From assembly GCA_010093605.1 (NCBI GenBank), contig MU004185.1:1075334-1139333 (forward strand): DNA of 64,000 nucleotides. Reading direction: 5' to 3'. This document shows positions 1 through 64,000 of the stretch, piece by piece (positions within the stretch are counted from its first letter, which is position 1; the number at the start of each line of letters is the position of its first letter). The notes under the pieces are model-generated. The model saw only the letters and a list, made by a program, of their open reading frames with translations, was not told where the DNA came from and did no database searches. Made by a program: the position numbers and the translations under genes. The stretch is from Lophium mytilinum. Its lineage: Eukaryota.

Positions 1-3000
1 ATGGTGCGGAGCTCGAAGTTGGAGAACAGAGAAAGGAGAATAAAATGAGTATGCAAAGGATGCCGTGCGCACAGGATGTATCGCGCCTCGAAGCTTGGTA
101 AATGGCCCGACTTTGGTTTATCTTCTGAGACATGAGAGCTCTGTAGCAACAGTTGTAAGCTTTCTTTCTCATGGGAAAGCAGAATTGAAGGAAAACCAGT
201 TTTAAATGGGCAGATGGCAGCTGCATGGCTGCACTGTCAAAGCAAGGCCAAAATCCGGGCATGGCTCTGGAGGTGGGATTTTGTGTTCAAATAGGATCTT
301 GCAAGAAAATTATGTGGAGGTAGAGGTGAGATCAACAACCTCAGCTGAAGAATACGATGGTGCGAGCAGTGTGCAGCATCGTAAACAAAAAGGAGTGGTT
401 CATTATGTGAGCTGTAACGCGCAGACTCGTGCGGACTCATGGAAGCTTTCTGGGGAGAAAAGCCAAGAGTTTGATATCTGTTATGGTATTCTTCCTCGGG
501 GGAACCTCTTCGGTTGGCGTGTCAAAAACCTCTACGTCTTTGCCGAATGGGTGCGTTGTCAAATATGAGATGGAAGTCTAGAATGGATCTGTGGTCTGGT
601 TGGCGTGTTCAACACAAAGATGGGAAACGTGATATGTAGAGCTGGGGGAATGAAGTCTGGTGCCGAGAGCAAAGCATGGTGGAGAGGGAGGAAGAAGAGG
701 AGCAAATGTGATTGGCAACGACTTGTTTCGTGAGTGCTTAGGGGAGCAAAGAACACGAGAGCTATCACACGCCAAAGCTCGCTGACTCGCCCGATATGTA
801 CCTATCTTCTTAGATATGAAAGATCTTCGTCGGTGGCTGGACTTCTCTTTTCATGGGAAGAAGAGAGGCTGGATGGGTGGCATCAAAATAGCTCGAATAC
901 GAACATGATGGGGAGAACTTCGAAACCAACATGCTCAAGCTAAAGATGCATGGCTCTGATCTCAGTCGTGGTCTTCAAACAAAATTGCGTTGACGTCGAA
1001 TGTGGAGAGAAGGGGGAGGATCAACAAACACTAAGTTATAGGGAAATAATGGTGGAGTGGTGATGACATCTACATTAACTACGGAGCTGAAGAGGCAGTA
1101 CGTGAGAAGTCACGAGCTGATGGTTGCTTACTCACCTAACTTCCGTTCATCTTCTGAGTACAAAAGCTCTTACACCGCAGCTGGACTTCTGTCTTCAGTG
1201 CCAAAGAGGGAAGTGGGAGTTCGAAAAGATGTGACGAAGTCAGTCCATGGGAGGGGCTTTAAAACCACTCCCACGGAGAATACGATGGCTTGGTTGCTGT
1301 GTTCAAAGACCATATGGACACGACCTGATGCGGAGGGGAAGAGCGGAGAATCAACAACATTCACCATGACAGATTTATGGGCCGAAGACTATGACAGGAA
1401 CCTTTAGCGGCCATGGCGAGCTATATCATGGTTGAGAAAAAGCAGAGAATCATGGGAGCCGGGATCTTTGAAGGACTATTCTAGGGTACGTAGGGCATCG
1501 AGTCTGCTTACTTACTCTCCAATTCTCCATCCTCCAAGGTATAAAAGCTTCAAACTGCTCTCCGCTCCCTGAACCCTCTCTTCCTTCATGGGAAGAGACA
1601 ATGAAGGATAGAAAATTCTCTTCACCGCCTCCATGGATCTTGCTTAGACAGTGTCCGCAAGCATGCCATGGCTCTGTGTGGTGTATCAACAAGTCTTGGG
1701 GGGCGGAGACATGGCGCGGCGAAAATCGAGACGAGTGTAAGTGGTGATGACGAGCGGCAAGATACACAACAGCAGAGAAGTGTGAGGTTAGTAACTGAAG
1801 CACGTGAAGTATCACGCGTCTGCTTACTCATCTTCCCTTTTCCTTTCCCCCGGCGGTATAAAAGCTGCCTCGCCTACATCCTAGACTTCTTTCTTTCCTC
1901 ATGGGAATGGGGAAAGGGTTTCGAATGGATATGAGGTCATGATTGATGTGGCCTGTGGAAAATTCGAACCGTACCAAACAATGGCTCTGGCTCGGTCGCT
2001 CGGTTCAAAACACTATACTTCGTCGTTCATGTGGTGGTGGAGGAAGGGTTCAAAACCGGCTTAGCCACCACGCCATGGTGCGGCAGAGGAGGAGGTTCAC
2101 AAGCACCAGCCAAATTCTCGATGGATTTGGCTAAACTGATCATCTCGACCTTGCTATGGTCCTGGTCTGGTCGGTGTGTTCAAAAATATATGCTTCTATC
2201 CACCATGTGGAAGAGAGGGATCAACACTTCGATCAACACGGAAGCATGATTGAAGACTGCGGGTGGGAGCGGAGAAGTTCAATCAAAAGAGCAAGATTGC
2301 GATGTGGGGAGGCGGAGGCATCAACAACATCGCCGCAGATCCCAAATGGTGGACTTGTCGAAGTGGGAGGGAGATTGTTCTGTGGTGATGGCGAACATCC
2401 TTCTACCAGATCAGTGAGAACCGCCTTTTCAGTCCCATGAGACTTATCATATACCTGTAGGTCTAGAGTAGTGTTTGTAGATGGGGATGCTTAGCATCAT
2501 CGTGGATTGCTGCGGAGAGAGGCCCGCGGTCCTCCGACTTCCATTCCAGGGTTTTTTCGAACTCGTTGTGATAGAGTTTGTCCAGCAGCGGCTCGGTGAT
2601 GGTCAAGTATTGTATTGTTTGATGAGTGAGGGAGGAAGTTAGCTACAACGGAAGAATAGATATACGGTATCGGGCTGAGTAAGCTAATAGGCAGGAACAG
2701 GCGCCACATCGTTGATCCAGTCTCCCTCCCACGCGAAGGTTTCCAGCGAAGTTTGATCTAGTCCTCCTCTCATCGCATTCGATCCATTCGACTGTTAGAT
2801 CCCTCCGTCAAACTCTCCTCTCCTGATGGAAGAGAGAGCCACGCCTTGAGTGAGAAGATATACACCCCTGGATTGGTGGGTCATGTGAATAGTAAACTTG
2901 CACGGGGTTCGCAGCAGGGGCGGGGGGCGTGGGGGGGTGGTTACACAGAAAGGAGGATCTCGCTAGCATCAAAACGTCTCATGATCGATCAATAATACAT

Positions 3001-3149
3001 TAATTCCCTTGTGAGATACATGCTAAGGTACTTTACTTTTCCACAGGAAAGGTTGAACCAAGTCTCTAACGCCTTGAACCAACTCCATACGCCAAACAAA
3101 TAGCAAACCTCCACTTACCAAACGATTACCCCTTCTCGACCCCCGCAAA

Positions 3150-4796
3150 CTAAGTCATCATCTTCGCCATCGCCTCCGACAGCACCCCCAAATGCCTCTC
3201 CCCCCTAAACACCCCCTTCGGCATCTTCTCCTTCCCCAACCCCATCAACTCCGCCACGGCCATCTGCGCACCCCTCACACTATACTCCACCGTAAACACC
3301 GTATCCTCCTCAATCTCCACAAACTGGCCCACACACCCCAAATTCGTGCTCTCCTCCGGCACCACCTTCGGCCGATCCCCGGCCTCCCGTGTCAAAAACT
3401 GGCTCGTGATATACGGCATCACACACGGCTTGACAATCGCCTGCTCCAAGATCGGATGCAGCGGGAAATGCAGATGCCCAAGTAGCTCTGTGAGGATCTC
3501 GAGCCCGGTACACTCGCTCATCTTCTTAGGGACGTAGTTGCCGAGCGCGGTGGGGAAGAGGCCGTAACCCCACAGCACGAAGGTGTCGCGTGGCTGGTCG
3601 AGGAAGTGGGGCTGGTGCGGGACGACGATGGAGAGCAGCCAGTTGCTGTCTTTGAACGTCATGAGCGCGCCGGTGCCGGGCTCGTTGTGCGTGAGGCCGG
3701 TGATGCGGGTGAGGAGTTCGGGGTTGGAGAGGGTGATGGTGAAGGATTCCCAGAGGGATTCGTTGATGCGCGTGCTGAAGACGGAGGGGTTGCCAAGGGA
3801 GGGGTTCTTTGCGGCGAGTTTTGTCCAGAGCTCCCAGGAGCCGTCTTGGAGCTCGTCTTCGAGGATGGGGTCGGGGGCGGCGTTGTTGGTGCCAATGGAG
3901 GCGTTGGAGGTCATGCTGCCGAGGGTCACGATGACGATGTCGGCGGGGTCGAGCTGTGCGGTCATGGGCGTGCCGTTGGAGAGCATGTGGATTTCGTCGA
4001 CGGTGGTGGGGATGCCGGTGATGAAGTCGATGTCGGTGACCTTTGTGTTGAAGCGGAAGTCAACACCTTGCGTTTTTAGATACTTGATGATAGGCTTGAT
4101 AATGCTATCGTATTGGTTGTACGGCGTTCGATCTACACCAGCGAGGGTGTTGATGCGTGGGAATTCGTGTAAGAAGCGGTGGAGGTAGCGGCGGAACTCG
4201 ACGGCGCTGTGCCAGGGCTGGAAGGCGAACATGGTTGCCCACATGTACCAGAACTTTGTGGTGAAGAAGGCTTGTGGGAAGCACTCGTCGATGCGTTTCT
4301 TGCCTAGGCTAGCCTCGCTTTCAAGCGTGATTCTGATCATGTCGAGGCGCTCGGTGGGACTTAGCCCCATTCTCCGGGTGTCAACGATTTCGACCTCGTC
4401 TTTACCACTAGCGAGGAGGCGGGCCTTGGAGTTGGTTTTGTTCTCTGGCACGGCGTTGAAGTCTTTGATTTCTTGGAGTAATGTCTTCTCTGGGTTCGTG
4501 AGAGAGGGGATGCGACTCAATAGCTCGTATGTGCAGAGATAGCTGAAGTTGAGCATTCGCCCACCACGGAGGACATAGCCCTCCTTGGCATTGCCGGATC
4601 CGTCCATTGATCCACCAAAGACGGGGAGTGACTCGAGGATGTGGATATTTTTAGGAGGCACCTTGGCATCCTGGATCAAATGAACGGCAGCAGCTAGCGA
4701 TCCAATGCCACCGCCGACGAGGTATGCCTGAGTCTCCTCTGGGTTACGATGGGATTGCTCCCCAGCCTGGCGACCCTTTTTGAAGAAGTGCGGCAT
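3150..4796 (-). CDS. Oleate hydratase (myosin-cross-reactive antigen family, FAD-dependent), intronless
   Basis: 548-aa ORF with N-terminal FAD motif YLVGGGIGSLAAA, GGSMDG, the RGGRM motif, WATMFAFQPWHSA and C-terminal GQFVE...VFTVEYSVR, all typical of OhyA/MCRA proteins. Confidence 0.93.
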   Translation of the reverse strand: MPHFFKKGRQAGEQSHRNPEETQAYLVGGGIGSLAAAVHLIQDAKVPPKNIHILESLPVFGGSMDGSGNAKEGYVLRGGRMLNFSYLCTYELLSRIPSLTNPEKTLLQEIKDFNAVPENKTNSKARLLASGKDEVEIVDTRRMGLSPTERLDMIRITLESEASLGKKRIDECFPQAFFTTKFWYMWATMFAFQPWHSAVEFRRYLHRFLHEFPRINTLAGVDRTPYNQYDSIIKPIIKYLKTQGVDFRFNTKVTDIDFITGIPTTVDEIHMLSNGTPMTAQLDPADIVIVTLGSMTSNASIGTNNAAPDPILEDELQDGSWELWTKLAAKNPSLGNPSVFSTRINESLWESFTITLSNPELLTRITGLTHNEPGTGALMTFKDSNWLLSIVVPHQPHFLDQPRDTFVLWGYGLFPTALGNYVPKKMSECTGLEILTELLGHLHFPLHPILEQAIVKPCVMPYITSQFLTREAGDRPKVVPEESTNLGCVGQFVEIEEDTVFTVEYSVRGAQMAVAELMGLGKEKMPKGVFRGERHLGVLSEAMAKMMT

Positions 4797-5070
4797 TTTG
4801 ATGTTGTATTTTTGGTTTTATTTTGATGACTGATATTCTGAAACTGAGTGTGATAGAAATTCGACTTACTACAACTGAAGGGTACAGCAGCTATATACCT
4901 ACCTGTACTGTCATCGGAGCACTCATACGACAAGTACACGGCCTCATGCAGGATTTGAGCTGGTCATGCCATCACCATTCTATCTAGAAACTTCCCAATG
5001 GGCAAGGCACATCGTGATGCGGACCACCATGAAAGCGGAGTCGGTAGGAACGGTGTGTCACATGTGGGCG

Positions 5071-5469
5071 CCGAGGGCCAGTAGAACGATCACATCAGAT
5101 CGTATTGAGTACGTCAGCGGCCTCGGCAAGCCTTTGAGGGTTGTTTTTGGTCAGGCCATTCCTAGGTATTGAGCTCGATGGGTTTTGACTGGGTGAGGAG
5201 AATGTGCTCTTGAATAGCACTCAGGGAGATGATCTGAAACCTAGCCTTTGATGAACTGCGTGTGATCAAACACCTTCGAGCAGAACCGACGAATGTCCGT
5301 TGCCGAGACGGCGGGACTTCTTATGGAAGCTGTCAGAAGAAAGGGTTGAGATCTCGTGAGATGGTGGCGTTCCGAACCGAGGACAAACTACTGTATTCTT
5401 CTACTAACGCCATCCGGTCATCAATCGGTCGTGTCACGATGAAAACCGAAAAGATGCTTGCATCCGAGG
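5071..5469. promoter_or_regulatory. Cluster of FarA/FarB-type CCTCGG/CCGAGG sites upstream of oleate hydratase
   Basis: CCGAGG at 5071, 5377 and 5464 and CCTCGG at 5121, all within ~670 bp of the ATG at 4796. Confidence 0.5.
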
Positions 5470-5808
5470 CTTCATCAATTGGAGTGAGAAGAGGGATCAT
5501 GTGAAGGCCGAATGTACGATAGAAAAGGTCAGGCAACTTAGTGCGAAGCAGAAATGTCCACAACCGCTGTTCTCCATACCTTTGAAAATCGTCAAATGGT
5601 GTATCATTCCTAAACTCTACCAAGCAAAAGATTTTGGGACAATGCCCTTCCATGCCGAACCGTCTAAAAAGCCAACTCTTCCGCCTGTGAAACGCCGTGT
5701 GCTACGCATATATGCATAAGTCCTAGTAGGCCCTCTACATCCGACAGACATGCCATCGTAAAGACCCTCAAAAAAGTGATCAAACATTTCGCCGATGGCA
5801 CTTCTGCT

Positions 5809-7174
5809 CTATGCGGAGTCGCCATTCACGCCATTCTTAACGATACCGCCAACCACAGCCTTCTCCAGCGCCTGCAACACATCCGTCCTCAGGTCGTCCT
5901 TGTCTTCAATTCCGCAACTGACTCGGACGAGATCGTCGAACACACCTGCAGCCTCGCGTTGCTCGCGCGGAATGCCTCCATGCGTCATCGCGCTCGGCAC
6001 CTCGACAAGACTCTCCACGCCGCCTAAGCTCTCAGCCAGCGTGAAGATCTTGGTGTGCTGGCAGAACCGCTCCGCAGCTTCGTGACCGCCACGGATGCGG
6101 AAGCTGAGCATACCACCGCCCATACCATCCCTGTGCTGTTTCAGTGCAATAGCGCGGTGCCTATGAGACGCAAGACCTGGGTAATTGACCGCCAGAACAT
6201 GCGGCGAGGCTTCCAGCGCCAGTGCCACAGCCGTAGCATTCGTAGTGGCCTCGCGGGCACGAAGATGCAGCGTCTTGAGCCCACGATGCGCGAGCCACGC
6301 ATCGAACGCAGATGGGACGGCACCAATCGCGTTCTGCAAGAACGACAGCTTTTCAAACAGCTCGGGCGAGTTGAAGGCCGCAACGCCCATGACAACGTCC
6401 GAGTGCCCGTTTATGTATTTTGTGACCGAGTGCACGACGATGTCCGCGCCGTGGTCTAGCGGGTTCTGCACGTATGGCGAGAGGAATGTGTTGTCTACCA
6501 CCACGAGTATACCATGCTGGTGGGCGACGCTGGCGACGGCGCGGATGTCGACGAGGGAGAGGGTGGGGTTGGAGGGGGTTTCGATCCATATGAGTTTTGT
6601 GGTGGGGCGGATGAGCTCTGCGATGTCGAGTTCGAGCGAGGGGGAGAAGGTGACTTGCACGCCGTGCGCGAGGGCGACTTTGGTGAAGTAGCGGTGCGTG
6701 CCGCCGTACACGTCTGAGACGGACACGACATGGGAGCCGCCGGCGAGGGATTGAAGGATGTTGGCGGTGGCTGCGGAGCCAGAGGAGAAGGCGAGGGCGT
6801 AGCGGGCGTGCTCGAGAGCGGCGACAGCTTTTTCAAAGTTGTCGCTATATGAATGTTAGCCTTCTGCTTCTCGTGGAGAAGAATTGAGGCTTGAGGATTG
6901 GTATGCGCCTACCGATTCGGATTCGAGCTCCTGCTGTACTCGTATTGTCCCACTGGTTTTCCGACTGCGGTTTGCGCAAAGGTGGTGGAGAGCGATATCT
7001 GGAATTGCGTCAGCATTTATCTTCCTTTGACCAAAATTGTAAACCTACAGCTTCAATCACTGCTCCCGTCACCGGATCATGAGGCGATCCGGCATGTACA
7101 GCCAATGTGCCAAATCCATGGACTGGAGATGCTGGCCGCGGGGGCGTGTCGATGGGGTGCTCTGGGTGCGTCAT
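5809..7174 (-). CDS. CYS3: Cystathionine gamma-lyase (PLP-dependent), 2 introns
   Basis: ATG at 7174 (MTHPEHPIDTPPRPASPVHGFGTLAVHAG), exon 2 ISLSTTF...YEYSRSSNPN, then WIETPSNP, DNTF, the PLP lysine motif HSVTKYINGHSDV and LAESLGGVESL. Both introns are GT-AG with CTGAC/CTAAC branch sites. Confidence 0.95.
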
Positions 7175-7379
7175 CTTTTCCAAGACGGAATGTGTAGATT
7201 TATAAAGTGAGTAGAGAACAGAGAGACCTTCAGCAGTCTGATCTATGGGGAGGCGAGGGCGTAAAAGGTATTGACCGGGACGGAGCTGCGTTTGTGTTCC
7301 TTAGAAATTCGTCCAGGCACAGCGACAATTAAATTGGGCAGTCACGGACAAAGACGGTCTTATATTGTTAAGGAGAGCG

Positions 7380-7611
7380 ATGGCGCAATCGATTATGGCA
7401 CAATCAGCGGCGGGAAAGTGAGTTCAGAACAACAGGAGTCATCTTCACGCCCTTTATACGGTCTTTGGGTTAGGATTAGGGTTGGCGATATGGAATATGT
7501 CATGCCGTAAACACTGAATGATTAATGCCGTGGTTGGCTCTGGAAGGTGTTTCCAAGCGTGGCGATCTGTAAGCATCCGAGCTGCTTGCCCGTGAGTGTC
7601 GATGGTGTCAT
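7380..7611. promoter_or_regulatory. Candidate CYS-3/MetR bZIP sulfur-regulator sites upstream of cystathionine gamma-lyase
   Basis: ATGGTGTCAT at 7602-7611 fits ATGRYRYCAT. The variants ATGGCGCAAT (7380) and ATGGCACAAT (7395) lie ~210 bp upstream of the ATG. Confidence 0.5.
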
Positions 7612-8182
7612 CGCAGCCCAGCTCCGCTTTTAGCCGAATATCTCTTGGCGAGGCTTACGATTTGGAAACATCTGTGCTACTTCGACCGTAGCTGTTGAGT
7701 AATAGTCGTATGATTCCAGAGTCTTGTGTGGTCCTAGTCCATCGGCTTCACGTAAAAGCCAGACACCAACCCCGCAAAGTCCGAATAAGGCAGGAGTGTA
7801 TATTGATATTATGATATTATGAGCAACTACGCTCTCCTACCCTCGTATATCTTTTCCCTAGAGAGGCGACTATACCGAGTTATCTCGCTTAGAGACAATA
7901 ATCCAGCGCCACATCTAAATCATGAACCAACCAGCTTCCTGCGCCATAAACCGTCAAACCCCAAAGGAGGAGGCACTGTGCCGTCGAGACTTCAAATAAC
8001 AGAACATGCTCAAAGACCGCAGAGAACAAAAACTCCTTCCATGACACGCAAGATGATGCCTCGTTGCCCGGCAAACGCTTCAATCCAGCCCATAAATCCC
8101 CAAAAACGTCGCTCCTGGTATCAAGATTCGTGTCCTATCCTTTATGCATTTCGTGACCCCTTGTATGTGTAGGTGAAGTTGT

Positions 8183-9595
8183 TCAGACCCTCACAGGAGC
8201 GGCCGACCATCTCAGACGCCTCAGTCCCATCCCAGTGCCCCTCATTCCAGACGCAGCCTCTCGACCACAGCGGCCCGCGTCAGCGCCAACACTGCCCAGT
8301 TGCCCCACAGCCTCCGCGTGCCCGGCTTCACGACCGACGACGTAACCGGCTGAGAAGCTGATGGCACTGACAAGCACGACGACGCCCGCACTCACGACCC
8401 ACGTGAGGAGAGTCGGGCTGATTTCGTCCATCATTGGACCTGTCTTGCGGGCTTTCTTGACGGCGCGGCGGTCTTTACTGCTGCTTCGGGTGCCGGATGG
8501 CGGTGTAGCTTTACGTTTGTATTTATCGATGTTCGAGTCGCGACTGGGAGAAGATGCTGAGGATGATTGCGCCGATTTGGCCGGTTCTCCACCCATGGCC
8601 ACAGATTCGGAGACTAGGCGGAGTGAAGATGGATCAACCCGAGCACCACGGGCAATCCGATCTACAGATGGCTGGCCGGGCTTAGGTAGGCCGCGAACGG
8701 CCGCTGCAGCAGAGAGAAGGGTAGACAGGCTGGCGCGAAGAGCAGCGTCATGGTCCGCTTGGTGGGATGGCGAGATAACATTGTACGGAGTATGCTGGGG
8801 AGAGGAATAAGCATTGCGATGAGGAGTAGGCCGGGCGGGAGCCCTAGACTGCGAGAAGTAGGTAGTAGCAGCCTCGGGCCTAGTAGTTTGGGTGGTTGGT
8901 GGGTGCGAGAAGGCATTGGGCTGAGGGGTGAACCGTGATGCCCCCGTAGCCCGTGGATAGTTCACAGCCGTCGAGTTCTCATCGTCATCCTCATCCTCAT
9001 CATCTCCTTCCCGTTCTGAGAAGTCTGAGGACGTAGTCGAAAACACGGCCCGAGTGGAGCGGCGTACTTCCTGGTGCTGGTGGAGAGGCGAAGGACGGAT
9101 GGCCTCGTTCGACGAACTCATAACCCGGTCAGACTCGCTCTCGCTCTCGTCGTACTCCTCCTGGCTGCTTCCGCCGCCTGAAGCATGGTATACACCCCCC
9201 AGGCGCAGCGGGTTGGCGCCGTGGGACCGTCGACGCCAACGAGCATTCGAATCGTGGCGGACGCGGAGGCCAGTGGTAATGATCTCATCTGCGGCAGAAG
9301 ACAGGGAGGACGAGGAGGGCTGGGAAGTGACTTCTATCCAAGATTCTGAGGAGAGGGTTAGCGTGTGCTTTCGGGCCTAAAGGGGGTTTATCGAACGGCG
9401 AATAGGTTTATAAGCGCCGCAGTTTCGGCACATGTATTGACATTACAGTACAAGAGAGCACTCACCCTCTGATCTCTGACGGGGACCCAACGGGTGAGCA
9501 GCCTGTATAGACCTCAGCGTCTGGTTCGGAGGCGGGCCTTGCTCCGTCCCCGCGTCCCGCAACGGGCGCTGGTGGTTGGGGTCCTGGTTCTGCAT
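8183..9595 (-). CDS. Ser/acidic-rich protein with N-terminal WxxV motif and C-terminal transmembrane anchor (1 intron)
   Basis: ATG at 9595; intron GTGAGT...GCTAAC...CAG at ~9465-9346; spliced product MQNQD...RSEESWIEVTSQPSSSSLSS...; hydrophobic segment LLTWVVSAGVVVLVSAISFSAGYVVG. Confidence 0.8.
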
Positions 9596-10650
9596 GATAT
9601 AGTCCCCTTTCTCACTGCTCCCAGGTATAGACCCGTCGGCGCTCTCGAGCGATGAATAAAGGTAGTTGACGTCGCGTGGTGGAGGAGAGCAAGCGTTGTG
9701 TTTGCCCAGGAGTAGCGGATTGATGCCGTAATACGTGGTTGGGGACGATGTAGGCGGAGGCCGAAGTCGGTTCTTTGTCCCTCGCGTAGTAGAGAGAGAG
9801 TAGAGAGAGATGTAGTAGTTGCGCAGACGCTGAAACGGCAGAGCAGAGTGCGTACAGATGGTACAGCGTGCTCGGCGTGAGACTTGCGGTCAGCCGTGCC
9901 AGTGCCTGCGTGGCTTCGGCGCTGGTCGAGGGAGGCTGCGCTGAGAGGTCGTCTCGTCCCGCACCCAGATTGTCGATACCAGACCTGCCTTAACACGGCC
10001 TAGGCGTGATGCTGGCGCGCAATGACGTGGAGCATGCTGGCATCGCACCAACTTAGTATCTTCATGTGAAGCGGACGTAACTATATTCATCTTCATCAGA
10101 GTCTTCAACTTCATGTCCGCCTTCATATTCGCCTACTTCGACACCCCCCACACCCTGGAAGACACGGCTGGCTGGTCGGCTGGCTCGCATTCGGCAGATT
10201 CACTGCTGCACAAGGTCACATTGGCCCTGCAGTATCTCCACGTGCACCCCGGCATCCCCCATGATCTGCCTCACCTCGCGCCCAATTAAGCCAGTTATTG
10301 GGTCCTCGAGGGCGACGCGTGCCTTGTCTCGGACGCCATCTACCAAAGTACCTCTAGGCGCGAGCGTATGATGCTTAGCATTCTGCACAGCCGCGTAAAT
10401 AGGCACCACTTCTATAAGAGTATAACCGGAGCATCCAACTGCGAAATGCGAATGAAGCCACCAATCGAGAACAAACGCTGAAACTTGTTGAAAGCGAATA
10501 TCACGTGACTTTAACGCTCTATCAAACTCCCTGTACCAAGCTCGCCTTCCATCAGGCCATGCCACTTCAAATCCATACCTACCCGTTATATGCATAATGA
10601 TTGCCTTTCTGCGGGCTTTGTTCAATATTGCACATCTACTTGATGCTATG

Positions 10651-13600
10651 TCACACCAACAAGAACCTGACTATCTCGTCTTCCGCCCATGGTGGCTTTG
10701 TCCAACCAGGAACTGACTCCTGAGAGTATAGTATCGTCCCCTCCTCATTCGTCCTCGCAAATCCCACTCTCTTGTAACATGGCACACCCCCGCGGTTCCC
10801 GGCCAGCGAAATCAAGAGAGAAAAACGCTGTTCTTTGGAATTTAGATGCCCTGACATAATCTTCGAAATTGGAAACACGAAGACTTCGTCGCAGATTGCT
10901 GTCGTGTCGAACCCGAATGCCCGAAGACTTTGCAGCGCGCTCATGTTATCAATCTGCCAGCGGAAGAGTTTCCCTCTTACGTCGATGAAGCCATCGGACA
11001 CACTGCCGAAAGGGTCGTTGCTAGACGCAGTCGTTTCGCAGCTAAGAATGGTCATAAGAGGCTCCACATCCCTCCTCCGAAAAAGTCTGAAGTCGTCGGT
11101 AACAATCTGGCCATCCACCGATGCCCATGACCATGTCGGGGCTGTCCACTGTAAGCGTAAATCGTGAACGAGGAGGGCCAGGAAACCGTGCCTCTATATG
11201 GAGTCGGGCGGGGGAGGGGAGGTCTGGTGCGATACCACGACAGCCCGCGTATCAAGCGCCCCTTCCAGAGACCAGCAGCATACTCATCGTCCAGTATACG
11301 ATGTATGACGCGAGCGATACCGGAGATGGCGATCAGTTTGTCGGATTGCTTTGTTAGTGAGCATCCGGTGTATGCATGTATAGATTTATTCCAGCGCCTC
11401 ATCCCTTCCCCGTTTTCATCACTTCTTACCGGATATTTCCGTTCTGACTTAAGGACAACATCATCCGAAGACCGCGGCCTAAGCTTGCTAGATTCGTAGG
11501 CTCCGCGTATCCTTACTGGGCATGATACCCGCTCTCTGCACTCCCAAAACATAGGCGAACCGAAATGAATGGTCCGAGGGCTTAGGACACGCTCTTGGAG
11601 CACCCACCCACGGGAATTGAGAGGCGAGCACTCCTCAAACTCTTTCCATCGGTCTTGGAAGCAGATGAATTTCTGCGTTCCCCGGCTAGTCCGAAGGTTG
11701 ATCCAAAAAGGTCTCCAGTCAAAAGGGTCATCTTGCTCACTGAGCTTTTGTCCAAAAAGTCCTGGGCCGGAAACATTGAACTCCGACGCCGCTATGTTGA
11801 GGGCTGCGTTTTGGTATACTTTGTCCATCGTGGAAGCCTCCAGTTCCCAATCCTCATCAGAGTCTTGGATTATCTTAAGGTGGCAATAAAGTTAGCAAAT
11901 CTTTCTGAACCAGAGTGAGAAAACCGGTATTGATGACAGGTTATGCTGCGTGAGATACTCCTTTGGGGAATTCCAAGACACCACTGTCCAATTTGCCAGC
12001 TCAACACTACTATTCGGGGGAGCCTGACTGCTGAGCAGGCAATCAGTCAAGAGGCAGTCTAATCTACACTGCTTGAAGTCTAACATCGCCCTCGAGTCTT
12101 CAGACCCCTGCGGGGATACTCTAAGCAGTAGCGTACCAGTGGTTGTCTCGGAATACTCCTGGAGTAGGTTCAAACAGACATATTGCTAGGAATTTTCTTA
12201 TCTGTGTTGGGGGCTTACGTACGCACAACGAATCGATCCATATGTATTCGTATTGTAGGTCTCTTGAAACTGAGATGGAATCTCTGAAAGTTTGAGGTAG
12301 GTCATCGAAGTTGATGCCCCCCTTGAATTGTTCCAGATTCGACAAAGTCAAGTTGAGGAACTTTGCATCGCCCCATCGGTGGCTTAATGTGATGTATCGT
12401 AATTGTAACGTCCGTGGAATATCAGCGTGGCCTACTAACCTAATTTGCGGATGCTCATTTGACCCGACATATATTAGACGGGTAGGAATGGAATGCTCAA
12501 AGGGGTCTGGTTGGCAGTTCAGATGGGAATGCAGGCAAGCTGTGATGCAATCGTTTAGCCAACTCCAGATCTCAACCCCTGAAGTTGGACAGTCGAAATT
12601 GTCTGACCCTGTGTATAGGTCAAGAAAAATAACCATTAACACTGATTTACATCTTTCGTGTGTGATGTACGTACCTCTGACCCGATGCATATCAATATAT
12701 TCCACCCAGGCATTATTGCCGACGCCAGACACTATTTGAAGCTCTTCCGTTTCGGTTACTTCTAAACTTACTTGAAGTAGGTGTAACAAGTCTAGCGGAG
12801 TTTTGTGATGTTTCAGGACTGCAGATCGGAAAAACCCGCAGAGTCTACAGGAATCTGCCACCTTCAAGACTTCCTCTACTGTGCGAAAAGGAAATCTTAT
12901 TTTGCCATTAGGGCTAGAGGAAGCAGTGAGTCTTCCTAAAATCGATGTCTTGTTCTCCTCTCCTGCGTCACTATCTTGATCGCCACAATCAAAGACGAAA
13001 CTGTCGCGACGCCTCCACTCGTAGTCGTCCCAGTTGTCAAGCCCCGCGTCTTTGCGTCTTTGAGTTAATCTTCTCAATTTGTTAGCTTCCACAAGACAGT
13101 ATTGAGAGGGTCTGTCATACGCGTCCTGGGAAAAGTGTCGCATCCATTCGCTTCGAAAGGCTGCCCACTTAGCCTCGAACCCAGATTTGTCAAATTCAAA
13201 ATAGCACAGAACGCTTGGCGCTTTTTTCTCGGCGTTCCTCACCAAATTTTGGATGAGAATGGCAGGGAGCACTACCTTATTAAATGTCAACCTTTCAACA
13301 TCCCTTAATAATAACAAGCAAGGCTCTTTGCGTATGCTATAGGGTTATTTTATAGTATTTTCTTAGTATTATAGTGCCCTAACTATCTACCTGCCCCCTG
13401 TTCTACCTAGGGACGCGTCTTCTTCGCACCTTAGAAGAGCCCCCTAATTGCTTAAGCTTAAGGACTACTATAGGTAGAAGGAGCGCAAGTACTGCTATTT
13501 ACGGTAAATAATTCTAAGGTATTAAAACGTAGAGAGGGTTTTACTATAACGCGATTATTCTAAGTATTAGAATATAGGCCCGGAGGAGCTCCTATGCAAG

Positions 13601-13869
13601 GCTTACTAGATCTAGAAAATATTAGTAAGTAGCCCTATAGCACGTATAAATAACCTTAATTTGTATTAAGCTGCCTTACTTGTTATTATTAAAGGGACGT
13701 TGAAAGGTTAACATTTAATCAGGTGGTGTTCCCCGGCGTTCTCATACAAGTTTTGGTGAGGAACGCCGAGAAAAAAGCGCCAAGCGTTCTGTGCTATTTT
13801 GAATTCGACAAATCCTACCCAGTCGAACATGGCCTCGCATGCGAAGCATAAGGGGCCTGGATATTCCAT
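10651..13869 (-). CDS. HET-domain (heterokaryon incompatibility) protein; first exon interrupted by a TIR element, possibly a pseudogene
   Basis: HET motifs PTRLI, YITLSHRWG, LPQTFRDSI, YIWIDSLC|IIQDSDEDW...MDKVYQNA, PLNSRGWVLQERVLSPR, DKLIAISGIA and YAAGLW. Introns at ~12220-11875 and ~11190-11145. The original N-terminus MEYPGPLCFACEAMFDWV lies at 13869-13816. Confidence 0.85.
13183..13815. mobile_element. Non-autonomous DNA transposon (MITE-like), 633 bp, ~142-bp terminal inverted repeats, RIP-like interior
   Basis: 13183-13324 is the near reverse complement of 13673-13815 (core GGTGAGGAACGCCGAGAAAAAAGCGCCAAGCGTTCTGTGCTATTTTGAATT). The interior is AT-rich and TpA-rich. Confidence 0.88.
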
Positions 13870-14308
13870 TATGATGGGTTTGTGGATCGTGGAAGCTTGG
13901 AGCGGCTGCCTACGTGTATGCTTGGAAATCTTTAGGGTGGTCGCTGCCTCGGCAGGGGGAACTATCAGGCAAGGCTAAGCTCGCACACGTGACATGTCCC
14001 AAATAAGTTTCCCTTTCTTACTTACTCTATCTATTACCCCGGAAACTGAGACTCCTAAGAGCTTGTGTCACTTGCTAAGTCATAGACCAAGATCCAACAT
14101 TTTTTCATACACTCGATTGAGGATCTAATCCACATAAATTTGTACATTTACAGCAAAAAGCGAAATATATACAACTCGCACCACAGATGCGTTAGAAAAG
14201 AAGGAGCTCGTCACTACTACCACCCATCAAACCCAAAACAGACATCCATGCCCCTCAGAAAGTCTCATCCCCATTTGCGAAATTCAGATCTATCTGCTCG
14301 TCTTCCAT

Positions 14309-15376
14309 TTATACGCACTGGTGGTAATACGGGTTCCACTGCTTGCAAGTGGACCCCTCGACGCAAGTAGTCGCGCCGGTGTAGTTGGTGCCGCCGCACT
14401 GGTAGTACTTCGCCACCACACCTGTAGGTACAGCCGTCGCAGCCGCGGAGGTTGAAGACGCTGCTGTCGTCGGCCTGACAGCAGTCACGAGAGTCGTAGG
14501 AGCGGCGGGGAGGGTTGAAGTATGGAGTGCAGAAGATACGGCAGCGGAAGAGACAGCCTTGGACGAAGTTGACACAGCCACCGGAGTAGACACAACCGCA
14601 GCGGAAGAAACGGCAGAGCTGACAACCACGACCGCTGAAGTCGGCGTGGCAACAACAGACGAGACAACCACAACCGCTGAAGTCGGCGTAGCAACAGGCG
14701 ACGAGGCAACCACCGCAGCGGACGAGGACACAGCAGCTACCGATGAAGACGCAGCCACCACTGACGACGACGACGCGGGCGTAGAGCCAGACCCCCCAAC
14801 CGTGAAATCAACACACGCCTCATACGTCTGATCAATACTCCTCGCATCCCACCACCACTGAATCACACAATCGCCCGCCGTCGCGCACTTGCTCCCCAAA
14901 TCGCTCGGGATCTCAATCTTAAAGTTCGTGTTGTTCGCCTGCTCGGACAACGGGATCGAGTTCGTGGCATACACATCCCAATGGATCAACGGGCTCCCAA
15001 TAATCTCATTCGTCTTCGTGTCCACGATGCTCACGTTGGCCGTGCCGGTGTGCGGGGCCCGGATATCTACCACCATTGCTACCGTTTGTCCGGCGGTGTA
15101 GGACTGCACGTTCGCGGTGTTGTCGGCGTACTTGTAGCCCTTGCAGAGCCAGATGTCGCAGGCCGCGGCGTTGTAGTCGGATTGGGAGGCGGCGACCTGC
15201 AGCTCGCCTTGCACGTTGCCGTAGTTATCGGAGGCTTGGTTGCTGTAGACCTGTGCGCCGCAGGCGGCGGACATGGCGGTACCAGCGAGCCGGGCAGGGG
15301 GCGTGGTGACGAAGCCGTGGGAGTAGGCGGTGGTGGCGAGGTAGGCCAGGGTGAGGAGGGGGGTGAAGGAGTGCAT
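14309..15376 (-). CDS. Secreted AA16-family copper protein (LPMO-like) with Ser/Thr linker and C-terminal CBM1
   Basis: Signal peptide then His1 ([10 protein letters not shown]), CDIWLCKG, second His in IRAPHTG, CVIQWWW...QTYEACVDF, a long S/T/V/A linker, and the CBM1 [32 protein letters not shown]. Confidence 0.88.
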
Positions 15377-16726
15377 GGTTGTATGTAGATGTTTTGACGT
15401 CCTTTGTATTCAAAGATGGCTTTTGGATGGAATGAATGGATTTGGTAGGTAGGCCTAGTCTATAGCGACGAAAAGAATGACGGTGAAAAAATGAATGTAG
15501 CGGTCCCAGACCGAAGCAAGTATGTACGAATGAAAGTAAAGCGAAGAGCGCTGAATAGAGAAAAGAGGAGGGCAAAGAATCGTTCAAATACTCGTCCCAA
15601 AGAGCCCCGCATAGGAAGGTAAACTCATTACCGCTTTGCTGTATCCCAAAGGCGATCACACCGCTGCGACATGAAGGCTAGAAGCTTCCCACCCTTACAT
15701 AAAGAACCTTACCAGAACAGGTGTCCAAGCGGCTATACTAGACCTCTAACGATGAGGACGAACCAATCGCTTACTATGCCAAGTTGTTCGATACAGCCCA
15801 TGATGCGTGAAGCGCCGACCTACGCTACCCACCAGACCCGCCAAGCGCCCTCTCCCGGAGATTGAGCGCCACTATGTAGCTCCCGCATAACGTGCAGGCG
15901 TTGTTTATATCGGAAGCGATCCGCGTACCTGGGTTGAAACGTGGTGCGGGGATGGTGGCGTGCTACTAATATCCCGATGGGTTTCATGTCTCTAAACGAG
16001 GCCGAGATATCGGGGTTTTACCACTTTCGGTCGATCAACCGAGACTACATAGAACTTCACGGAACACCTACATAGGCTTGGCGAGACAGGTCACAAAAGG
16101 TAAAGCAGAAGGTATTAGAAACAAGGGGCGGCGGTGGAGGAGAAGTAGGTGATGGTGGAGGACAAGTGGCAGGCGTAAGTTTAACGTTGGTGTTGCATCT
16201 ATAAGTTAGCGCAACCACGATGTACGGGAATTTGGAGTAACTTAGAGCAATGAGCTCAGTTCTCATTTTGATTCGTCGCCGAGAGTTCCACCCGTGACCG
16301 CGCTTCCCGCGCTCTTCCATCCGATAATGTACACGCTCCCTGATCCATGCAAGTGCAGTGGCCGTCCAGCATCGAAGCACGCTGCGACGCTGATCGCCAG
16401 CACAAAATCTACCCGCCAAAAAGCCATGCCCCATCCGCTGTTAGACCCTCCACCCTCCACCCGCAACCCCCCAGCAAGGAAAAGACAAGTGTGAAGTGTA
16501 GGTAGTGAAGCAACAGAGTGCTTGGACAAATACGTACCAAGCAAAGACAGTTTCCAGGATCCGGTCGTTGAGAGAGTAGTCCATTCCATTTCAGGTCCGT
16601 TTGGGTGTCGTTCCGGAAGTAGATATCATTGCCGAAAGCCATAGCCAGCCGCCAGGATCACCATAGAGATTCACGAGCAGACATAGACATTGGGCAAGGA
16701 CATCACTTCAAAGAATCACGTACCTT

Positions 16727-19700
16727 TCAAAGGAAGATCTCCAACTCGGGCCTCTTGAGGGAGCCCTCGTCGAGAATCGGGTAGTATGGCACCATAGAGT
16801 CGCCGTTCTGGACATAGGCATCGTTATAGATGCGCCAGTAAGGGTTGCGGACCTTGCGTGCCGGATGGAAGAGGCCAGCCCAAGAATAGTTCATGACGGT
16901 ACCGGTACCGACGGCGTTGCGAAGTGCGTCAATAGCTTCTATGACCCTGTCGATGACATGAGGGCTCGTTTCGAAGAGGTTGGGCCAGACGAGATTGAGA
17001 AGATGCAGCTGCGAGATCATCAGCACACGTCTTCATAGCGGGTTCGATACATACCATTGCGTCTTCGCACCCAAGTCCGACGACTCCTAATGCGATGTGT
17101 TTGACTACCGCGGCCGCGGTCTGGCGATGAACTTGGTCTCGGTCGATGAGGGCGTCTTCGAGGAGCGGTGTGATTGCGTAAACGTAGTCTTTGGCCATCT
17201 CGCCAATATACTCGAAGAGGAACGACAGCGACTTCAGGACACCGTTTTGAACGTTCAGCTCTGGGACCCGGTACTCGTTCATGAGGGCCGGCAACACTGT
17301 GTATGGACCACACGTCTCAGCAACAATGCCAATGGCGACAGCCGTGCAGACTCGGCTCTGGCGCTCTTGTACCCTCAAGTTGTTCAGGAGTGTGTTTAGG
17401 ACATCTTGTGGACCAATAGCTTTCGCAATGAAGCCGAAAGTGTTATTGGCGGCGCGACGAATGCCCTTCTTGTGCGCTTTGAGCATGTCGAGAAGCTCAA
17501 AGCAGATTCTCATCCATTCTTTGGGAGGGACGAGATCGGCACCACGGTCCGCAATGCGTCCGACAAGGTCAATGGTATTCTCTTGAACCTTTTCGTGCCG
17601 ATTGCGAAGGATGGGAGTAAGTCGAGGTAGGAGATCACGGACTGGCGGCTTCATGGACTCGAGACCAACGACGGAGACAATGCTTCGGAGTGCACCGAGA
17701 ATGGAGCCTAAGACTTCTGGATACTCCTCTCCAAGGTATTCGTAGAGAATGACGCTAAGCTTGGACATCAAGTCGTCTCTGCCGCAGACCCTCATCACCA
17801 CTGTGATACGAGAGATCAAGTCCGCCGCTTGCATACGGACACTAGCCTGCTTGTTGTTCAGTCGCCAAAGAATCGAGCTGATAATCTGAGGAAGGTAAAC
17901 GTCAATGCGGGGCCCCAACGAGTTGAAGATTGTTCCGACGCCGTTCAAGATCAATTCGTCTTCTACGCTCTGGTCCTGGAAGGTGGTGAGAGTACCATCG
18001 ACGAGGCGCTTCTCGAGATCGTCATTGATAGAAGCTGCGCCTAAGCTTGAGATGACCTTTTCGATCGTCTCGATTGACATCTTGCGGTAAGCCTCGTTCT
18101 CGTCCTTCAAATTGCCCACGGTGCGCTCAACGATCTCGCTGACGCCGACCTTCTGTCCCAGGTCAAAAGTAGTTTGAATCACCTCCTTAGACATGCGCTT
18201 GTCGAGTGCCATTCGACGAACCCAAAAGGCCTTGAAGAATTCGTCGAGCATCTTGTCGATCAAGAACTTCCCCTTCACGCCTTTGGTTTGAGCGCACTGA
18301 GAGACTACCTTGAGCACGACCTTCTTCATCTCCTCATCGGGTGAAGAGAACTCTCGTAAGAGAATTTCCGTGATCTGGGTAGTGTAGTAGGTGGCGTACT
18401 CGTCGTCCATTAAGGGGATGAGGTAGCCAACGGCCTTGAGGAACGAGGTTAAGCTCTTACCCCGCTGCTTACGAGCACCAGTCCATAAAGGATGGAGGAT
18501 GACTTCGAAGCTATCAATACCGTACGGGTTCGAGGCCTCGGCAAGAGCAGCGAGTGCCAAGCTCGTGACCGTGCGGACTCTAGGTTGCTCGTCGTTGAGA
18601 TTGCCCGCAATGCACTCAACGAGACCCCTGAGATGAGGCAGGACAGCACAGCCCAATAGAATGGGAATTTGTTGAACGATCTTGACACCAGTGTGACGGG
18701 CCGCCCATGAACGCTTGCTCTTGCAAACGGCTCGGAGGAAAGGAAGAAGAGAAGGGATGCCAAGTGCAGATGCAACAACAGCAAACGCTCTAGCGGTGGT
18801 ATTGCGAACATACTCATCCGGGTGATCAATGTCCGGACGCATGGTACTAATCATATGTGCGAGGCCGGCGGCTTTACTGAGATTTGAGATGATCTCACGA
18901 CCCTCCACTCGGGCATAGTAATCCACGTCGATCAAAAGAGGTTCGATGACAACAAGAATCTTGTGCACGAACGGTCGGACGAGTTCATCTAGCTTGTACA
19001 AGATGCGGTCGATGACCTTGACGAGCAAATGACGCTCCTGGTCTTCCAGAGTTTTCTCCATGAGAAGCGGGAGTATCTGATTGAACAGTGGTCCGGCGCC
19101 AAATTGTCGGGCACTGTCGGTAAGCTGTCGAAGAGCCGTCTTGCGCATCGCCGGTGTGCCGTTCTTCACCTTGAGAAGCAGACGCATGATTTTGCGTTCT
19201 TTGAGTTCTTCGACTGTCATCTGATCCTCGTCTGCGCCGTCGACCAGTTTTCCAAAGTAGGCCATGTCCTCAGCCTTGAAGAATTGAAGATCTCCGACGC
19301 CAGGAATCTCCGTGGGAAGTTGCTTGCCCATCATCGAGTTGCTCTGAGGCGCTTGCATCATGAAGCCGCCATAGATCCCTGGGGTTGGCGGCACGAGGCC
19401 GCTCGGGGCGACTCTAGTTGGCTCGTAGCCAGGGGGCGGCTCGAGGATCTTGTAACCTTCGCTGGGTAACATCATGTCCAAAGCTTCATCAGACAGAGGC
19501 GCATTGCGAAAGTCGCCTCCAAAAGGCATGAATCCTACCTGCGAGGCATGCATGGGCGTGGCGAGCCCAGCAGCAACCGCTGGTGTGGCACCTCCAGCTG
19601 CGGGCACGACGTCCCACCTACGGGCTTTTGGTTTGACGGGCGGTGCTGGCTCATCCCACTTCGATGTCTTCTTCTTCTTCTCGACCGCCCCATTCGTTTC

Positions 19701-20465
19701 GCCGTCGGCCACTGGTTCAGTTTCCGCGCCCCAGCGATTCTTGCGCTTCCTGCCAGTCGCGACGTCAACGGTTGACCCAGCTTCACTGTTCTCTTTATCC
19801 GGAGTATCCCTCAAAGTAGGTCGATGCTCGACGACAGCCCCGGTCTCTCCATTTGCCTCTTTCTCGGCAATCAGTTTGGCGATCCTCGCTTCTTCACGCT
19901 CTACCTCCCGGGTTTGCATAATCTCCTTGTACGATAGTCCCTCGCTCGGCACACCAGCTTGGCTGTTTGCAGCGAAGGGATCAGCCCGGGTTGGGGTGAG
20001 AGGACCGCGTTGGAATCGGCGCTTCTGATAGTCAGTTTCGCGGGAAGCAATCTGTGCCTGCTTCTCTCGGCCCATGAGGATATCGGCCTCCTCGGTATCG
20101 CCACCTGCGAACTCGTTGATCTGCGCTTTCGTGGCCGTGTACTGGCCCACGAGCCGCCGGCCGTTGAGCTCGTCCGCATCTTGATTATCGTCGTCGTCAT
20201 CGTTGATGGCGATGGAAGTGTTGTATCCAGCAAATTTGTCTACGGCGGCCCGCTCATACAGCTCCGTGTCGAAGGACTCAGTGAGTGATGCCTTCGTCGA
20301 CGTGTCAGTCCGCTGCGTGGACGGGTCAAAGGCATTTGAACCTTTCTTCCCTGAACTGGCTGCGTTGCGCTCTGCTTGGAGGCGCCGGATCGTCTCGAAA
20401 TCCTCTGGAGGACGCGATGTTAGTGAGGAGCGCGGAGGAGATTTGGGGCACGTACTGTCAGACAT
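16727..20465 (-). CDS. HSH155: U2 snRNP splicing factor SF3B1 (Hsh155/Prp10)
   Basis: RWD ULM-like motifs, [14 protein letters not shown] repeats, [16 protein letters not shown] and HEKVQEN. Introns at 20455-20405 (51 nt, in frame) and 17054-17009. The last exon [18 protein letters not shown]...LFHPARKVR ends at 16727. Confidence 0.97.
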
Positions 20466-23287
20466 GGTGGCAACTGTCGCAAGCCAGTGTCTTCGGTTGT
20501 ATCAAGAATCCACGCGATGCAGTCGGAGGGCGCGCGTAGGATCAGCGCATGCAGAAGGATTGGGGTTGATGAGGTTGACGAGAGCCTGGTGATGAGGGAC
20601 GTCGCAGTTGAAGTTGACGAGGTCACGCCAAGACCGCGCTCGGACCAGTTAGTGCTCTGTGCTCCTCCTCACCTTTTGCAGCGTCTCTCGAGAAGCCTAA
20701 GGGGCTCGGCCGTGTTGCCTACTGACTACACAGATCTTCCATTTGGACCTCAACATAGGAGGCAATTCATTCTTCGCTGTAGCAGATTACTTCAGTCATG
20801 TCTTCTATACTATCCAAAGAACCATTCACCTTTCGCCTCCACCTCCAATCTGAAGGTGCTTCTTACTCATGCGCGGCACTTTCTATGGCAACAGATATTG
20901 AATCCAAGAGTTCCAGTTGTGCAGATTGTTTCCTTCGATTTCAATAGACTGATTCCACTGCGACGTCTAAGTGCGACATCAAAGCTCTCCTTCATCTACC
21001 TATACTGTACTGTACTAGGCAGGTCGGCAGAAGCCTTCTGAATTAGCTTGTGTCCGGTTCTTGATGCATCGTATATTCTCCATTGACCTTCAACTACGTT
21101 CCTAGTCATTCGTGGACGTGATCTGTATTATCGTCGCCGCTGGTAGAATGGAAATCATAAAAGAGCAGGAAGTCGGCCCAGCATACTTGTTTCTCATCGA
21201 GCAGCAATAGCACTTGTTAGCAGCGTATCTACATCGTCTATTCAACAACCAGCACGCCTATTATACTTTTCAAAGAACTCCGTCTCAAAGAATGCATGTC
21301 CTTCGCGAATGCGGTCCCCTTGAAGTCACTGGGTGCAGTGCACGTTCTCTACTCAATTCATATTACAGCGAGGGAGGTATACTAAATGCTTGAATCAGTC
21401 GGTCATCTATGCGCTAGGTCTTGGTTCACAATGGGCCTGCCCGATATTCGAAAGGAGCGGGTAAAACCGTCAGTCTACGATGAAGATTGATCCTTTTGCC
21501 AAATTGTCGTACATACATGCCAGCTCTCAGTCTCTAGGGATGTGATCTCCCAATCTGCTTATTCGTGACACGTGCGGGTAACCACGCCGAATTTCATCTG
21601 TGCGCAACTCTGACAGGAACGAACGCACATGGGACGAATTCGAGCGGGAATTGCAGGATTCCACGCAGGAACAGAGTCGGCGAAAAAGCGCAACCAGTCC
21701 TGAAAATCGCTACAGGGCTTTCCGGAATAGTGGCAATCAATCGCCCTCAATTTGCTTCATAGTTACGTTGCGCGATAAATGATCGCGCGCGCCATTACTG
21801 TAGACGAATAGAGTAGAGGTATTGCTAACTATCTCTACCTCCTAAGCAGACAATCAATTTCATTAGGCTGTCCTCGGAACTCGAGAATCTTCGGACCAAA
21901 ATAACAGAGATTGCGATCTAGGCTTAGTAGCATGCTCTACATGTGAGTTATACATAGCACATTTAGCACTATTGATCGTTAAAGACGAGGCTCTCTATCC
22001 TAACGGTTAGGACAATTCGGCACAGGCCTGATGCTACCGGCGATCTCGTTCCTAGGCCCCTACAGGGTTGTATCACAGTGTTGAGACGCATAGATCTCTA
22101 CGAGGGGGTTAGAAAGCGCCGGATAGGGTACGGATGGGCTACGATCACCCAAGCCTGTGAACGAGTTCATTGGTTTCGAGATCATTCACCTGCCCAATGA
22201 CAGAGCTAAGAGACTTATGAAGCTGATGTGTTAATTGCTTCTGCAAGCGAAGGAGAACATATTTAGTGAACTTCCAGTCTGTTTTGACGTCCCACGATTT
22301 CCCCAGCAGGCATGATCCAGCCTCACACTACCTGGAGTGCCACGTTGACGCCGTGCTTTTGGTTCGCGTTAGAAGGATTATTGATCGTCGGTCGGGCGCT
22401 AGAAGGGGGGAAGACGGAGGTGTGGTTCGAATATTGAGACTCGTCTCAAGTGCTATGGGTGTCGTGTAGGGGAGTTTGACACTACACTAGTTCGAAAACC
22501 TCCTGAAAGGATCCCGGACTGTCGACACGTTTAAGAAATAGCCACAGCATGATACAGGAAGGCTTTCTGTCTAGGCGATACTAGCACAGACCCCGAGACA
22601 CAATCCTTCAAATTGATACGGCCAAAACAACATCAATGGGTGCGCTCCCGTGATCTTTGTCGTCCCCGCTACCAGCGTCAGCAAATGGGTACAGACCCCG
22701 AACAGCGAAAGTGAAATCATCACGGTCAGTATTCTTTTTCAGTCACGAGATCCTTGAGAGCCACTGTTTTAAGCATTTGTAGTTCGTTGAAGTAGACTAA
22801 AGTCCTATTCCTAGCCGAAGCCAACCTAAGGTACCAAGTTTCACCGAAAGAAGCTACAAAAGGAAAGATCCAGAACCGTATGGAAGCAAGCATGATACTG
22901 AACCGAAGTTCCAATTTAGGCCGAAGCCAACACCATGGCTCCAATTACCAACCAACTTAGCAACAAAATAGAGGAAACCCACCCATATTAAAGCAAACAA
23001 GAAGGTGTTAATCGGTAAGAGAAGCATGGAATGAAACAAGAATTAAAGCAGTAGGTAAGTCTGTTCAAGCAACAGTAGAGTGAAGGTGGTGAACAAGCAG
23101 TAGAAGGGGTCTGTTAAAGTAAAAAGAGAAGCATAGTGTCGAAGCAACAAGGATGTAGCAGTATGAGCAGGAAACAAGAAGTGAAGCTGAAGGAAAGGTT
23201 TCAAGAAGCAACACAACAATAAAGTAGATGTTTGCAGTCTCTCCGTCTCGAAACACGTAGGATGCTCCCCACATCATATCTTAGCCA

Positions 23288-24528
23288 TCAGCGACGAGCA
23301 ATTTCAAGGTCGGTCCTCCGGTTAGCCTCCGTAAGCTTCTTCTTGAGTCCCGCGATGAGAGTGCCGTGCTCAAGGTATCCCCACTTCTTGACGTTCAGCT
23401 CGCCAGTCTTCTTGTCCATGACCTTGCTGTGGAAAGAGTTGCTGCCGAAGGAGAGGATCTCCATGACAGCAGCCGCATCTTTTCTATAGGGACCGGGGTT
23501 GTTGAAGCTAGTGAGCCAGGTACCAGCATCGGACCAGATCACTTTGAGGGCTTGAGGAACCTGGGAGTTGCTGGAGACATGGTCGAATCGGAGCTTCTTG
23601 AGTTGCTTGCAGTTGATCAGCAGCTGGAATGCTGGCTGCGCAGTCTTCCGCTCGTACATCTCCACGATGATCTTGGTTATGTACTTCCTGCCAACATCAA
23701 TCTGCAACAAGAAGTTCTGCAGGCTGTAGGTAGTCTCCATAATGAACTTCTGATTGAATAGGATGGGAAGAGCCTCTTCGCGGACTTGGCGGTTGAGGGA
23801 GAGAATGGCCAAGCGGTTCAAGCTGGTGAAGGCGGGAGCGAAGCTCGACTTGTGGGTTCCTCCCCTAGTCTTGACCCGGATAGTCTTGCCTTCGTCGCAG
23901 AGGATATGGTTATAGACCCGCTCACGGACGTTCTTCGGTAGCTTCATAAACTCGAATGGGAGTGTCTGCTTGACGATGATGGCTATGAGGCCCGAGTGAT
24001 TGGTCTGACCCATGTTGACCTTGAAATTTGATTAGCACGGCCCGAACAGCGTCCGAAATAGAATACTTACCATTCCCATCAATCTGAAGGGATTGTCAGA
24101 GCGGAGCTTGAGAAGCTGGCCGAACTGAAAGTCTTTGCCTAGCTGTTTACACATTAGCTTGGAATCAGCACAACAATGGACAATAACGTACATCAGAAGA
24201 CTGAGTCGCGGAGTTGAAGTAGACTTCGAGCACGATACCAGGGTCCGCCTCCTCCAGCCTGTTGACGATGGCGTCATTGACGTCGTTGAACTTATTTACC
24301 TATTCATAGCGTCAGATATGCAGGTCAGCGTTGAGAGGGTTGAAAGCATACCAAGGCGCGCTGGCGAGCTTTGAGCTTCTTGAGCTCAGTACCGGAAATT
24401 GCAGTGGCAAGCACGAGCTCTTTACCACGTGAACGGCCTGTCGCGGGAGTGCATGGGGCGAGAGCACCGGGGGTGGGAGTGCTCGGCGCGTCCAACATCA
24501 TCGCGTCCTCAGACGTTACGGAAGACAT
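23288..24528 (-). CDS. Hypothetical protein with F-box-like FMKLPxxVRERVY motif (DUF7730/2EXR-like), ~3 introns
   Basis: ATG at 24528 (MSSVTSEDAMM). GT-AG introns join to the 241-aa last exon, which contains PFEFMKLPKNVRERVYNHIL and LNRQVREEALPILF. Confidence 0.7.
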
Positions 24529-26085
24529 TGTGGAGGTGAGAGGGGTGAGAATGTGGGGTGATTTGGACTGCGTGAGGCAAACGATCAGCTTCAAAAAGGT
24601 GGAGGAAGGTTGGTGGTTGGCGGAGGAGAGGAGGGAGATATGAGGTGGGGTGGAAGGAGGAAGGTTATATGTAGGTGGAAGAGGAGGGCAGAAGTCAGCC
24701 GACGCGAGATTGAGGCGCCCAGGCAGCAACTGAGGTGAGAGACGCGTTTTAAAGTGAGAAATCGGGTCGCCGTGACGCGCTTCCGGATTTGAAGTGGTCT
24801 GGGGCCCTTTTGGAAGTCATCTGGGGTGCCTCAACGTGGTAACAGCCTATGCAGCCAGAGCAGACAGAGCGCCCAATTCGCAGGTAGGTGAGCAACGACC
24901 TCTAGGCCAAAGGTCAACAGAGTGCGAATTGTGTTAAGGTTCCTGCATTTTACGCTGATTTCCTTGCAACTCTGAAGCTGACTCCATGGTGATAGGAGTT
25001 GCCCCGTGCTACAGATTGAAAACAGACAAATTGGACCCAGAGAATGAGGCTCTCTAGGAGTATCTTAAGATGACGCGGCAGCTCATGAAACTTGAACCTC
25101 ACGACATTCCAGCACCGCTGATACGTTTTTGACACCGTTCGGGATTGGATCAGGACCGGCCCAGACTGTCACAATATTTGCGAATTTCGACCAACTTGAC
25201 TCATGCTGCAGATACCAATGGGATCTGTTTCAACTTCAATTGGACGTTCTGTAGGATGACATCTCGATTTCGTAACTGAGGAGGATATCGTTGCGTTGAA
25301 GGTCGAGTATCTAATCTTTTCGTTAGCAAGAATCGTAGCATGCAGATCAAGTCTACATCACTTAGCTTGACTCACTTGGCTGAGAGCTACCCTTCATATT
25401 GGTCTCGCACTTGCTTGAACAGTCTTTCATTGCTCGTGAGAGCTGCTAATATGAGCGTGTGAATGACAGAGTCCACTGCATGATGGAAAAGTACTGGCAG
25501 TCTCTAGTTCTAGCATGCTCATTTCAGCCACATGTAGTCGGCCGTGCTACGTTGCAAACAAACTAAATTTTTGGGTTTTCGAACTTGCTCTCTTACAGGG
25601 TCTGATGCCCATATGTTGTACACATCCCTTTACTCGACAGCGCCATTGTAACTGTACGAAATCCGGCAAACATTGAAGAAGAGGAAGTAGATAGGAAATA
25701 ATATGGTAATACCATACTGCTGTCCAGATAGACCTACTGCCGCTGTCGTTGAATGAGCCCCGTAGAAGGGCTTTGCTCATTGAGTTGCGGGAATCTATTT
25801 TATCGTCGACAAGCACTGCTGGAAGACTTCCCTAGCTGTATACGGCCTACTCATTCCACGGATCTAATCAAAAGAATACTAGGCACGTTCTATGAGCCGA
25901 AGATGAGTTCCTCAAGATGTTGTGGTAGATGAATGGAAAAAGCACGTTCACCGACGTTGACTTGGAGCTCTGAGCACGAGCCTCAACATCCCACCTCAAC
26001 TTCCACCAAGCTTTCCCAATTCACCGCGCAATCGCACGAATCCCCGTCGCGACCACCTCCAAACCTCTAATTCATAATCGCAAAC

Positions 26086-26696
26086 ATGGCAGAAGCCTCG
26101 CCAAACCCCCTTCCCGCCGACCTCACTCCCACCTTCCCCGAACCCACCGCCAACGGCACAAACATGGACATCGACGTGAAAGAAGAAGCACCCATAGAAG
26201 TATTTACCCTCTTCCTCCGCTACCAAATCCCCAGCCCAATATTCTACCGCCATGTCCCTTCGGCGCAAGGCCGCCGCAGCCGCACAGGCTAAAGCCCAGC
26301 AGAACCAGCCCGTCGATCCGCCCACGCCCTCCGTCGCGCCCACAACTCCCCTCCCGAACCAGAGCACAGCTGCAGCGTCGGCTGCGCGCAGCTCGCCGCA
26401 CCCGGGCCAGAGCAATGGGCCGCTGCAGCAGCCGCCGACGAACCCGATTCCGCATGGGAGCCCAACGAGGGTGTATTTGAATACCTATGTTACGCCGCAT
26501 TTGTTGGAGGCTATGAAGCATTTGGCGACGCAGGAGTAAGTTGGGTTGACATTTCCTAGGGAGGGCTTTGAGGAGATGTGGAACGTTGGCGGAGAGGTTG
26601 GGCTATCATGCTAATACGGGTGCAAACAGGCCAGACAAACCGCTGAAATGGCTATCTGAGTTTCTGGCGGAGAAGAGTAGAGAGCTGGAGGGTTGA
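26086..26696 (+). CDS. SDC1: COMPASS subunit Sdc1/Dpy-30
   Basis: HGSPTRVYLNTYVTPHLLEAMKHLATQE|PDKPLKWLSEFL Dpy-30 motif, spliced across GTAAGT...CTAAT...CAG. The first splice junction is ambiguous. Confidence 0.85.
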
Positions 26697-27069
26697 AGCA
26701 CAACGGAACACGGCAGCTTTGATCTTATTCAAGAGGATCTGTTAAACGGGCAAGGGCATGTCACTCTAATGGGGCGGTTGTACAATATCTGCATGAGCCT
26801 GGCGTTCAAAACGGGGGGCGCCTACTGTGCAACGGAGATATCACTTTGGGACAGCACAGTTGGATCTGATGCACTGGGGAACGGTGTTTGTAGTGGGCGC
26901 GGCGCTTATGCACGCTTCCCTAATTGCTTGTAGGATTGCCATAATGGTGGATCCCAATCCCTCACAAACAATCTATTGGTAGTTGTGAATCTCAGTCCCC
27001 ACCCGGATATGCCCTTCGTTTGCCCATCCTCCAGCAAGAGAACTCCATTTTGATGACCAGACGACTAAT

Positions 27070-27869
27070 TTATGCGACCAGCGTGCTGGCAGTGGCGCTC
27101 TCGTATCTCCAGGTCGGGGGGAGGACGCCAACGGTCTTGTAGCTAATTAATCGGTGAGTAGACGCTCGACACTTCGATTGGGCGAAGACATACTAGCGAG
27201 ACAGGCGGTGGATACGGGACTCAATGAGAATGAGACGGAACTGGCGCATGTTAGAGCTTGGCTTTTCAACAAGGGAGTAGATCTAAGTACCTTGGAGTCC
27301 TTGTCGTTGCGGTTGCGCTCAAGATGCTTGCGGACGGCGACGGCCTTCTTGATCAACACTGAGGTTCGAGTTTAGTATTTGGAGCGAGGAGGAAAGAGCT
27401 TTAGCAAGGCTTCTCACTGTAAAGGTCCTCGGGAATCTCGGGAGCTTTGGTATAATTAGCATATGAAGACATAGAGCGGCACGAGAGAAGGAAGTCTGAA
27501 CATACCAAGACCTGTTTAATCAAAGGCACTCTGTCAGCATTGAAACCAAGCAGAGGCAAATTTATATAGCGCTGCAGATACATTGCCAGAGAGCAAGTAC
27601 TGCCGTTGACCTGCGCTTCACACGGGATGCGTACCATTGCCCTTTAGGATTCTCAAGATCTTGTTTCCGGTGACGACCTTGACCTGTGCGATACCGTGCG
27701 AGTCCCGGAGGACGACACCGATCTGGGATGGGGTTGCGCCCTTCTTCGCAAGCTTGCAGATCTGGTCGACAACCTGCTCGGGGGTGGTCTTGAGCCACGC
27801 CGGGGGAGTGCGCGAGTAGGGGATGGCGCTGGCCGATATGCCCTTTCCGTTGGAGTGGAGTCTGCCCAT
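27070..27869 (-). CDS. RPS13: 40S ribosomal protein S13 (uS15), 6 exons including a 6-nt micro-exon
   Basis: [18 protein letters not shown]...[81 protein letters not shown]; all introns are GT-AG. Confidence 0.97.
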
Positions 27870-28242
27870 CTTGAATGTCGGATACCGTTGGCGTCGGGGT
27901 GCTGGTGGTGATGTCAAAGTCGTCGCTGAGAAGCTGGAGGTGAGGTTGTGGGAAAACGCAAATTGTTCGCTTGTGCGCTCGGGCCGCAGGGCGACCGCAG
28001 CTAGCCCTTACAAAAAAGCTGTCGCTCAACCTCACGCCTTCTCCACTACATCTCACATCGACAACATCAACTCGATGCAGCACGTCCGCGATGTAGCTCC
28101 ACCTACAGAGCCTCGCTGACAGAGAGCCTGGATGCCCACGTGTGCGTATCCTCATCACGAAAGAGGCCTCGACATGCTGGGCAAAGGGCTGATTCAGATC
28201 TGGTATGTTAGTTCCGCCGTTCACACTTTCCACCACCCTCCT

Positions 28243-28338
28243 TCAAATGATGATCTTTTCCAATACATACAATATTTCTGGTACCTCTTGATTTAGTGGG
28301 CCTGCGGGTTCGCGATGATCGCAACGGACTTCTGATAA
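28243..28338 (+). ncRNA. Box C/D snoRNA (snR48-like LSU rRNA guide) inside an intron of a non-coding host transcript
   Basis: C box ATGATGA at 28247-28253 and D box CTGA at 28332-28335. The guide TTTCTGGTACCTCT (28275-28288) is complementary, with one G-U, to the conserved LSU sequence AGAGGUGCCAGAAA. Flanked by a GTATGT donor (28203) and GCTAAC...TAG (28383-28402). Confidence 0.65.
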
Positions 28339-29531
28339 CTTAATGACTTCTTGTTACATTCGAAATCTCAATCCTGGATTGTGCTAACAAGTTTGAAGAT
28401 AGGAATAGTAATCTTAGACATAGCATCCTTCGAACCCATTGCTCAAACAAAGCTAGTGGCTTGCTTGGGAACGCATCACTAGTTGGGCGACCTTCATAGC
28501 TCGAGAAGTCCACACTTCATGCCCTCACGATATTCCACACCCCATTAGTCGGCTGTGGGCTTAGGTGAGCAAGCATGGACTCCCTCATACATGGGTGGTT
28601 CCCATGTATGTAGATGTGGTGTTTTAGTTGAGGTGGGTTTAGGCGGCGCGAAATCGGCGTTCATGAAAGCATAACAATGCCACCCAGACATCCCTTAAGG
28701 ATACTGTTAGAACTGTGATATCATAATGGACCTATAGACTGTACATTGGCCAAACCATATTAGTACATGAGCTCTCCGATGTGACCGTTTTGTCTTTATC
28801 AACACGTGAGTATTTGAAACCCCATGCGCGGAGCTTACACCGCAATTCCATTCAAGGTTTGCCAGATCTCTCTCAGTCATATCATATCTAAAAGTCTGAT
28901 GCTGTGCAGGTGGCATTTTCTGCGGGAGCGTGACTTTTTCACGTGCTCTTACAATCACTGCTGGGCATCAGGTCCCTGCGTCCCCCTTCTATTCTCTTTC
29001 CGAAATGCAGAAACAAGGTTTTGAGCTTAAACAGAATATTGAAACATCTTCCTGTCATCTGGTCCGAATCACTGTTACCTGCGTGGACCTTGCTCGCAAA
29101 CTTGGCAGGCGCAGTGCTGAAAACCCAAGTCACAACACCCGATCGTAGTTCCCTTATGACCGCAGGCGCCCCTTTGATGTTTCCAATTTACGCTCTGGTT
29201 TGATTAATAGGTGCCCATGTCTGAGGAATACTCGTTGTTCACACGTCAGTGTGCTGAAATGAGGCCGTTTTGGCATGTCAAATTCCCGAGGGTTCAAATC
29301 GTGGGCTCGCTCAAACGCATCTGCCAGCAGGCTTGAGTACACGGGGGAGCTTCTTCACGAACAAGCGAGCCACGCAGTGCCTTATTTACTACAACAAGCG
29401 TCATGAACCTCCTCCGCCTCCACCTCTCCACCAACCTTCCTCGTTCTCAACCCCCATTTGCCCTAGATCTGCATACCCAATACACGATCACAGCTCTTAC
29501 TTTATAGCATTTACTGCTCAGCACCGCTAAC

Positions 29532-31477
29532 ATGCTCATCTACTTGCGCCCCTTCATGGCGGCGCTCTTCGCGGTCCTGCTCTGCAGTGTCCGCGTCGTC
29601 GCGGAGACGTCGGGCGAGCTGTGCAGTGGCACGGCTACAATGGAGGGCGGCAATTCCTATTGCTCGCAGGTGACCAAGATCACTTATCACAACATTAGCC
29701 AGCATGGGAGTTATAAATCGACCACCAACATGGACGTGAACAGCGGGATCTGCTCACACGACAATGTCACCTATCCGAACACGGGCACCCTCACCCCGCT
29801 CCTCGGCGAGGTAAGTCAATCTCTCCTCCCAACGAGAGACACCTCTGTAGAAGATACTAACAGTCTCTCCGCACCAGGTCTCCATGCATCTGCGTGGTCC
29901 TATGAACTTGACTCAACTCGCTGTCTACACGCTACCGAACACCGTATCTGGCAAGCGCCGCTCCGTCTCCGATCATGGACACAAGGGCAAAGGTCATCGA
30001 CGCAAGTTCGCCGGCATCCATCCCAAGATTGGTAGTCATGATCACCATAAGCGGGACGTCGGTGATATGGTCACCGCCACCATCGACGGTCAAGTTGTTT
30101 CATGGATCAACGTGTACGACGGTACTCCTGCGACTCAAGAAACAGACAAAGCTTCTTTGCCGACGACAGAGGCTGCTCTTAGCTCTTTCGGCAATAGCCC
30201 TGTGACCACCACCGATATTCAGGACATCTATGTCGCTACTACCATCACCGAGGATACTGAAGCGATGAGCTCTGCTGCCATCACCCTGACTGGACAAAAG
30301 CCCCGCACTACTGTTTATGTCACGACTACCGAGATTATCACGATTCCCACTGGCTCCGCTGCTGTACTAAGTAAAGCAGAGGCGACTGGCGTTGATGCGA
30401 CGACCTATCTGCTGTCGGCGGATTCCTCAAGCTCGACATCTCTGTCTTCTGTTAGTGCAACGACTACTAGCGAAAATTCGGCTCCGACGACTCTACAATC
30501 GGTTTTCTCCGCGTACTCGACCTCTACCAATACCGACAGTGAAGGCGGCGCGGCGCCGACTTCTCCATCATCTACAGGCGCATCCAACGCACCACAGCCA
30601 TCGACCGCCGTGAAGGCAGAGGCAGGATCATGGAGTCGGGTCGCATACTATCAATCTGCAGCTTCAGCCCAAGCCACCGGATTCGCGTTCCTTAATCACA
30701 GAGGCAATGATGCAGTATCGGGGACTTGGGACTCGTAATAATATCGCTAACATAGGTTGGATTCAACATAGCTAATCGGTTATAGGAGTTTCGGCAACTC
30801 GCTCTCCTACGCATCTAGCGACGGGACTACGTGTGCGAATGTCAGCACTCCTTTCAGCGGCAACCTCTCGACCTCCGATGTCGAGCTGGCAGTGTTCACG
30901 GACCAAGTCTGCAACGGAGACTGCGATTACACCCGTCCAAAATCTGTAGCTCATCGTAAGTATAGAGTAAACCTAAGCGTTCAACAGGGCTAACAAATAA
31001 GACGGCTGGAGCGGCGAAGCGAAAGCCTTCTTCGTCGAGTTCCAGATGGATCACTATAACAACAGTCCAAGTTCCAATCAAGGGTTGATTCAAGATGCTC
31101 CGGCTTGGTGGTTCCTCAACGCCAATATCCCGCGGGTCCTCCAGTATGGAGACGACAGGAACAGCCAGCCTTGTTCTTGCTGGGCCTACGGCTGCGGCGA
31201 GTTTGACGCATTCGAGATCCTTGAACAGGGAGAGATGCGTGCCAAGTCGACCCTCCATCGGCAGGGAAATCTAGAGGGAGGAGACTCCAACTACTTCCTC
31301 CGCCCGGTTGGGAAGACTATCAAAGTCGCCGTTGTCTGGAAGGATTACAATATCACTGTTGCGATTCTGGACGACAGCTTCTCGTTCAGCGAGGTCCTCA
31401 CGGCGAGCCAAATTGCTGACATCGTCTCGTACTCTGAACAGAGCAACACCAATTCGCTGTTTGCTATCGGCACGTAG
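29532..31477 (+). CDS. Secreted TOS1/PGA52-like cell-wall protein (DUF2403 + DUF2401), 3 introns
   Basis: Signal peptide, CSGTATMEGGNSYCSQV, PLLGE|VSMHLRGPMNLTQLAVY, S/T-rich linker, FLNHRG, DAPAWWFLNANIPRVLQYG...CSCW..GCGEFDAFEIL. Confidence 0.88.
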
Positions 31478-32064
31478 AGCGACTTCAATCTCCGGCTTCT
31501 TTGCTGTTTGCCATGTGGCTTTCAAAGAGTAGTCAGTTTCCAACTTCTTGTATGTAGCTTGGAGGCGTGGAAGGCACGGGAAGTAATTTCCGGGAGAAGT
31601 TTGGTATGGGGCATATTGTCCACCGATGTATAATAGCAAATGGCAGACTTCCCACTTGATGTAGGGAGTGTTCTATCTTGATGCGATGATTGATACGACA
31701 GGGAGGCGACTCATGTGACGCGCGATTTGCTTGTGAAAAAACTCGAGTGAACATTAGGTCAGCGAGGATAGCCTCGGCCTCTGGAACCGTGAACCCTCGT
31801 AACCGTGCGGTCACCACCAGCAATCGCCTTCGCGCCGCATCATAAACCTCGCGCTCGCGTTCGCATCAAACCTTCTGAACATCCTACCCTTTGCGCACAC
31901 GGCCAGACTCCTCGTTCGCTTTCGGTGTCTTTCGCTCTTTTGTTTATCCGCAAACCCCGCAAACCTGCTAGCGGCTTATCACCCTACAACCACAAGAAAC
32001 TGGACTCGCGGACTGCAACCGCACACAGACCGATGACAGTTTGGTGAACTACTGCGACCTGGAG

Positions 32065-33524
32065 ATGGCCTCACCATCGCCACCAAAGCCCTGGGAGCGA
32101 GGCGGCGGAGGAACCAGTAAGTGACGTCGCGCGAACGAACTCGTCTTGGTCGCATTCTCATCGTAATGGCAGGCCTCGCTGGGACGACAAACACACCAGC
32201 ACCCTCAGCTACCACGACGGCGACATCGACCTCCTCTACCAGTCCTCCACCTCTCCCGGAACTACCTAATACGCTGAACTCTGTTGTGAATCGCAACTCG
32301 TCGAACTATTCTACAATGAACCAGAACCGCCTCGGATCGTCCCCCTATGGATACGGTTCCTCTCCCTACTCCTCTCCCTATTCTCGACTCGGAGGCGGAC
32401 TCGGAGGTGGGCTCGGCGGAGGCTATGGCTCAATGTACGGAGGCGGAATGGGAGGCATGTACGGCGGCATGGGCGGCATGGGAGGCATGGGAGGCATGGG
32501 CATGGGCGGGATGTACGGAGGGATGGGCGGCATGCCAGGCGACCCGAATAACCCTGCTTCTTTAACCCAGTCGTTCAGCCAAAGCACACAGGCGACATTT
32601 CAGCTTATCGAGAGCATCGTGGGCGCCTTTGGCGGGTTTGCCCAGATGCTTGAGAGCACATATATGGCCACACACTCCTCATTCTTTGGTAAGTCTAGGG
32701 CCCTTTTTTTCTGACATGAAGTATTAACAAATGCTGCAGCCATGGTTTCGGTAGCCGAACAGTTCGGAACTCTTCGACAAACACTTGGATCCGTCCTGGG
32801 GATCTTTACAATAATGCGATGGATCCGGACAGCCATTGCGAAACTTACAGGGCGTCCACTTCCCGCGTCCTCGAAGGAGCTTACGCCTGCAGGCTTCGCT
32901 GCCTTCAATGGGCGTATGCCCGATGGTTCACCAGCGGCGCCGAAGCCTTCCAAGAAGCCATTTATTATGTTCATGGTCGCCGTATTTGGTCTTCCGTATC
33001 TGATGGGCAAGCTCATCAAGGCCCTTGCTAGGTCGCAAGAAGAGGAAGCGAAACGTCAAATGGAGGCAAACCCACAGGGCTACGTGGATGGGCAGCCATT
33101 GGATCCGAGCAAGCTGGATTTCTGCCGCTTGCTATACGACTTCACCCCAGATACGAACATGGCGTCAGTACAAGGAGTTGACCTAGCCGTCAAGAAGGGC
33201 GATCTTGTGGCGGTTCTAAGCAAGACGGATCCGCTTGGGAACCCATCAGAATGGTGGCGGTGCAGAGCACGCGACGGCCGGATGGGCTACCTTCCCAGCC
33301 CATACCTCGAGCCGATCCAGAGGCGGCCAGCTCAGGCCCAGATCACCAGCGGCAGCCAAGTCGGCAGCCCAGCTGGCAGCCGCGCACAAACGATGACTAG
33401 CAGCTCAGGTAGTCGTGCAGCAACCATGACTGAGACTACGGCCCCGGAGAAGCCGCCCCAGGTGGCTGGCAAGGCGGGTGACATTGGTGTTGAGAGTTTC
33501 CAAAAGGGCCAATTCTATTCATGA
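32065..33524 (+). CDS. PEX13: Peroxin Pex13 (SH3 domain)
   Basis: MASPSPPKPWE N-terminus, YG/GM-rich region, STQATFQLIESIVGAFGGFAQMLESTYMATHSSFF, and SH3 FCRLLYDF...EWWRCRARDGRMGYLPSPY; 2 introns. Confidence 0.96.
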
Positions 33525-34288
33525 GGATTTTGGCTTGACATGGCGTTCAGGCGCTTTTTTAATCGCGGCACACTGGAAGGAACACTTTCTGTGTAGGTAC
33601 TAGGTTTAGGTCCATATTTGTAGCCCTAGGAAATGGGGTAGGGGAACGAGCGGTTTTTGGGCGCTTTTCTTTCTCTATGTATGTTGAGCTTGGTTGGCAA
33701 AAGCGTTTTGAGCGCTGGATACGAGTTCACTAGCGATCTTCTTGAATATCTGTGTTAAAAATTTACGTCCTTCTACATATCATATGGACTGTCGTGTTGC
33801 GTACTTGTGGTAGAACTTCTGCTATAGTCTTATACAAAGCAACTTGGAAATGTTGAGGAGACTGCTTTGATAACCCACTGCGATATTCTACCCAATATAA
33901 AACCTCCACCGGCTCAAAGTAGTAATCCAACGTCCAGTGAATTTTGGTGAAGTCATATCACGTGTGATTTTGCAACGGATTTAGCAGCGAATCGCCCGGC
34001 GTGTCACTTTGGGATCTTCGGCTGCCCCTCGACCAGCAATCCAGCATCTACAGCTGCCCGCGGCGCAACCGCTGCCTGAAAACGTATCCACCTGGCCAAA
34101 CAAACATTTTCCTGGGGTCACCTAGACATCCTCCCTACTTCTACTAACTAAATCTCACCTGGCTGCTGCAATACAGTCCTTCCTCGAATCCTAGAGGCCC
34201 TCCGCGCAGGCAGGTTGATCCAGCACACCTGGTCCTGCATTCCTACTACTCACTCTCTCTTCCTTAACTCACCTAAGCTCCCGCCAGA

Positions 34289-34914
34289 ATGTTTGCCAAA
34301 AGGCTCGGTAAAGTATGTATTGCTCCAGTGCATGATTACGATCAAGAATGCTAACGAGGTGTATAGGAGCTCTCAAAGGTGCGTCACTCCATTTCACACC
34401 CCCAGCGCGACCCGTACTTATCCTCCTGTAGATGCAGGGCCATCTCCCACCAGGCATCGAGCTCATCAAGGTGGACGACTTCCAGGAGTGGCTTGTGGAT
34501 CTCAGGGTGCTTGATTCGAACCCGTTGTACGAGAACGAGGTATACCGGCTCAAGTTCACCTTTGGTAAAAACTACCCTATAGGTAAGCTTATTTCTCCCT
34601 ATATGGCCTTGAATAGAAACTAGGCTAACAACACTCTCACTATAGAAGCTCCAGAAGTCGTATTCGCCAAAGACGCAACTCACCCAATACCGTGGCACCC
34701 CCACATCTACTCCAACGGAATCATATGCCTCGACCTCCTTGACAACGCTGGCTGGAGCCCCGTGCACAATGTAGAGAGCATTGCTGTCAGTCTGCAGAGC
34801 ATGCTGACGGGCAACTCGAAGAAGGAGAGGCCACCGGGAGACGAGAACTTTGTCAAGTACAACACGCAGCGGCCGAAGGATATCAACTTCCTCTTCCATG
34901 ACAACAGCGTGTAA
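34289..34914 (+). CDS. Ubiquitin-conjugating enzyme, UBE2W-like, with a 12-nt exon
   Basis: MFAKRLGK|ELSK|MQGHLPPGI...YPI|EAPEVVF...HPHIYSNGIICLDLL..WSPVHNVESIAVSLQSML...FLFHDNSV*. HPH in place of HPN and the C-terminal FHD fit UBE2W. Confidence 0.88.
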
Positions 34915-35746
34915 GGCGTCAGAAGGTTGAGGTGTGGAGAGACACAAGTGGGTTTCGTAGTCGTTTTCCTGGCATATGGCTTTTGCATGGCTATGGGTTG
35001 CACTGGCGTTGGGGCGAATGGCTCTTTGCATTGGTGGATCGGCGCCATAGCTGCTTTACCTATGATATTCTCATGGATGGGATGATTACGCCTGGGGAAG
35101 GATTCAAGATCCCAGCCTTAGTATGAGCTATACCCACCTGTTGCTTCTCTAGCCACGCCGAACATGAAAAGAGTGGCACTCATTGGTGTGTACGTTTATG
35201 CTGCTGCTTGGGGTGCTTCAATGTATGTTCAGAAATTACACACTAGATAGCAAATCTTCTCCTTGGGCTATGTGGAGACCTGTTGAAGCACTTCACGCAG
35301 TGGTAAATAGATGCACCTCCGAGACTGCGTGCTTGATGAGTGTAGAATTGATAGAAAGTGGCAGTCCATAAATTCGTGATTCTAATTCTTGATTTCCATC
35401 TTCGAGGTACTTCTGTGGTTGTGTACCCTATTTCAGCACCGTTTGAGGTCCTCCACCATGTCATTATTGCTTATAGAACACTAGCTCTGGCAAACCACAT
35501 AGCTCTCTGGGCCACCTCAGACGGTGTAGAACTGCGATTCAGATCGGCGGGATTTAAGTGCCACTTCGGCTATGCCCTCCGACGGGATGGACGTCGGCAC
35601 GCACAGACAGCAAAATCCCCGCGGCCTTAGCGGCAACATCCATTTCATAATTTTCGGAGCGCCCAAGGCTCGATTATCTTTCTCTCCACCACGCCCATCC
35701 TCCTCCACTCCTCTCCCTCCACCACCACACGAGGTATCTAGCCATA

Positions 35747-38090
35747 ATGAGTGACGAAGTCTACGAGGGTGCCATTGGCATTGATCTTGGTATGCGCCCC
35801 TGGTCGCCGACTCTCGCCGCACCCAATTTTTACCTGTACTAACGCTTTCACCGCCAGGCACGACCTATTCTTGCGTTGCCAACTATGAGGGCACCAACGT
35901 TGAGATCAGTACGCTATAACCCGCATCCGCTTTGCATAGAACGAATGACCTGACTTACTCGGCGCACAGTTGCCAATGAGCAGGGTAGCTTTACCACACC
36001 CTCCTTCGTCTCTTTTACGAGCGAGGAGCGTCTTATTGGCGAGGCGGCCAAGAACCAGGCTGCTATGAACCCGGAGAACACTGTCTTCGACGTCAAGTAA
36101 GATCTTCAAACTCTGACGAGAGGACAAATGGCTAACTATAAGCAGGCGTTTAATCGGACGACGATTCGACGATGAGACCGTCAAGAAGGATATTGAGTCC
36201 TGGCCTTTCCGCGTCGTCGACCAGGGCGGCAGCCCCATGGTTGAGGTTGAGTACTTGGGCGAGAACAAAACCTTTTCGCCCCAGGAAATCTCTGCCATGG
36301 TCCTCGTCAAGGTATGCATTCACTCGTTCCCATTCCAAGGCCACGCTTACATCTCTTAGATGAAAGAAGTTGCAGAGGTCAAGCTCGGCAAGAAGGTCGA
36401 GAAGGCCGTCATCACCGTACCCGCCTACTTCAACGACAACCAGCGACAAGCCACCAAGGACGCCGGTGCCATTGCTGGCCTGAACGTTCTCCGTATCATC
36501 AACGAACCTACCGCCGCCGCTATCGCCTACGGTCTCGGATCCGGAAAGTCTGAGAAGGAGCGGAATGTTCTCATCTACGATCTTGGAGGAGGAACTTTTG
36601 ATGTGTCTCTCCTACATATCCAGGGTGGTGTGTTCACTGTCAAGGCGACTGCTGGTGACACCCATTTGGGTGGCCAGGACTTCGACACCAACCTCCTCGA
36701 GCACTTCAAGAAGGAATTCAACAAGAAGACGAAGAAGGATCTGTCGGGAGATGCGCGAGCTCTCCGTCGTCTACGGACGGCTTGCGAGCGTGCCAAGCGT
36801 ACCCTTTCCAACGGTACCCAGACCACGGTCGAAATCGACTCCCTCTTTGACGGAGAAGACTTCCAGTCCAACATCACCCGTGCCCGTTTTGAGGACTTGA
36901 ACGCAAAGGCCTTCAATGGCACCATCCAGCCCGTTGAGCAGGTGCTGAAGGATGCCAACCTCGACAAGACCAAGGTTGACGAAATCGTGCTCGTTGGTGG
37001 CTCCACCCGTATTCCCCGGATACAAAAGCTCCTCAGTGACTTCTTCAACGGCAAGAAGCTCGAGAAGAGCATCAACCCTGACGAGGCTGTTGCGTACGGT
37101 GCCGCTGTCCAGGCCGGCATCCTCTCCGGCAAGGCTACTTCTGCTGACACTGCCGATCTCCTACTCCTCGATGTGGTTCCCCTCTCCCTTGGTGTTGCCA
37201 TGGAGGGTAACATCTTCGCCCCGGTCGTTCCCCGAGGCAATACAGTGCCCACCTTGAAAAAGTCTAAGACCCATCTCCTTACAGTCTCCTGCCACTGTCT
37301 GGGGTGCCTGACGATATTTTCCGAGGTCCAAATTTGATCATTTTGGACCTTCGGTAAACTCGCGAGGCCACCCCAGACGTTGGCAAACATAAGTAGACAC
37401 ATGAAGCTGACCACAAGCAGGCGTACCTTTACCACAGTGGCGGATAATCAGGTCCGTTCCCATGCCCTTCTGGCGTCTCATCAGAGATAATTTTAGCTAA
37501 CTTTTTCCAGCAAACCGTCCAGTTCCCCGTCTTCCAGGGCGAGCGTGTGAATTGTGAGGACAACACGTCTCTGGGCGAGTTCACTCTTGCTCCTATCCCT
37601 CCCATGAAGGCTGGTGACGCCGTCCTCGAGGTCGTCTTCGAGGTCGATGTCAACGGTATTCTCAAGGTCACTGCCACTGAGAAGACCTCCGGCCGCAGTG
37701 CCAACATCACCATCTCCAACTCTGTTGGAAAGCTGTCATCCACCGAAATCGAGAACATGATCGAAGGTAAGCTCCAAGCACTAATTCCTGTTTCCAACAC
37801 ATCTGCTGACCCGTTCTCCAGATGCTTCAAAGTTCAAGGCTTCCGACGAGGCTTTCAGCAAGAAGTTCGAGTCGCGACAACAGCTCGAGTCCTACATCTC
37901 CCGCGTCGAGGAGATGGTCTCGGATCCCACCACATCCATCAAGCTCAAGCGCGGCCAGAAAGAGAAGATTGAGAGCGCTCTCAGCGACGCCATGGCTCAG
38001 CTCGAGATCGAGGATGCTGGCGCAGACGACCTGAAGAAGAAGGAGTTGGCGCTCAAGAGGGTGGTAACCAAGGCTTTCTCTACCCGCTAG
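35747..38090 (+). CDS. SSB1: Ribosome-associated Hsp70 Ssb
   Basis: [38 protein letters not shown] and LVGGSTRIP; the C-terminus [11 protein letters not shown] lacks EEVD, as in the Ssb class; 7 introns. Confidence 0.96.
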
Positions 38091-38839
38091 ACATCGAATT
38101 GTACATCGGAACTGAGGGATGCGGTTGGCTGAGAGCATTTGGGGACAGGTGAGTGTGCGGGTGTGCACGGGTGCGTGGTAATTACGAGAAAGCTAAGGTC
38201 TTTTTTTGGAATCGATCAGCAACGTGATTAGCTTTGAAAAGAACAGGGGAGACGGACTTTTTCCTTTTCTCTTTCACGGTGTTTATCATGTTCCAGATGT
38301 CGAAATTTCCAATAGAGAGTGGCTGGTTCTGGGCTTAACCTGTTTTCTGCGTTTTCCTGGCTTCTTCTAGGATTGCTGGAAAATTTGTCGAGTTGGGAGG
38401 ATTGATGTGGCCCTGGCGATATGCTGACAAAAGTATGTACTTATCATGCCCCCCTTCACCCTGTTTTCGGCTTGTTTGTGTGATCTAGATGATGATTGAA
38501 GCGGTGGGTTGTGAGTCTGTACGCCTTTTTGCGAATGGCAGTGGTGCTTCGATCTGCTTTCGGGGATCTGAACGGGATGCGAAGGAAGCGTTTTGAAGAA
38601 TGGGTAAATTTGATGAGCCACCTCACACGGCCGCAACCCGAAACACTTTTGCAGAATTCCGAGAATCCTTCGAAGGTAAGTTTTGTACAATTCCTTGCCG
38701 CCGTTCAGGGTGCTTCAATCGACTTTAAATTTTCTGAATGGCATGCGAATAAAGCGTTCGGAACAGTGGGTGAAACATAGGCACACTCAGCCACCTCAGA
38801 CAGCCGCCGCCAAAGGTAGCACGCATACGCAAAATGATA

Positions 38840-39620
38840 ACGCTGATGTTTCGAGCACTTTTCCTTGCAGTAGAGGCTGCGCTCACTTTTTACTTATACA
38901 TTTCACACAGCTCTTTTATGGCCAAGAGGCTCTCTCCAAAGGTCTTTCTGCCGCTTCTCTCTCCTTTTGCCCTGGCCTCTTCGATGTCAACCAGACCACC
39001 GCCCCGGCTGTGTCCTTCCGAAAGTCGTGGACGCTGGGGCATCTACGCCCTCGTCTTCGAGAAACCCGGCGCCACTCATCTTGTGTATACTAGCTCAGGG
39101 ACGGCCCCCAAAGAGGGTGTTCGGGGGCGCTAGCGTGCATACGACAGGCCCGAAGGGCGTCCACTCGTCCGAACCAGACCACTACATGGTGTATTGTTGC
39201 CCTTGGGGACTACAGCTGAAGTCCTTTTCGTACCACGGCCTGTGCAGCCACAACCCTCTCGCTGAACGAGTGTACGGAGACCTGGACTTTACTGCAGAGC
39301 AACTGGAGGCCCTTGCCGTGGAGACTAAGAAGAGGAACAACAAGACCAAGAAACGCTCTGCTGCAAAGAATCAACTCAAAGCACTTAGCAGAAAAGAAGT
39401 TCTACTGCGATCTGTGTGGGGTGCTTTGCATAAAGCAATGGGAGCTTACTAGGCACAACGCGTCCCGCCGGCATTTAGCCAGAGGCAAGAGGGCTGCAAC
39501 GAGCGTCAAAGCCAAGTACAGATGCGATACCTGAGACTACGCCACTAACAGCCGGAGTGCCTTCTGCAACCACAAACATTCGAAGAGGCACCTGAAAAAC
39601 ACCAACACGGCCAAGGCTGA
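38840..39620 (+). pseudogene. Decayed GIY-YIG-like endonuclease with C-terminal zinc fingers (mobile-element-associated)
   Basis: Fragments in shifting frames: ASLSFCPGLFDV, RWGIYALVFEKPG..LVYTSSGT..GVRGR*, YHGLCSHNPL, KFYCDLCG...LTRHNASRRH and YRCDT*...NHKHSKRH; stops and frameshifts present. Confidence 0.65.
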
Positions 39621-39794
39621 GCCAAGCGGCTCGACCTAGTCGCTACTGCTTGGAGTGGTTCTACATTGCCCGAGGTGAAGAGTTGCCGTCTCGTTGTATT
39701 TTTCATAAATTCTACATCCAAGAGGTTTACGGGGTTGAGAGACATTTGACTAACAAACATAAAAGGTTTAGGATATTTCCTAGCGGCTTACTTA

Positions 39795-40328
39795 TATGCG
39801 AAAAAGGAACTACGTTAGGTATATGTACCGTGTGCCTTTATATGCCCTTCGTGTCTGTTAAATATCCTCTTACACGGTTAGATCCACAACTCCTTCCAAT
39901 AAAAGAGACCACACTAGGTGCAGGCAGCGTATCCTTATATGTGCCCTCTACGTCTATCCAACATTCTACTACACGGTTGGATCCGTAACTTCTTGCAATA
40001 AAAGGGACTACTTTAGGTGCAGGTAGCGTACCCCTTAGCGTGCCTTCCGCGTCTATCAAATTTTCTCTTACGCGGTTAGATCCGTAACTTCTTGCAATAA
40101 AAGGGACTAGGCTGGGTGCACGTTACGTACCCCTTTGCGTAGCCCTATCATCCTTCAGTTTCCCCCTTACGCGGTTAGATTCGTGACTTCTTGCAATAAG
40201 GAATTACATTGGGAATACGTAGCGTACCCCTAGGCGTGCCCTCCGCGTCTACCGAAAATTATCATACGCGGTTAAATCCGTGATTTCTTCCATTAAAAGG
40301 CACTACGCTGGGGTTACGAAGCGTACGA
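39795..40328. repeat. Degenerate tandem array, ~99-bp unit, ~5.5 copies
   Basis: The anchor TAC(A/G)CGGTT(A/G)(G/A)AT recurs at 39871, 39970, 40069, 40168 and 40265, with a partial unit upstream. Confidence 0.9.
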
Positions 40329-42919
40329 ATGAAATAATACTCAATAGGTGTTGAAAACGTGGCTTTGATGTGGAGAGGGATGTCTCTCACGTGCTTTTAA
40401 AACTTCGAGGGTATAAATACCTTTCGAGGGACGTCGCGGCAGGACAAGGAAGTGGGTTCGGGCTCATCAAAAACGGTGAGAACTCCAGTTATGGGAACTT
40501 GGAGTTCAACTACTCAGCGTTTATTTGTTATGGGAAGGGTGGAGGGCGGACTGGTGCAAAAGGGTACACCCAGGGATACGATGGAGAGGGAGTATCCTCG
40601 TCGTTCAGACTTGCAGACTGAAATCATGGCATATTAACGATGGGCTATAAGTTCTGTTAGTGCTACGGGAGGTTGCCAGTCGATGTATGTTGCATTCAGT
40701 ATCAGATTTTGAAGAGGACTATCAGTGCTTGTGTATAATCATGCTCATCTCCATCATACTACAAGATGCCTACTTCGCCATCTCTATGCAGCCGCGACAT
40801 CCTCCACCATGTGTACTTTGCTGCGCCAGGGTTGAACCGTCCCCTCTCCTTCTCCATTTGTTCCTGGGAGCTTGTGGTTTTGGCCCAAGACAAGCGCAAA
40901 TAACAGGGCCATACACGATCGTAATGGCAGAGTACCTTCTCCCTTTCCCATCCCTTGAAGGAAAACAAACCGGAGGGCGGCGAAGAAGTTTCATACTTTG
41001 CTTTCTGAAGAAATTGACGCCGAGACCGATTCACGTGCATCCACGGAACTAAGTGCTTGGACGCTTTGAGGTAGCTATCGATGTGGGCAACTGAGTCGTT
41101 TTGTCGTTGACTCGAAGAAGGCAGGAGTTTCTTGTTTGTATCGATGATCTTGGTCAAGCAGGCTCAGAGTTGCTCGTCGTCCCCGTTGTTTTCGGCTAAC
41201 TCGTCGAAGACAGTAGCCTTCTTGGAGCTAGAGTCGGGTGTGTGCGCTATTGTTTCTATGGAGGTAGTCGTGTATCTGAAGAATGATAGAGACGATCTAG
41301 AAAGGTCACTCTTTACGTGCAAAAGGTTGGTCTACATGTAACGTAGTGTACTTAGAGGCCGAGGTGTGGGTAATAGATGAAGGCGAGTAAAATAGCACCC
41401 TGTTCCTGGTGCGTGAGATCGAATAGTGTCGTGCTGTAGGCTTCTTGCTTGGGTAGCTCTCGTAGATGTTCGTTGTGCATGGAGAGTAGAAGGAAGTATG
41501 TCGAGAGTAAATGAGCAAATGATCCATTCCAAGGTAAGAGAGATCGAGAGACGGTTGCTGGTAAATTCGATGCGATGATCCTCCGCCGCACTCAACTCAG
41601 CGGCTTAATTGAGCTTCTGATACCCTCGCAACTTCTTTTCCTTCTTCCTATTTGTCTTTTGGCCGCTTTCAAACGGCTTCAGTATCGATCCAAGACCCTT
41701 TTCGACCCGCTTCCAGGCTTTTCGCGGAGATCCGCATGTCGGATTCTGATTTGAGTCGGTTTCGGACACTACCGGCGTAGAAACACTCGTAACGGCTTGA
41801 AAAACCGGTTCAGTTGTTTCCATCTCCTCGCGGAATTTACCCTGCATGTTGGGGTTCTGGGAGACAACCAGAAATACTGGCTCCTCGGGTAGTGGTTGCT
41901 GGGAGTAGTGGTCTCGCGAGTAAGCTGGGATGAAGCGCACTTGATGTGCAGCTTCATGAAAAGGTGTGTTATCTGCCTCTGGGAAGGCCTCGGCATTGGC
42001 CTTAGAAGCTGCCTTCTGATCCGAGACGCTATGGTCGCATGTCGACTGCTCCGAACGTTCTGTGATCGCGCACAAAAGGCGAAGGGTTGCCTCTTCCGCC
42101 ATCTTCTGTCGTGTCTTTGAGGGGTTTGAGAGTGGTTTAGGGTTCTCTGGGTCACTCTTGTGAGTGTGTTTGTGGGTTGTTCAAAGCGAAAGGAGTTGAA
42201 GCGGTGTTCTGGTGTCAGCGGTTTTTTGTGTATGTCTGAAGCAAGAGCAGGAGGAGCGCAACGCATTATGAAGAAAAGCCAGTGTACGATGAGATAGCCA
42301 GATCGTTGCATTTCCATGGTTACCTTTCTTGGCGTATATGTATCCCATATGTTGCTTCTTTGGCCAGAAGACGTGATCCATGGATTCAGCTTCGTACGGA
42401 ACATGGAACGTGGAACCGAGAGCCGTGGGCGGCTCCACGATCCTCCATCTCTGTAACTTTGCACAAACAGAGGGCTGTAAGAGAGCAATCAATAAGGTCT
42501 ATGCCGTAAAATCAGAAGCAGTCGCAGTAATAAATGTGAAGAAAAGGAAATTGAAGCCACGGAGTAACGACATGTAGATCTATCAATCATGAAAAACGAG
42601 CAAAGAAGCGAAACACGCGGCTTATTCTCGATCCTCTATAGTCAGTATATCAGAACTCTGGGACGTTGCCTATACGTTTATTTGCCGTTTAATGCTTAGA
42701 GAAGGAGAATGTCGAACTGCCCCCTGAGCCGGAGTGATTTAATACTGAGCCGACGGCGCCAGGCAACATACAGACTAGCGCTATTCGCGTGTGATTGCGC
42801 AACAGCATGACCTTCTATTACTCATCATCAAACCTCCTCAATACTTCCATTAGAAAACAGGCTCTGCCACTGTAAATGCATTTCATAGGAGGTGCTATCG
42901 AGATTTTCTCGAGAGAATC

Positions 42920-45093
42920 ATGAGTTCAAATACAGGAGGGTCGGAAAACTCCAACGAAACTTCTTATACATTCGACTTACCTTGTTCTATTTGCCGACGA
43001 CGGAAAGTGCGATGTTCAAAAACCCTTCCATGCGACAACTGTGAGAGGGCCGGTGTATCGTGTAGCTATGACGATGCGAAACGGAGTTCCCGTCGTCCAC
43101 CAAGGCATGCAGAACTCAGTACACGACTGGCGAGGGTGGAGACTTTGGTAAGAAGTACCAGCCAGCAACTGAAGCAGAGTAATCCCACTACGAATTGTGA
43201 GAACGAGCCGATGGATGAGGTCCTAGAGCCTGATCCGACAATGGAAAGCTTGGTGAAGCGTCTAGATCGCAAGTACAAATCGCAGCTCGCAGCTCCCGAT
43301 CCAAACACAAAGCGTGGAAAACTAGCCTATGAGGAGGGGAGCTCGCGGAGCATCCAAACGAGATTCTGGGCTGGAATGTATGAAGAGGTGCGTTTTCCTC
43401 TTCATTCTCGAGTAAGTTTCGCGTAAGAGAGATGGACTGAATTTCGCCGTCTACAAGATTCCCAACCTTAAATACCTCCTAGAAGAAGAGCCGCCTTCGG
43501 CATTCGACGTCCTCTTTCCCGAGACGATATCACCTCCGCTATGTTATCAGTTTTCTCTATCCCAGGCCAACAGCGATCTCTTAGTCCGCTCTTTTGTACA
43601 GAACGTAGATCCTTTCCTTCGAATCCTACACAAACCAAGACTTTTGCTCGAGCTCAACCATCTCAGGCGGGGGATATTGCGAGATGGGAATCAACTCGAG
43701 AGCCAACTCCAAGTAATTCATGCACTGGGCGCAATACCGATGACCGAAGATGAATGCATAATTCATTTTGGAGTGGAGAAGTCCGCGTTGATGAGCAACC
43801 TAAGAAACGCCGCGGAGAGAGGACTGTCCCGACTGAATATCACATCCACTCACAAGATCAGAAATCTCCAGACCTTGTTGTTATACATCGTAAGCTCTCC
43901 GCTCCTTCACACTGTTAGTAGAAACTTGGTGAGGCGAGATGAAGATATTACGGTTTCTAATAACGTTGAAATGTCTAGACTCTCCTATTCTGGACCGGCA
44001 GCATAGCTCAAGCTAGCGGTCTCCTTGGACTAGCCGTCCGTTTTGCCCAACGAGTTGGCATCCATAAAGACGCAGAGCGGTTCAAGCTTTCGCCCTGGAG
44101 AGTAGAGATGCGACGTCGCATGTGGCACCATATCATCTTGTTAGACACTTGGTGCATCGAACACGAAGGTGCCGAGAGTATGATCTCTGCTGGGTCTTCA
44201 GACACCTCTCTTCCTCAAAATTCAAATGATTCAAGCTGGGATGCCTGCGAGTTTGCGCTGGAGGGACCTACCCCCTCAACTCGATACACCGATATGACAG
44301 GAGCCCTCGTCCAGTTTGAGCTTGCTCTAGTATCTAAAACGATCTTGGAAGACTCGCTGAATAGTAACGAGACTGAGGCTTCGTTGCAATTTCAGAAAGA
44401 GCTAGTCGCGCAAGCTAGGGACAGAATCGAAGCGACATACTTACATGGTCTGAATACGACGCAGCCATCGCAGAAGATCATCCATGACTTGACTGCTCTC
44501 GCATTCGAACGGTTCTTTTTTGCGATCCACCAGCCCCTCTTCAAGCATGGACATGGCGGGGAGTTGGTCACTCCAGGACTCCAATCTGAGTGAGCACACC
44601 TCCCTTTATCGGTTCTATATTGCTCACTATATCTTCTCCTAGGCTATTAGATCGAGCAGTCGCATACTGCGAGACTGTTCAGCGTCTTCAGGAGGAATAT
44701 GCTCCTCACCACCTCGACTGGATTCTTGTCCGGGCGTTCTCCTGGGACTCGGTCGCAATAATGCTTACGACTTTGATGAAGGAACACGCTCATGGCTCTA
44801 CGACCCAAGGACAGCGAGCTCGTGCGAGGATCGAACGTCTCTTCCAACATCGACTGTCCATCGATTACCTGGCCGGCAATGGCAATCTCTGGAAACCTCT
44901 GCTGCAGCTATGGGAAGGACTGCTAGCCCTCGAGAATGGTGGACTGGGGAGACAGGACGCAGATGTGCTGGTGGATTTCAACGAATGGCCCGTCGATAGC
45001 GTCAGCCTGGGCTTCGATATAGATGCTGCATTTCCTTTAGATGTGACTATGGAACCTGGTGGTGCAGATATAGCATTGCATAGCTCCGAATAG
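42920..45093 (+). CDS. Zn(II)2Cys6 transcription factor with fungal-specific TF domain
   Basis: CSICRRRKVRCSKTLPCDNCERAGVSC; NVDPFLRILHKP; GIHKD...EMRRRMWHHIILLD; 3 introns. Confidence 0.9.
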
Positions 45094-45715
45094 ATTAGAC
45101 TCCAATTCTACTGACATCGTTGAATCGTTATTTGAGGCAGATTGGGGCAAGATGAAAGTTATTTGTTTCGAATAGTCTATAGACTCGCTAGGGTATTCCA
45201 GCAATGGGGGGCAGTACTTCGATATTATAAAACATGAAGATTTGGAGCATCACAGCAACAGTGGAATCTAGTAAACTCATATCTTTGGCGAGAAACCACA
45301 TCATAATCATCCTACCTCTTTAGCAGCATTACTTTAGAGCGCCGAGCGAACAATAAGCGTCGCCGTACATTTCGCTGCCAAGCTTTTCGGCGAACGACTC
45401 CAGCGAGCGAGCGAGCGAAACAGCCACTGTAAATGTCAAACAACCCACGAATAAACTCAGTATCAAGAGGTTGGTAATATCAGACTGTTTGTCAGCCTTA
45501 TTAATCCTACAGGAAGCGAATAGTAATGAATTATGATGTATATTGTTGAATCCATAGAAGGGATCAAGTACATAAACCCTTCTGACCCGCCAGCAGATGA
45601 ACATTCCCTCATCATCAGACCATCTTCTACGCAACAACCCATCCAACTCAACCCCTCATCATCCTATCGCTACCCTTCCGTTGCTCGTAAAGCATAACTT
45701 CTCTTCAACGCAAAA

Positions 45716-47024
45716 ATGAGCCCACGAATCTTCATCACGGGAGTTACCGGTAAGACATGATCCGCTATACAAATCCATCTCTACTAATAGTGCAACTTCA
45801 GGTTACATCGGAGGACACCAACTCGGGCCCCTTTTAACAGCACACCCCGAGTACAAGGTTGCTGCTCTGGTCCGGAATGAGGCCCAAGCCAAAGCCGTAA
45901 AGGCGGCTTACCCAGCGGTCGAGACCGTCCTAGGCGACTTGGACAACGACCAAGTCCTTCGATCGGAGGCGGGTAAAGCAGATGTTGTCTTGAGTACGTG
46001 CGGTATCCAATCTAAAATTATGTTGGGTTGACATGTAGACAGACCTTGCCTCTGCGGACCATATTGCGGGCGCGGTCTCCCTCATCAAAGGCATTGCAGG
46101 AAGCCAAAAGAACACCAAGCTCATCCATATATCGGGTACTGGCATCCTGGGAGATACGTCTACTGGCGCGGGAAACAAGTCCGAGAAGGTGTACCGTGAT
46201 ATGTCATCCACAGATATCGGAGAGATCCTGTCATTCGATCTTACGCACATCCACCGCGATGTGGAAGAGGCGGTTATCGCTGCTGCTAAGGAGAATGGTG
46301 TCACCGCTGCCATCATTAGCCCTCCAATGATCCATGGTGTTGGCGCTGGGCCGGTCAAGAAACGAAGCATTCAAGTTCCGATCTTGATCGAGAATGTATG
46401 TCCGTTCTATGAGAGATGTGGAACCGTGCTAATCGCGTCAAGATCTTGAAAAGAGGAAAGGGCTTCCAGGTTTTGGAAGGAAACAATATTTGGAATAGTA
46501 AGTCTTGGGAGGCTGCCCCAATCTATGATTTCTTCAAACACGTCTTGACTAATTGACCAAAGGTGTCCACATTGATGATTTGGCGAGCGCAATCACTCTT
46601 CTCACCGAAGAAGCCCTCAAAGGGACAGAGAGCAAGGCTGCGTGGCTACCTGAAGGATACTACTTTACCGAGAGTAATGAGTTTGTGAGTCGAGTGCCTG
46701 ATCATTAGTGAATACTCAGCTTTAGCTAATCCCTCTGAATAGCGCTGGGGAGATATCAGCGAAGCTGTGGCCAAGATCGCTCACGACAAAGGTCTTATCG
46801 CAACTGCAGATGTCGAGAAGCTCTCTCCGGAAGAGGCGACTGCCATCCATCCCTGGGGTACTATCCTTTGGGGAACAAACTCTCGCGGCTCTGCTGAGCG
46901 CTTACGGGCTTTGGGATGGAAGACGTCTGGCAAGAGTATCGCTGACAGCTTGCCAGCTATGGTTGCATTTGAGGCCGCCGCCGAAGAAGGACAAAGGCAG
47001 GAATTGACGTTCGCCGATAAGTAG
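45716..47024 (+). CDS. NAD(P)-binding Rossmann protein (NAD-dependent epimerase/dehydratase-like)
   Basis: MSPRIFITGVT|GYIGG, LIHISGTGIL, IISPPMIHGVG, VHIDDLA and WGTNSRG; ~5 introns. Confidence 0.88.
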
Positions 47025-47228
47025 AGCACCCTTTTAGATATATAGGTGTATCAGGAGTGGAATTTAAAAGAGACGAGAGTTAAACAACGAGCGACCCTAC
47101 ACTCATAGATGTCTCTGTACAACGTTAGCAACCTAAGTCTTGGTATCACAGGTGTTTGCAATGAGGCGAAGGTCTATGAACGCCAATTCCGAAGCGCTAG
47201 CTCGCTGACATCTCCAATTCTAGCTATC

Positions 47229-47704
47229 GTATATGTACGGGTCAGAAAACCTTCACCGCCCCCATTGCTGCCAAGCAGGGCTGAGTGCGTGGTAACTTCA
47301 AATCCCGCGCGTCCTCTCTTTTGTCGTATTCCTAACGACATCCGCTATTGCGGATTATGAAACAACCCTACTGCCTTAGGGGGCCCCTTGGGCGCCGCAG
47401 ACGTTGTGTATACTCAAAGGGCATTTCCGAACTTTTCTCTAACCTCCAGTTGCAACGCGTGCTGATGACACGCGCTTACTAGGCATTCCTCGTTGAAGAG
47501 CAATAATTGCAATGCTCTATCCCCAGCACGACAGAGTCTAACAAGATTACCCAGACCTTTCGGTCAAGGTGATGAACTCGTTGGCTCTGTCAGTGTAACG
47601 CGCGTGCGGCCCACTAGCGAGGACGTTCTGATCAATCTTGGCGTGCGCCGAGCGTCGAGAATGTCATGGGATGACAAGGTCGGCGGACGCGTGCCGTGTG
47701 AGGA
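47229..47704 (+). repeat. Copy 1 of a tandemly duplicated structured non-coding element
   Basis: Block A (47229-47326) and block B (47610-47704) match 47950-48045 and 48184-48275; the middles are unrelated. Confidence 0.85.
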
Positions 47705-47949
47705 GTACAAGAGAGAATTTGTTTTTAAGAGAAGGGAATGAGAGAAATCGTCTCTAGTGCCAGATATTGACTTTGATGAGCTGACGCGAAATTAATCCAA
47801 ATGCTTGTGTAATTAGAGTAGATACGAAAAGAAAACAAGCCTATGTTTGAGCTTAATAGAACGGAGTCGCTGTCTCGTATAGAGCAAGGAACTGAGCAGA
47901 CTGCTCTAGAGTAGCTATTCCAGAATAAGACGAGACGGACACTCCGTCG

Positions 47950-48275
47950 GTATATGTACGGGTCAGAACACCTTCACCGCCCTCATAGCTGCCAGGCAGG
48001 GCTGAGTGCGTGGTAACTTCAAATCCCGCGCGTCCTCGCTTTGTCATCGTCTGCTTGCCCTCCTGCCAACAAGCACTCCCGCAAAGGTCACAGCGGCTGC
48101 TGGCACGCGACGATCTCCGCCTACGATCATGACCCCTTTCACTGCCTTGGTTGCGAGGTGCTTGTGACAGGTTTTTCTCAATACCCACAAGCGAGGACGG
48201 CTTTTTAACCTTGGCGTGCGCCGGGCGTCGAGGATGTCATGGGAGGACAAGGTCGGCGGACGCGTGCCGTGAGGA
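47950..48275 (+). repeat. Copy 2 of the tandemly duplicated structured non-coding element
   Basis: Same end blocks as copy 1 with a shorter middle that forms its own long stem (ACAAGCAC/GTGCTTGT). Confidence 0.85.
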
Positions 48276-49009
48276 AAGATTGGGAGAAGAGGGAGCTATT
48301 AGGGAAACGTAGCGAGAGAGATATCGTACCTCTTAAACTGAACTTACCAAAACAAAAAAAACCTTTTGATCTGATTTTGTACCTCAGTTGTGTTCTGAAA
48401 CTCAATCACGGAAGCCGCGTCATAGAGGGGCTGCTGAAGTTGAATCGCAGGTGAATGAAGACCGTGAAAATTTGTAAGAATTTGCGGTGTCGTGTAAGCA
48501 AGAACATAAGAACATAGCGTTGGTTTCTAGCCCTCGGCCTAATACATGGAGTACCCTGTAGTGTAGCACGCTGAATGATAACAGAGTCTCCTGCCGAACA
48601 AGAACATGGAATAGTTCAAAATGAACACGCTGCTAGTTGTGTTTGTTTCTTCCCAAGCATATTACAGTCGAGAATAACGAACAGGGGCGTGCTCATTGTC
48701 CTGGTAGTTTGAGTGCTTGATTGACCTTTATATATGGAGGTTGAAGGAATTTCAGTGAGTCAGAAGTGGGCAGTGGCAGGAGTGGCAGAGTAGCAGCAGG
48801 TGGGTCCCGCCTCGGCGATCGGAGCCATTTCTCCGGAACGAGGCGATTCGCTCGCGCCTGCCCACATTCTAAGCGAAAATCGACTCAGCAAGACCTCACC
48901 GACGCCGCTTCATCCACAAACCCTCAATCAACCGGTACGTGTGCAATCCACCCCGCTCGTGTTCGCGGCATCGACATCAAGCTGATCTATCTCCACAACT
49001 GTAGACATC

Positions 49010-49571
49010 ATGGGTAAAGGAAAGCCAAGAGGTCTCAACGCCGCGCGCAAGCTGCGAAACCACCGCCGCGAGAATCGGTGGTCCGATCTCTCCTTCAAGA
49101 AGCGCCTCCTCGGCACTGCCTACAAGTCCTCGCCATTCGGAGGCTCCTCCCACGCCAAGGGAATCGTTCTCGAGAAGGTCGGTGTTGAGGCCAAGCAGCC
49201 CAACTCTGCCATTCGGAAGTGCGTGAGGGTGCAGTTGATCAAGAACGGAAAGAAGGTCACCGCTTTCGGTACGTTGCAACCGGACGGATGAGACGGAAGA
49301 AAGAGATTCTGGAGTTCCTGCAGAGGCTAATGGGATGTTCAGTGCCAAATGACGGTTGCTTGAACTTCGTCGACGAGAACGACGAGGTCCTCCTAGCTGG
49401 TTTCGGTCGTAAGGGCAAGGCCAAGGGTGATATTCCTGGGTATGCACTTTCCAGTCCAATTGGGCCTCACGATACTAACAGCTGTCCAGTGTGCGTTTCA
49501 AGGTCGTCAAGGTCTCCGGAGTCGGTCTCTCAGCGCTGTGGAAGGAGAAGAAGGAGAAGCCCAGGTCATAG
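49010..49571 (+). CDS. RPS23: 40S ribosomal protein S23 (uS12); 5'UTR intron at 48935-49004 plus 2 coding introns
   Basis: [15 protein letters not shown]...[88 protein letters not shown]. Confidence 0.98.
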
Positions 49572-49985
49572 GTGCTTTCTCGATACAAGCTTGATGGTTC
49601 ACACGATGGTCGACGGGCAGCGGTCACGATGAAGGGGGCATTGGCCTCCGAGGTTGAAGGAAATGCTCTGCAGACACACTTGGAGGCGTTATGTGGACGA
49701 TAGTCTGGAAAAGGATGTTTGCTGAGGCGAATCTCATAAATGCGCCAAGACAACTCTTTCAATCAACTGGCTGACTGCTCTGAGACACACGGTCTATGTA
49801 TTGGTGCTCCTGTCCGACTGCCTTTTAGTTCTATGATCATCACACACGTCTAGCACCTGATTTAGCACAAATTGTTCTACGCTTGGATAATCAACTATGG
49901 ACGGTAGACTCATACAGAGCAGGCATATAATATAATCATTTATGTTGGTCGATCTCATCTCTGATGATGCGTTACGGTAGACGGG

Positions 49986-50250
49986 CTGTTGCGTATCGAA
50001 ATAAGTGTCGCTTTTGTGGCACGGGCCCGAACACCAACACCAACGCCGCAGATGAAGCAATTAATACTTTGTCATTTGGCCCACAGCCTCAAGAACAGCT
50101 TCCAGCCTATCTAGATATTCAGAAATGAGTTGAAATGGTTGAGGTTTGGTGGTGTAGGAGCATGTGGGAGTCTTATTGTTTGTTGTAATCGCCCAAGTGC
50201 ACGGGCTTAGCCCTTGCCACAAAAGCGACACTTATTTCGATGCGCAACAG
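49986..50250. mobile_element. MITE, 265 bp, 41-bp TIRs, 5-bp target-site duplication ACGGG
   Basis: CTGTTGCGTATCGAAATAAGTGTCGCTTTTGTGGCACGGGC (49986-50026) matches the reverse complement of 50210-50250 with 2 mismatches. ACGGG lies at 49981-49985 and 50251-50255. Confidence 0.9.
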
Positions 50251-50521
50251 ACGGGTTTGGCTGAGACGGCACAAGGGCCACTTTCGCGCGCTCACGGCTT
50301 GCGACTTTCGGGCATCGCTCCTTCACACCAGCGCGCGCCTAAGCGCGCTTTACAATCAACCTGCTAACCCACGAGCTAATTTGTGCAGCACCACGTCACT
50401 ATAAACTCGCCGTGGTCTGTTTCGCATGGACCATCAATTGAGCTAACTCTCCAAGTCTCGAGGCCAAGATTTACCTCTCAAGCTTCTTCAATTGCTCCAC
50501 CTTTTCACCTCTACAACTTTC

Positions 50522-51499
50522 ATGCTCACCAGCCTAGCAGTGGCCCTGATACTAGCTGCCGCTATCCAGTTCATTCCCTTCAATAATCACTTCCATAGTT
50601 ACCTCAAAACGTCTCCTAGTACAGCAGTCAACATGAGCACCCCACGCGCTTTCACCCTCAGCAAGGAGGTCTTCAATCCAAGCTTGTACAAGCTGGTCCA
50701 GTCCACTTGGTTTGGAGGCCTTCCCGAGGGCGCTAGAGCTCCGACTAAGGAGGTCGCGAAGGTACGTGGCATTCAATTGAGTCTTCTTACATTCTTCTTT
50801 CTGACTGGGCTTCAGAGATGGTGGGGAATGGGAGCCGTTCCCGAAGAGAAAGCCGCCTTCGACACAGTCTGCAGCTCCAACTTCCTCTCTGCTCTCGAAT
50901 CCATCGGCCCTGAGAAGTTCCCGCTCTCTCAGGTTCCCTCCTCTGCGATTGCCGAACCCTTTCTCCGCGAGATCAGCGAGCAATCCTCACAAGATGACGG
51001 CGCTGAGAGCGCGTCTACGGCCTTGAGCCTCATCCTGCTCCTCGATCAGATGTCTCGCAACATCTGGCGCACACCGTCAACACTCCCGCTGGTCTACAAC
51101 CACTATGACACCATCGCTACTGCTATCATGACGAGCCTCCTTTCACCCAACAGCACGCTCCCGCGTCTCGACAAACACCCCCTCTACCGCCTCTCAGCCG
51201 CCCACCGCTTCTGGTTCTATATGCCTCATATGCACTCAGAGTCTCGTGAGCTCCACCATCAGCTGGCTGGTGTGCTTGGCGAGTTCCGGAGCGAGCTTGT
51301 CGATGCTGGAACGGAGTGTAAGGATTCCCTCGGATACTTCGACAGGGCGGCGGGATTCGAGGAAATCCACGCCAAGATAGTTGAGAGATTCGGGAGATAT
51401 CCTCACAGGAACGAGGTTCTGGGTCGAGAGTCGACTGAGGAGGAGGCGAAGTACCTCGCGGACGGAGGAGAGACCTTTGGTGTGGGCAAGAAGGCTTAG
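50522..51499 (+). CDS. DUF924-family protein (start at ATG 50522 or 50633; in-frame 54-nt intron ~50762-50815)
   Basis: LSLILLLDQMSRNIWR, FWFYMPHMHSE and IVERFGRYPHRNEVLGRESTEEE are DUF924 motifs. Confidence 0.9.
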   Translation: MLTSLAVALILAAAIQFIPFNNHFHSYLKTSPSTAVNMSTPRAFTLSKEVFNPSLYKLVQSTWFGGLPEGARAPTKEVAKVRGIQLSLLTFFFLTGLQRWWGMGAVPEEKAAFDTVCSSNFLSALESIGPEKFPLSQVPSSAIAEPFLREISEQSSQDDGAESASTALSLILLLDQMSRNIWRTPSTLPLVYNHYDTIATAIMTSLLSPNSTLPRLDKHPLYRLSAAHRFWFYMPHMHSESRELHHQLAGVLGEFRSELVDAGTECKDSLGYFDRAAGFEEIHAKIVERFGRYPHRNEVLGRESTEEEAKYLADGGETFGVGKKA

Positions 51500-52113
51500 G
51501 ATCGGTATGTCCTCTGACGCTGCGATGACGGGTTGGGATGAACTCCAGCTTCCCTTCAAACTAATGACGGCTGACTTTCAATTTTCATGATATGAGGGGG
51601 TCTTGATGTGGAGGGTTGGCATCCGAAACTCCTTTCTGGCGTTTTATGCGGGCAGATGAAAATTTTGGAGGTGGCCCAGGGTGTCATGCCCGAGCCATTG
51701 TCCCTTCGATTCCTGCTATGATTTGGGCGTTGAAAAAGGGTATGCTGAACGGCTTCTCCATTATGATACCCCAACAAACCGATGTACTAATGTCCTCACA
51801 CATATTGAATATCAATATTGATTTCACGTTTAAACTCAGATGATTTGCACGTGCTTCTATGGACAACATCAGAAAATATGTCTTAGAATGTGTTTCTCTT
51901 GCCAGCGAAGACTTGTCAATGAGGGTGGCACATGAGAACACCGATTGGACGCCAGCATGCAGTCTGAAAATGCGCCTGACGAGGCTGCATCAGAGGATAT
52001 CGACTCAGCCTCTTTTGCCTTCCTTTTTCCTGGATCCTTTCGAGTCTCCGTCGTTGTCTTCTTCACTAAACATCCCGTTGCATTTCGCCTGCTTACCAAA
52101 TATTACCGTCGCC

Positions 52114-53950
52114 ATGGCAGCTCTCACTGCGTTCTCCGTCGCATCAAATGCCATCAGCCTTGCAGATATCGCTTTCAAGCTCGGCAAAGAAACCTTCGAA
52201 ATCTACGATCGCCACCGCCATGCTGCCCAAAGCGTTCCTCGACTTTTGTCCGAGCTCCAGGCTCTGATGTCCGTTATATCGCACACGCAGATGTTCCTGC
52301 GCGACTTCGAGAAGTCTCCTTTTGCAGTCAACGACAAGCAAATACTGCCAAATCTGCAGACAATCCTCACACTCTGCGAGAATGAATTCAGAGAGTTGCG
52401 CAAAATTGCAAGCGAGGTCAAGGTTGTAGACGGAGATTCGTGGCTGGAGCGATTGCGGAAAAGCTGGCGATGGACAGCTGAAGATAAAAGCGTGGAAGAT
52501 GCAAGTGTGCGTCTGCATAGGCTGGGGACAAACCTCACAGCGGCCCTATCGGTTACAGGAAGGTAAGTTATCCAGCGATATGCTGCTGAACAAGGTCTGA
52601 CTCATACGTGGCAGGCAGCAAGACATCGCCATTCGCAAGGAGATGCAGGAAACGAGGAACGACATCGCTACCCTCTTTCAAACGTTAACTCAATATACAA
52701 TATCAGTGACCACAAAGGCCCCTATCAGTCCCCAGGCGCCTCGCCAGATTAAGCCTTTCCGGCACAGTAAGAAACGAGCTTTGATCATCACATCACCAAA
52801 AGCAGGGACAAGAAGCCTTTCGAATGCATGCGACATCACTCGCAAGGTGGTCTCATGCGGTCCGCTAGATCTTAAGAATACCCAATCCTCTACCTACGAC
52901 TTGGAGGTTCAGTCATTCCGGTCCTATGCTTCCCAATTGACGCAAATTGGACTTTTCGAAAACCAAGACCAGACACTAGCTCTTGAAGCTGAACCCGAAA
53001 TGCTGGAACAAATCACCTTGCCTTTAATCCTTCTAAGAAAGTGTCTTCGCCAGGCATTTGACATCGCGGCTTCCTCAGGGAATGTCATCCTGACTAAAAG
53101 CGAATGCTTTTACATCAAGAGTGTTTTGGATCAACTTCTCGCCTCGTGCCACAATGCATCCGCAGACTTTCTCTCTCTGAATTCAACAACATCGCAAGAA
53201 CTCAGCAAGAACCTAAGGCCAGTGGTACGGGCCGCGTTGAAACCGTCGAATCCCTCGCGACCCTCGTCCTGGTCACTACAGTCGATGCCCAGGACCTTGG
53301 TTCGGCAACTGTATGCGACACATACTCCACTTGGCCGCCTTGAAATAGACGTTGCAGCCCTGAGAAACTCGCTCACAGATCAAATGGCGAACCAAGTTTT
53401 CGCTTTCTCTTTCTCATTTCGACCGACTCAGTTGTTGGCTCAAGATGCGATTTCAGTCACGTACATGTCGAATCTGATGTTTCGGCTCAGCACGGAGCCG
53501 CCAATCAATCGTATCTATCCTCATCGCGACCCATACCTATGGACTGGGGCACTGAAGACGTCTCTCGGTCAAAGCGATACCGCCTCCTATTCGACATTGT
53601 GCGCCCATATGTCATCTAATGCCGACCGTCATATCACATTGTCATTAGACTTGTGGACATCTGAGTTACCGCAAGAAGCAAGTATTATTCTTCGACGCAT
53701 GAATAGGGCATGGCCGATCAGGATAGGCGACATCCAGCTCTGGAAATATGAGGCGACTCGTGAGACCAATAAGCCACAGAAAACATGGAATATTGCGCGC
53801 TACCTCCAAGGGGCTTCCAATGAAAGGTATTTCTCGGCGCAAGATGATATAGCATGGGAGGTGCCATTGCGGCGGTCGGCCGCTTGGAGTTTATTGTGCA
53901 CACCCTTACATGGACGATCTCCCACCCCCAACGCACGATACATACGATAG
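52114..53950 (+). CDS. Protein with fungal N-terminal STAND (HeLo-like) domain and an unrecognised C-terminal region
   Basis: MAALTAFSVASNAISLADIAFKLGKETFEIY..., WLERLRKSWRW and LTAALSVTG; intron at ~52563-52615; long second exon. The 3' end is uncertain. Confidence 0.65.
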
Positions 53951-54936
53951 TTCGGAAACGGTTTTTAAATTTTACCAATCGTGTTGCAGTATGGGTTCTA
54001 CCCCGGAACATGAGGCAGAAAATAGCAATGAGCTCTGGACGCCTAACACCGAGCTCGATCTCGATACCCACAACTTTGTCTCGCTTCAGTGCAGAGATAT
54101 TTGGGTCTAGCGAAGACATGACAGATCACGAGCAAGATGATTCGGCCTAATTGGCCATTCGAAACGTTCCCGGGATGATACATGTGCAAAGGAAGTCGCG
54201 TTGCATGGGAGCTTGGGATCAAATGATTTCATGAGTTTGATTATAACGAGAAAAACGGAAACTTGACGTGCTCGTGCGCCCTAACTGCTCTATGAAAAGA
54301 CTGAGTGTGCAGCTCCTGGAGACGCAACCTGCGGACCCCACCTCTATTTTGATGGGCAAATGGATTATGTATTATACAAACTCTCCGTCCATTCTTCACG
54401 TCTCGGCGCATCTAGTCGCGCTGGAATTTCTGTTATACGAGACGTGGTTGTTGAGTTATCTGCGAAAAGGTGGGTTTGCGGTTGAATGGCCGAAAATTTG
54501 AGGTTTCCGCAACTCAACACCTTTGGTTTTCTTGGCGGCCAAGACTTGCCGAAAGGAGGACTGGAAGGTGCGCACGTGAGCGAGGAGGAAGGGGCGAGAG
54601 CGCGGATTGGCTCAGCAGACTCACCACGAGGCTTCCACCCGTCGCCGAACAACTCCGCAGCGAATGCGTTGGCAGGTCGGCGACGACGAAAGACAGGAGA
54701 CGACCTCCCAAGGTGATATATAAGGTTGAGTATCTCTGCATCCTCATTAACTCTTCCCTAAACCGGCCGAGAGTCGCGTGGGAAACATCCGACCTACGAC
54801 GGTGACTTGAGCCTTCCAACTCTACCCAACATGACCAACAAAAGCGTCAGCCGCTTGCTTCCACCGAACCAGCCTCCTACACCACTCACCCCCTCCCTAT
54901 ACTTCATGGGCTGGAACCGTACACGAAACTCCAGCC

Positions 54937-55997
54937 ATGGACAAGGTGTCGCAACTCTTCAAGGACGCCATGGGCGTCGGCAAGCAACCCCAGGAGGCGG
55001 ACGACGTGGTCAATCGGCCTCCGGTGCGACATGCCTTGCGATTGAGATCGAATGGACTTGTGGACTTGTCAACGCCCGGCGACGAGATAGCCGTAATGTA
55101 CGTCTTCAGTTCGTTCAAGTATCTTCGCGAATACTTCTCTAATGTATCTTTAGAAGCGATCGCAACTGCCGGCAATCACCTCTTCTCCGCCTTCCGCCAG
55201 AGATACGCAATCGCATCTTCAGACTCGCCTTTGGCGGCGACGGTAGGCATATCCACGTTTACGACAGGTCACTTGACCCGACTTCCAACCCGAGCTCTAC
55301 AGCAGCTAGTACCCCGGAGCCCTCCAAGGTCGCCAAGTTCCTGGGATGTAGCGGAAGCCAAAAGAAGAAGCACGAAGAGGAGCTGAAGCATTCACCCATC
55401 GGCCCACTGACTAACTGCATGTACGACGACCACGAGGAGTGCTTCAAGAAGCCAGACGCCAAATCGCTGCAACTCCTCGGCTTCCGTGGCGTCCTGCCCT
55501 GGGAAGCGCCGCAGCTCGGCCACGACCGCATGACGCTCATCGCGCGCACCTGTCGCCAGATCTACAACGAATGCGCGCTGATGCCGTACATGCTCAACGT
55601 CTTCTCCTTCAGCCCTGGCGTCATCGGGACGTGGATGCAGCGGCGCATCCCCGCGCAGAAGGCCGTCATCACCACGCTGTTCGCAGAGCACCTGGCCTGC
55701 AGCTACAACGTGATGCGGTGCCTTTGGGGCAACGCTAGCGCGCAACGCGCGTTGAGTCGGGATAGCAACTACGACCGGAGACTGTTCCAGGGCTGGACTG
55801 CGCTGAAGATGGTTTACATCTCGCGCCCGGTGGTCGCGAGTGTCTATGGCAGGCGATGTCTGTGCCATGGGGATTTGGTCGTTGAGCTCGAGGAAGATAT
55901 GCAGGATACGATCGCTAGGCGAATTTGCGCGAAGAGGATTGACGATATTCTGTCCATTGCGCCTCCTGGTCTCAAGGTCGAGCTTCTGGATTGGTGA
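54937..55997 (+). CDS. Hypothetical protein (DUF7730-like); exon structure uncertain
   Basis: High-GC3 exon with TCRQIYNECALMPYMLNVFSF, and an upstream ORF starting MDKVSQLFKDAMG. Confidence 0.5.
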
Positions 55998-56576
55998 CGG
56001 CCGAGGGACGATGGGTGATGGACCTTTGGGGAATCGACCAGCTTGTGACGGACCTGTCTATAACGGATCAGCGTATGAGGGGCTTGTACAGGATGAACTA
56101 CCTTACGATGAGCTAAGGACGATGCAAAGTCCGGAGGGCGGACTTGCAGACGACGCGACATGCTCCTGGATAGACTAACGAGGTATGACTTCTTGGAGCG
56201 CTTGGACGGTTAACGGTGTGTTATATGGGATCTGTTTTTACGGCTGATGCTTTAACGATGTACGACTTTTACGAATGTCAAAAGGGGAGATTGGAGAGTT
56301 GCTTCGAATGGTGATAACATGGCTGGAGACTTCCATGCGAGACATGACACGATAACATGAAACACAGTTTTACTACTGGAAGAACGTGACCTGTTCATTT
56401 GACATGGAACCTGCAATGATGGCGCTTAGTTCGAGCAGCACGATTAATGAATTGTAAAATACTAACCCCACACTCTCTCGTCAGCTCGAAGCGAACACGA
56501 GAAATACTAACCGCTCCAAAACCCTACTGCGAGAGATATACATACACTCAACCCCCCTATCCCTGCCACATCACCT

Positions 56577-59500
56577 CTATGCACAAATCGGACACTTAAA
56601 CCGCCTCTTCCCCCCCTCCTTCCCCTCCTCACCTCCCTCATCCATCGCACGCACAAGACACCTCCGATGCCAAAGATGCCGACACGCAAACACAACCAAC
56701 GGGCCCACCTCCTCCTTCTTCCCCTCTCCCTCCTCTTCCTCTCTACTACTCTCCTCCTCCTCCTCATCATCACCACTCCCCGTCGCCCTCCCCTTCCCCC
56801 TCTCCTCCCGCCGCCTCACCTCACTCCCCCCTCTCCTTCTCCCTCTTCTTTCTTCTTCCCGCTCCCCCCGCCGCGCCCACGCATCCCAGATATCCCCGCC
56901 CGCGCCCGGCCCCCACGCCCGCCGCCGGCACCCCTCGCACACCTGCCCGCGCGGCCGCCAACCCCGCTGCCGCAGCCCGTGCACCGCCGCGACGTGCGTG
57001 AAGGCGTCTTTGTCGAGGAAGCGGGTTGCGAGAGCGAGGATCGTGTCTTCGAAGGCGTAGGCGGCGAAGATGTCGGCTAGAACGGCGCGGAGGTCGGAGA
57101 GGGAGGGGGAGGAGCGCGAGGCGCGGGTTAGGAAGGCGCGGAGGATGCGGAGAAAAGACGGGTGTTGGTGGTGGTGGCGAGAATGGGAGCGGGAGGGGGT
57201 GGGGCGGGTTTTCTGGGGGGTTGTCGTTGAGGTTGAGGTTGATGAGGGGGGAGGAGGTTTGGGGGTGGCGGCTGTGGAGGCGAGGAGGGCGCTGAAGGTT
57301 TGTTGGACGGTGGCGCGGAGGGAGGTGGTGATTTTGGCGGTGTCGAGGCCGGCGGGTTGGGTGGTGGTTAGGGTGGAGGCGGCGGAGGAGACGGTCTTGG
57401 TGACGCTGACGACGGTGTCGACGAGGTCGAGCCAGAGGAGTTCGTCGATAGCGAGGCTTTCTTCGGTGTCGCCGATGGAAGGATCTAGTCGAGTAGGGTT
57501 GGCGGAGCTGCGTTCCATCGTCCGGGTTTGGCCTTGACATAGCCATATTCCGACCTTGGTGTATTTCTCTACACCGTCCAACAAATCCCCGACAGCTTCT
57601 TCCGTATTCGCGGCATCTGGACTGTCGGCGGCGGCCTTGATTAGGCTGGTCAAAGCAATTTCGAGAGTGCCCAGGTGCTTGACAAGTCGACCCATAGCAT
57701 CCTTGACGAGACCATCACGGGCCATGAGTACAACTGTAGCATCGACTACGCCGCTCTTCTCAAGGGCCGGAAGCACTGAGCTGAGCCGCAGATCCCCTGA
57801 CTTGAGAATGCTCACGAAGTCCGCGACGTGAGCGCTATTGTATTTGCACATCAATTGGACGTATCGCTCGGCAAAGCCAGATGGAGCCCCTTCTCCTAGG
57901 TAATGTGAATCAACGTTGCTCTGCTCTTCCGGTTCAATGATGGCCCGTAAGAACTGATACTGCGATTCCGACTCATCTTCCAGAGCATCCAGAACATCGC
58001 GTAGGAGATCCGGAGCGTATTGCTTAGTGATTCTAGCAGTTCGAAATGCATCAATGCTGGCAAGCTCTCTTGCATGGCCGACAATGACGGCCTTGACTTC
58101 GTTGATTTGCTTCTTGTTGAGACCTCTGCTAGGCCTCATGCAATCGCCAATGCACTCAAAAATTGATTCTCGGCTCTCGGTATCGTTGAGATGTGCCTCG
58201 AGAAGTTTAGCATATTGCTGAGAGCTCTTATAGACGGATTTAAGGACTCGATGGAAACCGGCTTGTTCGAAAAGCGGAACAAGACTCTGAAGGTCTGGAG
58301 GATGGTAGATGGAAAGTAGGTATTCAACACTGAGCTGGCAGTCGTCCTTGACGACGTCGGTAGGGTAATTGCACAGACCGATGAGAATTTTGTGAAGCGA
58401 CGTTCCGGGTAATATGATATGCTGCGGATACTTTGGGAGGTTGCGGGCTAAGAACATGTAAAAGTAGATGATGTCTTCTGGATCAAATTCCTCGGGAGTC
58501 ATCAGACCCAACAGAACATTGATAATGTATCGTCGAGTTGGTGTAAACGACGAAGCTTGTTGGGTTCCATTTGTCTGAGTACCATTCCCATTTGGGTTCG
58601 AATCTTGTTCGCCATTCAGATAGCTGTCTTCGAACGCCTCGTTGAGCATGCTCATGAAACTTCCTGTGTCGAATGAAAGAATCATACGCAAATAGGGGAA
58701 AGGTGGCTCCTGGCCCTTATCTGAGCGTGAAAGGAAAACCTCGCCGGATCCCTTCGGCCAATCGAGGGCTTTTCCAGAGAAGAGGTAGCTGTACAAGTCT
58801 CTTTTAGCTTGGTTTGCATCCGCGTCCTCCATGAAAGTGCCACTAGGATAGACACGACTAGTGAAACTATAGGCAAGATATGGGAATATCTTCATAGCGG
58901 AGGCAACATAGACGTTCTCTGTCTGATCATCTCTGTCATCGTAATCGACTACCTTGATGAGGGTCAAAATGTTGATAAGTGGAGTGATGTAGTCGTGAAG
59001 TGCCTGTGTCCAGACATATATGAGAGCGTCATACAAAGTGTACTGCTGACAGAGAGTTGTGACTTGGTCGATGTCCATAGTGAGGGTGTTGAGCCGGCAT
59101 AGCATTTCTTCGAGCCTTTTGGCGCGATTCGAGGACGCATAGTACGTGATGAGGTCCTTCAAAACATTAGGTGGAACCGCTGTAATCTCTTCTTCCAGAA
59201 TGTAAGGCTCGAGAGTTTGGAAGAAGATACCCTCGGCTGATCCTTCTTCGTAAGCGTCATAAATTTCTTCGAACAAGAAGTCTTGTTCTTTCATACTCAA
59301 ACAGCCAGTAAAGCATACTTCAGCTAGGTCTGTTAGTTGCTTCTCCCGAGTGTCTTTATCAAGAACGTTGGATTTCCGCGCAAAGGTGTATTTCAAGGAA
59401 GCGGCCATCATATCAAGCAGCTTCTCTTGAACAAGCTTGTGCCGCGCTGTATGGTCCTCTGGCAAGCCGACGGTCAATTTGTCTGCATCGCCGTTGTAGT

Positions 59501-61496
59501 AGGAGGTAGCAAGCCCAATAGCCGCAATAAAGTCGCCATCTTCCATGAGAGCCAGCAAGCGGTCAGCCCAGTTGGACAAAGTGCCAATGGAGATATCGTT
59601 GAATCCCAGAATGAACAGTCGCCCTTTGTAGGCCCGGAAGCTCATGTGAAATGCGTCTGCTACAACACCGTGCATTGAGTCATCTTGTTCGTCGAGTTGT
59701 TCGATCACTGGTTGAAGCTGCTTCGAGAACAAATCTTCATGGTATATGTGTTTCTGCAACAGATCGAATGAGTCTGTGATTCGTAACGATGTGTCTTCCA
59801 ATATGATCAGACGCTGGCTGATGGTCAAAACCCCGAGCACGGATCTACTCAACCACTGAACAGCTACAATAGCTTCGTCGCCCCTCCAGCGACTCCGTGG
59901 TTTAAACGTAAGCTCTGGTGGCTTCTCTTTGTCCGGTACCGTTATCGCGTCGACATCCAGAATTGTCAAGATGTTTGACCAGCAGTAGACGAGTTTTGTT
60001 TTCGAGACCTGCTGCTGGGAGTTGCCGGAGGCGTTCTTTAGTTTCACCGCGGGAAACCAAGCCAAGCACCCACTTAGCGTGCTATGAGGTGCGATTTCCT
60101 TTGGTCTTGAGGCTTTATGTTGCGTTTGAGCAAGGGGCGTAGTAGACACAATGACTAGCAGGTACGGCGTAAGAAGCGCAGTCAAGCCCATGCTGTCAGT
60201 AGGCTGCTCCACGTTTCCCAGTGGCAGAGGCGCAAATGCTAGGACTGAACTAGGTTTCCGGGGTCGCTCGGTTGACTTCGCTGTTAAAGGGTATCTCCCC
60301 AGAATCCGAGTGATCTTCACAGTCCTTGCGACTGCTCCGAGACCTCTCGTGGCGAGATGAGAAAATGCCATTCCACCGTCATCTGCGGAGACAAGGGCAG
60401 TATGTCTTGTGCCCAAGAAGCCCACATGAAGAATCGCTGTGTCAGCGACATGTCCATCAGACCGCCGATCATCTAGCGCGCCTCTTTCGATCGGAGGAAT
60501 ATGAAGAAACGGCTTGGCCGGCCTTGCAAGCTCCCACGTGAAAATGTTTCCAGTACCATGTCCTCCAGCAACGGTTGAATGATCAGCAGAAATAGCCAAA
60601 GAAGTCACTGGCCCGCATTCAATAGCTGTATTCGTCGTTAACGCAATTCATATCGAACATTTAGAGCTGTGGTTACCTTTGGTACCTGGTCCTATGATGG
60701 ATTTGAGCACTTGATTATAGTCGAAAACCAGAATGAAGCCTTTTGACGTGCCGACCACAATCGACGCAGCAACTGCTAGGCATGTGGGACGGCCAAAATT
60801 GCGCTTCCCAACCTCTGAGAATATTTGGCCTGTTATCTTCTTCAACTTGGTCCACCGTACCACTTCCCATGGAGCTTGCGGAGTATCTGCTTCACTCTGC
60901 TGATACAAGAGAGTGCTTGCTACAGAGGACTGCCGCGACCGCGTATTTAGGAAGGCGGGAGATACCACTCTTGGTGAGTGTAGCGGGGATGGTGTTAATC
61001 GAGAGGAAAAGCGTCGTTCGAACGGCTGCAGAGCGGCGGGATGGTGCATGCGAGAGAAGGAGGCATGAGAGGCTGGTACACTCGGGGAGGATAGTATTGA
61101 GCCCTGAAGCAATTAGATGTGTCCATGATACCCCATCCAAGAGCTTACTTGAATCGAGGGCGTATCATCTGGTATTGATGCTGATTCCGGACTCCCAGGG
61201 ACCTGGGCTCGTTGCCGGGTGGGTAATCCAGAGCCTACTTCTGTGCCATCATCTGTACCCTGCTCTTCATGATCCCTAGCAGTAGGTATTGCAAAATAAC
61301 CTCCATTGGCACCAGTTCGTAGCTCGTCCCGTACATGCTGCTGCTCTTCCTCGATAACCTCCTTCGTCAGGACACCACCATCGTTTGACTCCTCTTGCTC
61401 CACGAAGTCCCCAAATGGCTCCTCCACTGTTGCACCGCTTGTCCCCCGCTCTTCCTTGTCAGCGGTGACATCGCTCTCTCCCGAATCTGAGCTCAT
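56577..61496 (-). CDS. VPS8: CORVET subunit Vps8 (beta-propeller, clathrin-like repeat, C-terminal RING), 2 introns
   Basis: PWEVVRWTKLKKI...FGRPTCLAV..IVVGTSKG, LSNWADRLLALM, LYDALIYVW and C-terminal CEGC...FACRHLWHRRCL...CPIC. Confidence 0.93.
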
Positions 61497-61931
61497 CGGT
61501 CTTGTTTGCTGCGGCGCATGTCTTCAATCGCGCGTTGAAGGTTGAGCTTGAAGGGGGCGGGATATTGATTAAACCCAGAGACCTGTAAGCATCGGTGAAG
61601 TTCCCCGTGTATCTGAAGCTATTCGGTGGGTCCGTGTACTGTTTGTTGCGGCGATGCGGTGGTGCCTGGGAGGAGTTCAAGTACTCTACAACGATTGCGG
61701 CAGACGGGGTCCAGGATGTAATTTCGAAACTAGAGCAATCCTCGGTCTCAAGTCTCCTGGAATTAGAGGTTCAGGGCAGTAGGAACGTAGGCGAGGCAGG
61801 GAGTGCAGTTGGTGGTGGTGTATCATTCAAGCTTCGAGGCGCTGTTGTCGATCCGGCAAACACCGCCTAGCTTCGATGCTCATCTTCTACTCCTCAAACA
61901 TCACCACAACATAATCCACAAAGTCTCCAAA

Positions 61932-62828
61932 ATGCCCTCAATAGGCCCCCAGATACCTCCTCACCTGCTCGCCAAGCGGAAGCGCGACTCCGAAGACGAC
62001 GAATCTCCCAAACCCTCACCAAACCGCTCGAGCAGCCCCGACAGCAGCGACAAGCGACGCAAAGTCCTGGGACCCGCACTACCACCAGCTCCTTTAGATG
62101 AACGACCGCCAGGGAATCCATCGGCCTCAGATTCAGACGACAGTAGCAGCGACGACGATGACTTTGGTCCCGCGCCGCCTCCAGCCAACGGCGCAAATGT
62201 ATGCAGCTCCAGCACTCTCAGCCTTTGGAGTGGCTCCCACTAATTATCTACGTAGACATCAAGCTATGAACCCTCTGAATCTAAATCAGCCTTCGACACC
62301 GACCCCGCATATGCGCCCGCCGCACCCTCCTCCAAACCCCGCCGCGACGAATGGATGATGGTGCCCCCCAAAGCCGACGACCTCGCCGCGCGCATGGATC
62401 CGAGTAAGCAGCGCGCACGCAAATTCAACAGCGGTAAAGGGGCACGCGCGCCCGGAGCTGCAGACGGCGACAACGCTATCTGGACAGAGACGCCGGAGCA
62501 GAAGCGCAAGCGGCTCGCAGATGAAGTTATGGGCGTTGCGCCGGCAGGGAAGGCGAATGTGTCGGCGCGGCAGCAGGCTAGGGATCGAGAGGCGGAGGAG
62601 ACGGCGAGGAGGGTGAGGGAGCACGATGAGCGGCATCGGGGGAAAAGTCTGTTTGAGCGGCATCAGGCTAGTACCACTAAGGAGAAGGAGGATGATCCGA
62701 GTAAGAGGGCGTTTGATAGGGAAAAAGATGTCGCGGCGGGAGTAAGGCTAGGGACGAAGGAGAAGAAGGAGATGCTGAGCAAGGCGGCAGATTTTGGATC
62801 GAGGTTCGAGAGGGGCAGTTTTCTGTAG
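61932..62828 (+). CDS. GPALPP-motif protein (DUF3752), 1 intron
   Basis: MPSIGPQIPPHL, VLGPALPP, DDDFGPAPPP, RDEWMMVPP, IWTETPEQKRKRL, EDDPSKRAFDREKD and FGSRFERGSFL*. Confidence 0.9.
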
Positions 62829-63557
62829 TGGCTTGTGAAAGTGGGAGGAGTGTCTTAAGGGAACTTGGTGATGCTTGGCACGCTGCACACGGCACCTATC
62901 GTAAAACTAGCCCTAGAATCGAACTCTGAACATGTATATGAAGTTCGCACTGAGCCTTACTATACACTGTATGCATGTGAAAAATTTGCAGTATGGCCTC
63001 ATTCAATAGATGCATTTTTCGAATACTCGGTGGTTCACCGCAGGAACTACACGTGGAAACCCTCAGCTTTAAAATATCATGGAATCTACAAGTTGCTAGT
63101 GGCTATCTCAGTTGAATTGAAAACATGCCATGAGTAAAGACGATCAACGCCAAAGCGATTTAAAATGTTGGTAGCGATAGGTACTATACGTACGAGTGGA
63201 GTTGCGGAGCCCACTCCAGCACGAAATAAATTGGATTAAAGAAAGATTCTCCCCCCGACTCGATTCTGAGTTACTAGAATTGAGGAGTGACCTCTCCTGA
63301 ACAGCATGATGGCTCGTTATGTGGTTGCAAACGACGAATACCAAGCCATCCTTTGAAGTGTTGTTTCAGTGGGGCCGATTGTCCACCCTCTGGACCTATC
63401 AATTGGCCGAGACGCTTTGACACACACACCCATGGTACCCTTGTAATTTCACTCACTCCCGAAGGTCGGCTGACTGTTCTCTAGGGTTGGTTTTCGCTCT
63501 AGTTTGTCATGGGCTATATACCAACTATTTTTGCCAACTCTTCATCAATCACCAACA

Positions 63558-63688
63558 GGCGTGGTGGCGGAGTGGTTATCGCGCAAGCCTAGAAAGCTTG
63601 TTCCTTCGGGAGCGCAGGAAAGCGATTTGATTCCTAGCTTCAATACCATCAACTAACAGTGTTATAGGTTCGAGTCCTGCCCACGTCG
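63558..63688 (+). tRNA. tRNA-Ser(AGA) with a 50-nt insert in the T-stem (63618-63667)
   Basis: Acceptor GGCGTGG/CCACGTC plus discriminator G; D-arm/A-box TGGCGGAGTGG; anticodon arm CAAGC-CTAGAAA-GCTTG; long variable arm TTCCTTCGGGAG; T-arm GCAG|G-TTCGAGT-CCTGC; T6 terminator at 63696-63701. Confidence 0.88.
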
Positions 63689-64000
63689 AAATTATCTTTT
63701 TGATTTTCCACATATCTTTTTGCTCCCACGTTGCTCCGGACGGCCAGGACATCAGCAATACGTTTGAACAGTGACTGATAAGCGTGTGCATTCTTTTTGC
63801 CCTTGTGCAATGTGATAGCCGGGGTAATGTGACAACTTTTGCTCGGCTAGCAGCATATGCGCCTATCATCAGTGAATGACATCTACGTGACATCCGGGCA
63901 GGCGAACACGGCATGTCGATAATGTGATGTGATCTTTATGCAGGAAGATGACGGAAGTAACGATGTTCAACCTATAAATCAAGTTCTATGTTACCACAAG

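Follow-up and report, generated by a model that had tools for sequence, protein, structure and literature searches.

A probable spliceosomal-type intron in the T stem of a fungal nuclear tRNA-Ser(AGA) gene

A tRNA-Ser(AGA) gene on the forward strand of the DNA analysed here (64,000 nucleotides, referred to below as the window) occupies positions 63558-63688 and carries an intron-like insert of 50 nt in the 5' strand of its T stem, between tRNA positions 52 and 53; the observation itself is confirmed. In textbooks, spliceosomal introns and tRNA introns are kept strictly apart. The reading that we prefer, at a probability of roughly 0.7, is that the insert is a spliceosomal-type intron, located at position 52/53 of a nuclear tRNA-Ser(AGA) gene in a filamentous ascomycete, and that it belongs with others of its type in the tRNA-Ser genes of fungi. 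Judged by its sequence, the insert very probably belongs to the spliceosomal (mRNA) type of intron, and the sections that follow weigh this assignment, the machinery that would be involved and the state of the window's own copy.

The gene scores 41.3 bits with the Rfam tRNA model, against a gathering score of 29, and has the features of a class II tRNA-Ser (cloverleaf, long variable arm, serine anticodon and discriminator G) together with, by pattern matching, all those of a Pol III type 2 gene, namely an A box, a B box and a downstream T-run terminator (Table 1). The pattern used for the A box, TRGCNNAGTGG, is the A-box consensus of Pol III type 2 promoters. The first exon, which corresponds to tRNA positions 1-52 when the insert is read with GA-AG ends, comprises the acceptor 5' strand, the D arm, the anticodon arm, the long variable arm and T-stem nucleotides 1-4, and the second comprises the final T-stem base, the T loop, the 3' strands of the T stem and acceptor stem and the discriminator G. 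The B box is intact in the unspliced gene because the insert ends in a G that takes the place of G52, and the spacing between the A box and the B box is 102 nt with the insert versus 52 nt without it. Paired T runs are placed alike in three of the homologous genes described below (L008, L010 and L013). When the insert is taken out by script, ARAGORN returns a tRNA-Ser(aga) of 81 nt whose GCAGG/CCTGC T stem is perfect. Run with default settings over the whole window, the same program calls zero genes, and with the -i option it proposes the parse i(38,41), a 41-nt intron at position 38, which we rejected because it leaves the anticodon stem and the T stem mismatched whereas the 52/53 reading gives perfect stems. 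These results bear out an earlier sequence-only reading, which had described a cloverleaf with A box, B box and terminator runs, all recovered here with Rfam, ARAGORN and pattern matching, that is broken by 50 nt at a CAG|G site within the T stem's 5' strand and regains its GCAGG/CCTGC pairing on excision. The window also matches an Aspergillus fumigatus snoRNA family in Rfam, which, together with its short introns, points to a filamentous ascomycete as the likely source of the DNA.

Table 1. Positions of the tRNA-Ser(AGA) gene parts and of the splice-like signals in the window
Feature	Positions	Strand	Basis
tRNA exon 1	63558..63617	+	Rfam, 41.3 bits; ARAGORN cloverleaf once the insert is removed
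A box TGGCGGAGTGG	63565..63575	+	exact pattern match to TRGCNNAGTGG
Anticodon AGA	63591..63593	+	ARAGORN
50-nt insert, candidate spliceosomal-type intron, GA-AG register	63618..63667	+	sequence; joined contig of run X3
Donor GAAAGC after exon CAG	63618..63623	+	fungal donor matched at +1, +3, +4 and +5
B-box-like candidate stretch GATTTGATTCC inside the insert	63624..63634	+	8/10 specified B-box positions
Branch-site motif AACTAAC	63651..63657	+	branch A at 63656, 11 nt from the insert's 3' end
Acceptor TAG	63665..63667	+	sequence
B box GGTTCGAGTCC	63667..63677	+	exact consensus match
tRNA exon 2	63668..63688	+	Rfam; ARAGORN after insert removal; RNAalifold
T5 runs, candidate Pol III terminators	63697-63701, 63717-63721	+	pattern match
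Third T5 run	63794-63798	+	pattern match

Because AGG flanks the insert on both sides, four registers (63616-63665, 63617-63666, 63618-63667 and 63619-63668) give the same product, an ambiguity already recognized from the sequence. In the register 63618-63667, the insert reads GAAAGC...AACTAAC...TATAG. The signals that the sequence-only reading had pointed to, a branch site, a YAG acceptor and a donor one base from GTAAGC, are all present. Set against the definition of a U2-type intron, the insert has a CTRAY branch site near its 3' end, a YAG end and the length of an mRNA intron; its donor departs from the U2 type (GT or GC, with the fungal consensus GTRNGT) in having A rather than T at +2, and so the U2-type membership of the window copy rests on descent and on the other signals. 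The likely mRNA introns of the window, among them a predicted one of 57 nt at 62199-62255, are short and of the GT...CTRAY...YAG type. For comparison we took 26 candidates, chosen by eye from 174 that restore long open frames; their median length is 56 nt (range 45-83), which agrees with the earlier statement that the 50-nt insert is as long as the mRNA introns around it, and four of the 26 start with GTAAGC, from which the GAAAGC of the insert differs by one base.

Chance is a poor source for this combination. Among 127,899 50-mers taken from both strands of the window, 1.05% hold CT[AG]A[CT] with its A 9-12 nt from the end, and just 0.0375% hold that motif together with a YAG ending, a combination present in 7/7 distinct inserts when the window copy is counted with its six homologues. 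This background weighs against a random insertion with a 3-bp AGG duplication, left as a repair footprint or by a small mobile element and resembling an intron by chance. Such an event would account for the AGG direct repeat on both flanks and for the insert-free forms found in relatives; it sits badly with the same-site inserts of other fungi, which have full GT-AG signals, and with the insert itself, in which a reading of the sequence found no terminal inverted repeats and of which the 64-kb window holds no second copy, no match to it there being longer than 11 nt. We regard it as very improbable. An introner-like element or a MITE would be marked by near-identical copies in large number and by terminal inverted repeats together with a target-site duplication. 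An origin by tandem duplication of an AGGT-containing T-arm segment was also considered and found to be unsupported, the similarity between insert and exons being at shuffle level (p 0.16 to 1.0 in 10 tests); in one homologue that bears on this idea, L013, the insert opens with GTG followed by GGTTCGAAT. No T run in the insert is longer than 3. Avoidance of T runs is uninformative as a sign of Pol III passage because the candidate mRNA introns also rarely have four or more T (2/26, vs 13% of random 50-mers).

Homologous inserts were sought in metagenomes with a pattern that contains no splice signal and is confined to Ser-type D loops: a Ser-type D loop, GCRG, a gap of 30-60 nt, and a T loop with the 3' T-stem strand. 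Thirty-two loci were returned. Seven were D-loop motifs lying by chance beside a neighbouring normal tRNA, three held no tRNA, nine were a single archaeal-type tRNA-Ser(GGA) whose anticodon loop holds a 64-nt intron, and five were single tRNA-like genes in which a long insertion lies within the anticodon loop or close to it; the remaining 8/32 carry an insert outside the anticodon loop and represent five distinct tRNA-Ser genes with six distinct inserts. Four of these genes, all distinct and all tRNA-Ser(AGA), are interrupted at the CAG|G site of the window gene. L010 and L013 have their insert there; in L008 the D loop is interrupted as well, by a second insert between positions 13 and 14; and the gene found as one sequence on three contigs (L011/L023/L027) has in addition a canonical 10-nt intron at 37/38. 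The fifth, a tRNA-Ser(GCU) represented by L009/L022, has its insert between positions 26 and 27, and an uninterrupted homologue of it exists (L030). The comparative examples are uncultured contigs with 300 nt of flank each, and their host genes are probably fungal, judging from exon identity alone: of 81 mature positions, 77 are identical to the window gene in L010, 77 in L013, 76 in L008, 64 in L027 and 59 in L009. Once the inserts are removed, ARAGORN finds a tRNA-Ser in 9/9 genes. The same pattern run as a control on 185,579 prokaryote genomes gave five loci, none with an insert in the T arm or any other such insert; three were chance juxtapositions, and two, from archaea, were the tRNA-Ser(GGA) gene with an intron in its anticodon loop that accounts for the nine metagenome loci. 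Among 471 trial excisions in the window and in L001-L032, by a detector that is blind to doubly interrupted genes (L008, L011), a credible tRNA was restored only in the window gene, L009/L022, L010 and L013; the rows for L006 and L026 in this trial are doubtful.

The sequence-only reading had staked its case on the insert having orthologues that conserve the branch site and the AG, and had proposed a comparison of donors in relatives. All six other inserts keep both the branch site and YAG: they are 48-55 nt long, the branch motif of each is CTAAC or CTAAT, its A lying 9-12 nt from the YAG end, and each has a GT donor with G at +5 (GTAAGT, GTGAGT, GTGAGT, GTGGGT, GTCTGT and GTAAGT), the GA donor being confined to the window copy. 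With the window insert included, five of the seven distinct inserts end in TAG and two in CAG. The proposal of a spliceosomal intron, GA-AG or decayed GT-AG, in a tRNA gene is thus supported as to kind, GT-AG homologues lying at the same site, whereas the GA copy that prompted it deviates at its donor. Our comparison supports a family of introns in environmental fungi, with canonical GT-AG signals and at three tRNA positions, to which the window insert would belong.

Between these genes, the exons are conserved (64-77/81) while the CAG|G-site inserts diverge, with 27-31 of 50 positions identical to the window insert and 41/52 between the inserts of L010 and L013. RNAalifold, applied to four unspliced genes, recovers the cloverleaf, in which 8/25 pairs show compensatory changes; it matches GCAGG to CCUGC over the insert in 4/4 and predicts no pair within the insert. 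The same alignment bears on the suggestion that the insert is retained in a tRNA with a giant extra arm, the UAGG at the insert end serving as the 5' strand of the T stem. The Rfam alignment does put the insert in the variable region, the only place where the Rfam tRNA model is able to put extra bases; a T stem formed in this way would have an A-C mismatch and a G-U pair, it would leave unused a GCAGG strand that is perfect and invariant in 4/4 genes, and a joined form exists in public sequence (X3, below). Retention is hardly credible on these grounds.

Removal by the tRNA splicing endonuclease (SEN) followed by joining by tRNA ligase, as for the non-canonical tRNA introns of Cyanidioschyzon merolae and nucleomorphs, has in its favour that D- and T-arm introns exist in eukaryotic tRNA genes and that their excision has been confirmed, according to a 2014 review (PMC4090602). 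The insert lies at 52/53 rather than 37/38. A strict bulge-helix-bulge test, which also fails the canonical 10-nt intron of L027 and whose sensitivity to eukaryotic ruler-type sites is nil, detected no such motif in any of the seven inserts in any register giving the same product, the central helix having at most three of four pairs and the two flanking helices never both forming. Ruler-type recognition, which is outside the reach of that test, needs the mature domain, and the insert disrupts it. Single-sequence folds do not go beyond those of shuffles (z -0.70 and -1.05), in keeping with the lack of conserved pairing within the insert. What is conserved instead is the GT, the branch motif at a fixed distance and the YAG. 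Because the conserved parts are those that the spliceosome reads, while the rest of the insert drifts, a SEN-type reading of the insert appears very unlikely.

Four public runs that contain this stretch (X1-X4) were compared over positions 63300-64000. In X1 and X2, both from one organism (A) and possibly the window's own source, contigs of 9.5 and 11.4 kb cross the gene unbroken with the insert in place, at depths of 167 and 179, and the insert is not an assembly artefact. Organism A yields one further match, a contig of 6326 nt that has 8 mismatches over the 45 nt of 63565-63609; this is a different, paralogous tRNA-Ser in which the variable arm is followed by something other than a T arm. 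No second identical copy of the gene is therefore evident in these contigs. X3, from a second organism (B), is identical to the window over the 337 bases compared; in its record 5 (157 nt, with 0 other letters), 63615 is joined to 63666 and the contig reaches 63788. Three letters fit either side of this join, which corresponds to the GA-AG register, and the joined contig extends 100 nt past the end of the tRNA, through two T5 runs. That X3 is RNA is a guess, and it may be DNA. If it is RNA, the joined contig would be a spliced read-through precursor; if it is DNA, it would be a precise insert-free allele in a near-identical genome, arising most simply by recombination with a copy of the spliced RNA, or else reflecting a very recent gain of the insert. 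X3 coverage is absent at 63300-63581 and 63789-63820, its contig starting 24 nt inside the tRNA and stopping 6 nt before the third T5 run, as would fit RNA of the gene reading through two terminators; such gaps and contig ends prove nothing, and we kept them out of the evidence. In X4, an air metagenome, record 7 (119 nt) has 42 nt of the same 5' flank and exon 1, with 3 mismatches, and runs straight into the T loop; an insert-free gene in so close a relative indicates that the insert is dispensable in this lineage.

These records, together with the donor, raise the question of whether the window copy is alive. Since T at +2 is near-invariant, the copy with the GA donor may be a freshly disabled intron: a T-to-A change at +2 would have made the insert unspliceable and the gene a young pseudogene, other tRNA-Ser(AGA) genes would supply the tRNA, and the joins in X3 and X4 would be insert-free DNA alleles. 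A GA donor where all six homologous inserts have GT, the insert-free orthologue in X4, the guessed type of X3 and the absence of any run recorded as RNA among the public runs with this stretch all fit such a history. It has to be set against exons, a branch site and an acceptor that are still perfect, so that any inactivation would be very recent, and against the lack of a second copy with the same exon 1 in the organism A contigs. Even if X3 is DNA, precise loss in a sequence identical over 337 bases would most simply reflect recombination with a spliced-RNA copy. The AG|GAA context of the donor is, moreover, that of GA-AG introns known to be spliced (PMC7072748). On balance we consider a dead intron unlikely, if a serious contender, and it is somewhat probable that the GA copy of the window is still usefully spliced.

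For the spliceosomal-type intron that we favour, removal by the spliceosome is what we infer by analogy with known systems, and the course of events may be pictured as follows. The gene would be transcribed, most likely by Pol III, as its intact A and B boxes and the lack of any T run longer than 3 suggest. U1 would pair with CAG|GAAAGC at 7/9 positions, by our own count against what we take to be the sequence of the U1 5' end, with a mismatch at the normally invariant +2. Branch-point factors and U2 would bind AACUAAC, and a lariat ending in UAG would leave; joining of the exons would then restore the GCAGG/CCUGC T stem, and ordinary 5' and 3' end processing would come next. Against this course stands the fact that transcripts not made by Pol II are usually poor substrates for the spliceosome. 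We lean slightly toward a wider proposal, in which a set of filamentous fungi would need the spliceosome to mature tRNA-Ser, an essential tRNA whose precursors would carry mRNA-type introns, one or two each, in the D loop, at 26/27 or in the T stem; one gene would need the tRNA endonuclease as well, and splicing of the GA-AG intron here would take place in a transcript extending past two T5 terminators.

The closest known parallels are the introns of fungal snRNA genes. The U6 gene of S. pombe is a Pol III gene, mRNA-type introns are found also in U6, U2, U1 and U5 of Rhodotorula hasegawae, and snRNA introns have been explained by reverse splicing beside the catalytic centre. A B-box match inside Schizosaccharomyces U6 introns, reported according to the title of one study, has a likeness in the B-box-like stretch of the window insert. 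It is the spliceosome that removes the U6 intron of S. pombe (PMC5855946). The genes described here resemble these in having an intron with GT-AG ends and a branch site in a short, structured non-coding RNA gene, in which the internal promoter logic is that of a tRNA. They differ in that the host is a tRNA, which has a dedicated intron system of its own and no proximity to the catalytic centre, and in that the inserts occupy three positions and can coexist with a SEN-type intron. Spliceosomal introns occur also in the nuclear rDNA of lichen-forming ascomycetes, where the rRNA genes are transcribed by Pol I; the likeness is that of introns of spliceosomal type in genes that Pol II does not normally transcribe, and the difference that the host is rRNA and the polymerase Pol I.

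Among tRNA introns, the canonical type at 37/38, which in fungi is handled by SEN and the ligase Trl1, shares its class of host gene with the inserts and is itself present in L011/L023/L027, whereas the inserts lie at 52/53, 13/14 and 26/27 and carry other signals. The introns of C. merolae and of cryptophyte and chlorarachniophyte nucleomorphs are alike in interrupting D or T arms, sometimes with several per gene, as the 2014 review describes (PMC4090602). Those of Guillardia theta are 3-24 nt long, in contrast to 48-55 nt here, and those of C. merolae depend on a bulge-helix-bulge and the tRNA endonuclease, whereas the present inserts lack that motif and have GT, branch site and YAG. With regard to the GA donor of the window copy, GA-AG introns, though rare, undergo splicing in Eurytemora affinis as well as Oikopleura dioica, typically with AG|GAA as their context, and a GA-AG intron is used efficiently by human FGFR genes (PMC7072748). 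In these animal introns, exon AG precedes the GA donor and A follows it, as in CAG|GAAAGC (PMC7072748); their hosts are Pol II pre-mRNAs of animals, and the host here would be a fungal tRNA gene.

The published accounts that we consulted place the two intron systems apart. A 2025 paper assigns spliceosomal introns to mRNAs and to the other transcripts of Pol II, and it speaks of the nuclear intron types as 'completely unrelated' (PMC12530127); the 2014 review presumes that eukaryotic tRNA genes with D- and T-arm insertions are pseudogenes, except in the algal bulge-helix-bulge cases (PMC4090602). A full-text literature search, with most subscription journals outside its coverage, returned no description of spliceosomal introns in tRNA genes.

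The presence of GT-AG inserts at the same spot in related environmental fungi suggests that the spliceosome helps to make some tRNAs. If the inserts are spliced, tRNA precursors would be among the substrates of the spliceosome, and with these genes it could be tested directly whether splicing can act on a Pol III transcript. Standard gene finders would then miss or mis-parse such genes, as ARAGORN did here with no call by default and a wrong parse under -i, and because they are missed, fungal tRNA inventories may lack essential genes or list them as pseudogenes. Splicing of the inserts would also make the CAG|GT site in the conserved T stem a clean system for studying intron gain and loss, and a datable one because insert-free orthologues exist in close relatives. 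Should the wider proposal prove true, spliceosomal introns would have tRNA genes as their fourth kind of host, and the tRNA-Ser genes of these filamentous fungi would be where two supposedly unrelated intron systems cross.

Two tRNA-Ser genes from the metagenome scan carry more than one interruption. The first, a tRNA-Ser(AGA) at locus L008 (minus strand, ~474-294), holds two GT-AG inserts within a single gene, one of which splits the A box; a partial A-box-like string is re-formed there by the 3' end of the 48-nt insert and the adjoining exon. A further position was found in a tRNA-Ser(GCU), which at two loci (L009 and L022) is interrupted between positions 26 and 27 by a 55-nt insert reading GTAAGT...GGCTAAT...TGTAG, and a homologue of this gene is present uninterrupted at a third (L030).

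A second interrupted tRNA-Ser gene may also exist in organism A, whose public sequencing runs X1 and X2 are a possible source of the window. A 6326-nt contig of these runs carries a paralogous tRNA-Ser that matches window 63565-63609 with 8 mismatches in 45 nt and has a different acceptor; the letters past the variable-arm position are not a T arm, and a GTACGG donor is one possible reading of the last aligned G with those that follow.

In both the window and metagenome locus L013, the insert contains in its 5' part a string resembling a B box or T loop, placed where the B box normally comes after GCAG. The window string agrees at 8 of the 10 specified positions and that of L013 is exact (GGTTCGAAT). 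The overall similarity between insert and exon was not significant when compared with shuffles. The arrangement is reminiscent of the U6 introns of S. pombe, within which a B box reportedly lies.

At L013, L008 and L010, the 3' exon recurs in degenerate form 60-200 nt downstream of the genes, and every copy has a trailer-like T run. The L013 copy is an insert-free fragment, since in it the final 6 nt of exon 1 run directly into exon 2.

Coordinates of inserts, strings, exon copies and other RNA features
Feature	Location	Strand	Details
L008 insert 1	between positions 13 and 14 (A box)		48 nt, GTAAGT...AACTAAC...CACAG
L008 insert 2	T stem		53 nt
B-box-like string	window 63624-63634
B-box-like string	L013 insert positions 4-12
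3'-exon copy	L013 ~88-60	-
3'-exon copy	L008 ~226-190
3'-exon copy	L010 ~222-200
SSU rRNA fragment, isolated	window 47492-47594	-	103 nt; eukaryotic SSU rRNA model 1502-1604; 78.3 bits
Box C/D snoRNA	window 28243-28337	+	Rfam Afu_264 (Aspergillus fumigatus snoRNA); 50.2 bits

The SSU rRNA fragment of the window is not within any rDNA unit. Among the other tRNA-like loci of the scans, a tRNA-Ser(GGA) with a 64-nt anticodon-loop intron is near-identical across nine metagenome contigs (L002, L003, L004, L015, L018, L019, L024, L028 and L029) and two archaeal genomes (L036 and L037), one of them labelled Aenigmatarchaeota. Locus L006 is class II-like, with a Ser/Leu-type D arm and a good acceptor and T arm, and no parse explained its middle part, which includes GCTAAT...TGCTAG.

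The second multiply interrupted gene, a tRNA-Ser(AGA) found as a single sequence on three contigs (L011, L023 and L027), combines a 10-nt canonical intron at 37/38 with a T-stem GT-AG insert of 53 nt. Because both kinds of interruption occur in this one gene, two splicing systems would be required for a single precursor.
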